Assembly: GCA_950097015.1 (NCBI GenBank)
Contig: CATNEN010000029.1
Span: 8,060,001 to 8,124,000 of the forward strand
Source: Macrostomum hystrix
Lineage: Eukaryota; Animalia; Platyhelminthes
Reading direction: 5' to 3'
DNA: 64,000 bases
The notes under the pieces are model-generated. The model was not told where the DNA came from, ran no database searches, and saw only the letters and a program-made list of their open reading frames with translations. A program made the translations under genes and the position numbers. Shown here one piece after another: positions 1 through 64,000 of this stretch. Each line of letters starts with the position of its first letter. Position 1 is the first letter of the stretch.

Positions 1-389
1 CTGCGGGGCTAACTTTCAGAGCCTGCATTAGGCATCAGTCAGCTAGTATTCTCCCATGCCGATCTCCAATCTTCAATTCCCATCATTTTGGCCTATTTCT
101 CCCTCTCCTTCTCTCGCCGCCCGGCCGCTGTGTCGGCCCACATGTATACATGCATATATATGCATATATATATATATAAATTCCCGATCAATCTATTTTA
201 CTTAAACTAATAAGCTAATTATAGATGAAGGGATGAGTGAGACTGCGAGATTCTTCTTGAGTTTCGCTGAGCCGGCCAAATCAATGCAATGAGGGAATCA
301 TTGTTTAGCTTCCGTTGGGTTAATATAACATTTTTCCGTTGAATTTTTTTTAACCTTTAGCGTAGCCATATGTAAATGATTTTTCAGAT

Positions 390-617
390 GCGGCGCATCT
401 GAAGGCTGCGTACGGCTGGCTGTTCAGTCCATGGACTGGGGGGACGCCACACCCACCCTCGATTACCCTAGATAATGCTGATACCCATTTAACAGCTGGG
501 TGAACTGAAGCGATGCAGAGTTAAGTGTCTTGCTTGTGACAAATTGTTACAAGTCGGGTATCGAACCCCAGACTTTCGAGTCGTGAGTCCGACGCTCTAA
601 CTGCTGGGCTGCGACCC
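390..617 (-). mobile_element. tRNA-derived SINE, family 1 (CORE-like central domain)
   Basis: Reverse complement has a tRNA-like head (GTTAGAGCGTCGGACTCACGACT, then B-box-like GGGTTCGATACCC), followed by GCAAGACACTTAACTCTGCATCGCTTCAGTTCACCCAGCTGTTAAATGGG. Homologous copies lie at 16763, 47575 and 50794. Confidence 0.8.
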
Positions 618-799
618 ACTAGTTGTAAAAAGCATCGCAATCAAAATTGTTGCTGTCTCAATTGGTACTATCACAAAACAATGGATGACTTTGAATTTCA
701 AAATCTACTGATCAACTACTGACTTTTATTACGCTTTACTTACAGTAGTCAATAGAACATATATTTAAATTAGTTCTCCCCATTGCGCCCCGCTCCCAG

Positions 800-2238
800 A
801 TCGAAGCCAGATAAACTGCCAGCCGATGTGCTTGCTGACGCTAGCGCCGGCTTTCGCCTGACTGTCACCTCCGTTGGCATTCCGGACGTCAAAACGCGGT
901 CCTGCCCAACAGGTGCCAACGCCAAGGCTGTTGATTCTGCTGCTGATGCCGCCTCTCTGCTGTCTTCCAGTAGTTCCTCTAAATCTGCTCCGGCGGACGC
1001 TGGCGGAAGCGGCATTGTCGGCGCCGGTCTGCTAGGCGCCGAGGAGGCCGAGCAGCTGCGACGCTGCACTTTTCGTAGAGCGTCTCCGCCGCCGCCTCTC
1101 CCGCTGCCGCTGCCTGCGTCTTCTTCGTCGTCCTCCTCCGCCTCCATGCTGGCCGCGGCTTCGTCGAATTCGCTGGCCAACATGCCGCTGACTACCTGGT
1201 GCCTGCCAGTTGAAGCTTTGTGCGACGGCCTCGTCAACTGTCCTGATGGCACGGACGAGCAGCCCGTGTGCCGACGGGACGGTGAGTGCTCTCTACGTTC
1301 TGTTGTGATCTACGCGCAGATTCGTATAGATAGATTTCAATCACCCCCCTGAATTGCCAGTCTCTCTGATGTCGCGCCTGCTCTCACTCGGTGTCGCCGC
1401 CTCGGTAGCCATGGGCGTCGGCGCTGTAGCCCTCGGCATGGGCTGCGTTCTCGGCCTCGCCTGCTGCTGCTATCGGGCGTTGAGTTCCGAGCCTCCGCCG
1501 GCCGCAACAACCACAGCATCGGCGACGCCTAATGCGGCTATGACAACACTTCATTCGCCTGGTCAGCATCAGCTTCTGCTCTATCAGCAGCAGCAGCAGC
1601 AGCACCGTCTGATAATGGCCTCCCGTCAGAGTCCGGCGGCCTCCGTGCAGCGGCCTCCAAGTCGCCAGACGCCGCCGCCACCACATTCAAGCATCGGCGC
1701 AGACTATGCCGCGTACGGCCACAATTCGTCTCATTATTCGCTAGCCGATGGCAGCAGCGGCGGTGGCAGGTCCTACCAGAAGTCCAGCTTAGCAGTTAGC
1801 GCTTATCCCCAGCAGCAGCAGCAGCAGCGAGCCTACAACAGCACTGAGCAACTATTTGGCTATGGCCAGCTTCATCAACAGCAGATTCATCAGAATCCTT
1901 ACAGTCAGCAGCAGCAGCACAATCTCTACAATCATCACCACCATCAGCAGCAGCAGCAGCAGCAGCAGGGTCAGTATCGACTGGGCCAGCACCATCCGCA
2001 GCCGGCCAGCCATCACGGCGGTTACGGCGGCGCCGGGGGTAGTCGCACTCCGACCAGCTCTCGTAGCGCCAAGAGCGGCCGCAGCGGCCGCAGTTCCTAC
2101 GGGCCTGGCCATCAGATTCGGCCTGTACCGCCGCCGTCCAGGGCCGACTCGGAGACTGGCGGACATCAGCTGCTACAGCAACAGCAGCCAGCTTCCTCCG
2201 GATCTCGCGATAGAATAGTCTATCCAGTGCAACTGTGA
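800..2238 (+). CDS. 3' exons of a single-pass membrane protein with an LDL-receptor class A repeat and Q/H/S-rich cytoplasmic tail (5'-partial)
   Basis: Exons 800-1281 and 1361-2238. The GTGAGT...TTGCCAG intron is phase-1 compatible. WCLPVEALCDGLVNCPDGTDEQPVC is an LDLa motif, followed by a hydrophobic segment ending CCCYR. Acceptor CTCCCAG at 793-799; start exon not seen. Confidence 0.75.
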
Positions 2239-2689
2239 CGCGGCCAGGCTTTTCCCTGTCCCGATGTGACTAATTCTTTTTCCAGATTCTGGTCCGCGAC
2301 TTTTGTCCAGGTCGTCAGCCTCCGTCCAACGCAATCCAAACTTCTTATCTAATTACTAACTAACTACAACTAATGACGATGTCTACAATTGACTGAGCTT
2401 AGGTTTGTAAATAGATTTGTTTCGGAATTTTCATCAAATCTCATTGCTGATTTTCAATTTGTTACAATGCAAACAGGCTTAATCGATGATTCCATTCACT
2501 CAGTTACAAAGAATCTCCTAGATACTTCTAGATTAAAGAATAAATCTGGTTATTTACTCGTAAGTGTGATTAGACTAGCCAAGAATTAAGTCGGCAAACT
2601 CCGGCCCGCGTGCCTGATGCGTCCCTGGCAGATCCCAAATGCAGCCCGTCCGGCCCTGCATTATCCTGTTTCAAATTTCCCGTCACATC

Positions 2690-2855
2690 TCTCCTCGGTC
2701 TCGTCTCTCCCGTGTCTCATCTCTCCCGTCTCATCTCTCCCGTATCTCATCTCTCCCTTGTCTCATCTCTCCCGTGTCTCATCTCTCCCGTCTCATCTCT
2801 CCCGTGTCTCATCTCTCCCGTCTCATCTCTCCCGTGTCTCATCTCTCCCCTATCT
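2690..2855. repeat. Minisatellite, 14/16-bp units (TCTCATCTCTCCCG[TG])
   Basis: Direct tandem units visible. Confidence 0.9.
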
Positions 2856-3436
2856 CATATTTTTACAGTCAATGCGGCCCGCTGTCGTCTTTTAGGTTCT
2901 CTCTTTGGCCCGCCAGCTAATAAGTTTGCCGACCCCTGGCCTAGCCTAAAAAGTCAATTTTGGCGTGACTCAAATGAAAAAATGCGTTATTCGACTTACC
3001 TTTTCTATACTACTTTAGCTGACCAACAGCAAGTAGTATATCCAGGTGTGAATAAAACTAGACGGTGTTTGGTTTTTCTTCTCTTGTTTATTAATAAATT
3101 TTTATAATCAATGCTTTTCTGGATACCGTCGAGCTTATTTTGTCGTGCAACTTTAAGATGCAATCTTTGTTTACAAGTCGCTCTTGCTTGCCTGTCAGAA
3201 TTAGCGCTTAATTTTATTGCTTCTTCTATCCGTTAATTAATGGCTTTTTTAAATACGACTTTAATGAGCTTTAAGATTTTTTAAACCGAGCTTCTTCGCA
3301 AAGATACAAGTTTTTCTGTTTTAACTATTTGTGTAACCAAAGAGCTTTGTCTCAGACCTAAATTGTGGCACTTTCATCTTGGTGCAAATTCACTGGGGTT
3401 TAGTGTGATTAATAACTCCGATATCTCAGGAAAATT

Positions 3437-3500
3437 TGGAGTAAGCGACGGATCTGTTAGCGCGCCTAGGTCCAAGGGTTGAATCCGCGGCGAGGCCACA
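3437..3500 (+). mobile_element. SINE family 2, head fragment
   Basis: GTTGAATCCGCGGCGAGGCCACA matches the heads of the copies at 37332 and 56982. Confidence 0.5.
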
Positions 3501-4847
3501 ATAATTTCACCAGGTCGTTTCTTCGCTCCTTTCCTTGCTTTCACAGGCCCCTACAAAAAATAATAAAATAATTTAGTTTTGACTAGCGAATTCAGAATCA
3601 ACATTTAAATGCCAGTTTTCACCAAGTTAATCGGCTCCTACTTCAAGTCCTTAAGTATTTACATCAAAACTGCAATTTAGAAAAACTTTTTTAACCATGA
3701 TTCAACATTTTTAAGATGAACTAAATCATCTTTTGACAGTTACCGCTTGTTAATTGCTTCTTTCCTTGCCGTTTTTTCCTATTATCTTTTTTTGGTATCG
3801 TCGTAAGCTTTGACAATGCCGCCTAATTTTTTGCGATGTACTACTATACTAAGTAGTACCGGCAGTTAGTTTTACACCAGCTTTGTTCTCCGCCAGCATA
3901 AATGCATGCACTTTTGTCTTCTCTCTAGTGCAAGCCTTGCCTCGAGCCATAACATACTGAGCCAAATGGCCATAACAAATATCATGAGTCGAATCTTTAT
4001 ATATTCCTTTTATAATACTGCAAGTAATACTCGATACTCATTTCTTCTTTTGCATGCTTTTTATACAAACAACGTAGCATTAACGTCTCCATGTTGTTTT
4101 TGTCATAAGCAATGTACTACAATGCATATATAATATTGCATTATTAATATTATTATACTATAAAATAGAAAACATGATGATGTAAATTGGATTTTTTGTG
4201 CCAGATAATGTGGTCGAAATCAATCATATATCCTGTCTAGTCTTAAATTCTTTGTGTAGAAGTTTATCGTATTGTAAAAGTCTGCATCTATCGCAATAAA
4301 TTGTTTTTCACAAAACCGTTAAGCAAGTCGTTAATATATTTTCCATGAAAATAGTTACACATCTCTGACAAAGATAGAGATTTCCGAGATAGAGATTGGT
4401 ACAACCTATGTCGAAAAAGTCAGGGCGCATGATTATATTGACCCATTAAATTCATTCTAGTCGAATCTAATGAATTCGCTCAACCAACTGGCAGTAGGAC
4501 ACGTGACGCATGCTAAACTTGAAATTTATGTCGTTAATTCAGATAATGCAGCACTGATTAGGATAGGAATTTAGTTACAGAGATGCAATAGTTCGTTTTC
4601 TATGATGAATTTCATCATTTAGGATAGCGCACAATTTTTTATGTAAATCAACATTGGATAGGTGTAACTTTAGAAAATAAAATAAGATTGGATGCAGCTA
4701 AACGTAGAGAGAATCAGAGCGTGTGTGTGTGTGTGTGTTTCCAGAAAATAATAACGCGAAAGCAGATGCTTGACAATTTCTCATAGGATGGTAGTAGAAG
4801 CCTCCAATAGGCCTCCAATTGACATCCTCCAAAAGGATGTCAATAAA

Positions 4848-7800
4848 TCAAAGCGGAACGTGCGAGAACAGGTAGGACACACTCTCGCCATTGTGCGTCC
4901 GCCTGATCGCCTCGCCCAGCATCATGCTGACGTCGATGCACTGAATCTTGGAACAATTGCGCATGTTGTAATCCTGCGGTATCGTATTAGTGACAACCAC
5001 AGCTTCGAAGTTACTGCGATTAATCCGATCGATGGCCGCGCCGCTGAGGATGCCGTGCACGCAGATTGCGTAGACTCGAGCGGCTCCGGCCTCTTGAAGC
5101 TTCTCAGCGGCGTGACAGATTGTGCCGCAGGTGTCGGCCATGTCGTCAACTAGGATGGCCGCTTTGCCTTTTACATCGCCAACTAGGACCATGCGGTCAA
5201 CTTCGTTGGCCTTTTTGCGCTCCTTGTGGATCAGGGCGAACTCAACATTGAGCCGATCCGCTATGGAGGTGACTCGCTTGGCACCGCCGGCATCCGGGCT
5301 AACAATGACCGAGTCCTGCCAGCCGGCAACATTCTCCATGATCCACTTGATCACAGCCGGCTCGGCGTAGAGATTGTCAACTGGGATGTCGAAGAAGCCC
5401 TGCAGAGTGCGAAGATAGTAAGGATACATTAGTCTAGCGCATTAGTCTAAAGTATAGCCATATACTCGTATTTCTAACTGCCCCTTATCCGCCCGCGTTT
5501 AGCCCAAACCTAGCAGAAAACGGAGAGGTCTAAAATTTGAAATCAGCCCAGGATATTTCTGTCCTTAAGCAACATTCGAATTCGAATTTGTGTAGTGGCC
5601 ATCGAGTCCATGGACTGAACATATATACACAGTCTTTGTATGCGACCAAATGACCCCTGGCAGTACATCTGGCGCAACTAGGTAGGTTTTTTATAATTCT
5701 ATCTACCTATATTTTATACGAGGTTTACTGCGTGAAAAGAAATAAATTTACGCCCATTAACAGAAGAAAGACCAGGCTATTCCCCCCTGGGAATATTTCA
5801 AATATCCACTGCCTACTTAATAGTAGAACAATACGCTATATAAATGAACTGCTAATAGTAATCATTTATGATAGCTCCCAAACTGAATGACCGATTTTCG
5901 TCGGTCACCTTTTGGATCAAGATTTTCGTATAAACATCTATGGCGATTCCATATTGGTTCAAAATGGATAAAACTATATAAAATACGATTGCTTATTTAA
6001 TCGTTAAAAATTGTACTATTCTGAGCCGGGAATGTGTTGTCTATGGTAATTTTTGATGAGATTATTTGACAAAACTAGGATATTATATCATATAATCTCC
6101 TCGAAATAAGGAGCATAATAAGGAACATTGAAGTGAACTTTGAATTCTGCTTTTACGTTTTGCCATCACTGACTCACTAGCTGCTTCGTGACTGTATCTT
6201 CGTGAGAAATTTATTTTTTTGTCTATGGTCGGAATCAAATGGTCTAAACCTATGTCTATCAATCAGATGGGATGCCCACGAAAAATAAGCAATCGAATTT
6301 CATATATGATAAACGCCGTTTAATTCATCATAGTCTATGGTTAGAATATCCTCGGCTGCAATCAATGGTCCTCGGCTCGCTACGCTTGCCTCGAGACCAT
6401 TAAACGCAGCCTCGGACATTCTAGCCACAGAATGTGAATTAAACGGCGTTTATTATTTACTTAATCAATAATATAGTCAGTTAATAAATATATAGTCAAC
6501 GATTAGCCGACATGGTTAATGATGAAACTCCATGAGCAGAAAATTTATGCCTATATTGGTGGTTTTTGCCACCAGACCCCACGACGAGAATCGTTGAATA
6601 TCTCGATTATCGACTATGACGATGTTTTGTGATTCTGGAAGTTGTTTCATCGGATAGAGCGAAAAATTCTAGCCGTGTTTTAGAATTTCATGGCGATTGG
6701 TTGAATAGAAAAATGTGGGAATTTGAAAAACCCCTGTGCTCTTTCTACTGTTACAAGGCGAAGGCACAACTCAGACATTATGTCACTTGCTACAAGATTA
6801 ATCTAGTCTCCTAAATATCACACAATGCAATGCTAGCGATCTATTCGTAATTCAAAGAAGGATTCGAAACTTTCCTGAATCTGCGAGGCGTGCAAGTCCA
6901 TTGTGATGATGTGATCGGCGCCAGCCACGCTGAGCATATTCGCCACCAGCTTAGCCGAGATTGGGGCCCGCGATTTGTCCTTCTTATCCTGTCTGGCATA
7001 GGGGAAACAGGGCATCACAGCGGTGACGCGAGCAGCGGAAGCAGTCTTGCAGGCGCTGATCATGATTAGTAACTCCATGAGCATGTCATTGACTTCACCA
7101 GAGCCAGTCTGTATGATGTAAACATCCTCGCCACGGACTGATTCGCCGATTTCAACACTGCATTTTATATTAAACAGGAAAAGTTCACTGCTTTCTACTT
7201 GAATGAAAGAACAATTTTTTTAAAACAAATACATTGATTTTTTGAAGAATAAAGAGAGGTTAATGAGAAGGGTAAGAAAATTTACAGAAGAAGCTTATGA
7301 AAATGTGAAGAAAAAACACAGTTCAGGGCAAAATAAATTAAAATTCTTTAAAAAGAAATTCTTAGTCATATCAAGATTTTAGATTGAAAATATATCAAAT
7401 GTACTTGAAGTAGCAATCAAGATTTTATGAACAATTCTAGTCATTAGTATACTCCCCTATGGGAAAAGGTTGACAATCCCCAGATGACATCTGGAGCACT
7501 TTTGGGACTCTTCTAAAGCACAGCCCCACAGTGTGCAAGCAGCTAAAGGAGCTAAAGTGCTCCTTTCTTAATCTTTCTCAATTCTAAAGTACATGTCTGC
7601 ATCTGCAGGTTTTCAACATAAATTTCAATAGAGCTATACTATAATGTACAACTTTTGGAACATAGATAATAAGCAAGATTTATTATTATATATTAACAAT
7701 AACTCACAGACATTTTTAGGCAACAGGCAACATTTGCATGCTTTATGGCCCAAATTTTTAGGCAGAGCTTATTCCCACAGTCCCATGCCGATAATTTCAA

Positions 7801-9616
7801 TTTTATCCACACGGATCCATGCCGATAATTTTCTGCTTATCAACACGTCAGCTTGTATGAATAGGTCTACAACTCTTTATATATGCCATGCCGTTAATTT
7901 CAATTTTATCCACACGGAGCCGTGCCGATAATTTTCTGCTTATCCAGTACACATCAGCTTGTATGAATAGGTCTAAAGCTCTTTATATAAATAAGCTGTG
8001 CCGTTAATTTCAATTTTATCCACACGGTTCTGTTCTTTGAAACGAGGTCCTTTCAGGTTTGAATGTTTTGTTAAACCCTCGAGCCAATAGATTGACAAAG
8101 TTGCCAGTGTGTTTGATGGTACCTGGACACTTCGTCATCTTACAACTTTGTCATCCAGATGATGATCTGTCCAATATCTCAGAGGGTGGATGACAAAGAG
8201 ACTTAGACTTGTGGACACTTTGTCATCTATAAAACAAAATTTTTCAAAGTTAACACAGAACTACCCCTCCCCACATTGTGTTGGCACCTATCTTTCAACT
8301 CTTATAATGAAATCAGTTTTGTCACCTCTTTTTGACAATTTAGAGTGTGAAGTGTGTTCACACCTCTGCCCCACCACCCCACCCTCACTTTATTGATGAC
8401 GAACTTGATTACTTGTTATTAGTAGATGACGAACTGACCGAACTTTAAAGCATGCCAATTGGCTAGATGACAAAGTGTCCTACCTTCCAAGTGGATGATG
8501 AAGCTGTAAGATGACGAAGTTGTAAGATGACGAAGTGTCTAGGATCCGTTACGACAGTGTTCTACATTTTGACCTACACATTCATTAACTGACATTAATG
8601 TCATCCTTTTTAATTATTTTAATAACAACTTACCAAATATTTTGTCATTGTTACGTGTTTTAATTCGAATTATATTGACTTAAAAAGTAAAAAGTCTATC
8701 AAAGAAAATCATACAAGTCAACCAGTAGAATTCTAGTCAGCACAAAACTCGTCACACATATTATACATCATTGTTATTCTTTTACACTATGCATTGATAG
8801 TGTACACTATACACTATACTCTGAAGCAAAAGCCTTATGCTCAGAGAAGAATAGGTAGGGACTTTAAAGTAGAACTATTCATACAAGCTGCTGTGTGGAT
8901 AAGCAGAAAATTATCGGCACAGATCCGTGTGGATAAAATTGAAATTATCGGCATGGGACTGTGGGAATAAGCGCTTCCAATTTTTTACTACATTTTTACT
9001 AATCTTTGAATTTGAAGGTATTTGTTGCAATCATAATATTTAAGTCACATAATTAATTAATACTAATATTTTCATGTAGGCAGTTATTATTTAATATTGG
9101 CTACATACCTACATTTAGGAGCATAGCTACAAAAGTATAGAAAAAGTAAAAGCTAGAAAAAGAAATTTGTAGCCAATTGTAGATTTTTTAATACAAACTG
9201 TTGATGCATAGGCCAGATAGTCTAGTTTGAGTAAGACTAGATTTTGATAGATTCATAGGCCTAGCCTAGGCCTATAGAACAAACACTAGTCAACAAACAC
9301 TGTGTGGCATCTAAGTCTGGATAAATCAATTAGCTTCTTCAAATGCACATTTGCGCTAGGCCTAGTGCTTAGTCGCATGGCCAGACTGACCTAGGCTCTT
9401 GAGCATGATGAGACACGGTTGTAGGGTCTACTCTGCTTAAGGTATAGATAAGAACTATGCCAAATCGTTTTTAAACATTTTATTGTGTACTTACCATGTT
9501 TCCTGGTTGCTAAATTTTTTCGTGACCACTTTACCAAGCTCGTGGCCTAACCGCTCACATATTTTTGTAGCCAAGTCCTGGTTCGAGTTGCCAGAAAAAA
9601 TCTTGATGTTTGGCAT
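4848..9616 (-). CDS. PRPS1: Ribose-phosphate pyrophosphokinase
   Basis: Exons 9616-9495, 7157-6875, 5399-4848. MPNIKIFSG start; motifs [44 protein letters not shown] and [10 protein letters not shown]. Intron 2 donor is non-canonical GA. Paralog number cannot be assigned. Confidence 0.95.
6309..6453. repeat. Long imperfect palindrome, probably the end of a non-autonomous DNA element in PRPS intron 2
   Basis: Perfect 19-bp inverted arms at 6309-6327 and 6435-6453, plus nested arms (TGGTTAGAAT/ATTCTAGCCA and AATGGTC/GACCATT). Confidence 0.65.
7767..8972. mobile_element. MITE-like element with ~75-bp terminal inverted repeats in PRPS intron 1
   Basis: GCTTATTCCCACAGTCCCATGCCGATAATTTCAATTTTATCCACACGG at 7767 is mirrored as its reverse complement ending at 8972; no ORF inside. 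Confidence 0.7.
8118..8547. mobile_element. Nested MITE with ~38-bp TIRs
   Basis: GGTACCTGGACACTTCGTCATCTTACAACTTTGTCATC versus GATGACGAAGTTGTAAGATGACGAAGTGTCTAGGATCC; internal GATGACAA/TTGTCATC motifs. Confidence 0.65.
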
Positions 9617-11302
9617 CTTAGTTATCTTATAATTCTTATACTTTAAGGTTAGAGTTTAAGTAACTGAAAACCAAAACAGCCTATATGAAACAGTTCAATT
9701 TTCTAACAAAGATATCTAAAAATAAGAATAAAATAGTCTGGGTATACACTACGATAACCGAACATAAAGTCTTCCAAGTTCCTTACGTTGACTACACGCT
9801 AATTTCCCTTACGCATAGAAATTTTATAGTGCGTGAAAGAAAGCCGATTTGAATAATAATTTGTCATATAATCAAATATTTCAATACATTAGAACTTAAT
9901 AAATAGAAGTTAAAGAGTTGAGAGAGTTGAAGCTGTCTTCTTTTCAGAAATATTTTGCGCCCTGCATCATTTTTGCACTTTCGAATGGGCGCAAATTGTT
10001 TATTTTTAACACCGGAAAAATCTAAAAGTCGAAAGAGAATCTAGGTCCATCGGCCTAATCCTGCATTGAAACTATTTCGCAGGATTTCATGTGTCTGCAC
10101 TCATTGTTTAGAGTGATTAAACTGACTCAAAACAGCGAACTATCTTTTCGCAGTTAATCTAACAAAAATTCGAAAGTTACGCGACGCGATCGACGACCAG
10201 AGCAGGATGGTCAAATATCCGATATATACAGAATATTAAATTTGCCTTATTGTCTTAAAAGATGAGATTTATATAGTAGTTTTAGGAAAATGAAATGGCC
10301 CAGGATTCCCTTTTAAGCCAAGTGCACTAGAGCTCAGCCGCATGTAAGCCGCATGCCAGCCGCATATGGTCTGAGTTGGCATGCGGACTTCATTTTTTTT
10401 CATACATGTCCGGCTTGATTGGAAATGTGTGGCCCAGAGAAATTTTGATAAGTTTAATATAATTTGATAGGTTTTATTGCTGGCCCAAGCTGCTTTCAAA
10501 ATCGATGCGGCTGAGGTGCGGCTAGCTTTTGGTCAGTGATTAAACTCAAGTCCTGTTTATTGTTTAGTCGTCATAAACTGTGTGCTAGACTTCGATGGGC
10601 GTCCATTTACTTCTGATTTTGCTTGTGTTGCTATAATTGATACAGAATTAATGAGATAAAATGAGATAAAACGAGATCAGATTTACTAAAAAACTGGAGA
10701 AAAAGAAAGAATTTATTATATTGATGCAGCTAGTTGTATAAATTGTTTAAGCTTGAAATTTTTCATGCCTAAGCTGCCAAACGCTATCTTGCAAAATCTT
10801 AACAAATGAGAGCGTTTTCCGCCCATACATGTCCCGCAACCATCGATATGATATATTTATGAGCTGACGGCCATAACGGAACACAACGGCAGCAATTTGG
10901 TCAGCAAAGAAACCGACTGATCGAGGCCTTCAAAACCTCTCAGGCGTTCTGCAGGGGCGAAACCAGGGCGCACAGGGAGAACGACGCAAAAAATTACAGG
11001 CTTTCGCGCTTATCCAAAGCTTCTGTGGCAGGCTTTTAAGGAACGGCTATAGAATAATGCAGTTAGCAAACTTTTACCTTTTTCCGTTTCAAATAGCGAA
11101 CACGACCCTCGAAGGCCTCTAATACAGCAGAACTCGACACCCCGACCGTTAAAGACCCCAGAACTCGACCCTCAAAGACCCCACAAACGGCCAAAACCAT
11201 ATCTCTAAAGAAATCAGAACTTGACCCTCGAAAATTTAATCACAAATGTGGAGTCATTGAGAAGCAGGCCTTTGATAACAATAGTAATGAAAATAAGAAA
11301 GC

Positions 11303-11342
11303 TAATAATAATAATAATAATAATAATAAAAATAATAATAAT
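11303..11342. repeat. (AAT)n microsatellite
   Basis: Direct trinucleotide run. Confidence 0.85.
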
Positions 11343-11394
11343 GCACACAGGGGGGCTATGGGCATCGGAAAATCATTTAGTGACACTATAGATC

Positions 11395-11632
11395 CGCAGC
11401 CAGCGAGAGGACGCAACAATGTCCATTCCAGTGACTTCTTAGCACACATATACACGCACAAAGATACTGTAAGTGTGTACATCTGCTCCTCTGACTTTCT
11501 TAATGGCTTAAATTGTACGACAAACCCCACAACGCCTTCTCTCTGCGGCTGCGCCCTCGAAGGAATGTGCGTGGCCTCGCCGCGGAATCGAGCTCAGGGA
11601 TCTTGGTGCGAGAGGCAAACACGTTTGACCGC
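11395..11632 (-). mobile_element. tRNA-derived SINE, family 2
   Basis: Reverse complement aligns with 37332-37625 and 56982-57303 (TTTGCCTCTCGC...TCGATTCCGCGGCGAGGCCAC...). Confidence 0.7.
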
Positions 11633-11874
11633 TATAATATAAATATAACATTTTCATTTTTAATTATAACAACATAAGTTATTCGAGATTTCAAGTAGCA
11701 AAAACCCGTCTGAACATAGGGGCAGTGTTATTCGTAATTTGTTGATAGTTAAACATAATCGTATAGCTCGTAGCACGAAAGAGTATAAGAAAGGAATAAA
11801 AAAGATTTTTTTGCGTAGAAGAATAATTTAGTAGCGAGGTTCTCGCAAAATAAAACTCCCCATTCTCATGCAGT

Positions 11875-14862
11875 TCAGCCAACTCGTACAGGCTGGTTCG
11901 TTGAGATTATAGTCTCATGTGGTTTCCCTGCGTCACTAAGCTTGACTTCCATCTCCAGAACCGTCTGTCGCGGTGGGACGGCATCAGCATCGGCTCGGTA
12001 AACTAGAGCCGCTAGAAGCAGAAAGCCGGCCTCCAAAACCTTCAAGCTGAAGGCAAACAATAGCACTAGAAGCCAGAAAGCGTGTCCATTGTAATGACCG
12101 CAGGCGCCGCTGTCGCTGCATTGCTCGCCAGCTGCGGGAGTCCAGAGGTCGCATGTGATGTCAATGAGGCGGCCAAGCGCCAGGGGTCCGGGAACGCTGC
12201 CCAGGGCGCGCAGGATCACCCACTGTACTCCCAAGCCGAAATCCTTCAGCGTTGGCGGCAGCACTCGCATAGTGCAGTGCAGCGTGGGCACGGACAGGAA
12301 GAAGACTGCAAATAGGAAGAGGCCAACAAGAAGCAGAAAGGCTGGCAGTCCGTGACAGTCGACATTCTGACAGGCGCCAGTGGCTGAATAGTTGCCTAAC
12401 GTAGCTATGCATGAGCAGTTCGTGTATCGCCTGCTCACACCCGAGCTGGATGCTTCCGTATTGCCGTTGCCATGGCAACCGGCATAGCAGGCCGAGTAGT
12501 AGGTAACGCCATCAGAGCCGCAAACCGGCTCGAATGCTGAGCGTTGACAACCGCAGTTGGCGTTGCAGTCGGAATTGAGGCCTCCGAGAGCCGGCAAGAT
12601 CTCCAGACTGGAGTTGGGCACCGAAATAGACAAAAATAGGAGGAAAAAATTCACCAACCAAAACGGGATAATTTGCCATTCTAGTTTCGATTATGATAGG
12701 ATATGGTACAAACTGGTAGGATAATTATCTTGGGGAATTTCCCATCCCATTAGGGATAAATTAGCTAAAAGGTGGGATAATTAATCGGCTTTGGGAAATT
12801 CGGCATCTCTTTGGGGAAAAGTTTGTAGGATAATATATTAGCTAACTATGAGCAGTTTGGTTAGTGTTTGCTCACTATGATCTCAAGATTAACTCAATGC
12901 ATGCCACCAACGCAGTCGAGATAAAGAGCTTGTGGATGTTCACACCTGTGATAGCGAGCACTAACTCCGGCGAAAGGCAATTCAACGCCGCTGCATTTGA
13001 TCAGGAAGCCGCAGGCCAGGGCGACCCCGACGCCAGAAGCTGCGGCGCTCAGCCACAGCAGACGCCGCACTCCCAGCCGATCCGCCTGCCAGCGAGTCAG
13101 CGCGCCGCCAGCTAGAAGGCCCAGAGCAGCGCAGGGCACCGTCACCAGGCCGATGGATATTGTGGCCGCCCCGGCTGTCATGCCAAACAGAGTCTGCAGA
13201 ACCTTCGGCCCGAAGGTTGACATCCCAGTGATGAGGAGGCTGTCCGCGGAGCCGCTCAGTGACAGGCAGAGGAACGTCGGGTTGGTCAGGATAGCGGCGA
13301 GAGCCGAGGCGAAGCCAGATGTTCCAACTGTTGCTGAGGTAGGTGGACTCACACCTGTCAAGTGATGAGTAAAAGCCAATGCTCGACTTACTGTGTACTA
13401 TACGGAAGAAAAACCAAACCTGCCCCTGATTGAATTGCTAAGGATTATTAATTCTATGCATGCCTTCATTCTTTTACCAAAGTGCGAACTAATACGATCT
13501 CGTCCTCGTCTACGATCTTGTCCTCGGCTACGATCTCGTCTTCGGCTACAATCTCGCCTTCATATTCGGCTACGATCTCGTCCTCATTTACGATCTCGCC
13601 CTCGACAACGATCGCGCGATCGGCCTCGACTACGATCTCGTCCTCCGCTATCGGAAACCATCTCGCCCTTGACGACGTTCTCGCCTTGCCTATACATTCT
13701 CGCCCTGACCCTAGCGCTTCATCTTGCAATCTTGCAATTACCCCTGTCCGTGCCATTCTTCTTACCTTCGACCACTTCCTCGCGTTCGCTCTCGCCGTTG
13801 CTTGCAGCCGCGTCGCCAGTCGCCAGTCTAGCCGGGAAGCCGTACAGTGCCGGCACTGCAGCCAGCGCCAAGCAGCCGGTGAGCAGGAATCCCAGCCACC
13901 AGGCTCCAACCCACTGTCGCACATTGGCTGGCGTCAGGCCACCCGTAGCCACCTGTCCGGGAGACTCGGGCATGTCGAGAAAGACGCCACCCAGCAGGTA
14001 TCCGGCCGCCGGTCCCAGCACACCGGCGGTGTAATAGACGCCGAGGTAGGTGCCGGAGCTGCCGCTGCCGCTGACTGTTGTCAGGCTGTCATCTAGAAAT
14101 GCGACGCCGAGTGTGTACAACGGCGATGCGCCGAAGCCGTGAAGCAGCTGAGACAGCCAGAAGATCCATTTGTAGACGTTCAGTGATGCGACGGCTGCGT
14201 CTGCGGTACAGGCGCTGTTGGTCGAGGCCGTGACAGCGGAGGTGGTGACAGCAGAATCGGCGTCACTTGCAACGCAGAGCTGGGACGCGTTTCCTGCTGA
14301 TCTATTTGGCGTAGAGATTATTTTTGACAATTCAATAAGTGCAACCCACTGTGAGTGCAGCACACCAACCCACAGTGCAGCACACCAACCCACAGTGCAG
14401 CACACCAACCCACAGTGCAGCACACCAACCCACAGTGCAGCACACAAACCTGAACAGATAAGGTCCAGCGGTGAGGCGGGGCAGAGCGAACAGGAAGGAG
14501 CCGAACGACATCAGCAGGCAGCCGGCGGCAATCAGGCGACCGCGCCTTCGACCGGGCCTGCCGCCAAAGTAGGTGACGGGCACCAGGCAGAGCAGGCTGC
14601 CAATGTCGTAGATGGATGCCACCAGGCCGCTCTCCGTCGACGTTAATCCGAAGCGAATCTCCAGGGTGGTGAGCACGCTGTTCACGAAGCCGTTAACCGC
14701 CATGCTCTGCACGAAGCTGCACAGACACAGCCAGGCCAGCAGGCAGGCCGGCCGGGCGAATCTCTGGCAGGCTGCCGGGGCCGATGCACGGCTCCTCCAG
14801 CTCCAGGAGCAGTGGCCGGCGGAGCCAGACAAATCGATTGGTGACACCCTGTTCGATGACAT
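11875..14862 (-). CDS. Organic anion transporting polypeptide (OATP/SLCO family)
   Basis: Exons 14862-14450, 14301-13766, 13354-12946, 12607-11875, all GT-AG and phase-consistent. Motifs GLVASIYDIG, WVGAWWLGF, Kazal-like FEPVCGSDGVTYYSACYAGC and LGVQWVILRALGSVPGP. Start codon may lie further upstream. Confidence 0.92.
13495..13645. repeat. 18-bp minisatellite (CTACGATCTCGTCCTCGG-like) in OATP intron 2
   Basis: Degenerate tandem units. Confidence 0.75.
14345..14449. repeat. 20-bp minisatellite (CACACCAACCCACAGTGCAG) in OATP intron 1
   Basis: About 5 tandem units. Confidence 0.9.
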
Positions 14863-15299
14863 CCCCCAGGTGCATCCACTGCGAAAGGTGGATAATAAAT
14901 GACAGCTCGTAACTGCGACTAATATAATTTCTACGACACCTGCCTCTCTTTGTAACAGCAGCAATCGACAATTAATATATTGCGCTTCATAATTATAGAG
15001 GATGTTTCCATGGAAACCAACGAGACATTGTTTAGAATCGTCCCATCACAAAGGAGCTGGAATACGATAGTACTGCAAGTTTAAAGATTAAGTTACAAAG
15101 GAGACTGAAGGTAGCGCAAAACGTGAAAATGTCATAAAGAGCCCAGAATACATTTTCTTTGAAAAAAATTTTATTGGTAACAGTGTTGTGATTTCCACTT
15201 TTAATTCCTAGAAACTGGGATTCATGACGTGAAATTCTCAGATTATGAGATTTCCAACCTAAACTTCTTGTAAACCGAGCTTTCAACCAGAAATTCTCT

Positions 15300-16102
15300 A
15301 TGAAAACTATAACTTCCTATCCAAAATTCTTGGAAACTGTGACTTCCGACCCGAAATTCTTGGAAACTTTGACTTCTGACCCGAAATCCTTGGAAACTGT
15401 GACTTCCGACCCGAAATTCTTGGAAACTTTGACTTCTGACCCGAAATCCTTGGAAACTGTGACTTCCGACCCGAAATCCTTGGAAACTGTGACTTCCGAC
15501 CCGAAATTCTTGGAAACTGTGACTTCCGACCCGAAATCCTTGGAAACTGTGACTTCCGACCCGAAATTCTTGAAAACTGTGACTTCCGACCCAAAATTCT
15601 TGGAAACTGTGACTTCCGAGCCAAAATTCTTGGAAACTGTGACTTCCGACCCGAAATTCTTGGAAACTGTGACTTCCGACCCAAAATTCTTGGAAACTGT
15701 GACTTCCGACCCGAAATTCTTGGAAACTGTGACTTCCGACCCAAAATTCTTGGAAACTGTGACTTCCGACCCGAAATTCTTGGAAACTGTGACTTCCGAC
15801 CCAAAATTCTTGGAAACTGTGACTTCCGACCCGAAATTCTTGGAAACTGTAACTTCTGACCCGAAATTCTTGGAAACTGTGACTTTTCACCCGAAATCCT
15901 TGGAAACTGTGACTTCCGACCCCGAATTCTTGGAAACTGTGACTTCCGTGCCAAAATCCTTGGAAACTGTGACTTCCGACCCGAAATTCTTGAAAACTGT
16001 GACTTCCGACCCGAAATTCTTGAAAACTGTGACTTCTGTCCCGAAATCCTTGGAAACTGTGACTTCCGACCCGAAATTCTTGGAAACTGTGACTTCCGAC
16101 CC
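15300..16102. repeat. 30-bp tandem repeat (GGAAACTGTGACTTCCGACCCGAAATTCTT), ~26 copies
   Basis: Direct tandem units; the long ORFs here are repeat artefacts. Confidence 0.95.
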
Positions 16103-16762
16103 AGTTTTTGGAAATCCTTTTGTTTATTAATTGAAATAGAGATTTACGCCCTGAAATTCTTGGCAATCCTGTGAATGGAGTCGTGTCCTGTGAATGGAGA
16201 TAAGAATTGCAATTTCTAAAAAACAATGATTTCTGCCTAGAATTTTCGCAAACTTTTTTAAAGAGAGTCACAATACTTTTCGCGATTCCTGTAGTGCTTG
16301 CTCAGAGTACATACTTGCAATTTGATGCAACAAATAATTTGACGTTTAAAATTAGACTCACCTGGCCCTTAAATAGGTAAAATGCCTTGTCGAACTCACA
16401 ATGAAATCGGCTCTGATTGTCAATGGCTACGGGAAAAAAACTTTGTCGCTAGCCAAACAGAGTCAATCTGCAGACGCCCGGCCATCATCAGAAGGATAAT
16501 GTTTCACCTTTCACAAAGGGTAATCTCGCTTATTATTTTTTCAAAAAACAGTCACGATATAGACCACTTGATTTGAGCACAAACATGCACTTGTACATTC
16601 AGCCGCCGCAGCCTCACATGTAAAAAAACTTTTTGCTACTCAGTTTGTACATTAACGTTGGGCAATTACCCAAATTATAGTTGGGCAAAATGTAACCGCT
16701 GGTTAGAAAAATTTATTATTGTGCCCTTTGGAGAAATATCATGATCAAAGCTTCATAATAGT

Positions 16763-16990
16763 AGGGGCTTGTAGCCTAGTAGTTAGAGCGTCGGACTCAC
16801 GACTTGAAGGTCGAGGGTTCGATTCTCGACTCCACTGGAACAATTTGCGTCCTTCAGAAAGACACTTAACTATGCATTGCTTCAGTTCAACCAGCTGTTT
16901 AATGGGTGCCAGCTGGGGCGATTGAGGGTGGGTGTGGCGTCCACCCAGTCCATTGACAGCTGTACGCAGCCTTCAGATGCGGCGCGCAAT
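16763..16990 (+). mobile_element. tRNA-derived SINE, family 1
   Basis: A-box TAGCCTAGTAGTTAGAGCG, B-box GGTTCGATTCTC, CORE-like AAGACACTTAACT...CTTCAGTTC...AATGGG, and tail shared with 390-617. Confidence 0.8.
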
Positions 16991-17697
16991 AGCTGCGGCA
17001 GTGCTGTCGGCTGCACATCTGGCCCAATTAAGGCAGGTGCAATCAATCAATTTTTTAGCAGTTATTAACACTATAATACTACTGTTCTATTCAGTAGTAG
17101 CATAAAAATATTTAAAAAAGTAATAATTTTTGTGTCCAGTTTCCACAACTGTTGAGTAATTTAACGTGATTGACACATGATTGATCGGTGATCGTTGGGT
17201 CGTAATCTGTGATTTACACATGTAAATTAAATGATCTCAAGGACTTTATGTACTAAAGACAAACGATTTTCACCGACAAGTGCGCAAATACGAGCCTGAC
17301 AAATATGATTATTTGTATTGATTAGTTACATTATTGTTGAACAGTTTTTGACCTTAATCGTAGGGCAATTAGAATTCAATTGAGCAATAAGATAATTAAA
17401 CATTCGTCACGACCGTTTTCAACGAAACCAGAGCTGTTCGTAAGACAATTATATTCTTATTAAATGTTTTTGTAAGGATTCGAGGCTTAAACGACTTCTC
17501 TACCAGTCTTCAAATGTCCCTGGAGCAATTAAAAAGGGAGACGCTTAAAATATTTGACGAGCCTGAAAAGCAGAAAGTTAAATTAGTGCTAATTTTTACA
17601 AGCCTAATTAGATAAAAAAAGGCCTATCCTTTTCTGGATAAAAACACGAGAGTAGAATTTTAACTCTACTTCTAATTTTAAATACGAAGTTCTGTGC

Positions 17698-18930
17698 GAT
17701 TACATCCTGTTCCGTGTGATAATATCCTGTTCCGTGTGATAATATCCTGTTCCGTGTGATAATATCCTGTTCCGTGTGATAATATCCTGTTCCGTGTGAT
17801 AATATCATGTTCCGTGTGATAGTATCCTGTTCCGTGTGATAATACCCTGTTCCGTGTGATAATATCCTGTTCCGTGTGATAATATCCTGTTCCGTGTGAT
17901 TATATCCTGTTCCGTGTGATTATATCCTGTTCCGTGTGATAATATCCTGTTCCGTGTGATAATATCCTGTTCCGTGTGATAATATCCTGTTCCGTGTGAT
18001 AATATCCTGTTCCGTGTGATAATATCCTGTTCTGTGTGATAATATCCTGTTCTGTGTGATAATATCCTTTTCCGTGTGATAATATCCTGTTCCGTGTGAT
18101 AATATCCTGTTCCGTGTGATAATATCTTGTTCCGTGTGATAATATCCTGTTCCGTGTGATAATATCCTGTTCCGTGTGATAATATCCTGTTCTGTGTGAT
18201 AATATCCTTTTCCGTGTGATAATATCCTGTTCCGTGTGATAATATCCTGTTCCGTGTGATAATATCCTGTTCCGTGTGATAATATCCTGTTCCGTGTGAT
18301 TATATCCTGTTCCGTGTGATAATATCCTGTTCCGTGTGATAATATCCTGTTCTGTGTGATAATATCCTGTTCCGTGTGATAACATCCTGTTCCGTGTGAT
18401 AATACCCTGTTCCGTGTGATAATACCCTGTTCTGTGTGATAATATCCTGTTCCGTGTGATAACGCCCTGTTCCGTGTCAGTACATCCTGTTCCGTGTCAG
18501 TACATCCTGTTCCGTGTCAGTACATCCTGTTCCGTGTCAGTACATCCTGTTCCGTGTCAGTACATCCTGTTCCGTGTCAGTACATCCTGTTCCGTGTCAG
18601 TACATCCTGTTCCGTGTCAGTACATCCTGTTCCGTGTCAGTACATCCTGTTCCGTGTCAGTACATCCTGTTCCGTGTCAGTACATCCTGTTCCGTGTCAG
18701 TACATCCTGTTCCGTGTCAGTACATCCTGTTCCGTGTCAGTACATCCTGTTCCGTGTCAGTACATCCTGTTCCGTGTCAGTACATCCTGTTCCGTGTCAG
18801 TACATCCTGTTCCGTGTCAGTACATCCTGTTCCGTGTCAGTACATCCTGTTCCGTGTCAGTACATCCTGTTCCGTGTCAGTACATCCTGTTCCGTGTCAG
18901 TACATCCTGTTCCGTGTCAGTACATCCTGT
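17698..18930. repeat. 20-bp tandem array with two domains (ATCCTGTTCCGTGTGATAAT then ATCCTGTTCCGTGTCAGTAC)
   Basis: About 60 units; the variant switches near 18470. Confidence 0.95.
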
Positions 18931-19843
18931 TACGTGTAATAGTATACTGTTATTCGTGATGTTAAGTTTGAGTTTTCTTTGTCAGACTTTAATACTTCTG
19001 ATAAGAAAGTGGTGATAATCTCAAGGAGCAAGATAACAGGCCGTTCAAATTAGGTGTTTATTTCTATCGTATAGTGTTTTTCCTTTCAGTTCAATTAAAG
19101 ACGGACAACAGCCTGCTGACCTTCTGTAGGCCAGCAGAACCATTATTCTCCGCTAGTCTCAATCGCACAATTTGATTGATGCTCAGCAGGAAAAGCAACA
19201 ATTTTTTTGCTTAGTTTATTTTCCCAAATGAGTTCTGTTGACTGGGAATATTTGACTTGGCAATCAATCTCAATGAACCAGCCGCATTATTGACACTACT
19301 CAAAGATCTGAACTAATGTTGGGCGACGGCAATATAAATCACGGAACACAGCTTTTTGTCGGGTCCGAAAGTGTCAAACTACGCATTTCTAGCTTAGTGT
19401 CTATTTAATAATTTATGCTCTGGGCCGGTTCCAAAGCACTTAATGCCAGCCAAAGAATAGGATGGTTTTGAGACAACTGGGTGGCCCATAAGATGATTTG
19501 GAAGAAATTAAGAGAAGACAAATCAACCATCCGCTGGGACCTGCCCGCCGCGATAAGAATTGGCAACCCAGATTAGGCGAGAATAGAGTTTTGGAGCTTT
19601 AAGGAAAACTAATGACCGTTGTCAGGCTGAAGGAGTTGATGGAGGATGTGACCAGCGGCCAGCCAATCAAGTCGTCAGCACCGCCCCACCCTTAGCCTTC
19701 ATTTAAATAGCAAGCAACTTGCTTTCTGAGCAGGACTCGCTTATCCGCCCATCTCCATTATAGTCGCTGCAAAGCAGACCTGTTTCCTGGATTTCACAGC
19801 TCATTTGTGTAGCTCTAATTTATCCCCACAGAGTGAAATCCCC

Positions 19844-20732
19844 ATGATGGCCGCCACTACCAAGGCTTTCCTGGCCCTGTGCCTGCTGATCAACTGCTTC
19901 TGCCTGTTCCAGACAGCCTCCGCCTCCGCCGTTGACTATCCCGGAGATGGTAATATGGCTGCTTGTTACGCTTTTGAACATGTCCTTTTGCATTTAGAAG
20001 ATAGAAGACAACAGATAGAAAGCAGTCTTTGTCTAATAATATGCCTTTTACGGCGACAGACAAAAAACTAATCGGCCAGATTATACTCATTTCCTTAAAA
20101 GTTTGCATTATTAGCTTTCCCTTTAAGGATGATTGCCTATCTCTACACTTTAACGTCAAGGGTGTAACGTCAAGCAAAGCGGCAAAAATGGCCACTCTCC
20201 CTGTTCTATTCTTGCGCGTTTGTTGACAACAAAAAAAGCAGTATCAATTTAGGAGCCGCGGGCCGCCGCTAATGGGGTCAATTTTAGGCCAGGGTCACTT
20301 TGATCTCGCACTTAAAAGCATCATGAATTATTTGATGACGGCCTAAACCGCACTCCATGTTACGTGTTTTAGCACTCATGCAATTCCGTTGCAGATGCCC
20401 AGGACTTCTCCGAGGTGGAGCAGCGGCTGCCTCCAGAAATCCACGACGAAGAGCTGCTGCGCTGGCTGGCTAAGCGAGGTTCGATTCTCTCATGGCAGAG
20501 GGTTGAAGGGCTATAGAAAATAGTATCTGAATCCCCAATGGCTATTGTTAATTGTTAATTGGTAATTGTACCTGTAGGTCAGCCAGTCACAATCGCATGC
20601 AATCCAATTCATTCCACAGTGTCCCACGAGAGACTTCGATGGCTGCAGGGTCGACTCCGGCCGACTAACGGGGCCAGCAAGAGGCAGACCAAATTGCCCC
20701 CGATCTCCACCCTGAGGTTCGGCCGCGGCTAG
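19844..20732 (+). CDS. Neuropeptide precursor yielding an RFamide (QTKLPPISTLRF-amide)
   Basis: Exons 19844-19949, 20395-20478 and 20620-20732 (alternative in-frame acceptor near 20577), both introns phase 1 GT-AG. Signal peptide MMAATTKAFLALCLLINCFCLFQTASA; C-terminus KR-QTKLPPISTLRF-GR-G*. Confidence 0.8.
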
Positions 20733-21195
20733 ATGGACGATCGATGTCTGATTGAACAGGCGGAGACAAGATTGCTTGAATTGCAGTTGGATACAACAGT
20801 AAAACACCAACTTAGCCACCCATTGTTAGCTTGATAGAGCACAGCGACAACAAGCCAGCTAGCCCAATGAATAATCGACAATTGTTATCTATGAAATATA
20901 CAGTTCCTAAACTGAATGACATAATGACATTTGTGTGAGCACAGTAGAATTCTGTGATACATCAGTGTGTACGCTGCAATGGTTTGCAGACCAAACTGCT
21001 ACAATTGATTACGAGTATTCTATGGCTTTAACCGTTGTCGAGGCGCTGGATCATTTGTAAATGAGGTCGAAAAGTAGTATGCTGCCAAATATGTCTACAT
21101 GACATCCTAATATATTTAACCAATCCCCATGAAAATGTATGATTGAAACTAGTGTTAGACGCATTGTAAAATGCGAATTAGTCTCTGACTTTTGG

Positions 21196-23130
21196 CCATA
21201 GACATCCATTTACTGCACGCTTTTTTATTTTCATCGGAAAAATCGAAGGACTGCCATAGACATACGAGTAAATGTAGGACCTGAGCGCAGTTAGAAGACG
21301 ACTTCCAGCGATACCATGGCTTCGTCAGCTAAGCGTATTTATTACGTTGACTATAAGAAACTGCCTGGAGAAGCCATATCTGGAATGTCATCTTCACAGA
21401 TTGATATTATCCTACAACAGCAAACCGAAGAGCGCTTTGCTGAAAAACAAATCGAGCAACCTGCAAATGTGGACGAGGACTTTGTGCTGCCGGATGATAT
21501 TGACATTGACGGCATGTTCGACAGTTTGCCGAGCGTTGAAGATCTAGAGAAATCGATAGACGAGCTAGAAGAGAGTGTGACGAGTGCCGGTACCAGACGT
21601 CAGACTGATACGTACGTGAAAAAGCTGGTGGACTTCATAGCTTCGACACCGTCGTTGAATATTGACTTGATGACGGCTGAGCCGGAGAAGGTCATTCGTG
21701 TCCTCCGATTATTCTATGGCACGGCAAGTAAGACTGACGGCGGATATTATTCGCCAGCATCGCTAATCTGCATGCGTGCAGCTATTTTCCGCTACATGAT
21801 GCGAGCCAGGCAGCTAAACATCATTGAGGGCGATGCTTTCTATTCTGCAAACGCGACATTGAAGGCAATGGCGAGGAAGTTTATTTCCGATGGCGGTCGC
21901 GCGAAGCATTTCCAAGCTATTGAAGTGGAAGACATGGAGAAGTTATCTCGATACTTTGACAGACAGTCTCCGACGGCTTTGCTGCACGAGATTTATTACA
22001 GCCTGATTTACTACTTAGGAAATCGCGGTAGAGAATGGCTAAGAGGTCTGAAGGAAGACAGCTTCGTTTTCGAGACGATGTCTGATGGGAAGCGTGCAGT
22101 GCGCCTGTTGGCTGGTAAAGTGAAGAATGTAGGCAACACACTCGGTCGGGACGCATGTGACGATGTAAAGGAGTCGCTGATGATCGAGACTGCTGAAAAG
22201 TGTCCTGTACAAGCTCTCTTGATGTATCTAGAGAAACGGCGCGAGTCTTTGCCATCCACCTCAACCTCAACGAGTACTGCACCGTTTTTTATGAAACCCA
22301 AAACAACCAGGTGGAAGAACTCTAACTGGTATTTCGCGTCACAAGCGATTGGTGTTAATACCCTAGCAACCATGATGTCCAAATTGTCTGAGGCTGCCGG
22401 TTTGAGCAAGCGTTACATGGCCCATTGCATACGCCCTACCGTCATCAAGGAGTTGTCTGGTGCTGGGTACTCGAATGCTGACATCTGTAAAGTGACTGGC
22501 CACAAGCAAGTGAAGACAGTAGAACGATATCGGCAATTCGGAAGCAGACGAACGTCCGAGATGCGGGCTATGTGCAACTCATTGCACTCATCGCTTCATG
22601 AAGCCAATGCTTCGAACGGCCCCGATCGATTGAAGATGTGTCAGCCAGCGGAGCACGATGTTTCGAACAGTGGTAGTTCGACCGAGCCTCGGCATGTTGT
22701 CTTCAATCTCAACTTTAATGGAAACGTGAGTGGGTGCACCTTTAATTTAACGAAATGATTGCAGCTGCACAATAGCAAGTGATTTGACATCAATAAGATC
22801 TTAAAATTACGAGCTATTTCGATACTGACGAAAGTACAAGTAATTAATGTGTTATATCGTTGTCCTGTTGAAAAATATACGCACCGATTGTTCTTTTTGA
22901 GTTTGGACCATAGACGTCCATTTACTGCACGCTTTTTGTATTGCTTGACTATACGATCTTACTATAGACATGGTCATTTACTGCACGCTTGAGCGTTGTA
23001 CAATGCAGCACACGGACTTTAGTATCCGATGAAACAACTTATATCCACTCTCACACACAGTGAGTGTGGATATAGAAGGGATTCATTTTTGTTTTCAGAT
23101 GCGACTCGAATTTCTATAGTCCCGTGCATC
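21196..23130 (+). mobile_element. Crypton-like element (minimal extent; true termini uncertain)
   Basis: YR ORF flanked by 30-bp direct repeats (21196-21225 and 22908-22937), a degenerate third copy (22962-22990) and a hairpin at 23004-23128. Confidence 0.7.
21316..22758 (+). CDS. Tyrosine recombinase of a Crypton-type DNA transposon (DUF3504-like)
   Basis: Intronless 480-aa ORF with YR catalytic motifs in order: GNRGRE (R), KVKN (K), AHCIR (HxxR), TGHK (H), ERY (Y). Confidence 0.85.
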   Translation: MASSAKRIYYVDYKKLPGEAISGMSSSQIDIILQQQTEERFAEKQIEQPANVDEDFVLPDDIDIDGMFDSLPSVEDLEKSIDELEESVTSAGTRRQTDTYVKKLVDFIASTPSLNIDLMTAEPEKVIRVLRLFYGTASKTDGGYYSPASLICMRAAIFRYMMRARQLNIIEGDAFYSANATLKAMARKFISDGGRAKHFQAIEVEDMEKLSRYFDRQSPTALLHEIYYSLIYYLGNRGREWLRGLKEDSFVFETMSDGKRAVRLLAGKVKNVGNTLGRDACDDVKESLMIETAEKCPVQALLMYLEKRRESLPSTSTSTSTAPFFMKPKTTRWKNSNWYFASQAIGVNTLATMMSKLSEAAGLSKRYMAHCIRPTVIKELSGAGYSNADICKVTGHKQVKTVERYRQFGSRRTSEMRAMCNSLHSSLHEANASNGPDRLKMCQPAEHDVSNSGSSTEPRHVVFNLNFNGNVSGCTFNLTK

Positions 23131-23328
23131 TATTATAGCACAACTGTATCAACAATTGTGCCGTCAGCGACAGAAATGCATGGAATTAGTGCCTTTGTTA
23201 TATTTGATATAGACTGAAGCTTTTTATTTCTTACAAGCAGGAATCACGCAAAAAGTAAAAAAAGAGGCACTAAATACAACGCATTAATGAAACAGGATAA
23301 GTATGTTCTAATTGTCACTAAAAATGCT

Positions 23329-26300
23329 TCAAGATCCAAAGTCCAGGTGGTCTTCAACGTTAAACTGCGCCCCGCCGCTGCCACTGCAGCCACCGCCGCC
23401 GAAGGCGCCATCGGCCTCGCCGTCGCCGTCGCCATTTAAATCTCGTCCGGCGCCCTCCGCCGCCTCGTAGTGCCGCTCCTGCGGCTCCAGATCCTCGCCG
23501 TATTGCAGGGCCATGTCAACCTGGGAGCGAAGAGCAAGGGAACGGATTAGTATAAAAGTACACCGGGAAGAAGACAAGCAGATTTGCCTTAATATATCTA
23601 TCTCTTAAATCTACAGCAATCCCACTGAGTTGCACAGCAATGCCACTGAATAGCACAGCAATGCCACTGAGTTGCACAGCAATGCCACTGAATAACACAG
23701 CAATGCAGAGCACATAGCTACTCACCTGCAGCAGAGCATCAGCCACGCACTGATCGTCGGCAATATCGAAGGGCACAAATCGCACCAGACTGTAGCTGTC
23801 AATCAGTTCTATAACTGCCGCATTCAGGCCAGCGTACCGAGCCGACAGCGGGCCGGAGTGAAGCTCCAACAGGTGGGCCAGATCCGGCTCCAGGTAGTCG
23901 GCTAAGCGACGCTTCTGAGCACGGCTGAGCAGATCCAGCTTAGTTAATAGATTAATGTGAGGCAGTTCCAGGTTGACCATGGCAGAGAGGGCGGCAAACA
24001 GGCCAGAGACAAGTTTGCACGGATCCACTAGAAACTGCGAGTCCAACACAAACACTGAGCATAGGCGAAATTCGCGAGACTGCAGATAGTCAACAATCTG
24101 TCGCATCACAGGCAGGTGGCAGTAAAGTTCAATCTGGCCGGGACAGTCCAGCAGGAGGTAGTCGTCTTCGGCCACGGCATCCAGAGCGGTGTCCAGCCAG
24201 TCCAGGTTGTGGGCCAGGTAGTCCATGCAGAACACCAGGCCGCCGTTGGGGCCAAACGCCAGCTCGGTGTCTTCCATTGCGTCGCGCACCTGCGTTTCAA
24301 AAATTGGAATTGCGAATAATAGAAACGACAACTTCACCCAGTTTGGCAACCTTCCCTTCCTAGCTCATTGGGGAAACGTGAGAGAAACTAGCTCATTGTG
24401 GAAATGTGAGAGAGACTAGCTCATTGGGGAAATGTGAGAGAGACTAGCTCATTGTGGAAATGTGAGAGAGACTAGCTCATTGGTTAAATGTGAGAGAGAC
24501 TAGCTCATTGGTGAAATGTGAGAGAGACTAGCTCATTGTGGAAATGTGAGAGAGACTAGCTCATTGGTTAAATGTGAGAAAGACTAGCTCATTGGTGAAA
24601 TGTGAGAGAGACTAGCTCATTGGTGAAATGTGAGAGAGACTAGCTCATTGGTGAAATGTGAGAGAGACTAGCTCATTGGTGAAATGTGAGAGAGACTAGC
24701 TCATTGGTGAAATGTGAGAGAGACTAGCTCATTGGTTAAATGTGAGAGAGACTAGCTCATTGTGGAAATGTGAGAGAGACTAGCTCATTGGTGAAATGTG
24801 AGAGAGACTAGCTCATTGTGGAAATGTGAGAGAGACTAGCTCATTGGTTAAATGTGAGAGAGACTAGCTCATTGGTGAAATGTGAGAGAGACTAGCTCAT
24901 TGGTGAAATGTGAGAGAGACTAGCTCATTGGTGAAATGTGAGAGAGACTAGCTCATTGGTGAAATGTGAGAGAGACTAGCTCATTGGTGAAATGTGAGAG
25001 AAACTAGCTCATTGGTGAAATGTGAGAGAGACTAGCTCATTGTGGAAATGTGAGAGAGACTAGCTCATTGGTGAAATGTGAGAGAGACTAGCTCATTGGT
25101 GAAATGTGAGAGAGACTAGCTCATTGGTGAAATGTGAGAGAGACTAGCTCATTGGTGAAATGTGAGAGAGACTAGCTCATTGGTGAAATGTGAGAGAGAC
25201 TAGCTCATTGTGGAAATGTGAGAGAGACTAGCTCATTGGTTAAATGTGAGAGAGACTAGCTCATTGGTTAAATGTGAGAGAGACTAGCTCATTGTGGAAA
25301 TGTGAGAGAGACTAGCTCATTGGTGAAATGTGAGAGAGACTAGCTCATTGGTGAAATGTGAGAGAGACTAGCTCATTGGTGAAATGTGAGAGAGACTAGC
25401 TCATTGGTGAAATGTGAGAGAGACTAGCTCATTGTGGAAATGTGAGAGAGACTAGCTCATTGGTTAAATGTGAGAGAGACTAGCTCATTGGTTAAATGTG
25501 AGAGAGACTAGCTCATTGGTGAAATGTGAGAGAGACTAGCTCATTGTGGAAATGTGAGAGAGACTAGCTCATTGGTGAAATGTGAAAGAGACTAGCTCAT
25601 TGTGGAAATGTGAGAGAGACTAGCTCATTGTGGAAATGTGTGAGAGACTAGTTCATTGGTGAAATGTGAGAGAGACTAGCTCATTGTGGAAATGTGAGAG
25701 AGACTAGCTCATTGGTTAAATGTGAGAGAGACTAGCTCATTGGTGAAATGTGAGAGAGACTAGCTCATTGGTGAAATGTGTGAGAGACTAGCTCATTGGT
25801 GAAATGTGAGAGAGACTAGCTCATTGGTTAAATGTGAGAGAGACTAGCTCATTGGTGAAATGTGAGAGAGACTAGCTCATTGTGGAAATGTGAGAGAGAC
25901 TAGCTCATTGGTTAAATGTGAGAGAGACTAGCTCATTGGTGAAATGTGAGAGAGACTAGCTCATTGGTGAAATGTGAGAGAGACTAGCTCATTGGTGAAA
26001 TGTGAGAGAGACTAGCTCATTGGTGAAATGTGAGAGAGACTAGCTCATTGGTGAAATGTGAGAGAGACTAGCTCATTGGTGAAATGTGAGAGAGACTAGC
26101 TCATTGGTGAAATGTGAGAGAGACTAGCTCATTGGTTAAATGTGAGAGAGACTAGCTCATTGGTGAAATGTGAGAGAGACTAGCTCATTGGTGAAATGTG
26201 AGAGAGACTAGCTCATTGGTGAAATGTGAGAGAGACTAGCTCATTGTGGAAATGTGAGAGAGACTAGCTCATTGGTTAAATGTGAGAGAGACTAGCTCAT

Positions 26301-29300
26301 TGGTGAAATGTGAGAGAGACTAGCTCATTGTGGAAATGTGAGAGAGACTAGCTCATTGGTGAAATGTGAGAGAGACTAGCTCATTGTGGAAATGTGAGAG
26401 AGACTAGCTCATTGTGGAAATGTGTGAGAGACTAGTTCATTGGTGAAATGTGAGAGAGACTAGCTCATTGTGGAAATGTGAGAGAGACTAGCTCATTGGT
26501 TAAATGTGAGAGAGACTAGCTCATTGGTGAAATGTGAGAGAGACTAGCTCATTGGTGAAATGTGTGAGAGACTAGCTCATTGGTGAAATGTGAGAGAGAC
26601 TAGCTCATTGGTTAAATGTGAGAGAGACTAGCTCATTGGTGAAATGTGAGAGAGACTAGCTCATTGTGGAAATGTGAGAGAGACTAGCTCATTGGTTAAA
26701 TGTGAGAGAGACTAGCTCATTGGTGAAATGTGAGAGAGACTAGCTCATTGGTGAAATGTGAGAGAGACTAGCTCATTGGTGAAATGTGAGAGAGACTAGC
26801 TCATTGGTGAAATGTGAGAGAGACTAGCTCATTGGTGAAATGTGAGAGAGACTAGCTCATTGTGGAAATGTGAGAGAGACTAGCTCATTGTGGAAATGTG
26901 TGAGAGACTAGTTCATTGGTGAAATGTGAGAGAGACTAGCTCATTGGTGAAATGTGAGAGAGACTAGCTCATTGGTGAAATGTGAGAGAGACTAGCTCAT
27001 TGGTGAAATGTGAGAGAGACTAGCTCATTGGTGAAATGTGAGAGAGACTAGCTCATTGGTGAAATGTGAGAGAGACTAGCTCATTGTGGAAATGTGAGAG
27101 AGACTAGCTCATTGTGGAAATGTGTGAGAGACTAGTTCATTGGTGAAATGTGAGAGAGACTAGCTCATTGTGGAAATGTGAGAGAGACTAGCTCATTGGT
27201 TAAATGTGAGAGAGACTAGCTCATTGGTGAAATGTGAGAGAGACTAGCTCATTGGTGAAATGTGTGAGAGACTAGCTCATTGGTGAAATGTGAGAGAGAC
27301 TAGCTCATTGGTTAAATGTGAGAGAGACTAGTTCATTGGTGAAATGTGAGAGAGACTAGCTCATTGGTGAAATGTGAGAGAGACTAGCTCATTGGTGAAA
27401 TGTGAGAGAGACTAGCTCATTGTGGAAATGTGAGAGAGACTAGCTCATTGGTTAAATGTGAGAGAGACTAGCTCATTGGTGAAATGTGAGAGAGACTAGC
27501 TCATTGGTGAAATGTGAGAGAGACTAGCTCATTGGTGAAATGTGAGAGAGACTAGCTCATTGGTGAAATGTGAGAGAGACTAGCTCATTGTGGAAATGTG
27601 AGAGAGACTAGCTCATTGGTTAAATGTGAGAGAGACTAGCTCATTGGTGAAATGTGAGAGAGACTAGCTCATTGGTGAAATGTGAGAGAGACTAGCTCAT
27701 TGGTGAAATGTGAGAGAGACTAGCTCATTGTGGAACTGTGAGAGAGACTAGCTCATTGGTTAAATGTGAGAGAGACTAGCTCATTGGTGAAATGTGAGAG
27801 AGACTAGCTCATTGTGGAAATGTGAGAGAGACTAGCTCATTGTGGAAATGTGTGAGAGACTAGCTCATTGGTGAAATGTGAGAGAGACTAGCTCATTGGT
27901 GAAATGTGAGAGAGACTAGCTCATTGGTGAAATGTGAGAGAGACTAGCTCATTGGTGAAATGTGAGAGAGACTAGCTCATTGGTTAAATGTGAGAGAGAC
28001 TAGCTCATTGGTGAAATGTGAGAGAGACTAGCTCATTGGTGAAATGTGAGAGAGACTAGCTCATTGGTGAAATGTGAGAGAGACTAGCTCATTGGTGAAA
28101 TGTGAGAGAGACTAGCTCATTGTGGAAATGTGAGAGAGACTAGCTCATTGGTGAAATGTGAGAGAGACTAGCTCATTGGTGAAATGTGAGAGAGACTAGC
28201 TCATTGGTGAAATGTGAGAGAGACTAGCTCATTGGTGAAATGTGAGAGAGACTAGCTCATTGGTGAAATGTGAGAGAGACTAGCTCATTGGTGAAATGTG
28301 AGAGAGACTAGCTCATTGGTTAAATGTGAGAGAGACTAGCTCATTGTGGAAATGTGAGAGAGACTAGCTCATTGGTGAAATGTGAGAGAGACTAGCTCAT
28401 TGTGGAAATGTGAGAGAGACTAGCTCATTGGTTAAATGTGAGAGAGACTAGCTCATTGGTGAAATGTGAGAGAGACTAGCTCATTGGTGAAATGTGAGAG
28501 AGACTAGCTCATTGGTGAAATGTGAGAGAGACTAGCTCATTGGTGAAATGTGAGAGAGACTAGCTCATTGGTGAAATGTGAGAGAAACTAGCTCATTGGT
28601 GAAATGTGAGAGAGACTAGCTCATTGTGGAAATGTGAGAGAGACTAGCTCATTGTGGAAATGTGAGAGAGACTAGCTCATTGGTGAAATGTGAGAGAGAC
28701 TAGCTCATTGGTGAAATGTGAGAGAGACTAGCTCATTGGTGAAATGTGAGAGAGACTAGCTCATTGGTGAAATGTGAGAGAGACTAGCTCATTGGTGAAA
28801 TGTGAGAGAGACTAGCTCATTGGTGAAATGTGAGAGAGACTAGCTCATTGGTTAAATGTGAGAGAGACTAGCTCATTGTGGAAATGTGAGAGAGACTAGC
28901 TCATTGGTGAAATGTGAGAGAGACTAGCTCATTGTGGAAATGTGAGAGAGACTAGCTCATTGGTTAAATGTGAGAGAGACTAGCTCATTGGTGAAATGTG
29001 AGAGAGACTAGCTCATTGGTGAAATGTGAGAGAGACTAGCTCATTGGTGAAATGTGAGAGAGACTAGCTCATTGGTGAAATGTGAGAGAGACTAGCTCAT
29101 TGGTGAAATGTGAGAGAAACTAGCTCATTGGTGAAATGTGAGAGAGACTAGCTCATTGTGGAAATGTGAGAGAGACTAGCTCATTGGTGAAATGTGAGAG
29201 AGACTAGCTCATTGGTGAAATGTGAGAGAGACTAGCTCATTGGTGAAATGTGAGAGAGACTAGCTCATTGGTGAAATGTGAGAGAGACTAGCTCATTGGT

Positions 29301-32300
29301 GAAATGTGAGAGAGACTAGCTCATTGTGGAAATGTGAGAGAGACTAGCTCATTGGTTAAATGTGAGAGAGACTAGCTCATTGGTTAAATGTGAGAGAGAC
29401 TAGCTCATTGTGGAAATGTGAGAGAGACTAGCTCATTGGTGAAATGTGAGAGAGACTAGCTCATTGGTGAAATGTGAGAGAGACTAGCTCATTGGTGAAA
29501 TGTGAGAGAGACTAGCTCATTGGTGAAATGTGAGAGAGACTAGCTCATTGTGGAAATGTGAGAGAGACTAGCTCATTGGTTAAATGTGAGAGAGACTAGC
29601 TCATTGGTTAAATGTGAGAGAGACTAGCTCATTGGTGAAATGTGAGAGAGACTAGCTCATTGTGGAAATGTGAGAGAGACTAGCTCATTGGTGAAATGTG
29701 AAAGAGACTAGCTCATTGTGGAAATGTGAGAGAGACTAGCTCATTGTGGAAATGTGTGAGAGACTAGTTCATTGGTGAAATGTGAGAGAGACTAGCTCAT
29801 TGTGGAAATGTGAGAGAGACTAGCTCATTGGTTAAATGTGAGAGAGACTAGCTCATTGGTGAAATGTGAGAGAGACTAGCTCATTGGTGAAATGTGTGAG
29901 AGACTAGCTCATTGGTGAAATGTGAGAGAGACTAGCTCATTGGTTAAATGTGAGAGAGACTAGCTCATTGGTGAAATGTGAGAGAGACTAGCTCATTGGT
30001 TAAATGTGAGAGAGACTAGCTCATTGGTTAAATGTGAGAGAGACTAGCTCATTGGTGAAATGTGAGAGAGACTAGCTCATTGGTGAAATGTGAGAGAGAC
30101 TAGCTCATTGGTGAAATGTGAGAGAGACTAGCTCATTGGTGAAATGTGAGAGAGACTAGCTCATTGGTGAAATGTGAGAGAGACTAGCTCATTGGTGAAA
30201 TGTGAGAGAGACTAGCTCATTGGTGAAATGTGAGAGAGACTAGCTCATTGGTTAAATGTGAGAGAGACTAGCTCATTGGTGAAATGTGAGAGAGACTAGC
30301 TCATTGGTGAAATGTGAGAGAGACTAGCTCATTGGTGAAATGTGAGAGAGACTAGCTCATTGTGGAAATGTGAGAGAGACTAGCTCATTGGTTAAATGTG
30401 AGAGAGACTAGCTCATTGGTTAAATGTGAGAGAGACTAGCTCATTGGTGAAATGTGAGAGAGACTAGCTCATTGGTGAAATGTGAGAGAGACTAGCTCAT
30501 TGGTGAAATGTGAGAGAGACTAGCTCATTGTGGAACTGTGAGAGAGACTAGCTCATTGGTTAAATGTGAGAGAGACTAGCTCATTGGTGAAATGTGAGAG
30601 AGACTAGCTCATTGGTTAAATGTGAGAGAGACTAGCTCATTGTGGAAATGTGTGAGAGACTAGCTCATTGGTGAAATGTGAGAGAGACTAGCTCATTGGT
30701 GAAATGTGAGAGAGACTAGCTCATTGGTGAAATGTGAGAGAGACTAGCTCATTGGTGAAATGTGAGAGAGACTAGCTCATTGGTTAAATGTGAGAGAGAC
30801 TAGCTCATTGGTGAAATGTGAGAGAGACTAGCTCATTGGTGAAATGTGAGAGAGACTAGCTCATTGGTGAAATGTGAGAGAGACTAGCTCATTGGTGAAA
30901 TGTGAGAGAGACTAGCTCATTGTGGAAATGTGAGAGAGACTAGCTCATTGGTGAAATGTGAGAGAGACTAGCTCATTGGTGAAATGTGAGAGAGACTAGC
31001 TCATTGGTGAAATGTGAGAGAGACTAGCTCATTGGTGAAATGTGAGAGAGACTAGCTCATTGGTGAAATGTGAGAGAGACTAGCTCATTGGTGAAATGTG
31101 AGAGAGACTAGCTCATTGGTTAAATGTGAGAGAGACTAGCTCATTGTGGAAATGTGAGAGAGACTAGCTCATTGGTGAAATGTGAGAGAGACTAGCTCAT
31201 TGTGGAAATGTGAGAGAGACTAGCTCATTGGTTAAATGTGAGAGAGACTAGCTCATTGGTGAAATGTGAGAGAGACTAGCTCATTGGTGAAATGTGAGAG
31301 AGACTAGCTCATTGGTGAAATGTGAGAGAGACTAGCTCATTGGTGAAATGTGAGAGAGACTAGCTCATTGGTGAAATGTGAGAGAAACTAGCTCATTGGT
31401 GAAATGTGAGAGAGACTAGCTCATTGTGGAAATGTGAGAGAGACTAGCTCATTGTGGAAATGTGAGAGAGACTAGCTCATTGGTGAAATGTGAGAGAGAC
31501 TAGCTCATTGGTGAAATGTGAGAGAGACTAGCTCATTGGTGAAATGTGAGAGAGACTAGCTCATTGGTGAAATGTGAGAGAGACTAGCTCATTGGTGAAA
31601 TGTGAGAGAGACTAGCTCATTGGTGAAATGTGAGAGAGACTAGCTCATTGGTTAAATGTGAGAGAGACTAGCTCATTGTGGAAATGTGAGAGAGACTAGC
31701 TCATTGTGGAAATGTGAGAGAGACTAGCTCATTGGTTAAATGTGAGAGAGACTAGCTCATTGGTGAAATGTGAGAGAGACTAGCTCATTGGTGAAATGTG
31801 AGAGAGACTAGCTCATTGGTGAAATGTGAGAGAGACTAGCTCATTGGTGAAATGTGAGAGAGACTAGCTCATTGGTGAAATGTGAGAGAAACTAGCTCAT
31901 TGGTGAAATGTGAGAGAGACTAGCTCATTGTGGAAATGTGAGAGAGACTAGCTCATTGGTGAAATGTGAGAGAGACTAGCTCATTGGTGAAATGTGAGAG
32001 AGACTAGCTCATTGGTGAAATGTGAGAGAGACTAGCTCATTGGTGAAATGTGAGAGAGACTAGCTCATTGGTGAAATGTGAGAGAGACTAGCTCATTGTG
32101 GAAATGTGAGAGAGACTAGCTCATTGGTTAAATGTGAGAGAGACTAGCTCATTGGTTAAATGTGAGAGAGACTAGCTCATTGTGGAAATGTGAGAGAGAC
32201 TAGCTCATTGGTGAAATGTGAGAGAGACTAGCTCATTGGTGAAATGTGAGAGAGACTAGCTCATTGGTGAAATGTGAGAGAGACTAGCTCATTGGTGAAA

Positions 32301-32751
32301 TGTGAGAGAGACTAGCTCATTGTGGAAATGTGAGAGAGACTAGCTCATTGGTTAAATGTGAGAGAGACTAGCTCATTGGTTAAATGTGAGAGAGACTAGC
32401 TCATTGGTGAAATGTGAGAGAGACTAGCTCATTGGTGAAATGTGAGAGAGACTAGCTCATTGTGGAAATGTGAGAGAGACTAGCTCATTGTGGAAATGTG
32501 TGAGACTAGCTCATTGGTGAAATGTGAGAGAAACAAAGCGAATGGTGAAACTGCAGCAATACCTGGATAAGATCTCGCACATCCAGCACTGGCTGATAGT
32601 CAAAGTGCTCGGCAGCCGGGTCAAGATTGGCCACCAGGATGCGCCTGCGGCAAGCGTCGGCATGGCGCTGCAGGTTGCCGCAGTAGGTGCTCTTGCCGCT
32701 GCCGGCCGGACCAATCACGAGCTGGGCGTAGCGCGGCTGCAAGGCGTTCAT
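23329..32751 (-). CDS. GPN3: GPN-loop GTPase 3
   Basis: Exons 32751-32563, 24289-23726 and 23520-23329, GT-AG phase 0. Motifs [42 protein letters not shown] and QYGEDLE. Confidence 0.93.
23620..23705. repeat. Short 30-bp tandem repeat in GPN3 intron 2
   Basis: CAGCAATGCCACTGAGTTGCACAGCAATGCCACTGAATAGCA-type units. Confidence 0.7.
24360..32531. repeat. 28-bp satellite array (TGTGAGAGAGACTAGCTCATTGGTGAAA), ~290 copies, filling GPN3 intron 1
   Basis: Register repeats every 420 bp (15 units); three main variants TGGTG/TGGTT/TGTGG; no spacers. Confidence 0.98.
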
Positions 32752-32794
32752 TGGCTAATGAGTTCGGCCTTTTGCACGCAATGCGGAAAACATG

Positions 32795-33560
32795 ACTGGG
32801 ATGGATGGAAAAGGACTGGGGTGGATGGAAAAGGACTGGGATGGATGGAACAGGACTGGGATGGATGGAAAAGGACTGGGATGGATGGAAAAGGACTGGG
32901 GTGGATGGAAAAGGACTGGGATGGATGGAACAGGACTGGGATGGATGGAACAGGACTGGGATGGATGGAAAAGGACTGGGATGGATGGAACAGGACTGGG
33001 ATGGATGGAACAGGACTGGGATGGATGGAACAGGACTGGGGTGGATGGAAAAGGACTGGGATGGATGGAAAAGGACTGGGGTGGATGGAACAGGACTGGG
33101 ATGGATGGAACAGGACTGGGGTGGATGGAAAAGGACTGGGATGGATGGAACAGGACTGGGATGGATGGAACAGGACTGGGATGGATGGAAAAGGACTGGG
33201 ATGGATGGAACAGGACTGGGATGGATGGAAAAGGACTGGGATGGATGGAACAGGACTGGGATGGATGGAACAGGACTGGGATGGATGGAACAGGACTGGG
33301 GTGGATGGAACAGGACTGGGATGGATGGAACAGGACTGGGATGGATGGAACAGGACTGGGATCAATGGACACAGGACTGGGATTAATGGACACAGGACTG
33401 GGATTAATGGACACAGGACTGGGATTAATGGACACAGGACAGGGATCATTGTAACAGAACCGGATGGGTGGAACATGACTGTGATGTATGGAACAGGACT
33501 GGGATGGATGGAACAGGACTGAGATGGATGTAACAGGACTGGGATTGATGGAACAGGATT
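32795..33560. repeat. 20-bp minisatellite (GGATGGATGGAACAGGACTG) between RPL12 and GPN3
   Basis: Direct tandem units, degenerating to 21-bp units near 33360. Confidence 0.95.
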
Positions 33561-33836
33561 TATATAAATAGATTGAGGTTCGGACAGGAATAATTGAGGC
33601 CGGAGCACAAAAGAACTTTATGACTACTTTAGGTAGTCACACGAATGCTTATAAAAAGGCAGGAAAGAAAAATAAATAAATAAAACGACAAGCAGATTTC
33701 CAAAGAATGCCGAAAGGCTTTGAGTAGAAGTCTAAAAAGCTTCGCTTCTATCAACTTCACTTTCTATTTCATCAATTTAGTCTCATCCAATCAACCGAAG
33801 ACAGCGCTAAGACGGCACAAATGAAGGTCAAATGAT

Positions 33837-34331
33837 TCACTCTGGCACAGCGTAGGACCCGTCGTTAACCTTGTCGATAATGTCGTGCGGATTCGAACCA
33901 TCGACTGTGCAGCCAACAGACTGGGCGGTGCCGAGAATCTCCTTGACGGTGCCGGCCAGGTTCTTGGCCATGGAGCGCGGCCGCATGGTTTTGGCGATGT
34001 CGATCACCTCGTCGAAGGTGATGTTGCCGGTGTGCTTGACGTGCTTGACCTTCTTGCGATCGCGCGGCGGCTCGTTCAACGCCCGGATGACCAGAGCGGA
34101 CGCTGTTGGCACCACGCTGGCCACCGCCTGACGATTCTGGATGGTCAGCTTCACCGTCACCTTCAAGCCCTTCCAGTCCTTAGTAGCCTTGGCGATGTCT
34201 TCGCCGACCTTCTTCGGTGACAGGCCCAGCGGGCCGATCTTGGGCGCCAGGGAGGCGGTGGCGCCGATTTCTCCACCGACAGCGCGCAGGTACACAATGC
34301 TGATAGCGGTGGGGTCGATCTTGGGCGGCAT
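33837..34331 (-). CDS. RPL12: 60S ribosomal protein L12 (uL11)
   Basis: Single coding exon: MPPKIDP...[23 protein letters not shown]...[16 protein letters not shown]. Confidence 0.97.
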
Positions 34332-34459
34332 GGTCAACTGCTGCTGCTACGGCTGCAATGGAATCAGTGCAATAAAATTGTCCTCAATAGCAACACTGCA
34401 CTAAGGGACATTGTACCAGGATTCTTGCAGATTCTTTCTCGCGAATAAAACACTGGATT

Positions 34460-35300
34460 AAGCTTGGGATCTGGGAAGATGTCATATTAACCATGGGATT
34501 TCGAAGTATGGCAGATTAACCTTGGGATCTGGGAAGATGTCATATTAAAATTGGGATCCGGAAGATGATATATTAAAATTGGGATTTGGGAGGATGGCAG
34601 ATTAACCTTGGGATTTGGGAGGATGGCAGATTAACCTTGGGATTTGGGAGGATGGCAGATTAACCTTGGGATCTGGGAAGATGTTATATTAAAATTGGGA
34701 TCCGGAAGATGTTATATTAAAATTGGGATTTGGGAGGATGGCAGATTAACCTTGGAATTTGGGAGGATGGCAGATTAACCTTGGGATTTGGGAAGATGGC
34801 AGATTAACCTTGGGATTTGGGAGGATGGCAGATTAACCTTGGGATCTAGGAGAATGGCAGGTTAACCTTGGGATCTGGGAATATGTCATATTAAAATTGG
34901 GATCCGGAAGATGTTATATTAAAATTGGGATTTGGGAGGATGGCAGATTAACCTTGGGATCTGGGAAGATGTCATATTAAAATTGGGATCCCAAGATGTT
35001 ATATTAAAATTGGGATTTGGGAGGATGGCAGATTAACCTTGGAATTTGGGAGGATGGCAGATTAACCTTGGGATTTGGGAAGATGTCATATTAAAATTGG
35101 GATCCGGAAGATGTTATATTAAAATTGGGATTTGGGAGGATGGCAGATTAACCTTGGAATTTGGGAGGATGGCAGATTAACCTTGGGATTTGGGAAGATG
35201 GCAGATTAACCTTGGGATTTGGGAGGATGGCAGATTAACCTTTGGATCTAGGAAAAATGGCAGGTTAACCTTGGGATCTGGGAGGATGGCAGTTTAATCT
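34460..35300. repeat. 28/29-bp compound minisatellite upstream of RPL12
   Basis: Alternating GGGATTTGGGAGGATGGCAGATTAACCTT and GGGATC(T/C)GGAAGATGT(C/T)ATATTAAAATT units. Confidence 0.92.
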
Positions 35301-35700
35301 TGAGATATGGTTAAGGGATTAACGGTAATAAACAACAGATATAATTGAGTGTATGCTTGTATAAATTTAAGCGGGTGAAATAGTAAAAAAATGGTAAGAC
35401 GTTTATGGTCAAAACTAGCGTAGATCTTAGCTTACGGGCATCTTAACATGTATTTACTGCAAGCACTCGTATGCACACAGAATCGCAAGGATTTTATTGT
35501 ACAATTGTACAAAAGGCATGAAAAACACAATACGATGAGCAAAAAGGATCAATAATCCAGTGATAATTCAAATGACTTCGAAGTTTTTTAAGAGCTAAAG
35601 TTCACAATTCTACGACTGATTTTTGCATAATTATTTGCAATAGCATCCGGAAGTTTATACTAGTCTAAAACCGAGAAGGAAAACTAACGGCAAAGGGGAC

Positions 35701-35880
35701 CTATTTTGTGATTGGACGAGCTTCAGCCGCTTTGATTCGCTCAGCTTTGTACACAGCAATCTGACGCTGACGCATGAGTTTAACAAAGAACACAAATCCG
35801 GTGCCAAATGTGACAAACACCACTACGGTGCCAACGAAGCTTTTGCCAAGGTGGTCCAGCTGTCTGAATCGCTGCAACAT
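35701..35880 (-). CDS. Small (59-aa) single-TM protein, unknown family
   Basis: MLQRFRQLDHLGKSF, then hydrophobic VGTVVVFVTFGTGFVFFV, then a basic tail; TATTGCAG acceptor at 35900-35907 just upstream. Confidence 0.5.
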   Translation of the reverse strand: MLQRFRQLDHLGKSFVGTVVVFVTFGTGFVFFVKLMRQRQIAVYKAERIKAAEARPITK

Positions 35881-35974
35881 ATTGCGCTGCAGTGACGTGC
35901 TGCAATATGTGTACAAGATTGTTCACAGAAGTGTTCGTCAATTAAGCATAAGTAGGAGAGGCTGCTGAATAAAA

Positions 35975-36480
35975 CTAGTGGGAGAAGTGGGATCAAGACT
36001 AGTGGGAGAGTCGGAACAAGACTAGTGGGAGAGTCGGAACAAGACTAGTGGGAGAGTGGGATCAAGACTAGTGGTAGAGTCGGAACAAGACTAGTGGGAG
36101 AGTGGGATCAAGACTAGTGGAAGAAGTGAGATCAAGACTAGTGGGAGAGTGGGATCAAGACTAGTGGGAGAGTCGGAACAAGACTAGTGGGAGAGTGGGA
36201 TCAAGACTAGTGGGAGAGTCGGAACAAGACTAGTGGGAGAGTGGGAACAAGACTAGTGGGAGAGTCGGAACAAGACTAGTGGGAGAGTGGGATCAAGACT
36301 AGTGGGAGAGTCGGAACAAGACTGGAGAGTCGGAACAAGACTAGTGGGAGAGTGGGATCAAGACTAGTGGGAGAGTGGGATCAAGACTAGTGGGAGAGTG
36401 GGATCAAGACTAGTGGGAGAGTCGGAACAAGACTAGTGGGAGAGTCGAAACAAGACTTGTGGGAGAGTGGGATCAAGACT
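35975..36480. repeat. 23-bp minisatellite (GACTAGTGGGAGAGTCGGAACAA)
   Basis: Direct tandem units. Confidence 0.92.
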
Positions 36481-37331
36481 TGGTGAGTTAGGCTAAGGAG
36501 GACTCAATATCAAATAAAAAACTTTTTGCACTCATTTAATTTTGCAAAGTCTGAATGATTTTCTCATTAATCAATCACGATTGCTGATAGTTTATAGCCG
36601 TGTACTTTGAGCTGCTAGATTAAGCTAAAGCAGTAATAAAAATCACAAAAGCAAATAGAATCATTAAAGAATTAATTCAAATAAAAATGGGAACAGGGAC
36701 CACCTGGGAATGATAATGCGAGAAAAATCTAGGTAACCAGAGATAACCGTAAAAAGGTACAATTTGTTATATTGCAATAAACAAAAAAATTAAAAGACAC
36801 AAATTTATACTAAGCATTTCACACAAGTTTTTTAAATACAAATGTGCATATATTTAATCAATAGGCTGATAAAATACTACCATTATCAGGTAGCAACACT
36901 AAAACTAGAAACTCAAAACTGTTAAAGAAAAAACTAGTGTTCTCTTGGATAAACAGGCGAAAAACTCACTCGTGTAACATCCACAGGAAGAGATTCATAA
37001 AATCAATTGTCCATGTTGTTGTTCTTACAAATGAACTTGTCGTAGGCGGTTACACGAAAGTCTATGTTATAATAAAACGCTTGAGTATGAATTGCTTTAC
37101 GCTTAAAATATGACATAACTACGGGTAAAATACTATTTAGTAATTTCAATATGTAATTAAATCTAGTCACTGTGATTATCTATCCACTTTTTGTTGCAAT
37201 AGTAGGGGGATAGGGTCGGATTTTGGCCCGTCCAAAGTCTGTTCAGTCCATTAAACTAGTGGGGTAGAACTCATAGAAGTCTATAAACGACACTGAAATT
37301 TTATTTAACTAAAAGAGTGGATAATTAAGTT

Positions 37332-37625
37332 AGGGGTGAGTTCTGAGTAGGTCTAACGCGTTTTCCTCTCGCAACAATGTCCGTGAGATTGATTCCGCGG
37401 CGAGGCCACATTTATTTGGGGCGGAGAGAAGGCTTGGGGGACTTGTCATGCAATTTACACCCTTGAGACTGCCTGACGATGAGAAAAGTCAAACAGCAGT
37501 TGTACACACCTGTATGGGCGTGTGCCTGCGTACGGTATCCCCGTGCATATGTGCTCAGGAGTCAGTGAAATTGGCAGAATTGCTTCCTCGCTGACTGCGG
37601 TCTGGTGTCTTCAAATGATGTGCTA
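37332..37625 (+). mobile_element. tRNA-derived SINE, family 2
   Basis: Collinear similarity to 56982-57303 and 11395-11632. Confidence 0.7.
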
Positions 37626-37752
37626 TTGCCAATGATGTGTTATATGGGAAATTCAGTAACTTTCCTGGGCTGAGATTCGAACTCCAGATCTCTCAACAAG
37701 GAGGTTCTTTCACAATAACAAAGCAGCTCTCTGACTCCACCTGACTAGACGG

Positions 37753-38187
37753 TTAAGCTACTCTCTGGCCCTTGTAGACGAACACATTTTTTTGAGTCTC
37801 CCAGATTCGCAGCTTGCACAGGGAGCCGGGTGGCAGGTGTGGCTCAATGCTCTCCCAGGCATACACAGCCAGCATCTCGGTGGTGCTAACGCGGCCACCG
37901 TCCGAGAAATAAGGCACATCCTTGTCTAAGCAGCGGTGATCTACCTGGCTAAGCAGCTGTTCGTCAATGATTTTATTGAGGTCGGCAATGTTCATGACCA
38001 TGCCAGTATCCGGGTCAACTGGTCCGCGCACACTTACTTCGACTGTGTAATTATGACCATGGCCATTGGGCCAGTTGCACTTGCCAAATAGGGCGGCATT
38101 CTCCTCGGCAGTCAGGTGGGGCGAGTGCAATCGGTGAGCCGCAGAAAATGTGGCCACGCGTGTAACTGTAACTATGGGCCTGCCCGC
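37753..38187 (-). CDS. PTS: 6-pyruvoyl-tetrahydropterin synthase (no genomic ATG at the N-terminus)
   Basis: Motifs FSAAHRLHS, KCNWPNGHGHNY, GPVDPDTGMVMN, STTEMLAVY and RIWETQKN; exon begins after the TTCATTGCAG acceptor, in phase 0. Confidence 0.93.
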   Translation of the reverse strand, partial: AGRPIVTVTRVATFSAAHRLHSPHLTAEENAALFGKCNWPNGHGHNYTVEVSVRGPVDPDTGMVMNIADLNKIIDEQLLSQVDHRCLDKDVPYFSDGGRVSTTEMLAVYAWESIEPHLPPGSLCKLRIWETQKNVFVYKGQRVA

Positions 38188-41100
38188 CTGCAATGAATTA
38201 AGTTTAGTTGCTAGCTCAGTGCTCCTGTATGCCTTGAGACTATGAAAACCCTTGGAGACAAATTATGATTTATGAATATCATACTATAAGGAAAAATAAT
38301 AATTCTAAAAAGAATGGGACAATAGATTATATTTCACTAGATTACAGCCCAATGCTTTTGTTTGAAGCCATGAGTTTCAACATAAATATAGCATTAATAG
38401 GATTGAAGCAGAGATTAGTGACATAAGCGACTCTCACCTCCTTGCTATGTCTTCAGACTGCCCTGCAGCTAAGTCAAGTAAGTCAAAAGCATTGAAGCAG
38501 GATAGCAAGCTAGGTTATTTCTCTAGGTTAGCCATAAAATGTATGATAGCCACCTATCTGTTGTCCTAGATAAGTTTGCAGATTTAACCAATTTCTTTTC
38601 ACTAACAAGTGCTTTACAACTTTTGTTGGCCATTTTGATATGTAAACTTACATATATCTATAAGTATCTATAAGTATGTAAGTTTAATTAATAATAGTAA
38701 GACAAAACTCAATATTATTTGCGACGCGTTTCGGCTAAAACTAGCCATCTTCAGGCACTATCGAACAGAATTTATTTCAACCTATTAAATATTGTGTAGA
38801 CGACAAAATCAGGTATTGAAAAGATATAAGAGGACTAAAGGATCAATGTACAGTATAGCAATATTCATAATATTTTTTGTGGAATGACAGGACAGAGAAA
38901 CAGAGAGAGAGAGAGAGATTTTTAATTAATCAAACATTTGAGTTTGAATAATAATAGAAAATATGATCTTGTATCCTTAAATTAGAGACTTATTATGGTT
39001 ATAACTCAAGACTAAAATTGACAAAATTAGCAACAAGCATTTGAAAGCATAAGAGTGAGACAGTGATGAATTTAAATACAGAAACGGATCAATACATTAC
39101 TATAGGCCTATAAGAATAAGTTTTCAGCTGTGGACAGTGTGCATGTCAATCCTAAGGTGGCATAAACAGTCATGACAAATTTCAAATAAAATCTTTAAAT
39201 CCGATGGTGAAATAGCACTCCAGGTCTGGTTTTGCATATGGTTTGATGAATTTTCACTTTGCTGTTGACTTTGCTTTGTACCCATGCTTTAGAATACAAG
39301 GATTGTACTTCCCTCAGTCAAAGGTTTTTTGCTGCACAGATGCCCACTATTACAACAAAAAAGTGGCTCAGGGCCCAGCTGCAATGCCTATCCACCATCC
39401 TATGCCTGTGGCAACTTCACTTATCTGTGTTGAAAGCTACTGGCCTGAGCCTTTTCAAGACATCATGTTGCTTACTTTGCAGGGCCTAATGAGGCAGGGC
39501 CAAGCTTAGACCCTAAGATACATCAATTGTATCCTGTGTGATCATACATGCGCAACACCCGGCCAACCTGGCCGAACTGGCTGGGTGAAACGAGGGCCAA
39601 GCAAAGTAAGTCGCAAAAACCAATAGACCAAGTGCAAAAAAATCAAAGGGGGGACCAAGGGACAAAAAAGGAAGGCGTGAAGAACAGGAAAAAGGGGAGA
39701 GAAAAAGAGAGCAAATGAGAGCAAACTAAGTCGTAAATAGAGCAATGAAACAAACTAAGTTGCAAATGAGAGCAAAAACTAAGTCGCATGGCTGGCTAAG
39801 ATTTGGGAGATTGCGCATGTATGTGTGTGATGCCAAAGTGCCTGGCACCACCAATGGACTAGTTTGTCTGATTACTAGCCCACACTTTTGACGATGAACT
39901 CTGTGACTAGCAAGCCATGTAGCTTGTTCTTGTTGTTGTTAAGATTGTACTTGCCTTTATGTGTAGTACATGATGAAGTTGTTGCATCCTGACCTAGTGA
40001 GTGCATCTTTTGCTATGCACACTATACACCATGACAAAAAAGTGCCCCACAAACTGTCTACAAAATTTTTACCTATTCCAATATAGGGGATTTTTAGCCA
40101 TATTGCCATGGGCCCATGGCTATGGTATGTGTCATAGCCAGTGCTGAACTCTTCCAGTCAGTCTATTTAAATAAAGTTTTATCTTACAAATTTTCATTTA
40201 AAACATTTGCTCTGACTATTTGTTTCGGACTAAAAGTAAAATTTGAGAGTACCCCAATGGCAATGGAAATATTACTATTAGGAATCAGACACTGCAAAAC
40301 TACTATGAAAATGATAGTGAATGATAGCACTAAAAGGATTCTTGCCATTGAGCTTTTTGGTTTTGTCATTATTTTCATAGAAATAATTAGTTTACAAAAT
40401 AATTTAATGTCCATAAAATCTGGTAATATTACACAAATAGCTTTACCCTAATTAAAAAACTAGGTCTAGGAGGAAACTTGTACTGTACAAACTTGGCCCT
40501 ACTTTATATAGATATAGGCCTAGCCACTTTCAATAAGGTACAGGTAGGCCTAGCTAAGCTACAACATAAGGTAAATCGACATGCAGGTGAATTTTAAAGT
40601 TGATTCTAAACCTAAAATGGCAAGCTAGCTGTTTTATAGGATAAAATTTCAAGAGGCCTGAAAAAACAACTACATCTTACAATATAAAACATACACAGCT
40701 TAATTGTTGAGGCTTAGGGGGGGCCTAGCCTATACTTGAGTTAAGAACTACAACCTGAGAATCGAATGCTCGTAACGTAGGTAGAAAACTAATATAATAT
40801 AAAAGACAAAAGTGCGGTCGAAATGTATTGATTGTTTAGTTAGGCCTAGGGCCTAGGCCTAGTTGAATTTAAATTCAGTAATGGAAGTAATTACTCTAAA
40901 CTTTTATCAGTATTTTTTATTAATCGCAGACAAACACTACCGTACAATACAAGTACTTACAAAAAAGTATATAAAAGTTATAAAAAATATTAAAAGTTAC
41001 CCATCTGTCCTATATGGAAATATAGATGTAGTGGGCCAAAGTTAAGCAATTACGAATGCTGCCAAATTTGTGTCCGACAGAAAATAACGTGCGTGCGAAA

Positions 41101-42984
41101 ACTTCCGAAAAAGTTATTCGAATTAAAGTTTTAAATAAAATTTTACGTTTTATTTTTTAAGCAGAAACTAGGTATATAGCTAAATGAAAATTAACTTAAA
41201 ATGTTTATAGTTAAAACGTAGCTAAAGAAAAAAACTTTTTTACTTTTGCATAAAATAAATGGGCAGAATTTTGAATTTTTGGACAACGAACAGCGTGGTG
41301 AGCGTGTTAGACTTGAAGCGTTAGACCTGAGAGACCTTTTCTAAGGTCTAAAGCGTTAGACCTTTAGACCTGAGAGACCTTTTCACTCGTAATCATGAGC
41401 TAGAAATGCGGTTTTTCAAAGTTAGCTATTAGCTGTAGTTTTAAATTTGTTTTCATCAATCTTAAGTTAGCACTATAGCTTAAATAAAAGCCATTACTTT
41501 CATAGTAATGCCATTCATATTTAGAATTCAAATGCACACGGCTTTGTCAGTGTGTTTATTGTTTAGTTTTAAGCCTTATGGTATATAGCCTTTTTATTAG
41601 TGGCAATAGCTGCCAGCAGTAGTGGCTACAGGCTACAGCGAGTAAGAATGGTTCTAGAAATAGATCAGTTTTAAGTTAATTATATTTGTTTAGGAGTAGG
41701 CCTAGGGCCTATGTTGTAATGTTTTAGATAGTCTTAACTTAAGTCTTTAATTTGTTTTTAATCTCTATGATAGAAACTAAATTAATTGTTCCTCTCTATA
41801 AAAAAGCAAAAATAGTAAGCAGATGCATTAGGCCTAGTTCTATAGTGCATTTAGCCCAGTTAGTCAATATTGTTTTTATTGTACATTATCATGGATAGGT
41901 GAGAAATTAAAAATAAAAAATCCATATTTTTGGTTTATTGTGTTACAGATCTTGCTTGTCTGAGTTAAAAGACACCTCACTCATCAAAATTGGTCAAGTA
42001 ATTCAAAAGTTATAACAATTTTGATCAACATTTTAGTTGTTTTCGTAATGTATTTTTCTCATGAGGGGCTGTGATCCAGATGACTGGATAGATTTGACTT
42101 GGAAAACAAAAAATTGCAATAATTTTTTATATTTAATGTTCTTTTTTTATCCCAAAAGCATATAGTTCATTTGTTTGTTATCTACATTATGTAATATATA
42201 TATATATTCTATTAACACTCAGTATTAAAGTACTAAATATTAAATTTTCAATTTTACATTGAATAGGATTACTATGCTGACAAGATGTGTTTATTTGTTT
42301 ACAATGTAAAACTCTTTTGGCTTTAAAGAAGTGGCAAAGCCATACCTATTCCATAGCTTAACAAATAACATATACATTAATTTACAATTTACAGTCAATT
42401 GCAAAAGCCATTTGAAATGCGTAAAGGGGGTACATTAGAGAAACATGTTTCCAGGAGACTCCGCTAAAGGAAAATAAAAAGGTTTAAGTAAATCATATTC
42501 AACATAAAATTCAACGTAAAATTTTAATGGGATACACTTGTAAAACACTATAAACAATGATTGAAGAAAGAAAACAAAAATTTCAACCAAAAATTCCCAA
42601 AGTAAAAAAATGTCTTTTACTAAAAAAGAATTGTTAATATAGATTTTTATATCCTCTTTCTTAATTTTGAACTTGTTTATTTTAGTATCAATGCATTAGT
42701 AAATTTTTTTAGTTCTACGTAAGGTACAGATTTTTCTAAATTTCAATCACACAGTGAATACTTAAAAAATATCAAATTTTGGCACCATATAACTTTTGCA
42801 CTAATTGAAGCAAATAAACACTTGTTGTAAGTAAATTTTTTCTTTTTTTATTAGTAGTAGGCTTCATTTTCTTAACATAAAATATATGTTCTTTTTTTCA
42901 TCACAACATAGCATTGTTTTTTATATTTTTTTCATTTTTCTGTTTTTTTGTTGCTCTTCTGCACCAACAGTGGGGAAGAAAGCT

Positions 42985-44130
42985 GCCCTTCTAGTGTCCC
43001 TGAGGTACCAGGTCAGCAGCAGGATGCTCTTGGGCCTGCAGATGGCAGTGTTGGGTTTCATCCAAGATTTTTTATCAATTACCATGCCCTCCCAAAGACT
43101 AAGCATTGACAGATCAAGTGTTCCACATTTTTGCCGGTAGACTGGCAGAATGGATGCAGCTCCTCTGGTACCTGGTCCTTGAGGAAATTGTGACATAAAA
43201 AGCATCCATGCCCAGAACAGGCCATACTGACCACTCTGATGTCTTGGCAATTAAGCTTTAAAAAGGCTTTATGCAGGCTGTGCAAGTGAGAGGTGACCTC
43301 GGCTCTAGACTAGCAACAGTTCTGAGTATTAGACCACCTTTGCTGGTGTTTGGATTGGATATATCCATATCCAGCACTCTAGTCTGGTGCAGATGACAAA
43401 GGATTGGATCAGGTCCCCTGGTCCTTGTCCTATCCAGGAGCCAGCTGCTCCAGCTCTCACAAGCTGTTCCGCCTTCTGGTATCCTGGGAAGCCTGTGTGG
43501 CAAGGAATCCACTTCAACACCACCAGGTTAGACTGTGCTTGCCCATTGAGCTGAAGGTTGCAGTCTAGGATGGTTTTGGAGTTGGTAGTTGTATTGTCGA
43601 GGCCCTGAGGGCAGCCTGGTTGTAGGAGTGAAAATCATCTTCCATCCAGTAATGCCTCCCTGACCCATCATCGCCGCGATGGTACAGATGGCGAGCATCT
43701 CATTCTGAAAAACACCGAATTTGTGCCCAGTGTGCTGATATTGAGACGAAAAGACCTCACCACCATTGTAGAAGAGGTTCCAAATCCTGAGATGCCATTC
43801 AGCATGAAGCCGTCTGTAAAACAGTCGATCTCAGCAATGCTCCAACTGTCGTTAGCCTCACTGCGATGTGGAAGTCGTACCCGTGGCTCAAACGCAGAGT
43901 GGTTGGTATGGCATCAGAGAGGATGTTTTAAAGCCCTTTGCACTCCCTCAGAGTCTTCACCTTTGACAAAGATGTCCTTTGGAATTGCCCCAAGGAAGGC
44001 GTTCATGCCATCAAATGAGGTGCATGATGAGGCGCCATACAGCACCATACGGCAGCACCATATGTAGAGAGCCGTCAGGTTGCCCTGGATGCTCGTTGTG
44101 CCAGGCTCGCGTATGTGATTGACGGTCTGA
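42985..44130 (-). mobile_element. Degraded non-LTR retrotransposon (RNase H plus C-terminal CCHC region)
   Basis: Frameshifted motifs DCFTDGF, VFQNEMLAI, KWIPCHTGFPGYQKAEQLVRAGA and GHG...PFCQSTGKNVEHLICQC. Confidence 0.75.
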
Positions 44131-44289
44131 TGAATGACGATTGTCGCTTAGATCAATCAAAGCCTCTGGGGGGTCACTAGTCCCCATGAACCAGACAGCC
44201 TCCAGTAGGGTGGTCTTGCTCTGGGGAGACTAATTGGTTTGGCATGCAGCATGCCCCTCCACACTAGCAGCGGGGAAGTAGTCAGAATG

Positions 44290-44450
44290 TCTGGTGTCCT
44301 TGAGGTATTGGGCGAGCAACTGTATGCTCTTGGGCCTGTAAACGTTAGAGAGCATTGGGTTTGGCCCATGATGTTCTAGCCATGCCCTAGTGACGACTGG
44401 ATTTGTAGATAAAGTGTTCCTTATTTTCAGTTGCAGACTGTTCTTTACAC
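44290..44450 (-). mobile_element. Second LINE 3'-end remnant
   Basis: CKE...ENKEHFI and RPKSIQLLAQYLKDT; nucleotide similarity to 49400-49500. Confidence 0.45.
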
Positions 44451-44507
44451 TATTTACAGCAAAATAAGTCGTTGGAGCCAAAACTACAGTCCCACCAGCA
44501 GTTTGTG

Positions 44508-44670
44508 GGGCGGATAGCTCAGTCAGTAAGGTGTCGGACTCTGGATCAGATGGTCCTGGGTTCGACTCCCGACCTAATCTATAACTATTCGTGCAGCCTT
44601 TGGCAAGCTGCTTTGCCCTGATGTGCACACAGTCTACTCAGCTGCAAATGAGTACCGACATTTCGTCGGG
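44508..44670 (+). mobile_element. tRNA-derived SINE with CORE-like segment
   Basis: GATAGCTCAGTCAGTAAGG A-box, GGGTTCGACTCCC B-box, then GGCAAG...CAGTCTACTCAGCTGCAAATGAGTACC. Confidence 0.65.
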
Positions 44671-45216
44671 TAATAATAATTCCGGCTGGCGTGGAATAAA
44701 GCAATTCTGTGGGGTTTGGATGCTGCCGATATGTTTGGAAAAATAAATTCCATTGCTGACACGCGGCTGTCAACCGGTGTCCGAGAGAGCCGGGGAGTAC
44801 AATAGGTGTGCAGTCCCCTCCTGCTAGTGTGCCTGACACAACACCTGCACTGGCCCTTGGGTCTAGTGTCAATTATTATTATTTACCAGCACTTTGTAAT
44901 AAAAATTCAAATGACGAGAAAAAACTTCTTTGACCTTTTATTTTCATTCTGATAGATTTAAATGACATTCAGCATTAAAGTTTTAGTTTACAAAAGCAAG
45001 GTGCGGTTTAGGTTGATACTTTTTTGCTAGAAAAAAAATAGAACATTTACAGAAACACATGGTTAGTTATAAATACAATGTTATAAAATGGTAGCTAAAA
45101 TGTGGTACTCGTAAATATAAAATTTAAAACTGATTTACATGCACTTTTGTGTTCTATAACCATAAGACACAGCCAACTTGTAGATTGCCGATTGGTTTAC
45201 TCAGAACTTAGTTGTG

Positions 45217-46170
45217 TCATAGTTGGACGCTAGGTCGTCTTCTTGCAGTTCTTCTACTGGGATAATCCAATGATCTTCTTTGTTTCGCACGGTATTCATT
45301 GATTCTGAAATATTTTTTGACAAGGTGTTACAGTGTATACATGGGCGCTTACATTCGTGAATGCGTTTTTATCGAAAAGCTAGAGCACCGACCTGTTGTA
45401 CTTTTTGCCGGCTCCTCAGTGTGATGACACTGTCTTTCGCCCATTTCCCCATTAATCCCGTCAAAGCAGGGATTTGTGTAGGGATTCGGTTCTCGAACAG
45501 TCTGAAATCGTGGGTAATTTTTTAGTTAATGCGCACAGACCTAGCCTGTAGTGTTTTTTAGAAACTGCATTGATTAGTTGTTTTGTAATTACTGTTGATT
45601 TATTGATTTAATCTAGAGTACGTTGCTTACTGATACAGAAAGTCAGGAAACTCTCAAGCACCATTATTTAAATTTCAGTTTTTCTTTTAGTTTAATCCCT
45701 AAAAACGAGCGCTAATCTCGAGACTACACATCAATTTTGGGATGTAAAGTACAGTTTCTGGCATTCGCTTTTCTCACCGATGGCCCAGCTTTGCTTGAAG
45801 TAGATTGTCGAGTTCGCTGCCGTCTAGCCCTGGCCAGACAGACTGCAGCCAAAGCTATGGCAATGAGCAGCAATCCGATTATAACGCCCCCTATGATTGC
45901 ATCCTGATCTAATTTGTTGGCCGGGTTGTGAGTGACATTTGGTGTCACTGTGGCTAGGCTGGATGGCATTCCAATGCTAGTATTAGTTGTTGTCACTGTG
46001 GTTAGGCTTGACGAAATTCCGATGCTTGAATTAGTTGGTATCACTGTGGGTAGGCTGGACGAAACTCCAATGCTATTAGTAATGATAGTCGTTTGTTCGT
46101 CAATTGCTGTAGTGCCATTGCTTGTTGATATGCCATCAAGTGCTGTGGTTTGTAGGGTCATGCTGGTCAT
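45217..46170 (-). CDS. Mucin-like S/T-rich single-pass membrane protein
   Basis: Proposed exons 46170-45778, 45501-45353 and 45304-45217, GT-AG and phase-consistent. N-glycosylation sequons; TM AIIGGVIIGLLLIAIALAAVCL followed by ARARRQR. Confidence 0.6.
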
Positions 46171-47574
46171 TGCTGCGAGCTGCTTTTATAAGAGCGGTTA
46201 ATTTCAATAATTAGTTTATTTTTTAGCTTTCCTAGACAAAAAATTCACTGCAATGATTGCTTTCGTTATTTTCGTCTCTATACTTAAACACAGAAAGGTG
46301 TAAAGTATGTTCCCAACGCGTGGTAATAGAGGTTGCTTATGTTTTACTCTTCGCACTTGTGGGTCTCTCTTTTCTTAATATTATTGCGACTCGATCGTGT
46401 TTTCAGCTATTTATGTAGTGCGAACGACCGGCTGAATTGCCAGCTCTGGTACTCGCTAATTTCGACAAGAAATAATTCAGCAAGGATTTGATACATCCAG
46501 AGCGCAGACAGGTGGTTAACGATTGGCTAGGTTAGAAAAGAAAAATCTTCGCAAAAGTAGAAATAAGTTGGCCGTAAAAAGATTTGGTCCCTTATTCTGC
46601 TTTCTATCTAACCATTTGGCTATGTAAAGGTATCGTATTTCAGCTTTCACTTCGCTGGTGCTAAGTAGGTGACTCGATTATATGCGTCTTCGTGTACAGT
46701 ATTTCACCCACAGTCGTTCGGTACTAACTCTGCAAATATAGCAAAAACCATATTGCTACATATCCGAATTGTTTTGTATTAGGCGTCAACTAATTCTTCT
46801 GCGCAATTGTTCCTCAGCTTACAGCTTACTTAATTACATAGTTAATATCCTTATGAATAATGTGTTGCAACTAATTGCTCTTTGGTTACCTCAAAGTGGG
46901 CCTGAATTTACACTAGGTGCCCTAGGAATCCTCAGCTTGGCCCTGCCAGTTGCCTATTAAATAATTTACTTAGAATTGTCGTCTATGGCAAAACCGGCTT
47001 AGAATCATTAGCTGTGACCACAGATTATATATACAATACTTTGTAGATGGTTCACTTCCATTAGCCAATATGGATCGCTTTTTTCATTGTCTATAGTTGG
47101 AATCAAAAGAGGGTAGAAAGCCAAAGATCGATGTATTTTTACTAATAAGCTCTCTCTGTGGGTCTTTGTTACTCTCTGGGTTAGTGTTCATGGAATCTTC
47201 TAAAGCTTTCTACTGTGCTTCTCGTACACAGAGAATCTTTACTGTGCGAAGGACATCATAACTTCCAAGCGCTGCTGCGCGCATGTTGCGAGATTTCCAA
47301 CTCACCAGCCACAGAGCACGCCCCAGCTATTCACCTTCACTGCTTCAATCATATTATACCATACTTTTGTAACTGCTTCATCTTGACTTGGAAAGCGGTG
47401 AAGGACGGGCCAAGTCATGTAATGACTTATTTGGCCGGCCCAAGTGGGGGATACATTTATTTTTTTTATCCCAGATTTATATATAATGTGGCATTAAATA
47501 TCTATACATAGGCTCTATGCATACATACTATGGCATAAGAAAAATGAAAATGATGCAAGAAGCCCAATCTAGCG

Positions 47575-47750
47575 CTTTAAAAGGCTGTGTACAGCTGTTT
47601 AGTCTGTGGACTAAGGAGGCCGCACCGTACCCATTTTACATCTAGATGAACTAAAAAAAGCAGAAATAAAGTGTCTTGCTTAACTTCTACTCGTAACTTC
47701 AGTGATTTAAACTCCCGAACTCTCGATCAGAAGTCCGACGCTCTAATTGT
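47575..47750 (-). mobile_element. tRNA-derived SINE, family 1 (diverged)
   Basis: AAGTGTCTTGC and AGTCCGACGCTCTAA shared with 390-617. Confidence 0.6.
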
Positions 47751-48075
47751 AATCTCCAGACCGCGGGTCTGATGCAGCCCTCGAGTCTCTAAAATCTGGC
47801 CCCTCCAAGTACTTACTCTAACCTGTTTCATCTCTCACCGGTCCCCTCTCCAGAATCAACGCAGTCCGCTATCTTCTTTTGGGCCCGCGGGGCTATCAAA
47901 GGTTGCCCAACCGTGCTCTAACCCTTCACTGGGGTACAAGTGCTTGGGAGACTTTCATGAAGAAGCTAAAACCTGATTTTTTCGGCAATTTCAGCTAAAA
48001 AAACCACTAATAACCAATAACCAATCGACTGGGTAAAATAAATCTAGCAAATCGTGTTGCCTGCGCGCCCTGTGG

Positions 48076-48708
48076 ATGGGCCGTAAGCGCCGTCGGCACG
48101 AGCCGCCCCAACTGGTATTTTTGAATAGTCCGTACACGAAGCGCGCTCCACCTAGTCCTGTTCTAGCGACTGATCGTCAGCCGTCAGTTGCCAGGAGGGA
48201 ACAACCAGACAGCGGATGGATTAAGCATGACTTCGGCCTGGCAGAAGGTGGCCAGCCGTCTTCTGTTTTAAACGGAACCGGTGGCGGTCGGCGTCGCAAG
48301 CAACAGGCTCAGTTGCAGCTTTTGCAACAGGAGCCTAAAATACAGACCAGCCGCTTGAGCGCTGCTAATTCTACTACTGCCAGTAGTAAAACTTTTGTCA
48401 ATACTGACGCCAGCAACACTACTGCTTCTGCTTCCAGATCTATTCGAAAACCTGTTGCTAACTCGCCCGCATGCCCCTCTGCAGCGTGCTCAAGGGCGCT
48501 CGCAGAATTGCCACCGTCGTATGTTGGTCCTTCTTGTTCGTCGTCTTCGCCGCCAACTAGCGGCAGCGCAGCCGCCGGAGCCAGACGAATAGTTAAAGCG
48601 CTTCGTCTGCTTCCGCCGCGTTCGCCCCCACCCTACCGGCCTGGTCGATTATTAGTACCGTCGTCCCCCACGCCTTCGCCGCCACCGTCACCTTCATTGC
48701 TCGCTTAA
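48076..48708 (+). CDS. Disordered basic/Pro-Ser-rich protein, possibly RHNO1 (RHINO)-like
   Basis: ATG-started 210-aa ORF in GC-rich sequence. MGRKRRR...LVFLNSP and GWIKHDF loosely resemble the RHINO MPPRKKRR...LLF and SWVxPDF motifs. Confidence 0.5.
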   Translation: MGRKRRRHEPPQLVFLNSPYTKRAPPSPVLATDRQPSVARREQPDSGWIKHDFGLAEGGQPSSVLNGTGGGRRRKQQAQLQLLQQEPKIQTSRLSAANSTTASSKTFVNTDASNTTASASRSIRKPVANSPACPSAACSRALAELPPSYVGPSCSSSSPPTSGSAAAGARRIVKALRLLPPRSPPPYRPGRLLVPSSPTPSPPPSPSLLA

Positions 48709-49399
48709 TAATGAATTCATTGTGGAAAATGTAGCTACTTTGTGTAGTTTTTAACTGTACTGACTGTACGTTGCTAAACAGTTACAATAGGGGTTCATTT
48801 TAACTTTCTCGATATTTCTCTCTAATATGCTATTTTACGCTCGTATTTACTAGAATTTCTTCTTATATTTATGACAGAATTAGTTCATTTTTAAGATTAC
48901 TTATGAATTTATTTTTTTGCGACGTATAAGCAGTTTTTAATGCAATTTATTCCAGACGATGGAAGCAAAGGTAATTATTTTGCATTTAAATGCATACTTA
49001 AGTTTTTTTCTGGACGCTTTTGCTGTCTTAATTTTACAGTCTGACCCTTCTAAAGCAATACGCTTCTTCTATGGATCCAAATGTACGCGTATGTCAATGA
49101 TAGTATCTTTTTTATTATTGGTACACCTTGTCCTTTACTGAACCTTATATTTTTTACAAACTTGAACGACATATATAAGTAATTTCTTATTTAAAATTTG
49201 TTTTCTTGCCAAAGCACCCTAACCAATGCAAGCGAAAAAATCGCTATTTTGTGTGTCTTTATTACAGTTTGAGTTTTCAATATCACTCATATTTCCTTCC
49301 TAGCATTCTTTTTCAAATAAGGACCAAATGAGTTCTTTTTTATTAAATGATGGAAATTCCTGCTTCTTGTTTATCTTTGTTCATTGCTGTTGGAATTGC

Positions 49400-49500
49400 C
49401 TTAAGATGTTCTAGCCTTATCCTCCTAAAGACTGAGCAGTGGCGGATAAAGTGTTCCTTATCTTCCCTGGCGGACTTCCTAAAGAGACTCATCTCGTCTG
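49400..49500 (-). mobile_element. LINE 3'-end remnant
   Basis: EDKEHFIRHCSVFRRIRLEHL, a CCHC-region motif; DNA similar to 44370-44440. Confidence 0.4.
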
Positions 49501-50429
49501 GTACCTGGCTTAATAGATTGCGGTGACGGGAGAAAAAGCCTGGCCCTTATATAATGCTTTCTCTCATGCTGACTCGCAACTATTACAGACATTATTATAA
49601 TTACTATACTACTATAAAACAAGACATTTTAACTTTTCAATTAAGTAGCTGTTAGTATAATCGACTAGCTTTTTAGCCCCCTTTATAACTTCGAGACCCA
49701 CAATGTACTCCCAAAATGCCTAGTGAACGATCGACTATCCTAGTTCATCTCCTAGCTGGATCTAGGTGACAACGAGTCTCTTTGACGGCAAAACCTGTTT
49801 CGTGATGCTAAAAGTTTTGTGGCTTTGTGTGAAATGCTTTGTATTCTAGTACATTGTTACAATGTTCATTTGCGTACGTTATCATCATTTTTTACTACTT
49901 GATACTGTGTTATCAGTCGCCAAGAGGCATTTTCAAATTATGTGTTAACATTTTCTGTTTCGCATATACAGAAAGTGTTTAAGACTCACTAAAGACAGGC
50001 TTGCAAATAAAATACATGTTCGACTTCAGTTTCAATCATTACTATTTTCGTTGACGAAAAAATCTTTACATTTTTGACAACATATTGTCGATTATTAATA
50101 TGTGAAAGTAGGTTGTTACTTTTTTATACGAACAAGAAATACATGTCATGTGCCAAGTTTCTTTTTTTAATATCCTTTCCTTTCGTTTGTTTATTGTATT
50201 TCAGTATGCGCATATTCATTTTTATTACTTCAATTTGTTCTGTAAGTAGTGTCATGAGTAGATTAAATTTGGTTTTTCTAGATTTATCATATTATTACTA
50301 CAAGTTAGTTTTTTTAATAATATCGTTAGTTAATTTTAGCTTTAATATTTTATTTGTTAGGTTTTTATTGCAATTTCAGGCCACCGTTTTGGTAACCAAA
50401 TACGCTTCGCGGCGCTCGTAACAATAACA

Positions 50430-53400
50430 ATGACTGTGTCAGAGCTTGCTTATAAGCCTTTGATTGGTAAGTTTTAATGCTCTATTTCTATGTCGAATCT
50501 CTTTTAAAACTTAGAATACCTTTTTGTGTCTTAAAAATGCTCACACACAAACACATTGACCAACTGTCATAGGGAATAGTGCACCTCGCCAAATAGATAC
50601 TCAGAATATATTGAATCAGAAGCGCAACTCCTCCTCCGGAGGAGATTTTAGGAATAAAACTCAAGAAATGGGAGAGAACACCCTGGACTTCAAATCAGAA
50701 AGCTCATAAAATAGGCAACTAGCCTTATTGGGACAGATGTACACCCGGTGGCTCAGCCATTATATTTAGAGCACCGTGGTAATTCCGTGGTGCTCTAAAG
50801 GCTGCGTGCTAGCTGTTTAGTTTACGGGACTGTACGGTGGGGCCGCCACACTATTCGAGTTTCTACCCCAGCTGATGCTCATCCCAGTATCTTAGCTGGG
50901 AGAACTGAAGCAATGGAGGATTAAGTGTCTTGCTTGAGGACAAACATAATTTCTATGATTGGAGATTCGAACTCCTGACCTCTGTGAGCGCAACTAAGCA
51001 ATACCAAATCGCTATTCGATTGTTTGTCGATTCTGTTTTTAGAACAAGTGTGCGAGTCCGAGCTGCTCCAACGGCAGTCCTGCTTTGCCGACTCAGACGT
51101 GGCTAGTCTGGCCCAGTTCATCTCCGGCCGGGTGGCCAGCGTGTGCCAGAGTCTCGGCGAATTCTTCGCCTGCCTAGAGGTGCGCATGCTGGCCGAGTCT
51201 GACTCGCCGGAGTCTGGCGCCGCGGCTGCCAGCTTCCTGCAGGACGCCGTGACTCTGACTGGCAGTTTGCAGAAGCTCTATAGTCTTGTCTGCCCCGCTG
51301 CGCTCAGCTGCCTGCCCGACAGCCTGCTGCTTGGCCTGGAGCGCTCGTTCCAGTTGTTCATTGCCTCCTTTGTGCACTGTCAGGTAATGAAGCTGTGTGA
51401 TTGTGTCAAAAATAACACTCAATTCAAACGCAGGATAGGATCAGTAAAACACGGAGAAATCACAGCTGAATCACATTCAAATATAGCTGAATCACACTCT
51501 ATTACACCTGAATCACACTCTATTACACCTGAATCACACTCTATTATAGCTGAATCACACTCAATTACACCTGAATCACACTCAATTACACCTGAATCAC
51601 ACTGAATTACACCTGAATCACACTCTATTATAGCTGTTATAGCTGAATCACACTCAATTACACCTGAATCACACTCTATTATAGCTGAATCACACTCAAT
51701 TACACCTGAATCACACTCAATTACACCTGAATCACACTCAATTACACCTGAATCACACTCTATTACACCTGAATCACACTCTATTACACCTGAATCACAC
51801 TCTATTATAGCTGAATCACACTCTAATTACACCTGAATCACACTCAATTACACCTGAATCACACTCAATTACACCTGAATCACACTCAATTACACCTGAA
51901 TCACACTCTATTATAGCTGTTATAGCTGAATCACACTCAATTACACCTGAATCACACTCTATTACACCTGAATCACACTCTATTACACCTGAATCACACT
52001 CTATTATAGCTGAATCACACTCAATTACACCTGAATCACACTCAATTACACCTGAATCACACTCTATTATAGCTGAATCACACTCAATTACACCTGAATC
52101 ACACTCAATTACACCTGAATCACACTCTATTACACCTGAATCACACTCTATTATAGCTGAATCACTTCTAAGAGACACTTGTAATATGCAATTAATTTTC
52201 ATCATCATCGCTTTAATTACAGAGAAGTGTCAGCATTTACGGCGCCCAAATTCATCAGGTGTCGGCTATTCTCAGCGTCCTGTTTAGAGTCTCCTACACT
52301 GCTTTGATGGTAAGGATTTGGAATTAATGTAATATGTAATCTTGTATGTGCAATATGCCTGCAGGCCATTCAGTTTTCTTCACCGCGCATTGGCAGGCTG
52401 GCATTCAGTGTCTAGACAGTATCGATACGCAACGAATGCGCGACTGTTATTCGGTTGATGAACTATGCAAAGGTGCGTTTTTTGTTTTCTTTTACGCTTA
52501 ATTGTTCTCTGCAACCAGCCTTTTTAACTTGTAAATTTTTTACTCTATAAATCATATTTCAGTTACATATGCTTTGAGCAGTTTGGCTGCGTCAGTATTT
52601 GAGTTCGAGCCAAGAATCACCGTTACGGCGTGGAAGTCACTTATTCGGTTAGTGTTGATCGATCATTGAAGCGAACTGTAGCAGAAAAGCAGTGGTCATG
52701 ATGGATGTAGTGAGCAGTTTGTGGCAATGAGTGATCAGAAATGCAGTGGTTATTGCGGATGTAGTGAGTATTCGGTGGTAATGAGTGATCTGAAAGCTGT
52801 GTCCGTCGGAAGGAATAAGTGGTCAGAAGCGAATATTCATATGCATACAGTATATTCACATACGCATTCATAGAATTCTTTTTCTTGGATGTACACTTAA
52901 GCGCAAGTTCTCGTACTTGACGAATTTCCACTTTCTTTTCAGCACCCTATCCGAGTCGCACAACTGTATACTTCACGATTCAATTAATATTGATGAAATT
53001 ATCTTAAAACTATTGTCTCTAATCAGGCAAATGATGGGACGAATCGTACAGGTCAGTCAACAAATGCTTTCGAAAATTGCTTTAAAATGTATAATTTCGT
53101 GCGATTTGATTTGCCTGATCACACTTAAATTAGCTGAAGAAATCCTGTTGGCTGGTCTCGTTCTGCCATACCTTTAAGCAGCTGAAGCAAGCTGATTGGC
53201 TAGCACTGAAGGCCAGACTTTAAGCAGCTGAAGCAAGCTGATTGGCTAGCACTGAAGGCCAGACTATAAGCAGCTGAAGCAAGGTGATTGGCTAGCACTA
53301 AAGGCCAGACTTTAAGCAGCTGAAGCAAGCTGATTGGCTAGCACTGAAGGCCAGACTTTAAGCAGCTGAAGCAAGCTGATTGGCTAGCACTGAAGGCCAG

Positions 53401-56400
53401 ACTTTAAGCAGCTGAAGCAAGGTGATTGGCTGGCACCAAAACTTCATATACCTACTTAGAAATTCATCCTGCATTCTGTATCTCTACTGTGACCTACCTC
53501 TAGACAGGTGGCAGTGCGCAGGACGCAAAGATTTTCAACTTCCTAGTGAAATGCCAGGTCAGCTTGCTCACAGAGTACAATGGCCAGCTATCTGGCTGTC
53601 TGTCTCAGCTATTCTATACTCTAACCTTGCTCCGAGCCGCTTATCGTCGCTTAGCTGATCGCCAGTCATCCGATCCGTCGTCAGTGAATCCTGAGCTGCT
53701 ATCCGCTAAGCTGCGCGGCTCGCCTCTGGTTGGCATTGAGCGGCTGCTGACTAGCGCCGCTTTCGCCCAGGTCGCAATCGGAGCCAGCATGGCGGAGCTG
53801 CAACGGCTGGCTGGCCAATCTGGCATCGGCGATGATTGCTTGTCACCTGACAGTCTTTGTCTGGCGCTGATTGAGCTTAAATGCTACGCGCTAACGCTGC
53901 TGCCTAAACAGCCGGGTAGGTGATTTTCTCGACTTGTTGGTTTTTTGCGCATTTTTATCATGCATATTCTCAATTTCGGCTTGTGTGTGCAAAATGCAAG
54001 GCCGCTTACTTATAAGTAGTGCGATATGAAGGTAAAACGATTATTTTTTCCTAATGCCTGTAGCTGAGATATTTCTGTCTAAACAGATAAGCGGATTGCC
54101 TTGCAGAATTAGACGACAGTCGAATCTGGCTGGACAAAAGCGACCTTCTAGTGGAATCAAATCTCTACGATTCGCTGTTTAAAACTCTGGAACAAGGTAG
54201 GACTTAAATGGGCTCCATCGTTTATGTCGCTAAAGTTGGCCCTACTAAGTGGTCTCATGTATACTTTACCGCTTCTTTAACCCTCCACTTAACGTTCTGT
54301 ACAGACCCGCCTTTTGATTTTTCTCGCCTGTCTCTCATATCCTGTACACACTCAATGTTTTGTACAGCCTGTCCCTCATATCCTGTACTGATAAGATGTA
54401 CAGACTCTCCGTGTTTAGTACAGCCTGACTTTCATATCCTGTACGTACTCTCCATGATTTCTACAGCCTGTCACTCAATATACTGTACAGACTCTACATG
54501 TTCTGTTCAGCCTGTCCCTCGTGTCTTAGTACAGCCTCTCTTAATTCGTGTTCTGCACTTGTTCGTCTTCGTGTTCGTGCTGCCGCAACAGTTAAGCAGT
54601 GTATGATGGATCCCATTACTTTTATCCCATTACTTCAGCTCCGCAGCTCTCTCTATTAGACTGCAGTTTAGAAATCGGGCACAGTCACACAGGCCTGGAC
54701 TATTACCACTGCGCTGCTTTGTCAATCATTACCAGCGCCTGTCACCTGCCCAAAGATCTGGTTTCGCATTTGGTAATCAGCTTTTTCACTTCGATTATTG
54801 ATTAATTAGTGACTGCTCCTGTTCCCGTTTGCAATTAACTCGCAACTTTTTGTGTTTCTTTTCTCACGCAGGAAAAGGTGGTTATAAAAATTATTTTCGA
54901 CCCCAATTCACGGGCGCTGTTGCATCTGCTCGCCACTGACGTGCTGTGCTTCCTTCTCAGGTAGTCATTTCTAGCTATCGGTTTTTTTATTAGCTAACTG
55001 CTAATGGCCTTTTTAGATTCTTAAGCGATTCAATCTGATATGTTTCGATTAAAAAACTTGACTCTTCCAACCACCAGATACTCGTCAACCGCGTTCTGCG
55101 CCCAGTGGGTCAGCCAGCTAGCTAAAAGCTTGGCTAGCCTAGATTACAGGCGCGTTTACGCCGGCGGAGCCTTCACTGAACAGCGACTCCAGCTGGCTGG
55201 CCGTCTGTTCGCCAGGATTGTCAAGTTTGCCGCCGACGCTGATCTAGTAAGTTGAGCCAAACTCCCCGTTCAAGGTCAAGGTCACACTCCCATGTACTTC
55301 AGGGTTACACTCTCTGATTATTCAGTGCCACACTCCTTGTACTTCAGGGTTACACTCCCTGGTTATTCATGGCCACACTCCTTGTACTTCAAGGTTACAC
55401 TCCCTGATTATTCATGGCCACACTCCTTGTACTTCAGGGTTACACTCCCTGGTTATTCATGGCCACACTCCTTGTACTTCAAGGTTACACTCCCTGATTA
55501 TTCATGGCCACACTCCTTGTACTTCAGGGTTACACTCCCTGGTTATTCATGGCCACACTCCTTGTACTTCAGGGTTACACTCCCTGGTTATTCAGGGCCA
55601 CACTCCTTGTACTTCAAGGTTACACTCCCTGATTATTCATGGCCACACTCCTTGTACTTCAGGGTTACACTCCCTGATTATTCAGGGCCACACTCCTTGT
55701 ACTTCAAGGTTACACTCCCTGATTATTCATGGCCACATTTTACTATACTCCAGGCCACGCTCATTGGTTATTTTGAGCACCACTCTATGATTCATAACTT
55801 TTGATTCATAATCACCTTCGAAATTCATTATGATGTCTTCTATTCTTTATGTTGGTTCATAGCATTTGAAAGCTTTTCCCATTTTAATGACCATAAATCA
55901 ATATAGTAATGTACACCGTAAATCTACCATTTTCTACCCTGCTCAGCTAACTATATTCGATCAGTATCCGTTCTCGGAGCGCCACTACTGCCTCTACCTG
56001 TGGCTAAACTTTAACAGCCTGTCACTATCTAGTGTTCAGCAGCAGCCGGCTCAAGCAGCTTTAGCGGGTATTGTGGACAGCCTAGTCGCTGCGGGACTAG
56101 AAAATTACTCTGCAGGCGCTGTTATTAGTTCCGACGAGTGTTTAAAACTGGTAAGAATTGGGCTGGCTCAAGAAATCTACTTATTGGCTGGCAAGCAGGT
56201 TCAGTAATCAAGCAAAGTTACAGGGAGTTGAACCATACTCTAGTAGTTCTTGGTGACATCTTTGACATCTGCTAAATATTTAGGGATGTCCGCACTGAAT
56301 ATTTGGGGTATAAGCTACTGAATATTTGGGGTATAAGCTACTGCATATTTGGGGTGTAAGCTACTGAATATTTGGGGTGTAAGCTACTGAATATTTGGGG

Positions 56401-57975
56401 TGTAAGCTACTGAATATTTGGGGTGTAAGCTACTGAATATTTGGGGTATAAGCTACTGACTATTTGCTTGTTATGTGTTTAGCTGACCACCAAGGCCCTC
56501 TCCACCCTGGTACACAGAGCGTCCTGCTGCGCCTAGTGCCAAACCTGCCTATTCAGGCCAGCCTGCTGTCCGAACGCCTGTCTGCTTCGCTCTCTCGGTC
56601 CCTGACGCACGCGGCCCGCTGCCTGCCTGGCATCGCATCCTCCAACAGTGCCGGCCTAATCGATGCCCTGACTGTAGCCCTGGCCGCCGGTGTCCGACTC
56701 GCCCTGGCAACGCATGCCCGACCCCTGGCAGAGGCTGTCGTGGCTGGCATTGAGCGCCTGCTGCAGCAGCTTCCGCCAACTTCGCCTAGCTCCGGCTCCG
56801 ACTGCTCTCTGGGGCCGCAGATTGGCTTCGGTCTGGCCAATTGTCTGCTGACCGTGGCGCGCTGGAGGCACGACCTAGAACGGGAGCATCAACATCAGCA
56901 ACTGGGTAAATATTTTACGTTTTCAGTACTTTTTAAGCGACTTGCTTGTCTAATACTCGTACGAGCCTACTACAAACTCTAGTGGTGAGTGCAGAGCTGT
57001 TAACGCGTTTGCCTCTCGCGCTAAGGTCCTGAGTTCGATTCCACAGCGAGGCCACATTCATTTGGGGCGCAGCCGCGGAGAGGATTGGGCGCTTGTCGTG
57101 CAATTTACGCCCCTATGGCCAACCTCCAAGGTACAGTGAGAGTGTACGCTGCTTGACGATGAAAAATTCAGGACAGATTTATACACCTGTGTGAGCGTGA
57201 CCTGCGTACAGTGTGCGTATCTGTGTGCGTATGTGCTCATGAGTCAGCAAAATGGCCTAAATTGTCTGCGGCTGCGGTTCCAGTGTCCCCCAATGATGCG
57301 CCAATACCTCTTACAATTTCTATTATTACTACTAACTCTATTAAATGTCTATAACGTTTTACTTCTAATCGTGCATTAATTTTTCTTTGACACAAAGGTT
57401 TCTCCCATAGTCTTTCGAATCAGCAGCAGCAGCAGCAGCAGCAGCTGAGTCTACTGCAGCAGCTGGAGTCCAGCGCCTGGTCCGCCCTGCTGCGTCATGC
57501 CTCAAATTCTGCCTCTGCCGGCAACGACTGGTACGGCCGTCTGGCTGCTCTGCTGGCCTCTGCCTCTGACGTCATCGACGCTGCCTCCTTGTGCAGCCTG
57601 TCCGCCCAGTTGCTCAGGATGGGAGACTCCATAGTGGACTGCGATCAGCGGTTTTCACCTGCTGAAATTGGATTTTACATGCGACCCTGCGCCATCGCCA
57701 CAGTTGCCCAATCCGTCACTGCTTCCGCCCCGGCGCCGGCGGCTGCCAAACGCGCCCGACTTGGCCACGACGAGGCTGCTAATAACGCGCCGTCCTCGGC
57801 TCCGAGCTGGTCTGCGGTTGCGCCCGACTGTCCGGTGGCAGTACTGGACGCCTTGGACGCTCTTGCCAATCAGCTGGAGTCGCTGCGCGCCGCAGGTCAG
57901 CTAGGTGGGCCAGACGAACGACAGCGTCTGGCAGCTCTGGTTGATCGCCTCTGTCAGCTGGACCAAATCTTCTGA
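50430..57975 (+). CDS. FIRRM: FIGNL1-interacting regulator of recombination and mitosis (C1orf112/FLIP) orthologue
   Basis: Exons ~50430-50466, 51043-51383, 52223-52309, 52397-52472, 52563-52647, 52943-53088(?), 53508-53915, 54107-54196, 54639-54772, 54872-54960, 55078-55246, 55947-56190(?), 56483-56905, 57398-57975. Collinear motifs against recalled human protein: FVHCQRSVSIYG~FVHCKNSESVYS, TAWKSLIR~NTWKFIIK, LLATDVLCFLLRY~LLAMDAWCFLARY, AKRAR~AKRAR. Confidence 0.8.
50794..51000 (-). mobile_element. tRNA-derived SINE, family 1, in FIRRM intron 1
   Basis: AAGGCTGCGT, GAACTGAAGC, TTAAGTGTCTTGC and ATTCGAACTC shared with other copies. Confidence 0.65.
51460..52165. repeat. 21-bp minisatellite (ACACCTGAATCACACTCTATT) in a FIRRM intron
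   Basis: Direct tandem units. Confidence 0.95.
53174..53425. repeat. 46-bp tandem repeat in a FIRRM intron
   Basis: TTAAGCAGCTGAAGCAAGCTGATTGGCTAGCACTGAAGGCCAGACT, about 5.5 copies. Confidence 0.92.
55290..55740. repeat. 42-bp tandem repeat in a FIRRM intron
   Basis: GGTTACACTCCCTGATTATTCATGGCCACACTCCTTGTACTTCA-type units. Confidence 0.92.
56295..56460. repeat. 23-bp minisatellite (CTACTGAATATTTGGGGTGTAAG) in a FIRRM intron
   Basis: About 7 tandem units. Confidence 0.9.
56982..57303 (+). mobile_element. tRNA-derived SINE, family 2, in the last FIRRM intron
   Basis: Head TAACGCGTTTGCCTCTCGCGCTAAGGTCCTGAGTTCGATTCC (B-box); body collinear with two other copies. Confidence 0.75.
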
Positions 57976-60900
57976 ACTACTAATAGTAGTTTGATTGACG
58001 CCTTTAATAATTTCAAATGACACTTTAGATCAGTTGATGTTTCCTTAAATTTGTTGACCCTATTTTCGAGTACTTGCGGTTTATATGCTGCTGGCTGAAA
58101 CATTATGTTTTAGTGAACTTTTTTATTAATATCTTCAGGTTACAAGTTTCTCTTATACGAGTATAGGCCGTCTGTATTGTGCGTTTTGAGTTTTTGTATT
58201 TCCAGTTAAGTTCCGTTCATTTTTCTGCTTTATTATTGTATCACACACTAGTAGGACTCTTCCTATTCTGCATTGCTTACATATTGGTTGGTTGATGGTT
58301 GGTTGGTTACATATGATTGATTGGTCATATTGGTTACAAAAATTGAGACAGCCGTTAAGCTCAATGAATTATTTAGAAACTATTCCCAGTTTTAGGTTTC
58401 CTGGGTAAGGATTTACCATCCGACATGCGCTCTACTAATTTTTTAGTAGTAAATGAGTAGTAAATGTGTTCGTCTCTTCCAAAAAATAACAGCTTGTATT
58501 CCTCTCATATTAAAATTCCTCGAAATGGTTTCTGTCCTTTAAGCATCCCACGCAGCGCTCTTTGTTTTCTAATTAGTATTTGCATTTAATTTTAACCAGT
58601 GTAGGCATTTTAGATATCATCTATTATACTTCTAGATAAATTACATACTCATATACAAATAGTATATATTTTATGTATTGTGTGCAGTTTTCTAAGAAGT
58701 ATGTTATAATATTTCAATCCGCAGTTTTAGTCTTGTCAGTTCTGTACAAAATGTTAAACATTTTAAAGCAATTTTGGGGATTGATGCTCATCTAAAGAAA
58801 GTACAAAAATATTTGATATTGGGTCGCAAATTTTTATGTTTTTTGTAACTATTATTGAAAAAGCAATGCTTATTCGTTTCTTCTTTATATTTCTTTTTTC
58901 ATGCTTGTAAACATCGCCAGTAAATACCTCAATCTTTTCTGGCGAGGAAGCCCGTACGAGCGTAAAGTGTAATCAAGTGAACATTTGTTGTGTAATAATA
59001 AAACGATTCATTAGTTATCGAGGTTAGAACAACGTTTGGCTGCACTCTAACGTCCACAGCTAACGCAATCAATCCCAGTCAGATCGCCAACTTGGCAGCG
59101 AACATTCTAATTGTTTTGGAGGTGGCCGCTGTCGCTGCTAACATACGTATGTTATCATCTCCCTGGAGAATAAAAACCACCGACATTAGGACTGGACGCA
59201 GCCACGCCTATTCCAGTGTTTTTCGGACCGGTAAACAATGGTTGGCAGAGCCTGATTTGTGACAAACTTTACAGCCATCTAGACAATCGACATTAATCTC
59301 GACGAAATCTGAAATCTTCGCCCTAATGGGGCTCAGGGTGAAAATATATACATGGCAGCACCTTATTGGTCCGACCACCTTAATTGGCAGTAGCCGGCAT
59401 CACCACATCAAATTTTGAAGCATTTCAGTGTGAAGGGCACTCTAAGGTTGCGGGGACTTGAGTACATGTCCCCTCAGCTTCGTCTTTTTGCTTTTTAAAA
59501 CTGCAACCCTTTTTTCTTTTAAAATAAATTCACATTTTTTATCTACGGACATCTTGATTTATAGAGTTTCTACTCCTAGTGGGCTTTGTTACTTGTTTTT
59601 CTGGAATAAAAGCCGTGACCTTTTTAAATAAAGAATTCAAGGAAAATGTTCTTCTGCGTATGGACCCTAAAATTTTACACGCGTTGACGGACATTTGACG
59701 GACTATCTATTATTGATCTATTAGTGTTGTTGCTGTTTTTTTCTAATAATTATTTAAATATAACTGTTTGCATAATCATACACTTAAAAAATTTGTTATT
59801 CCATACATACACAGTAATTATTTATATGATTTATTAAGTTTTATACATGGTTAGCTATTCATGCTCATATTAGTATACAATGGTCAATGTTAATGTATTA
59901 AAGTACTTCACAAACCTGGACCAAAGCACCCATTTGTAAATTTTTATAGATGGCTGGCAGGCATTAATGGCAATATTTAAAATACTAATACCTAAATATA
60001 GCTACCACACACTAATAAAATTACATAACAAATTGAACCTCTGACTAATCTGGAAGTTAATAAATACTTTATTCTCTTTTTATTTAGCTAGCTAATAAAT
60101 GCAAATACGCAACCAGCTACTAATGGCTTAACATAGTGAATTAGTGATAATATTGATATTGATAAGTCCTACAAGAGTGTATCAAAACCACAACTAGGCC
60201 TACTACAAATTTCCAACGAGGCATTTAACTAAAATAATTTTTTTGTATTCTAATGCCTATTAAAGATAATTATATATTAACAGACAATCACAAAATAACA
60301 TTTTAAAGTACCATTTAATTGTTGTTATTGTTTATTATTAGGCCTATATTATTTTTTAATGGTTTTCAGACTTGTTTGTAAATGTAAGTTTGCTAGGCCT
60401 ATACTTGAAAGTTTAGAATCTTACAATGCTATATGTTATAAAACAAATACAGCAAATTAATTTAATGTAATTTCTAGCCTTGGCTATTTAGTTTTGTACA
60501 TTAATTTATAGTTGTTTTTATTTCGTAAAAAGGACAGTAGTTACAACCCCATATTACTTGTGTAAATGTTTGTATTGCTTGTTGTCTACAGTTTTGCTAT
60601 TTTAGTTGTCTACTTTTATATTAATGTGTTCTATTTTAAAAAAACTTATAGCAAAGGCAAGTTCATATATTCAATTAAAATCTTTTTATTGAAATATAAA
60701 ATATGAAATTTGGAATTGTCAACTATATTGTCGTAGGCCTACTTCTTAAATCCCACTGCTTTCACCAAATTGATGTAGGGCTCCTTACTAATATCTTACA
60801 GCTGCCACTAAGTTGTCGTAGGCTCTCTCCTCTTTGGGTTTAAATATCACCGATACTCTTTTATTAAATATTAACAATTGCTTATTTCACACCTTGGATT

Positions 60901-61649
60901 ACCCTTTGAAATAACTCTTAATTTCCCTTGTCTATGACTTAGTTATTCTTCATAGGCTAGCTATGTATCCTCTTATTGCATATGCATATATTGTTTAACT
61001 TGGCCAGATAGGCTGCTTTCCTTCCAAAAATTTGGTAGCGTTCTCACGAGTGTCCGAGCGGCAAGACACTTCTTCCTCTCCTCTACTTACTCACAACTGT
61101 CTGGCTCTCTGGTTTGTTCCCAGTCTTTCAAGGCTTCCAATGGACTGAAGTTGCCCAACTTTGCACACAGTGCTTTTCCACCAATCGGGATTTACCCTTC
61201 TGCTCTTTAGTTTTACACTCCACTGCTTTTTATGACTATTCCTTTCTTTATTCTTTCGAATATTCCTGGCTTGTGTATTAACACGGACCTGCTTTTCTCC
61301 TTTCTAAAATAATTGAAAAACACTTTGAGATTTATTCTCCTTTTTGCTCTCCGAACTGGGCACGGGGCACCGGTTAAGTTTTCGAGGGCTAAAATGCGCT
61401 TGTATTTATACTAAGAATTGAGGTGGATGACAAAGCATAGTAAAACAAAGACAAAAAGATCGAGGAAAACATTTGGCGGTAATTCAAGTTAGCAATATAC
61501 GATAAATTTGGGCCTGCCTCAACTGGCTTCCCCTATATAAATTTTTGAATAAGTAAAACGCGTGACAAAATTTATAAAAAGTAGAAAGTACAAATATCAG
61601 GCACACAACGCGTGACAAAAAGCAAAATAAAAACGGTTAAATTGTCCTT

Positions 61650-62822
61650 TTAAGAGAAATAGCACTCGGTAGGCAGTCTTTCGTTGCGGGGCCAACCGAC
61701 TGTGCTCGCCATCCACCTCAACTCAATGTTGAGGGGGATGCGATTCACCGGTAAGGGGCTGCGGTTGATTACTTTCCTAGCATAATGCACGGCCCTCTTC
61801 CAGGCGGTAATGCAGTATCCTCTGGCGAATTTGTCGCACAGTACCCGCATAGCAGAATAAATTGCGGCGCGCTGTGGGTACCGCCGATCATTATTGTACA
61901 ACCCGGCGTCCAGGACATATCCTTTCATGTGACGAATTAGCCGCGTGTAGTGTTCATGTTGGGCCTTCGGAATTTCAGCCATCGCTCGGGCGAATTCTTC
62001 TTGGCTCTCCGCAGGCTCCATTTCGATGTCTTCTTCCGTATCCGAGTTCGGCTGCGGCTGAGGCGACTGCTGGGACTGCCGCTCTTGCTGCAACGGCTGC
62101 TGCTGCTGCGGCGGCTGCGGCTGCTGCGATTGCTGCGGCTGGGGCTGCTTCCGTGATGGCTGTGGCGGTGGCTGTGGCTGTGGCTGCGGCTGCTGCTGCT
62201 GCGACGACTGTGGCTGCGATGACTGCGGCTGTTGCTGAAAATCCGTCCGGTACTGGTACTGGATCGGTACCTTGATAGCCTTTGGCGCTATATGCCGTCC
62301 CTTAGGCGGTGGCCGTGGTTGAGGGCTCGGCTTCGGCGCTATCCATCGTCGTCCGGCAGCACGCCGACCTGGTTCCTGGCTTGGAGCTTCAATTGCCTTG
62401 GTGACCCTGGCGGCTTCAGATGGCTTAGCTTGAACAGCTTCCATTGCTGCCACCGGTGCTATCGACTGCTGCTGGAGCAGATTCAACCGCGTGGTGGCGT
62501 CGAGGTACACCGGTAGCCTAGAGCTCGGCAATCTCTTCTTGTTCGCGGTCTCATCTTGCATAGTGGTGGCGGCTCGCTTTTGGGTGTTCACTCTCGGTTG
62601 TTGACCGACCATGGATGGCTGCGTTCTTTGCCGTAGTGGCGCCTCGAGTCCTTCTGGTTCGTCAATTATTGCTTGGATGATATCGTCTTCGCCATTTCCG
62701 GCTCCGTTCTCTTGCTCTACTCTGTCTGGCTCAGTGTTCTCATTGTCCGAGAAATCCACTGTAACTGCTTCTAGCAACTTCTCAAATTCGCTTGCGCTTA
62801 TGGCTTCTTGATCTTGCTCCAT
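61650..62822 (-). CDS. Accessory ORF downstream of Gypsy pol: acidic N-terminus, Q/P-rich middle, helical basic C-terminal domain
   Basis: Intronless ATG-started 390-aa ORF, 263 bp after the pol stop, on the same strand. Confidence 0.7.
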   Translation of the reverse strand: MEQDQEAISASEFEKLLEAVTVDFSDNENTEPDRVEQENGAGNGEDDIIQAIIDEPEGLEAPLRQRTQPSMVGQQPRVNTQKRAATTMQDETANKKRLPSSRLPVYLDATTRLNLLQQQSIAPVAAMEAVQAKPSEAARVTKAIEAPSQEPGRRAAGRRWIAPKPSPQPRPPPKGRHIAPKAIKVPIQYQYRTDFQQQPQSSQPQSSQQQQPQPQPQPPPQPSRKQPQPQQSQQPQPPQQQQPLQQERQSQQSPQPQPNSDTEEDIEMEPAESQEEFARAMAEIPKAQHEHYTRLIRHMKGYVLDAGLYNNDRRYPQRAAIYSAMRVLCDKFARGYCITAWKRAVHYARKVINRSPLPVNRIPLNIELRWMASTVGWPRNERLPTECYFS

Positions 62823-62884
62823 TCTTCTTTGTCAGTATGACTTCTTCTCTCTGCTTATGTTTGTTTGTGTTCCCAGGGCTCTGG

Positions 62885-62965
62885 TTTATATAGGCGCGAA
62901 ACTGACACTCTTCATTGTGTCTCAGATTTCATTGGGCTATACTGGCTTATTTCTAATCCTATTGG
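62885..62965 (-). promoter_or_regulatory. Candidate internal Pol II promoter (2 CCAAT boxes plus TATATAAA)
   Basis: Minus-strand CCAAT at 62965-62961 and 62935-62931; TATATAAA at 62892-62885, ~63 nt upstream of the ATG at 62822. Confidence 0.55.
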
Positions 62966-63084
62966 TTCCCTACTTGATTTCAATTAACCCCTACCTAATT
63001 GACTGGAAGTGGCTAACCCCTACTCCCTTTCTATCCCTTGCACGTGGTTTCCTTGTGTTACTATTGCGTCACCCCAATCTCTGC

Positions 63085-64000
63085 CTAGATCTGTAAATTC
63101 CCTATTATACTGAACACGGTGGCAAGCCTCTGCAAATAGCCTTCAAACCTCGCGGGGGGTCTGATTTGTCTGCGCGGACGGCTTGTCACTCCTTCCCTTT
63201 CTTCATTCTGTACAATGTACATGCCTCCTTCTGAGGTGGCTGTCGCCAGACCCTCAGCTGTCCCTTCGCTTTCGCTCTCCTCTTCACTGCTCGTAGCCTC
63301 AGGCTCGGTGTGTGATTCATCCTCCACTTCTATCTCAGCTCCTAGTTCCAAATCTTCTCCATTAATTTCACTTGGGTTTTCTCTAAAATGACATTGCCAT
63401 TCTAATCTGTCTTCTTCCTCTTCGGATTCAACTTCATCTGTTAGAACAGATCTTCCCTTCTCCTTCGGCTGGCTTCCCCTAACTTTGACCTCTGTCTTCT
63501 TAGCTTTCTTCTCTGGTGCGGCCTGGCTTCCCCTAATTAATTCCTCTTGGGTTGAATTAGGCACAATAGTTATGTTGTCTCTATGGACAATCATGATATT
63601 GCCTACTAACTGTCCTTGCTCCTCCTTTTGCACTCGAAATACTACATCTGATATTTGCTCTATTACTCTGAAGGCTGATCTCTTTTTCCTATGAAATTTG
63701 TGCGATTCCTCACTGTCCAACTGTGGATTATTAATCAACACAAGACTTCCAACTGGGACTGTCTTAGGCAATTTGCTGTTTTTCGCAGACTCTTGTCTGT
63801 TACTGACAACCTTCTCCAATTTTCTTTTGACAATGTCTCTCGCAATCTTCAATCGTTCGGCATGTTCTGTCACATAAGATGGATAACTGGCGAATGACTT
63901 TGGTTGGCTGATTTGACTGTCCATAGGCAATACTGCTTCCCGTCCAAATAACAGGTAGTGGGGAGTAAAGCCTGTGGTTTTGTTCACACTAGTGCGGACA
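63085..64000 (-). mobile_element. Ty3/Gypsy LTR retrotransposon pol, integrase C-terminal part (5'-truncated by window)
   Basis: Open frame to the window edge: VRTSVNKTTGFTPHYLLFGREAVLPMD, VGSLVLI, AFRVIEQISDVVFRV, VHRDNI and RPRRQIRPPARF. Confidence 0.88.

Follow-up and report, generated by a model that had tools for sequence, protein, structure and literature searches.

The question raised by this locus is what kind of genetic unit is formed by an intact tyrosine recombinase gene that lies between near-identical direct repeats. Our analysis covered 64,000 nucleotides of a contig from the flatworm Macrostomum hystrix (here called the window), for which an initial annotation had proposed that the repeats are recombination sites across which the enzyme cuts out its own gene as a 1712-bp circle. 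That interpretation is right in kind and wrong in anatomy, since the repeats are subterminal and the mobile unit is larger, at ~1.87 kb. We think it very probable that the window element is one copy of a young, low-copy-number DNA transposon of the Crypton class, provisionally of the CryptonA type, with a Cre-like recombinase as its sole product, with ends at (A)ATG, and with the repeats in subterminal positions. To our knowledge, no class of eukaryotic DNA transposons is less well understood than the Cryptons, and we know of no animal Crypton for which the DNA recognized by the enzyme has been established.

The recombinase gene and its flanking repeats

The frame annotated as an intact tyrosine recombinase of 480 aa is indeed open (Table 1), and its product matches the Pfam families DUF3504 (6.6e-9; 36.5 bits versus a cut-off of 29.7) and Phage_integrase (2e-6, above cut-off), with a weak match to the QRICH1 domain. 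The DUF3504 match, being above cut-off, bears out the Crypton-type kinship for which a profile search had been suggested. The catalytic residues said to be present are all there, as the set R-K-H-R-H-Y (R239, K270, H370, R373, H396, and Y405). In an alignment with 14 relatives recovered by word search, R237-G-R239-E, K270, and H370-x-x-R373 are invariant, and H396 and Y405, which align to the catalytic His and Tyr of XerA, are kept in most, not all, of the 14. A profile built from these relatives matches XerA (1e-5, over the HxxR...H...Y block) and QRICH1 (2e-3), while a phmmer search of PDB sequences with this protein alone returned no match. The best named relatives are hypothetical proteins of Macrostomum lignano (34 to 45% identity), and the closest relatives of all (P0001 to P0003; 43 to 49% identity) lie on contigs of 1.5 to 1.9 kb. 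An AlphaFold model of the protein (mean pLDDT, 72.5) matches Cre over ~340 columns that take in both domains (E value, 3e-9; TM score, 0.70 to 0.73 normalized to Cre) at a sequence identity of 12 to 13%, and the same fold search also returned a QRICH1 chain. Low-confidence tails of ~90 aa and ~50 aa are found at the N and C termini of the model, respectively; the first 90 residues are acidic and partly helical, and no separate arm-binding domain is recognizable. Given the Pfam matches, the catalytic residues, the profile matches, and the model, the gene is predicted to encode a complete two-domain, Cre-like tyrosine recombinase.

The near-identical 30-bp direct repeats described on either side of the gene are also real. 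Repeats 1 and 2 are 29/30 identical over the 30-mer; repeat 1 lies 90 bp upstream of the start codon (21316), and repeat 2 lies 150 bp downstream of the stop codon (22758). A repeat finder recovered the pair as 40-mers, which are 36/40 identical (90%) and 1712 bp apart from start to start. A third, degenerate copy is present where it had been reported, at 22962; it is weaker and partial and starts with CTATAGAC where repeats 1 and 2 have CCATAGAC. A 16-nt core is common to the three repeats, at 21207, 22919, and 22975. In the 64-kb window as a whole, CCATAGAC is found 7 times versus 1.45 expected, a count reached by 0/100 shuffles, and TTTACNGCAC is found 3 times versus 0.47 expected, in each case on the plus strand and within the Crypton copy. 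A further element of like style lies on the minus strand at about 6010 to 6440 of the window, where CCATAGAC occurs three times after a palindrome.

The repeats contain a two-part motif made up of Box1, CCATAGAC, followed by Box2, TTTAC/TTATC-n-GCAC (that is, TTTAC or TTATC, one base, and GCAC). This motif recurs close to both ends of the element and as an inverted pair within a hairpin at its 5′ end. The full-length element has ~7 motifs, namely, the inverted pair of the hairpin, 1.5 copies after the hairpin, and 2.5 copies before the 3′ end, a layout that is common to older copies whose ORFs are just 74 to 82% identical. L061 and L063, which are 5′ ends of older copies, have the equivalent of repeat 1 at the matching relative position. 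Repeat 3 is nearly invariant across 10 copies, with a C at the position of window 22963 in the C10 copy and a T in the window copy.

Table 1. Features of the window element and motif positions in the fullest related copy (C10), each in its own coordinates
Feature	Sequence	Position	Strand	Remarks
Whole Crypton copy	Window	21135..23005	+	1871 bp including both ATGs; net insertion, 1868 bp; C29:8081135-8083005 in the assembly; from copy alignments and empty-site look-alikes
5′ ATG (AATG with 21134)	Window	21135..21137	+	Short terminal direct repeat; presumed crossover site
5′ terminal TATGATTGA	Window	21138..21149	+	Followed by the scar left by loss of ~80 bp of the terminal hairpin
Internal look-alike of the 3′ terminus, GCATTGTAAAATG	Window	21160..21172	+	By reading of the sequence; role putative
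Direct repeat 1	Window	21186..21225	+	Box1 CCATAGAC at 21196; Box2 TTTACTGCAC at 21209
Extra Box1 (CCATAGAC)	Window	21254..21261	+	Without direct-orientation Box2
Tyrosine recombinase gene	Window	21316..22758	+	480-aa open frame; no intron needed
Direct repeat 2	Window	22898..22937	+	Box1 at 22908; Box2 at 22921; kept in older subfamilies
Direct repeat 3	Window	22962..22990	+	Box1 mutated to CTATAGAC; Box2 at 22977
3′ terminus GAGCGTTGTACA plus ATG	Window	22991..23005	+	Similarity among 10 copies ends here
Inverted Box2	C10 (2019 bp)	26-35		Degenerate Box1 adjoining; hairpin arm
Forward Box1+Box2	C10	69-87		Forms the hairpin arms with the inverted Box2
Forward Box1+Box2	C10	142-164		Repeat 1
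Lone Box1	C10	200
Box1+Box2	C10	1903-1925		Repeat 2
Lone Box2	C10	1935
Box1+Box2	C10	1976-2000		Repeat 3; 19 nt short of element end

Element ends and the short target repeat

Other copies were sought in the window's own 220-Mb assembly. The fullest is the near-full C10 copy (L034; 2019 bp), which aligns to window 21146 to 23005 and has the same 12-nt start before the hairpin. The C38 copy aligns to window 21162 to 22872, the C25 copy carries an internal deletion (21146 to 21267 joined to 22472 to 22872), and older copies, at 72 to 83% identity, were found on at least 8 contigs. The C10, C38, and C25 copies have sequence in common beyond both repeats, extending 50 to 68 bp outside them. On the 3′ side, ten copies match up to ...GAGCGTTGTACAA and then diverge within two bases, their 3′ ends stopping at ...GTTGTACAA. 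At the opposite (5′) end, copies C10, C34, and C3 start with ATGTATGATTGAC, the window counterpart of which is 21135 to 21146; an ATG stands before the 5′ end in these three copies and in 10/11 copies of a second, non-autonomous family (family B, described below). The terminal repeat of the window copy is (A)ATG, at 21134 to 21137 and 23002 to 23005, a repeat of 3 to 4 bp. The two element ends do not form an inverted repeat, the 5′ hairpin being internal to one end.

The same boundaries emerge from sites that resemble the locus before insertion. A 32-nt query composed of the left flank of the window copy, a single ATG, and the right flank was found at C1:8151671 and C38:16546681, each at 29/32 (3 mismatches), while the reversed query, used as a control, was found 0 times; by our own estimate, the chance expectation for a 32-mer with ≤3 mismatches among 4.4e8 positions is ~3e-6. 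Both look-alikes, which are 32-nt paralogous sequences and not alleles of the window locus, have one ATG, and the flank picks up exactly after it. Around the C10 copy is a satellite, the uninterrupted units of which read ...GTGAATGAGTG..., with a single ATG at the insertion point. From the copies and the single-ATG look-alikes, therefore, the insertion measures 1868 bp, with an ATG at either boundary, and its ends lie 61 bp (5′) and 68 bp (3′) outside the 30-mers of the initial annotation. No empty allele of the window locus was found in the assembly, where the 400-bp flanks are otherwise unique, and neither a circle nor an excision footprint of the locus was seen.

These boundaries bear directly on the first of three rival explanations, the one originally put forward, in which recombination takes place between the 30-bp repeats, so that the enzyme cuts out its own gene on a 1712-bp circle with one repeat remaining behind. 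It takes its appeal from repeats that are real, direct, and near identical and that bracket the whole ORF, and since they are probably protein-binding motifs, occasional recombination between them is conceivable. However, all copies extend 50 to 68 bp outside the repeats, and the empty-site look-alikes place the ends at the ATGs at 21135 and 23005, so that the operative terminal repeat is the (A)ATG of 3 to 4 bp, which is typical of Cryptons, instead of the 30-mer. Furthermore, a search from each element end recovered no locus at which the 5′ and 3′ ends lie together with a single repeat, as excision from repeat to repeat would leave them, and the solo 3′ ends that were inspected for this product (L040, L041, and L043) are 5′-truncated fragments only. 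The deletion derivatives C25 and C5 likewise break elsewhere and not at the repeats. Comparison with other copies thus shows the repeats to be internal, against the original proposal, although the ends are by no means far outside them. We regard excision across the 30-bp repeats as very unlikely.

State of the window copy and a non-autonomous family

The window and C10 copies differ by 23 to 31 substitutions over ~1860 aligned bases (roughly 1.2 to 1.7%), 11 of them within the ORF. By this divergence the window insertion is recent, in agreement with the young age that had been suggested for it. Its frame is the only one among the close copies that is open, the C10 copy having an in-frame stop near codon 183 and the C38 copy having two 1-bp deletions. 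Since there are just three near-full copies, two of them broken, the present-day activity of the Crypton family is uncertain.

The window copy is itself not whole. It is without ~80 bp of the hairpin, without 36 bp (in frame) of the part encoding the acidic N-terminal region, without 11 bp preceding repeat 2, and without a 19-bp stretch, immediately 3′ of repeat 2, that holds the lone Box2. In the C10 copy the 5′ hairpin is a palindrome of ~2 × 40 nt, with a DNA fold of −45 kcal/mol and a z score of −11.6; it is also present in L052, present by half in L036 and L035, and shorter in the older L061. Several copies begin or stop at this hairpin or at GCATTGTAAAATG (window 21160 to 21172), the internal sequence that resembles the 3′ terminus. 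The C38 copy begins with GCATTGTAAAATG and terminates in a second 5′ end, which is cut off at the middle of the hairpin, the point at which the C25 copy begins; a C34 mini-copy of 119 bp spans the 5′ end to the internal GCATTGTAAAATG. From the breakpoints of these three copies, breakage or recombination seems to take place both at the middle of the hairpin and at the look-alike site.

The centre of the C10 hairpin also matched many other loci, which define a 348-bp non-autonomous family, here called family B, of at least 40 copies (72 matches from 97 candidates; 40 scored, many of them 95 to 100% identical). Eleven family B copies begin with (A)TGGTAGATT and finish with ...TGTCAATG. The right flank of one locus (L070) is the unfilled form of the insertion site of another (L079) and has one ATG. 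At L068 and L039, a 3′ end and a 5′ end are joined head to tail with one ATG in common, as would be predicted for a circle junction or, alternatively, for a circle integrated at the end of a resident element. Family B has the hairpin core, the two-part motif and its layout, and the ATG rule in common with the Crypton family of the window. Palindrome loss is frequent among its copies as well, at least 12 of which start at consensus position 79, and for that reason the loss of the hairpin from the window copy looks like ordinary decay. Matches of 162 bp at 74% identity were considered as an autonomous partner of family B and were rejected; they belong to a different repeat of >3.1 kb, which has just a 60-aa recombinase-like piece and is without family B ends.

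The state of the window copy might also be read as that of a stationary recombinase gene retained by the host, with its frame kept and its transposon end signals decaying. DUF3504 genes are known as domesticated Cryptons (PMC3212892), the window ORF is the sole intact one among close copies, and the window copy alone is without the hairpin and the 19-bp box and carries a base change in the Box1 of repeat 3. Yet domesticated DUF3504 genes lose the catalytic Tyr and the second Arg (PMC3212892), and all catalytic residues are kept here; the gene lies, furthermore, in a multicopy element ~99% identical to dead copies, which sets it apart from genes such as ZMYM, QRICH1, and KCTD1. With 11 ORF substitutions relative to the C10 copy and a pN/pS near 1, the insertion is too recent to reveal retention; the ratio of ~1.3 against the broken C10 and C38 copies is based on 11 to 21 changes only and is uninformative on selection. 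Loss of the palindrome, being common in family B also, points to ordinary decay and not to domestication. We therefore give this explanation little credence, and no more than we give to excision across the repeats.

Classification and a proposed model of transposition

The features that remain are those of a Crypton. The R-H-R-Y tetrad is complete (R239, H370, R373, and Y405); the element is one small unit with a single ORF and without reverse transcriptase, LTRs, or TIRs; the short terminal direct repeat, (A)ATG, equals the target and is present once at empty sites; and dispersed copies have the same ends (C10, C38, C25, C34, and the older copies). Placement in CryptonA, as opposed to Cryptons generally, is provisional, being an assignment by Pfam domain content. 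Kinship with, or derivation as a fragment from, a DIRS/Ngaro-type tyrosine recombinase retrotransposon with split direct repeats, which one 5′ and two 3′ repeats might recall through the A1...B1-A2-B2 scheme of Ngaro and VIPER (PMC13465315), is the least probable explanation of all, because the element, 2019 bp at full length, has one ORF only and encodes no reverse transcriptase, the empty-site look-alikes define its ends precisely, its protein matches DUF3504, unlike the recombinases of DIRS/Ngaro (PMC3212892), and the window repeats are 30 to 40 bp and not hundreds.

As in the CryptonA elements of animals (PMC3212892), a single DUF3504 tyrosine recombinase gene without a C-terminal extra domain is found in a small, low-copy element with no TIRs or LTRs, and non-autonomous derivatives outnumber autonomous copies. 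However, no terminal repeats of any kind are reported for animal Cryptons (PMC3212892), whereas the element described here ends in (A)ATG, has a long hairpin at its 5′ terminus, and carries a subterminal motif in several copies; neither the terminal hairpin nor the iterated motif is among the features reported for animal Cryptons (PMC3212892). The host is a flatworm, a phylum that does not appear in the list given in the same study (PMC3212892). A literature search returned nothing relevant on Cryptons with hairpins or subterminal repeats or on Cryptons in Macrostomum. With the fungal and algal CryptonF elements (CryptonF-1_cRei; PMC9977147), the window family shares a terminal motif equal to the target, a single copy of that motif where no element has inserted, and joints at the motif that are head to tail or rearranged. 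CryptonF differs in its motif of 4 to 6 bp (e.g., CACCG) and its GCR1_C domain (PMC9977147), where the window family has (A)ATG and DUF3504 and is known from sequence.

These likenesses lead us to a model in which, following the scheme proposed for Cryptons, the enzyme would join the two ends of the element at the short (A)ATG and release a circle. The junction of that circle, expected to read ...GTTGTACA-ATG-TATGATTGA..., would then recombine with a target (A)ATG to give an insertion flanked by ATG on both sides. The ATG rule in the window family and in family B fits the Goodwin model of Cryptons, in which the short terminal motif equals the target and one copy remains at the empty site (PMC3212892). 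Terminal repeats of 4 to 6 bp are described for Cryptons (PMC3212892), and in Chlamydomonas an active CryptonF has a terminal motif that matches its target and makes clean excisions (PMC9977147).

Under our model, the direct repeats of 30 to 40 bp are not the crossover sites. We infer that the two-part motifs are putative recombinase-binding sites, which could load several recombinase molecules per end. Across the ATG of the junction, repeat 3 would face the inverted left arm of the hairpin at a distance of ~41 bp in family A (the family of the window element) or ~47 bp in family B. Inspection of the inferred junction by eye gave no convincing Cre-like 13-8-13 dyad; what it contains is a short palindrome only, TACA-A-TGTA in family A and CA-A-TG in family B. 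The element resembles Cre/loxP and the Tn916/Tn1549-type integrases in its two-domain Cre-like fold, its expected R-K-H-R-H-Y chemistry, and a site that would be re-formed on the circle. It differs from Cre/loxP in that no 13-8-13 core is evident, the motifs lying 16 to 22 bp from the crossover and ~41 to 47 bp apart where they face each other. Since this spacing is much wider than that of a Cre-type core site, the boxes may be accessory and not core sites. By analogy, they may be compared with the subterminal arrays of cut-and-paste transposons and the arm-type sites of lambda Int, which also comprise several motifs within ~150 bp of each end, in fixed orientation and asymmetrically between the ends; the likeness is one of analogy only, and no arm-binding domain is recognizable in the window protein. 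The window copy may supply the enzyme in trans while itself being a poorer substrate, because it has the sole open frame and has lost the hairpin, the 19-bp 3′ box, and a base of the last Box1.

More tentatively, it is possible, although we would not expect it, that the motif and the 5′ hairpin are the cis recombination signals of an animal Crypton that still work with the intact enzyme and that family B comprises its recent substrates. If so, they would be the first case in which both the enzyme and its site are defined for an animal Crypton, and they would account for the head-to-tail pile-up of elements. With a crossover repeat, a hairpin, a motif, an intact enzyme, and a young family B in hand, both the Goodwin circle model and site recognition become directly testable. 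Taken singly, the window locus is a transposon insertion like any other, and no effect of it on the neighbouring genes is apparent. Among these, the GPN gene reported next to the element was recovered as an ORF at 23516 to 24349 on the minus strand, encoding a member of the GPN-loop GTPase family (ATP_bind_1, 1.5e-46).

A non-autonomous family and its head-to-tail joints

Among the matches in the same assembly we found a second group of Crypton-like elements, family B, with at least 40 loci at 95 to 100% identity in addition to the reference copy. Its elements carry ATG at either end and a 5′ hairpin with arms of about 2 × 50 nt, and several CCATAGAC and TTTACnGCAC boxes, the two parts of the inferred recombinase-binding site, occur in each. 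A 53-nt hairpin core is common to family B and the family of the probably CryptonA-type window element (87% identical). No autonomous partner of family B was identified among these matches. Family-B elements also occur as head-to-tail pairs, in which the joint reads ...TGTCA-ATG-GTAGATT.... At L039, 3′ ends in opposite orientation lie on either side of one hairpin.

Features in the window and in loci (L) cut from other contigs (C) of the assembly (G000); rc, reverse complement
Feature	Location	Remarks
Family B, reference copy	L074:1477-1824 = C15:1059515-1059862	348 bp, Crypton-like, non-autonomous
Family-B head-to-tail joint	L068 (C38:8743808-8746860) rc 1275-1705	Single ATG common to both elements
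Family-B head-to-tail joint	L039 (C5:1328437-1331512) 1760-1900	Single ATG common to both elements
Hairpin-centre breakpoint	L035 6620-6690 = C38:4239620-4239690	Exact midpoint of 5′ hairpin
Hairpin-centre breakpoint	L036 4640-4700 = C25:3948640-3948700	Exact midpoint of 5′ hairpin
Mini-copy	L052 rc 1501-1620 = C34:5724129-5724258	119 bp; 98% identical to 5′ end of the C10 copy, the fullest of the window family
Repeat	L022-L030, e.g., C38:10306583-10309744	>3.1 kb
Look-alike	G000:C1:8151671-8151702	32 nt
Look-alike	G000:C38:16546681-16546712	32 nt
Short element, same style as window Crypton	Window 6010-6440	− strand
28-bp array, 21-bp array, periodic ORF (jointly, in this order)	Window 24220-24995, 23592-23717, 18494-19015

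Rearranged copies and a separate repeat

Within the window family, the L035 copy stops and the L036 copy starts exactly at the hairpin centre, and in L035 a second 5′ end stands in place of the final 125 bp. These breakpoints could reflect either palindrome-centre breakage or nested insertion. The L052 mini-copy stops directly after GCATTGTAAAATG; this internal sequence resembles the 3′ terminus, GCGTTGTACAATG. The L022-L030 repeat, present at no fewer than nine loci at 98 to 99.9% identity, is a separate, very young element; its sole recombinase-like part is a 60-aa stretch comparable to residues 376 to 435 of the recombinase (61% identical).

Element flanks and other features of the window

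The flanks of the window element are unique over 400 bp per side apart from a 32-nt match: the C1 and C38 look-alikes, identical to each other, resemble the two flanks joined via one ATG at 29 of 32 positions. They may be copies of a short dispersed repeat, or they may mark a preferred target. The short element, near a presumed PRPS gene, contains a palindrome of about 2 × 40 nt (window 6425-6345), followed by three CCATAGAC in 300 bp, and its end reads ...AGTACAAT.

Elsewhere in the window, the 28-bp tandem array (>18 units) extends into the 5′ portion of the region with the GPN-family ORF, the 21-bp array comprises 5 units, and the periodic ORF is built of repeats of roughly 21 aa.
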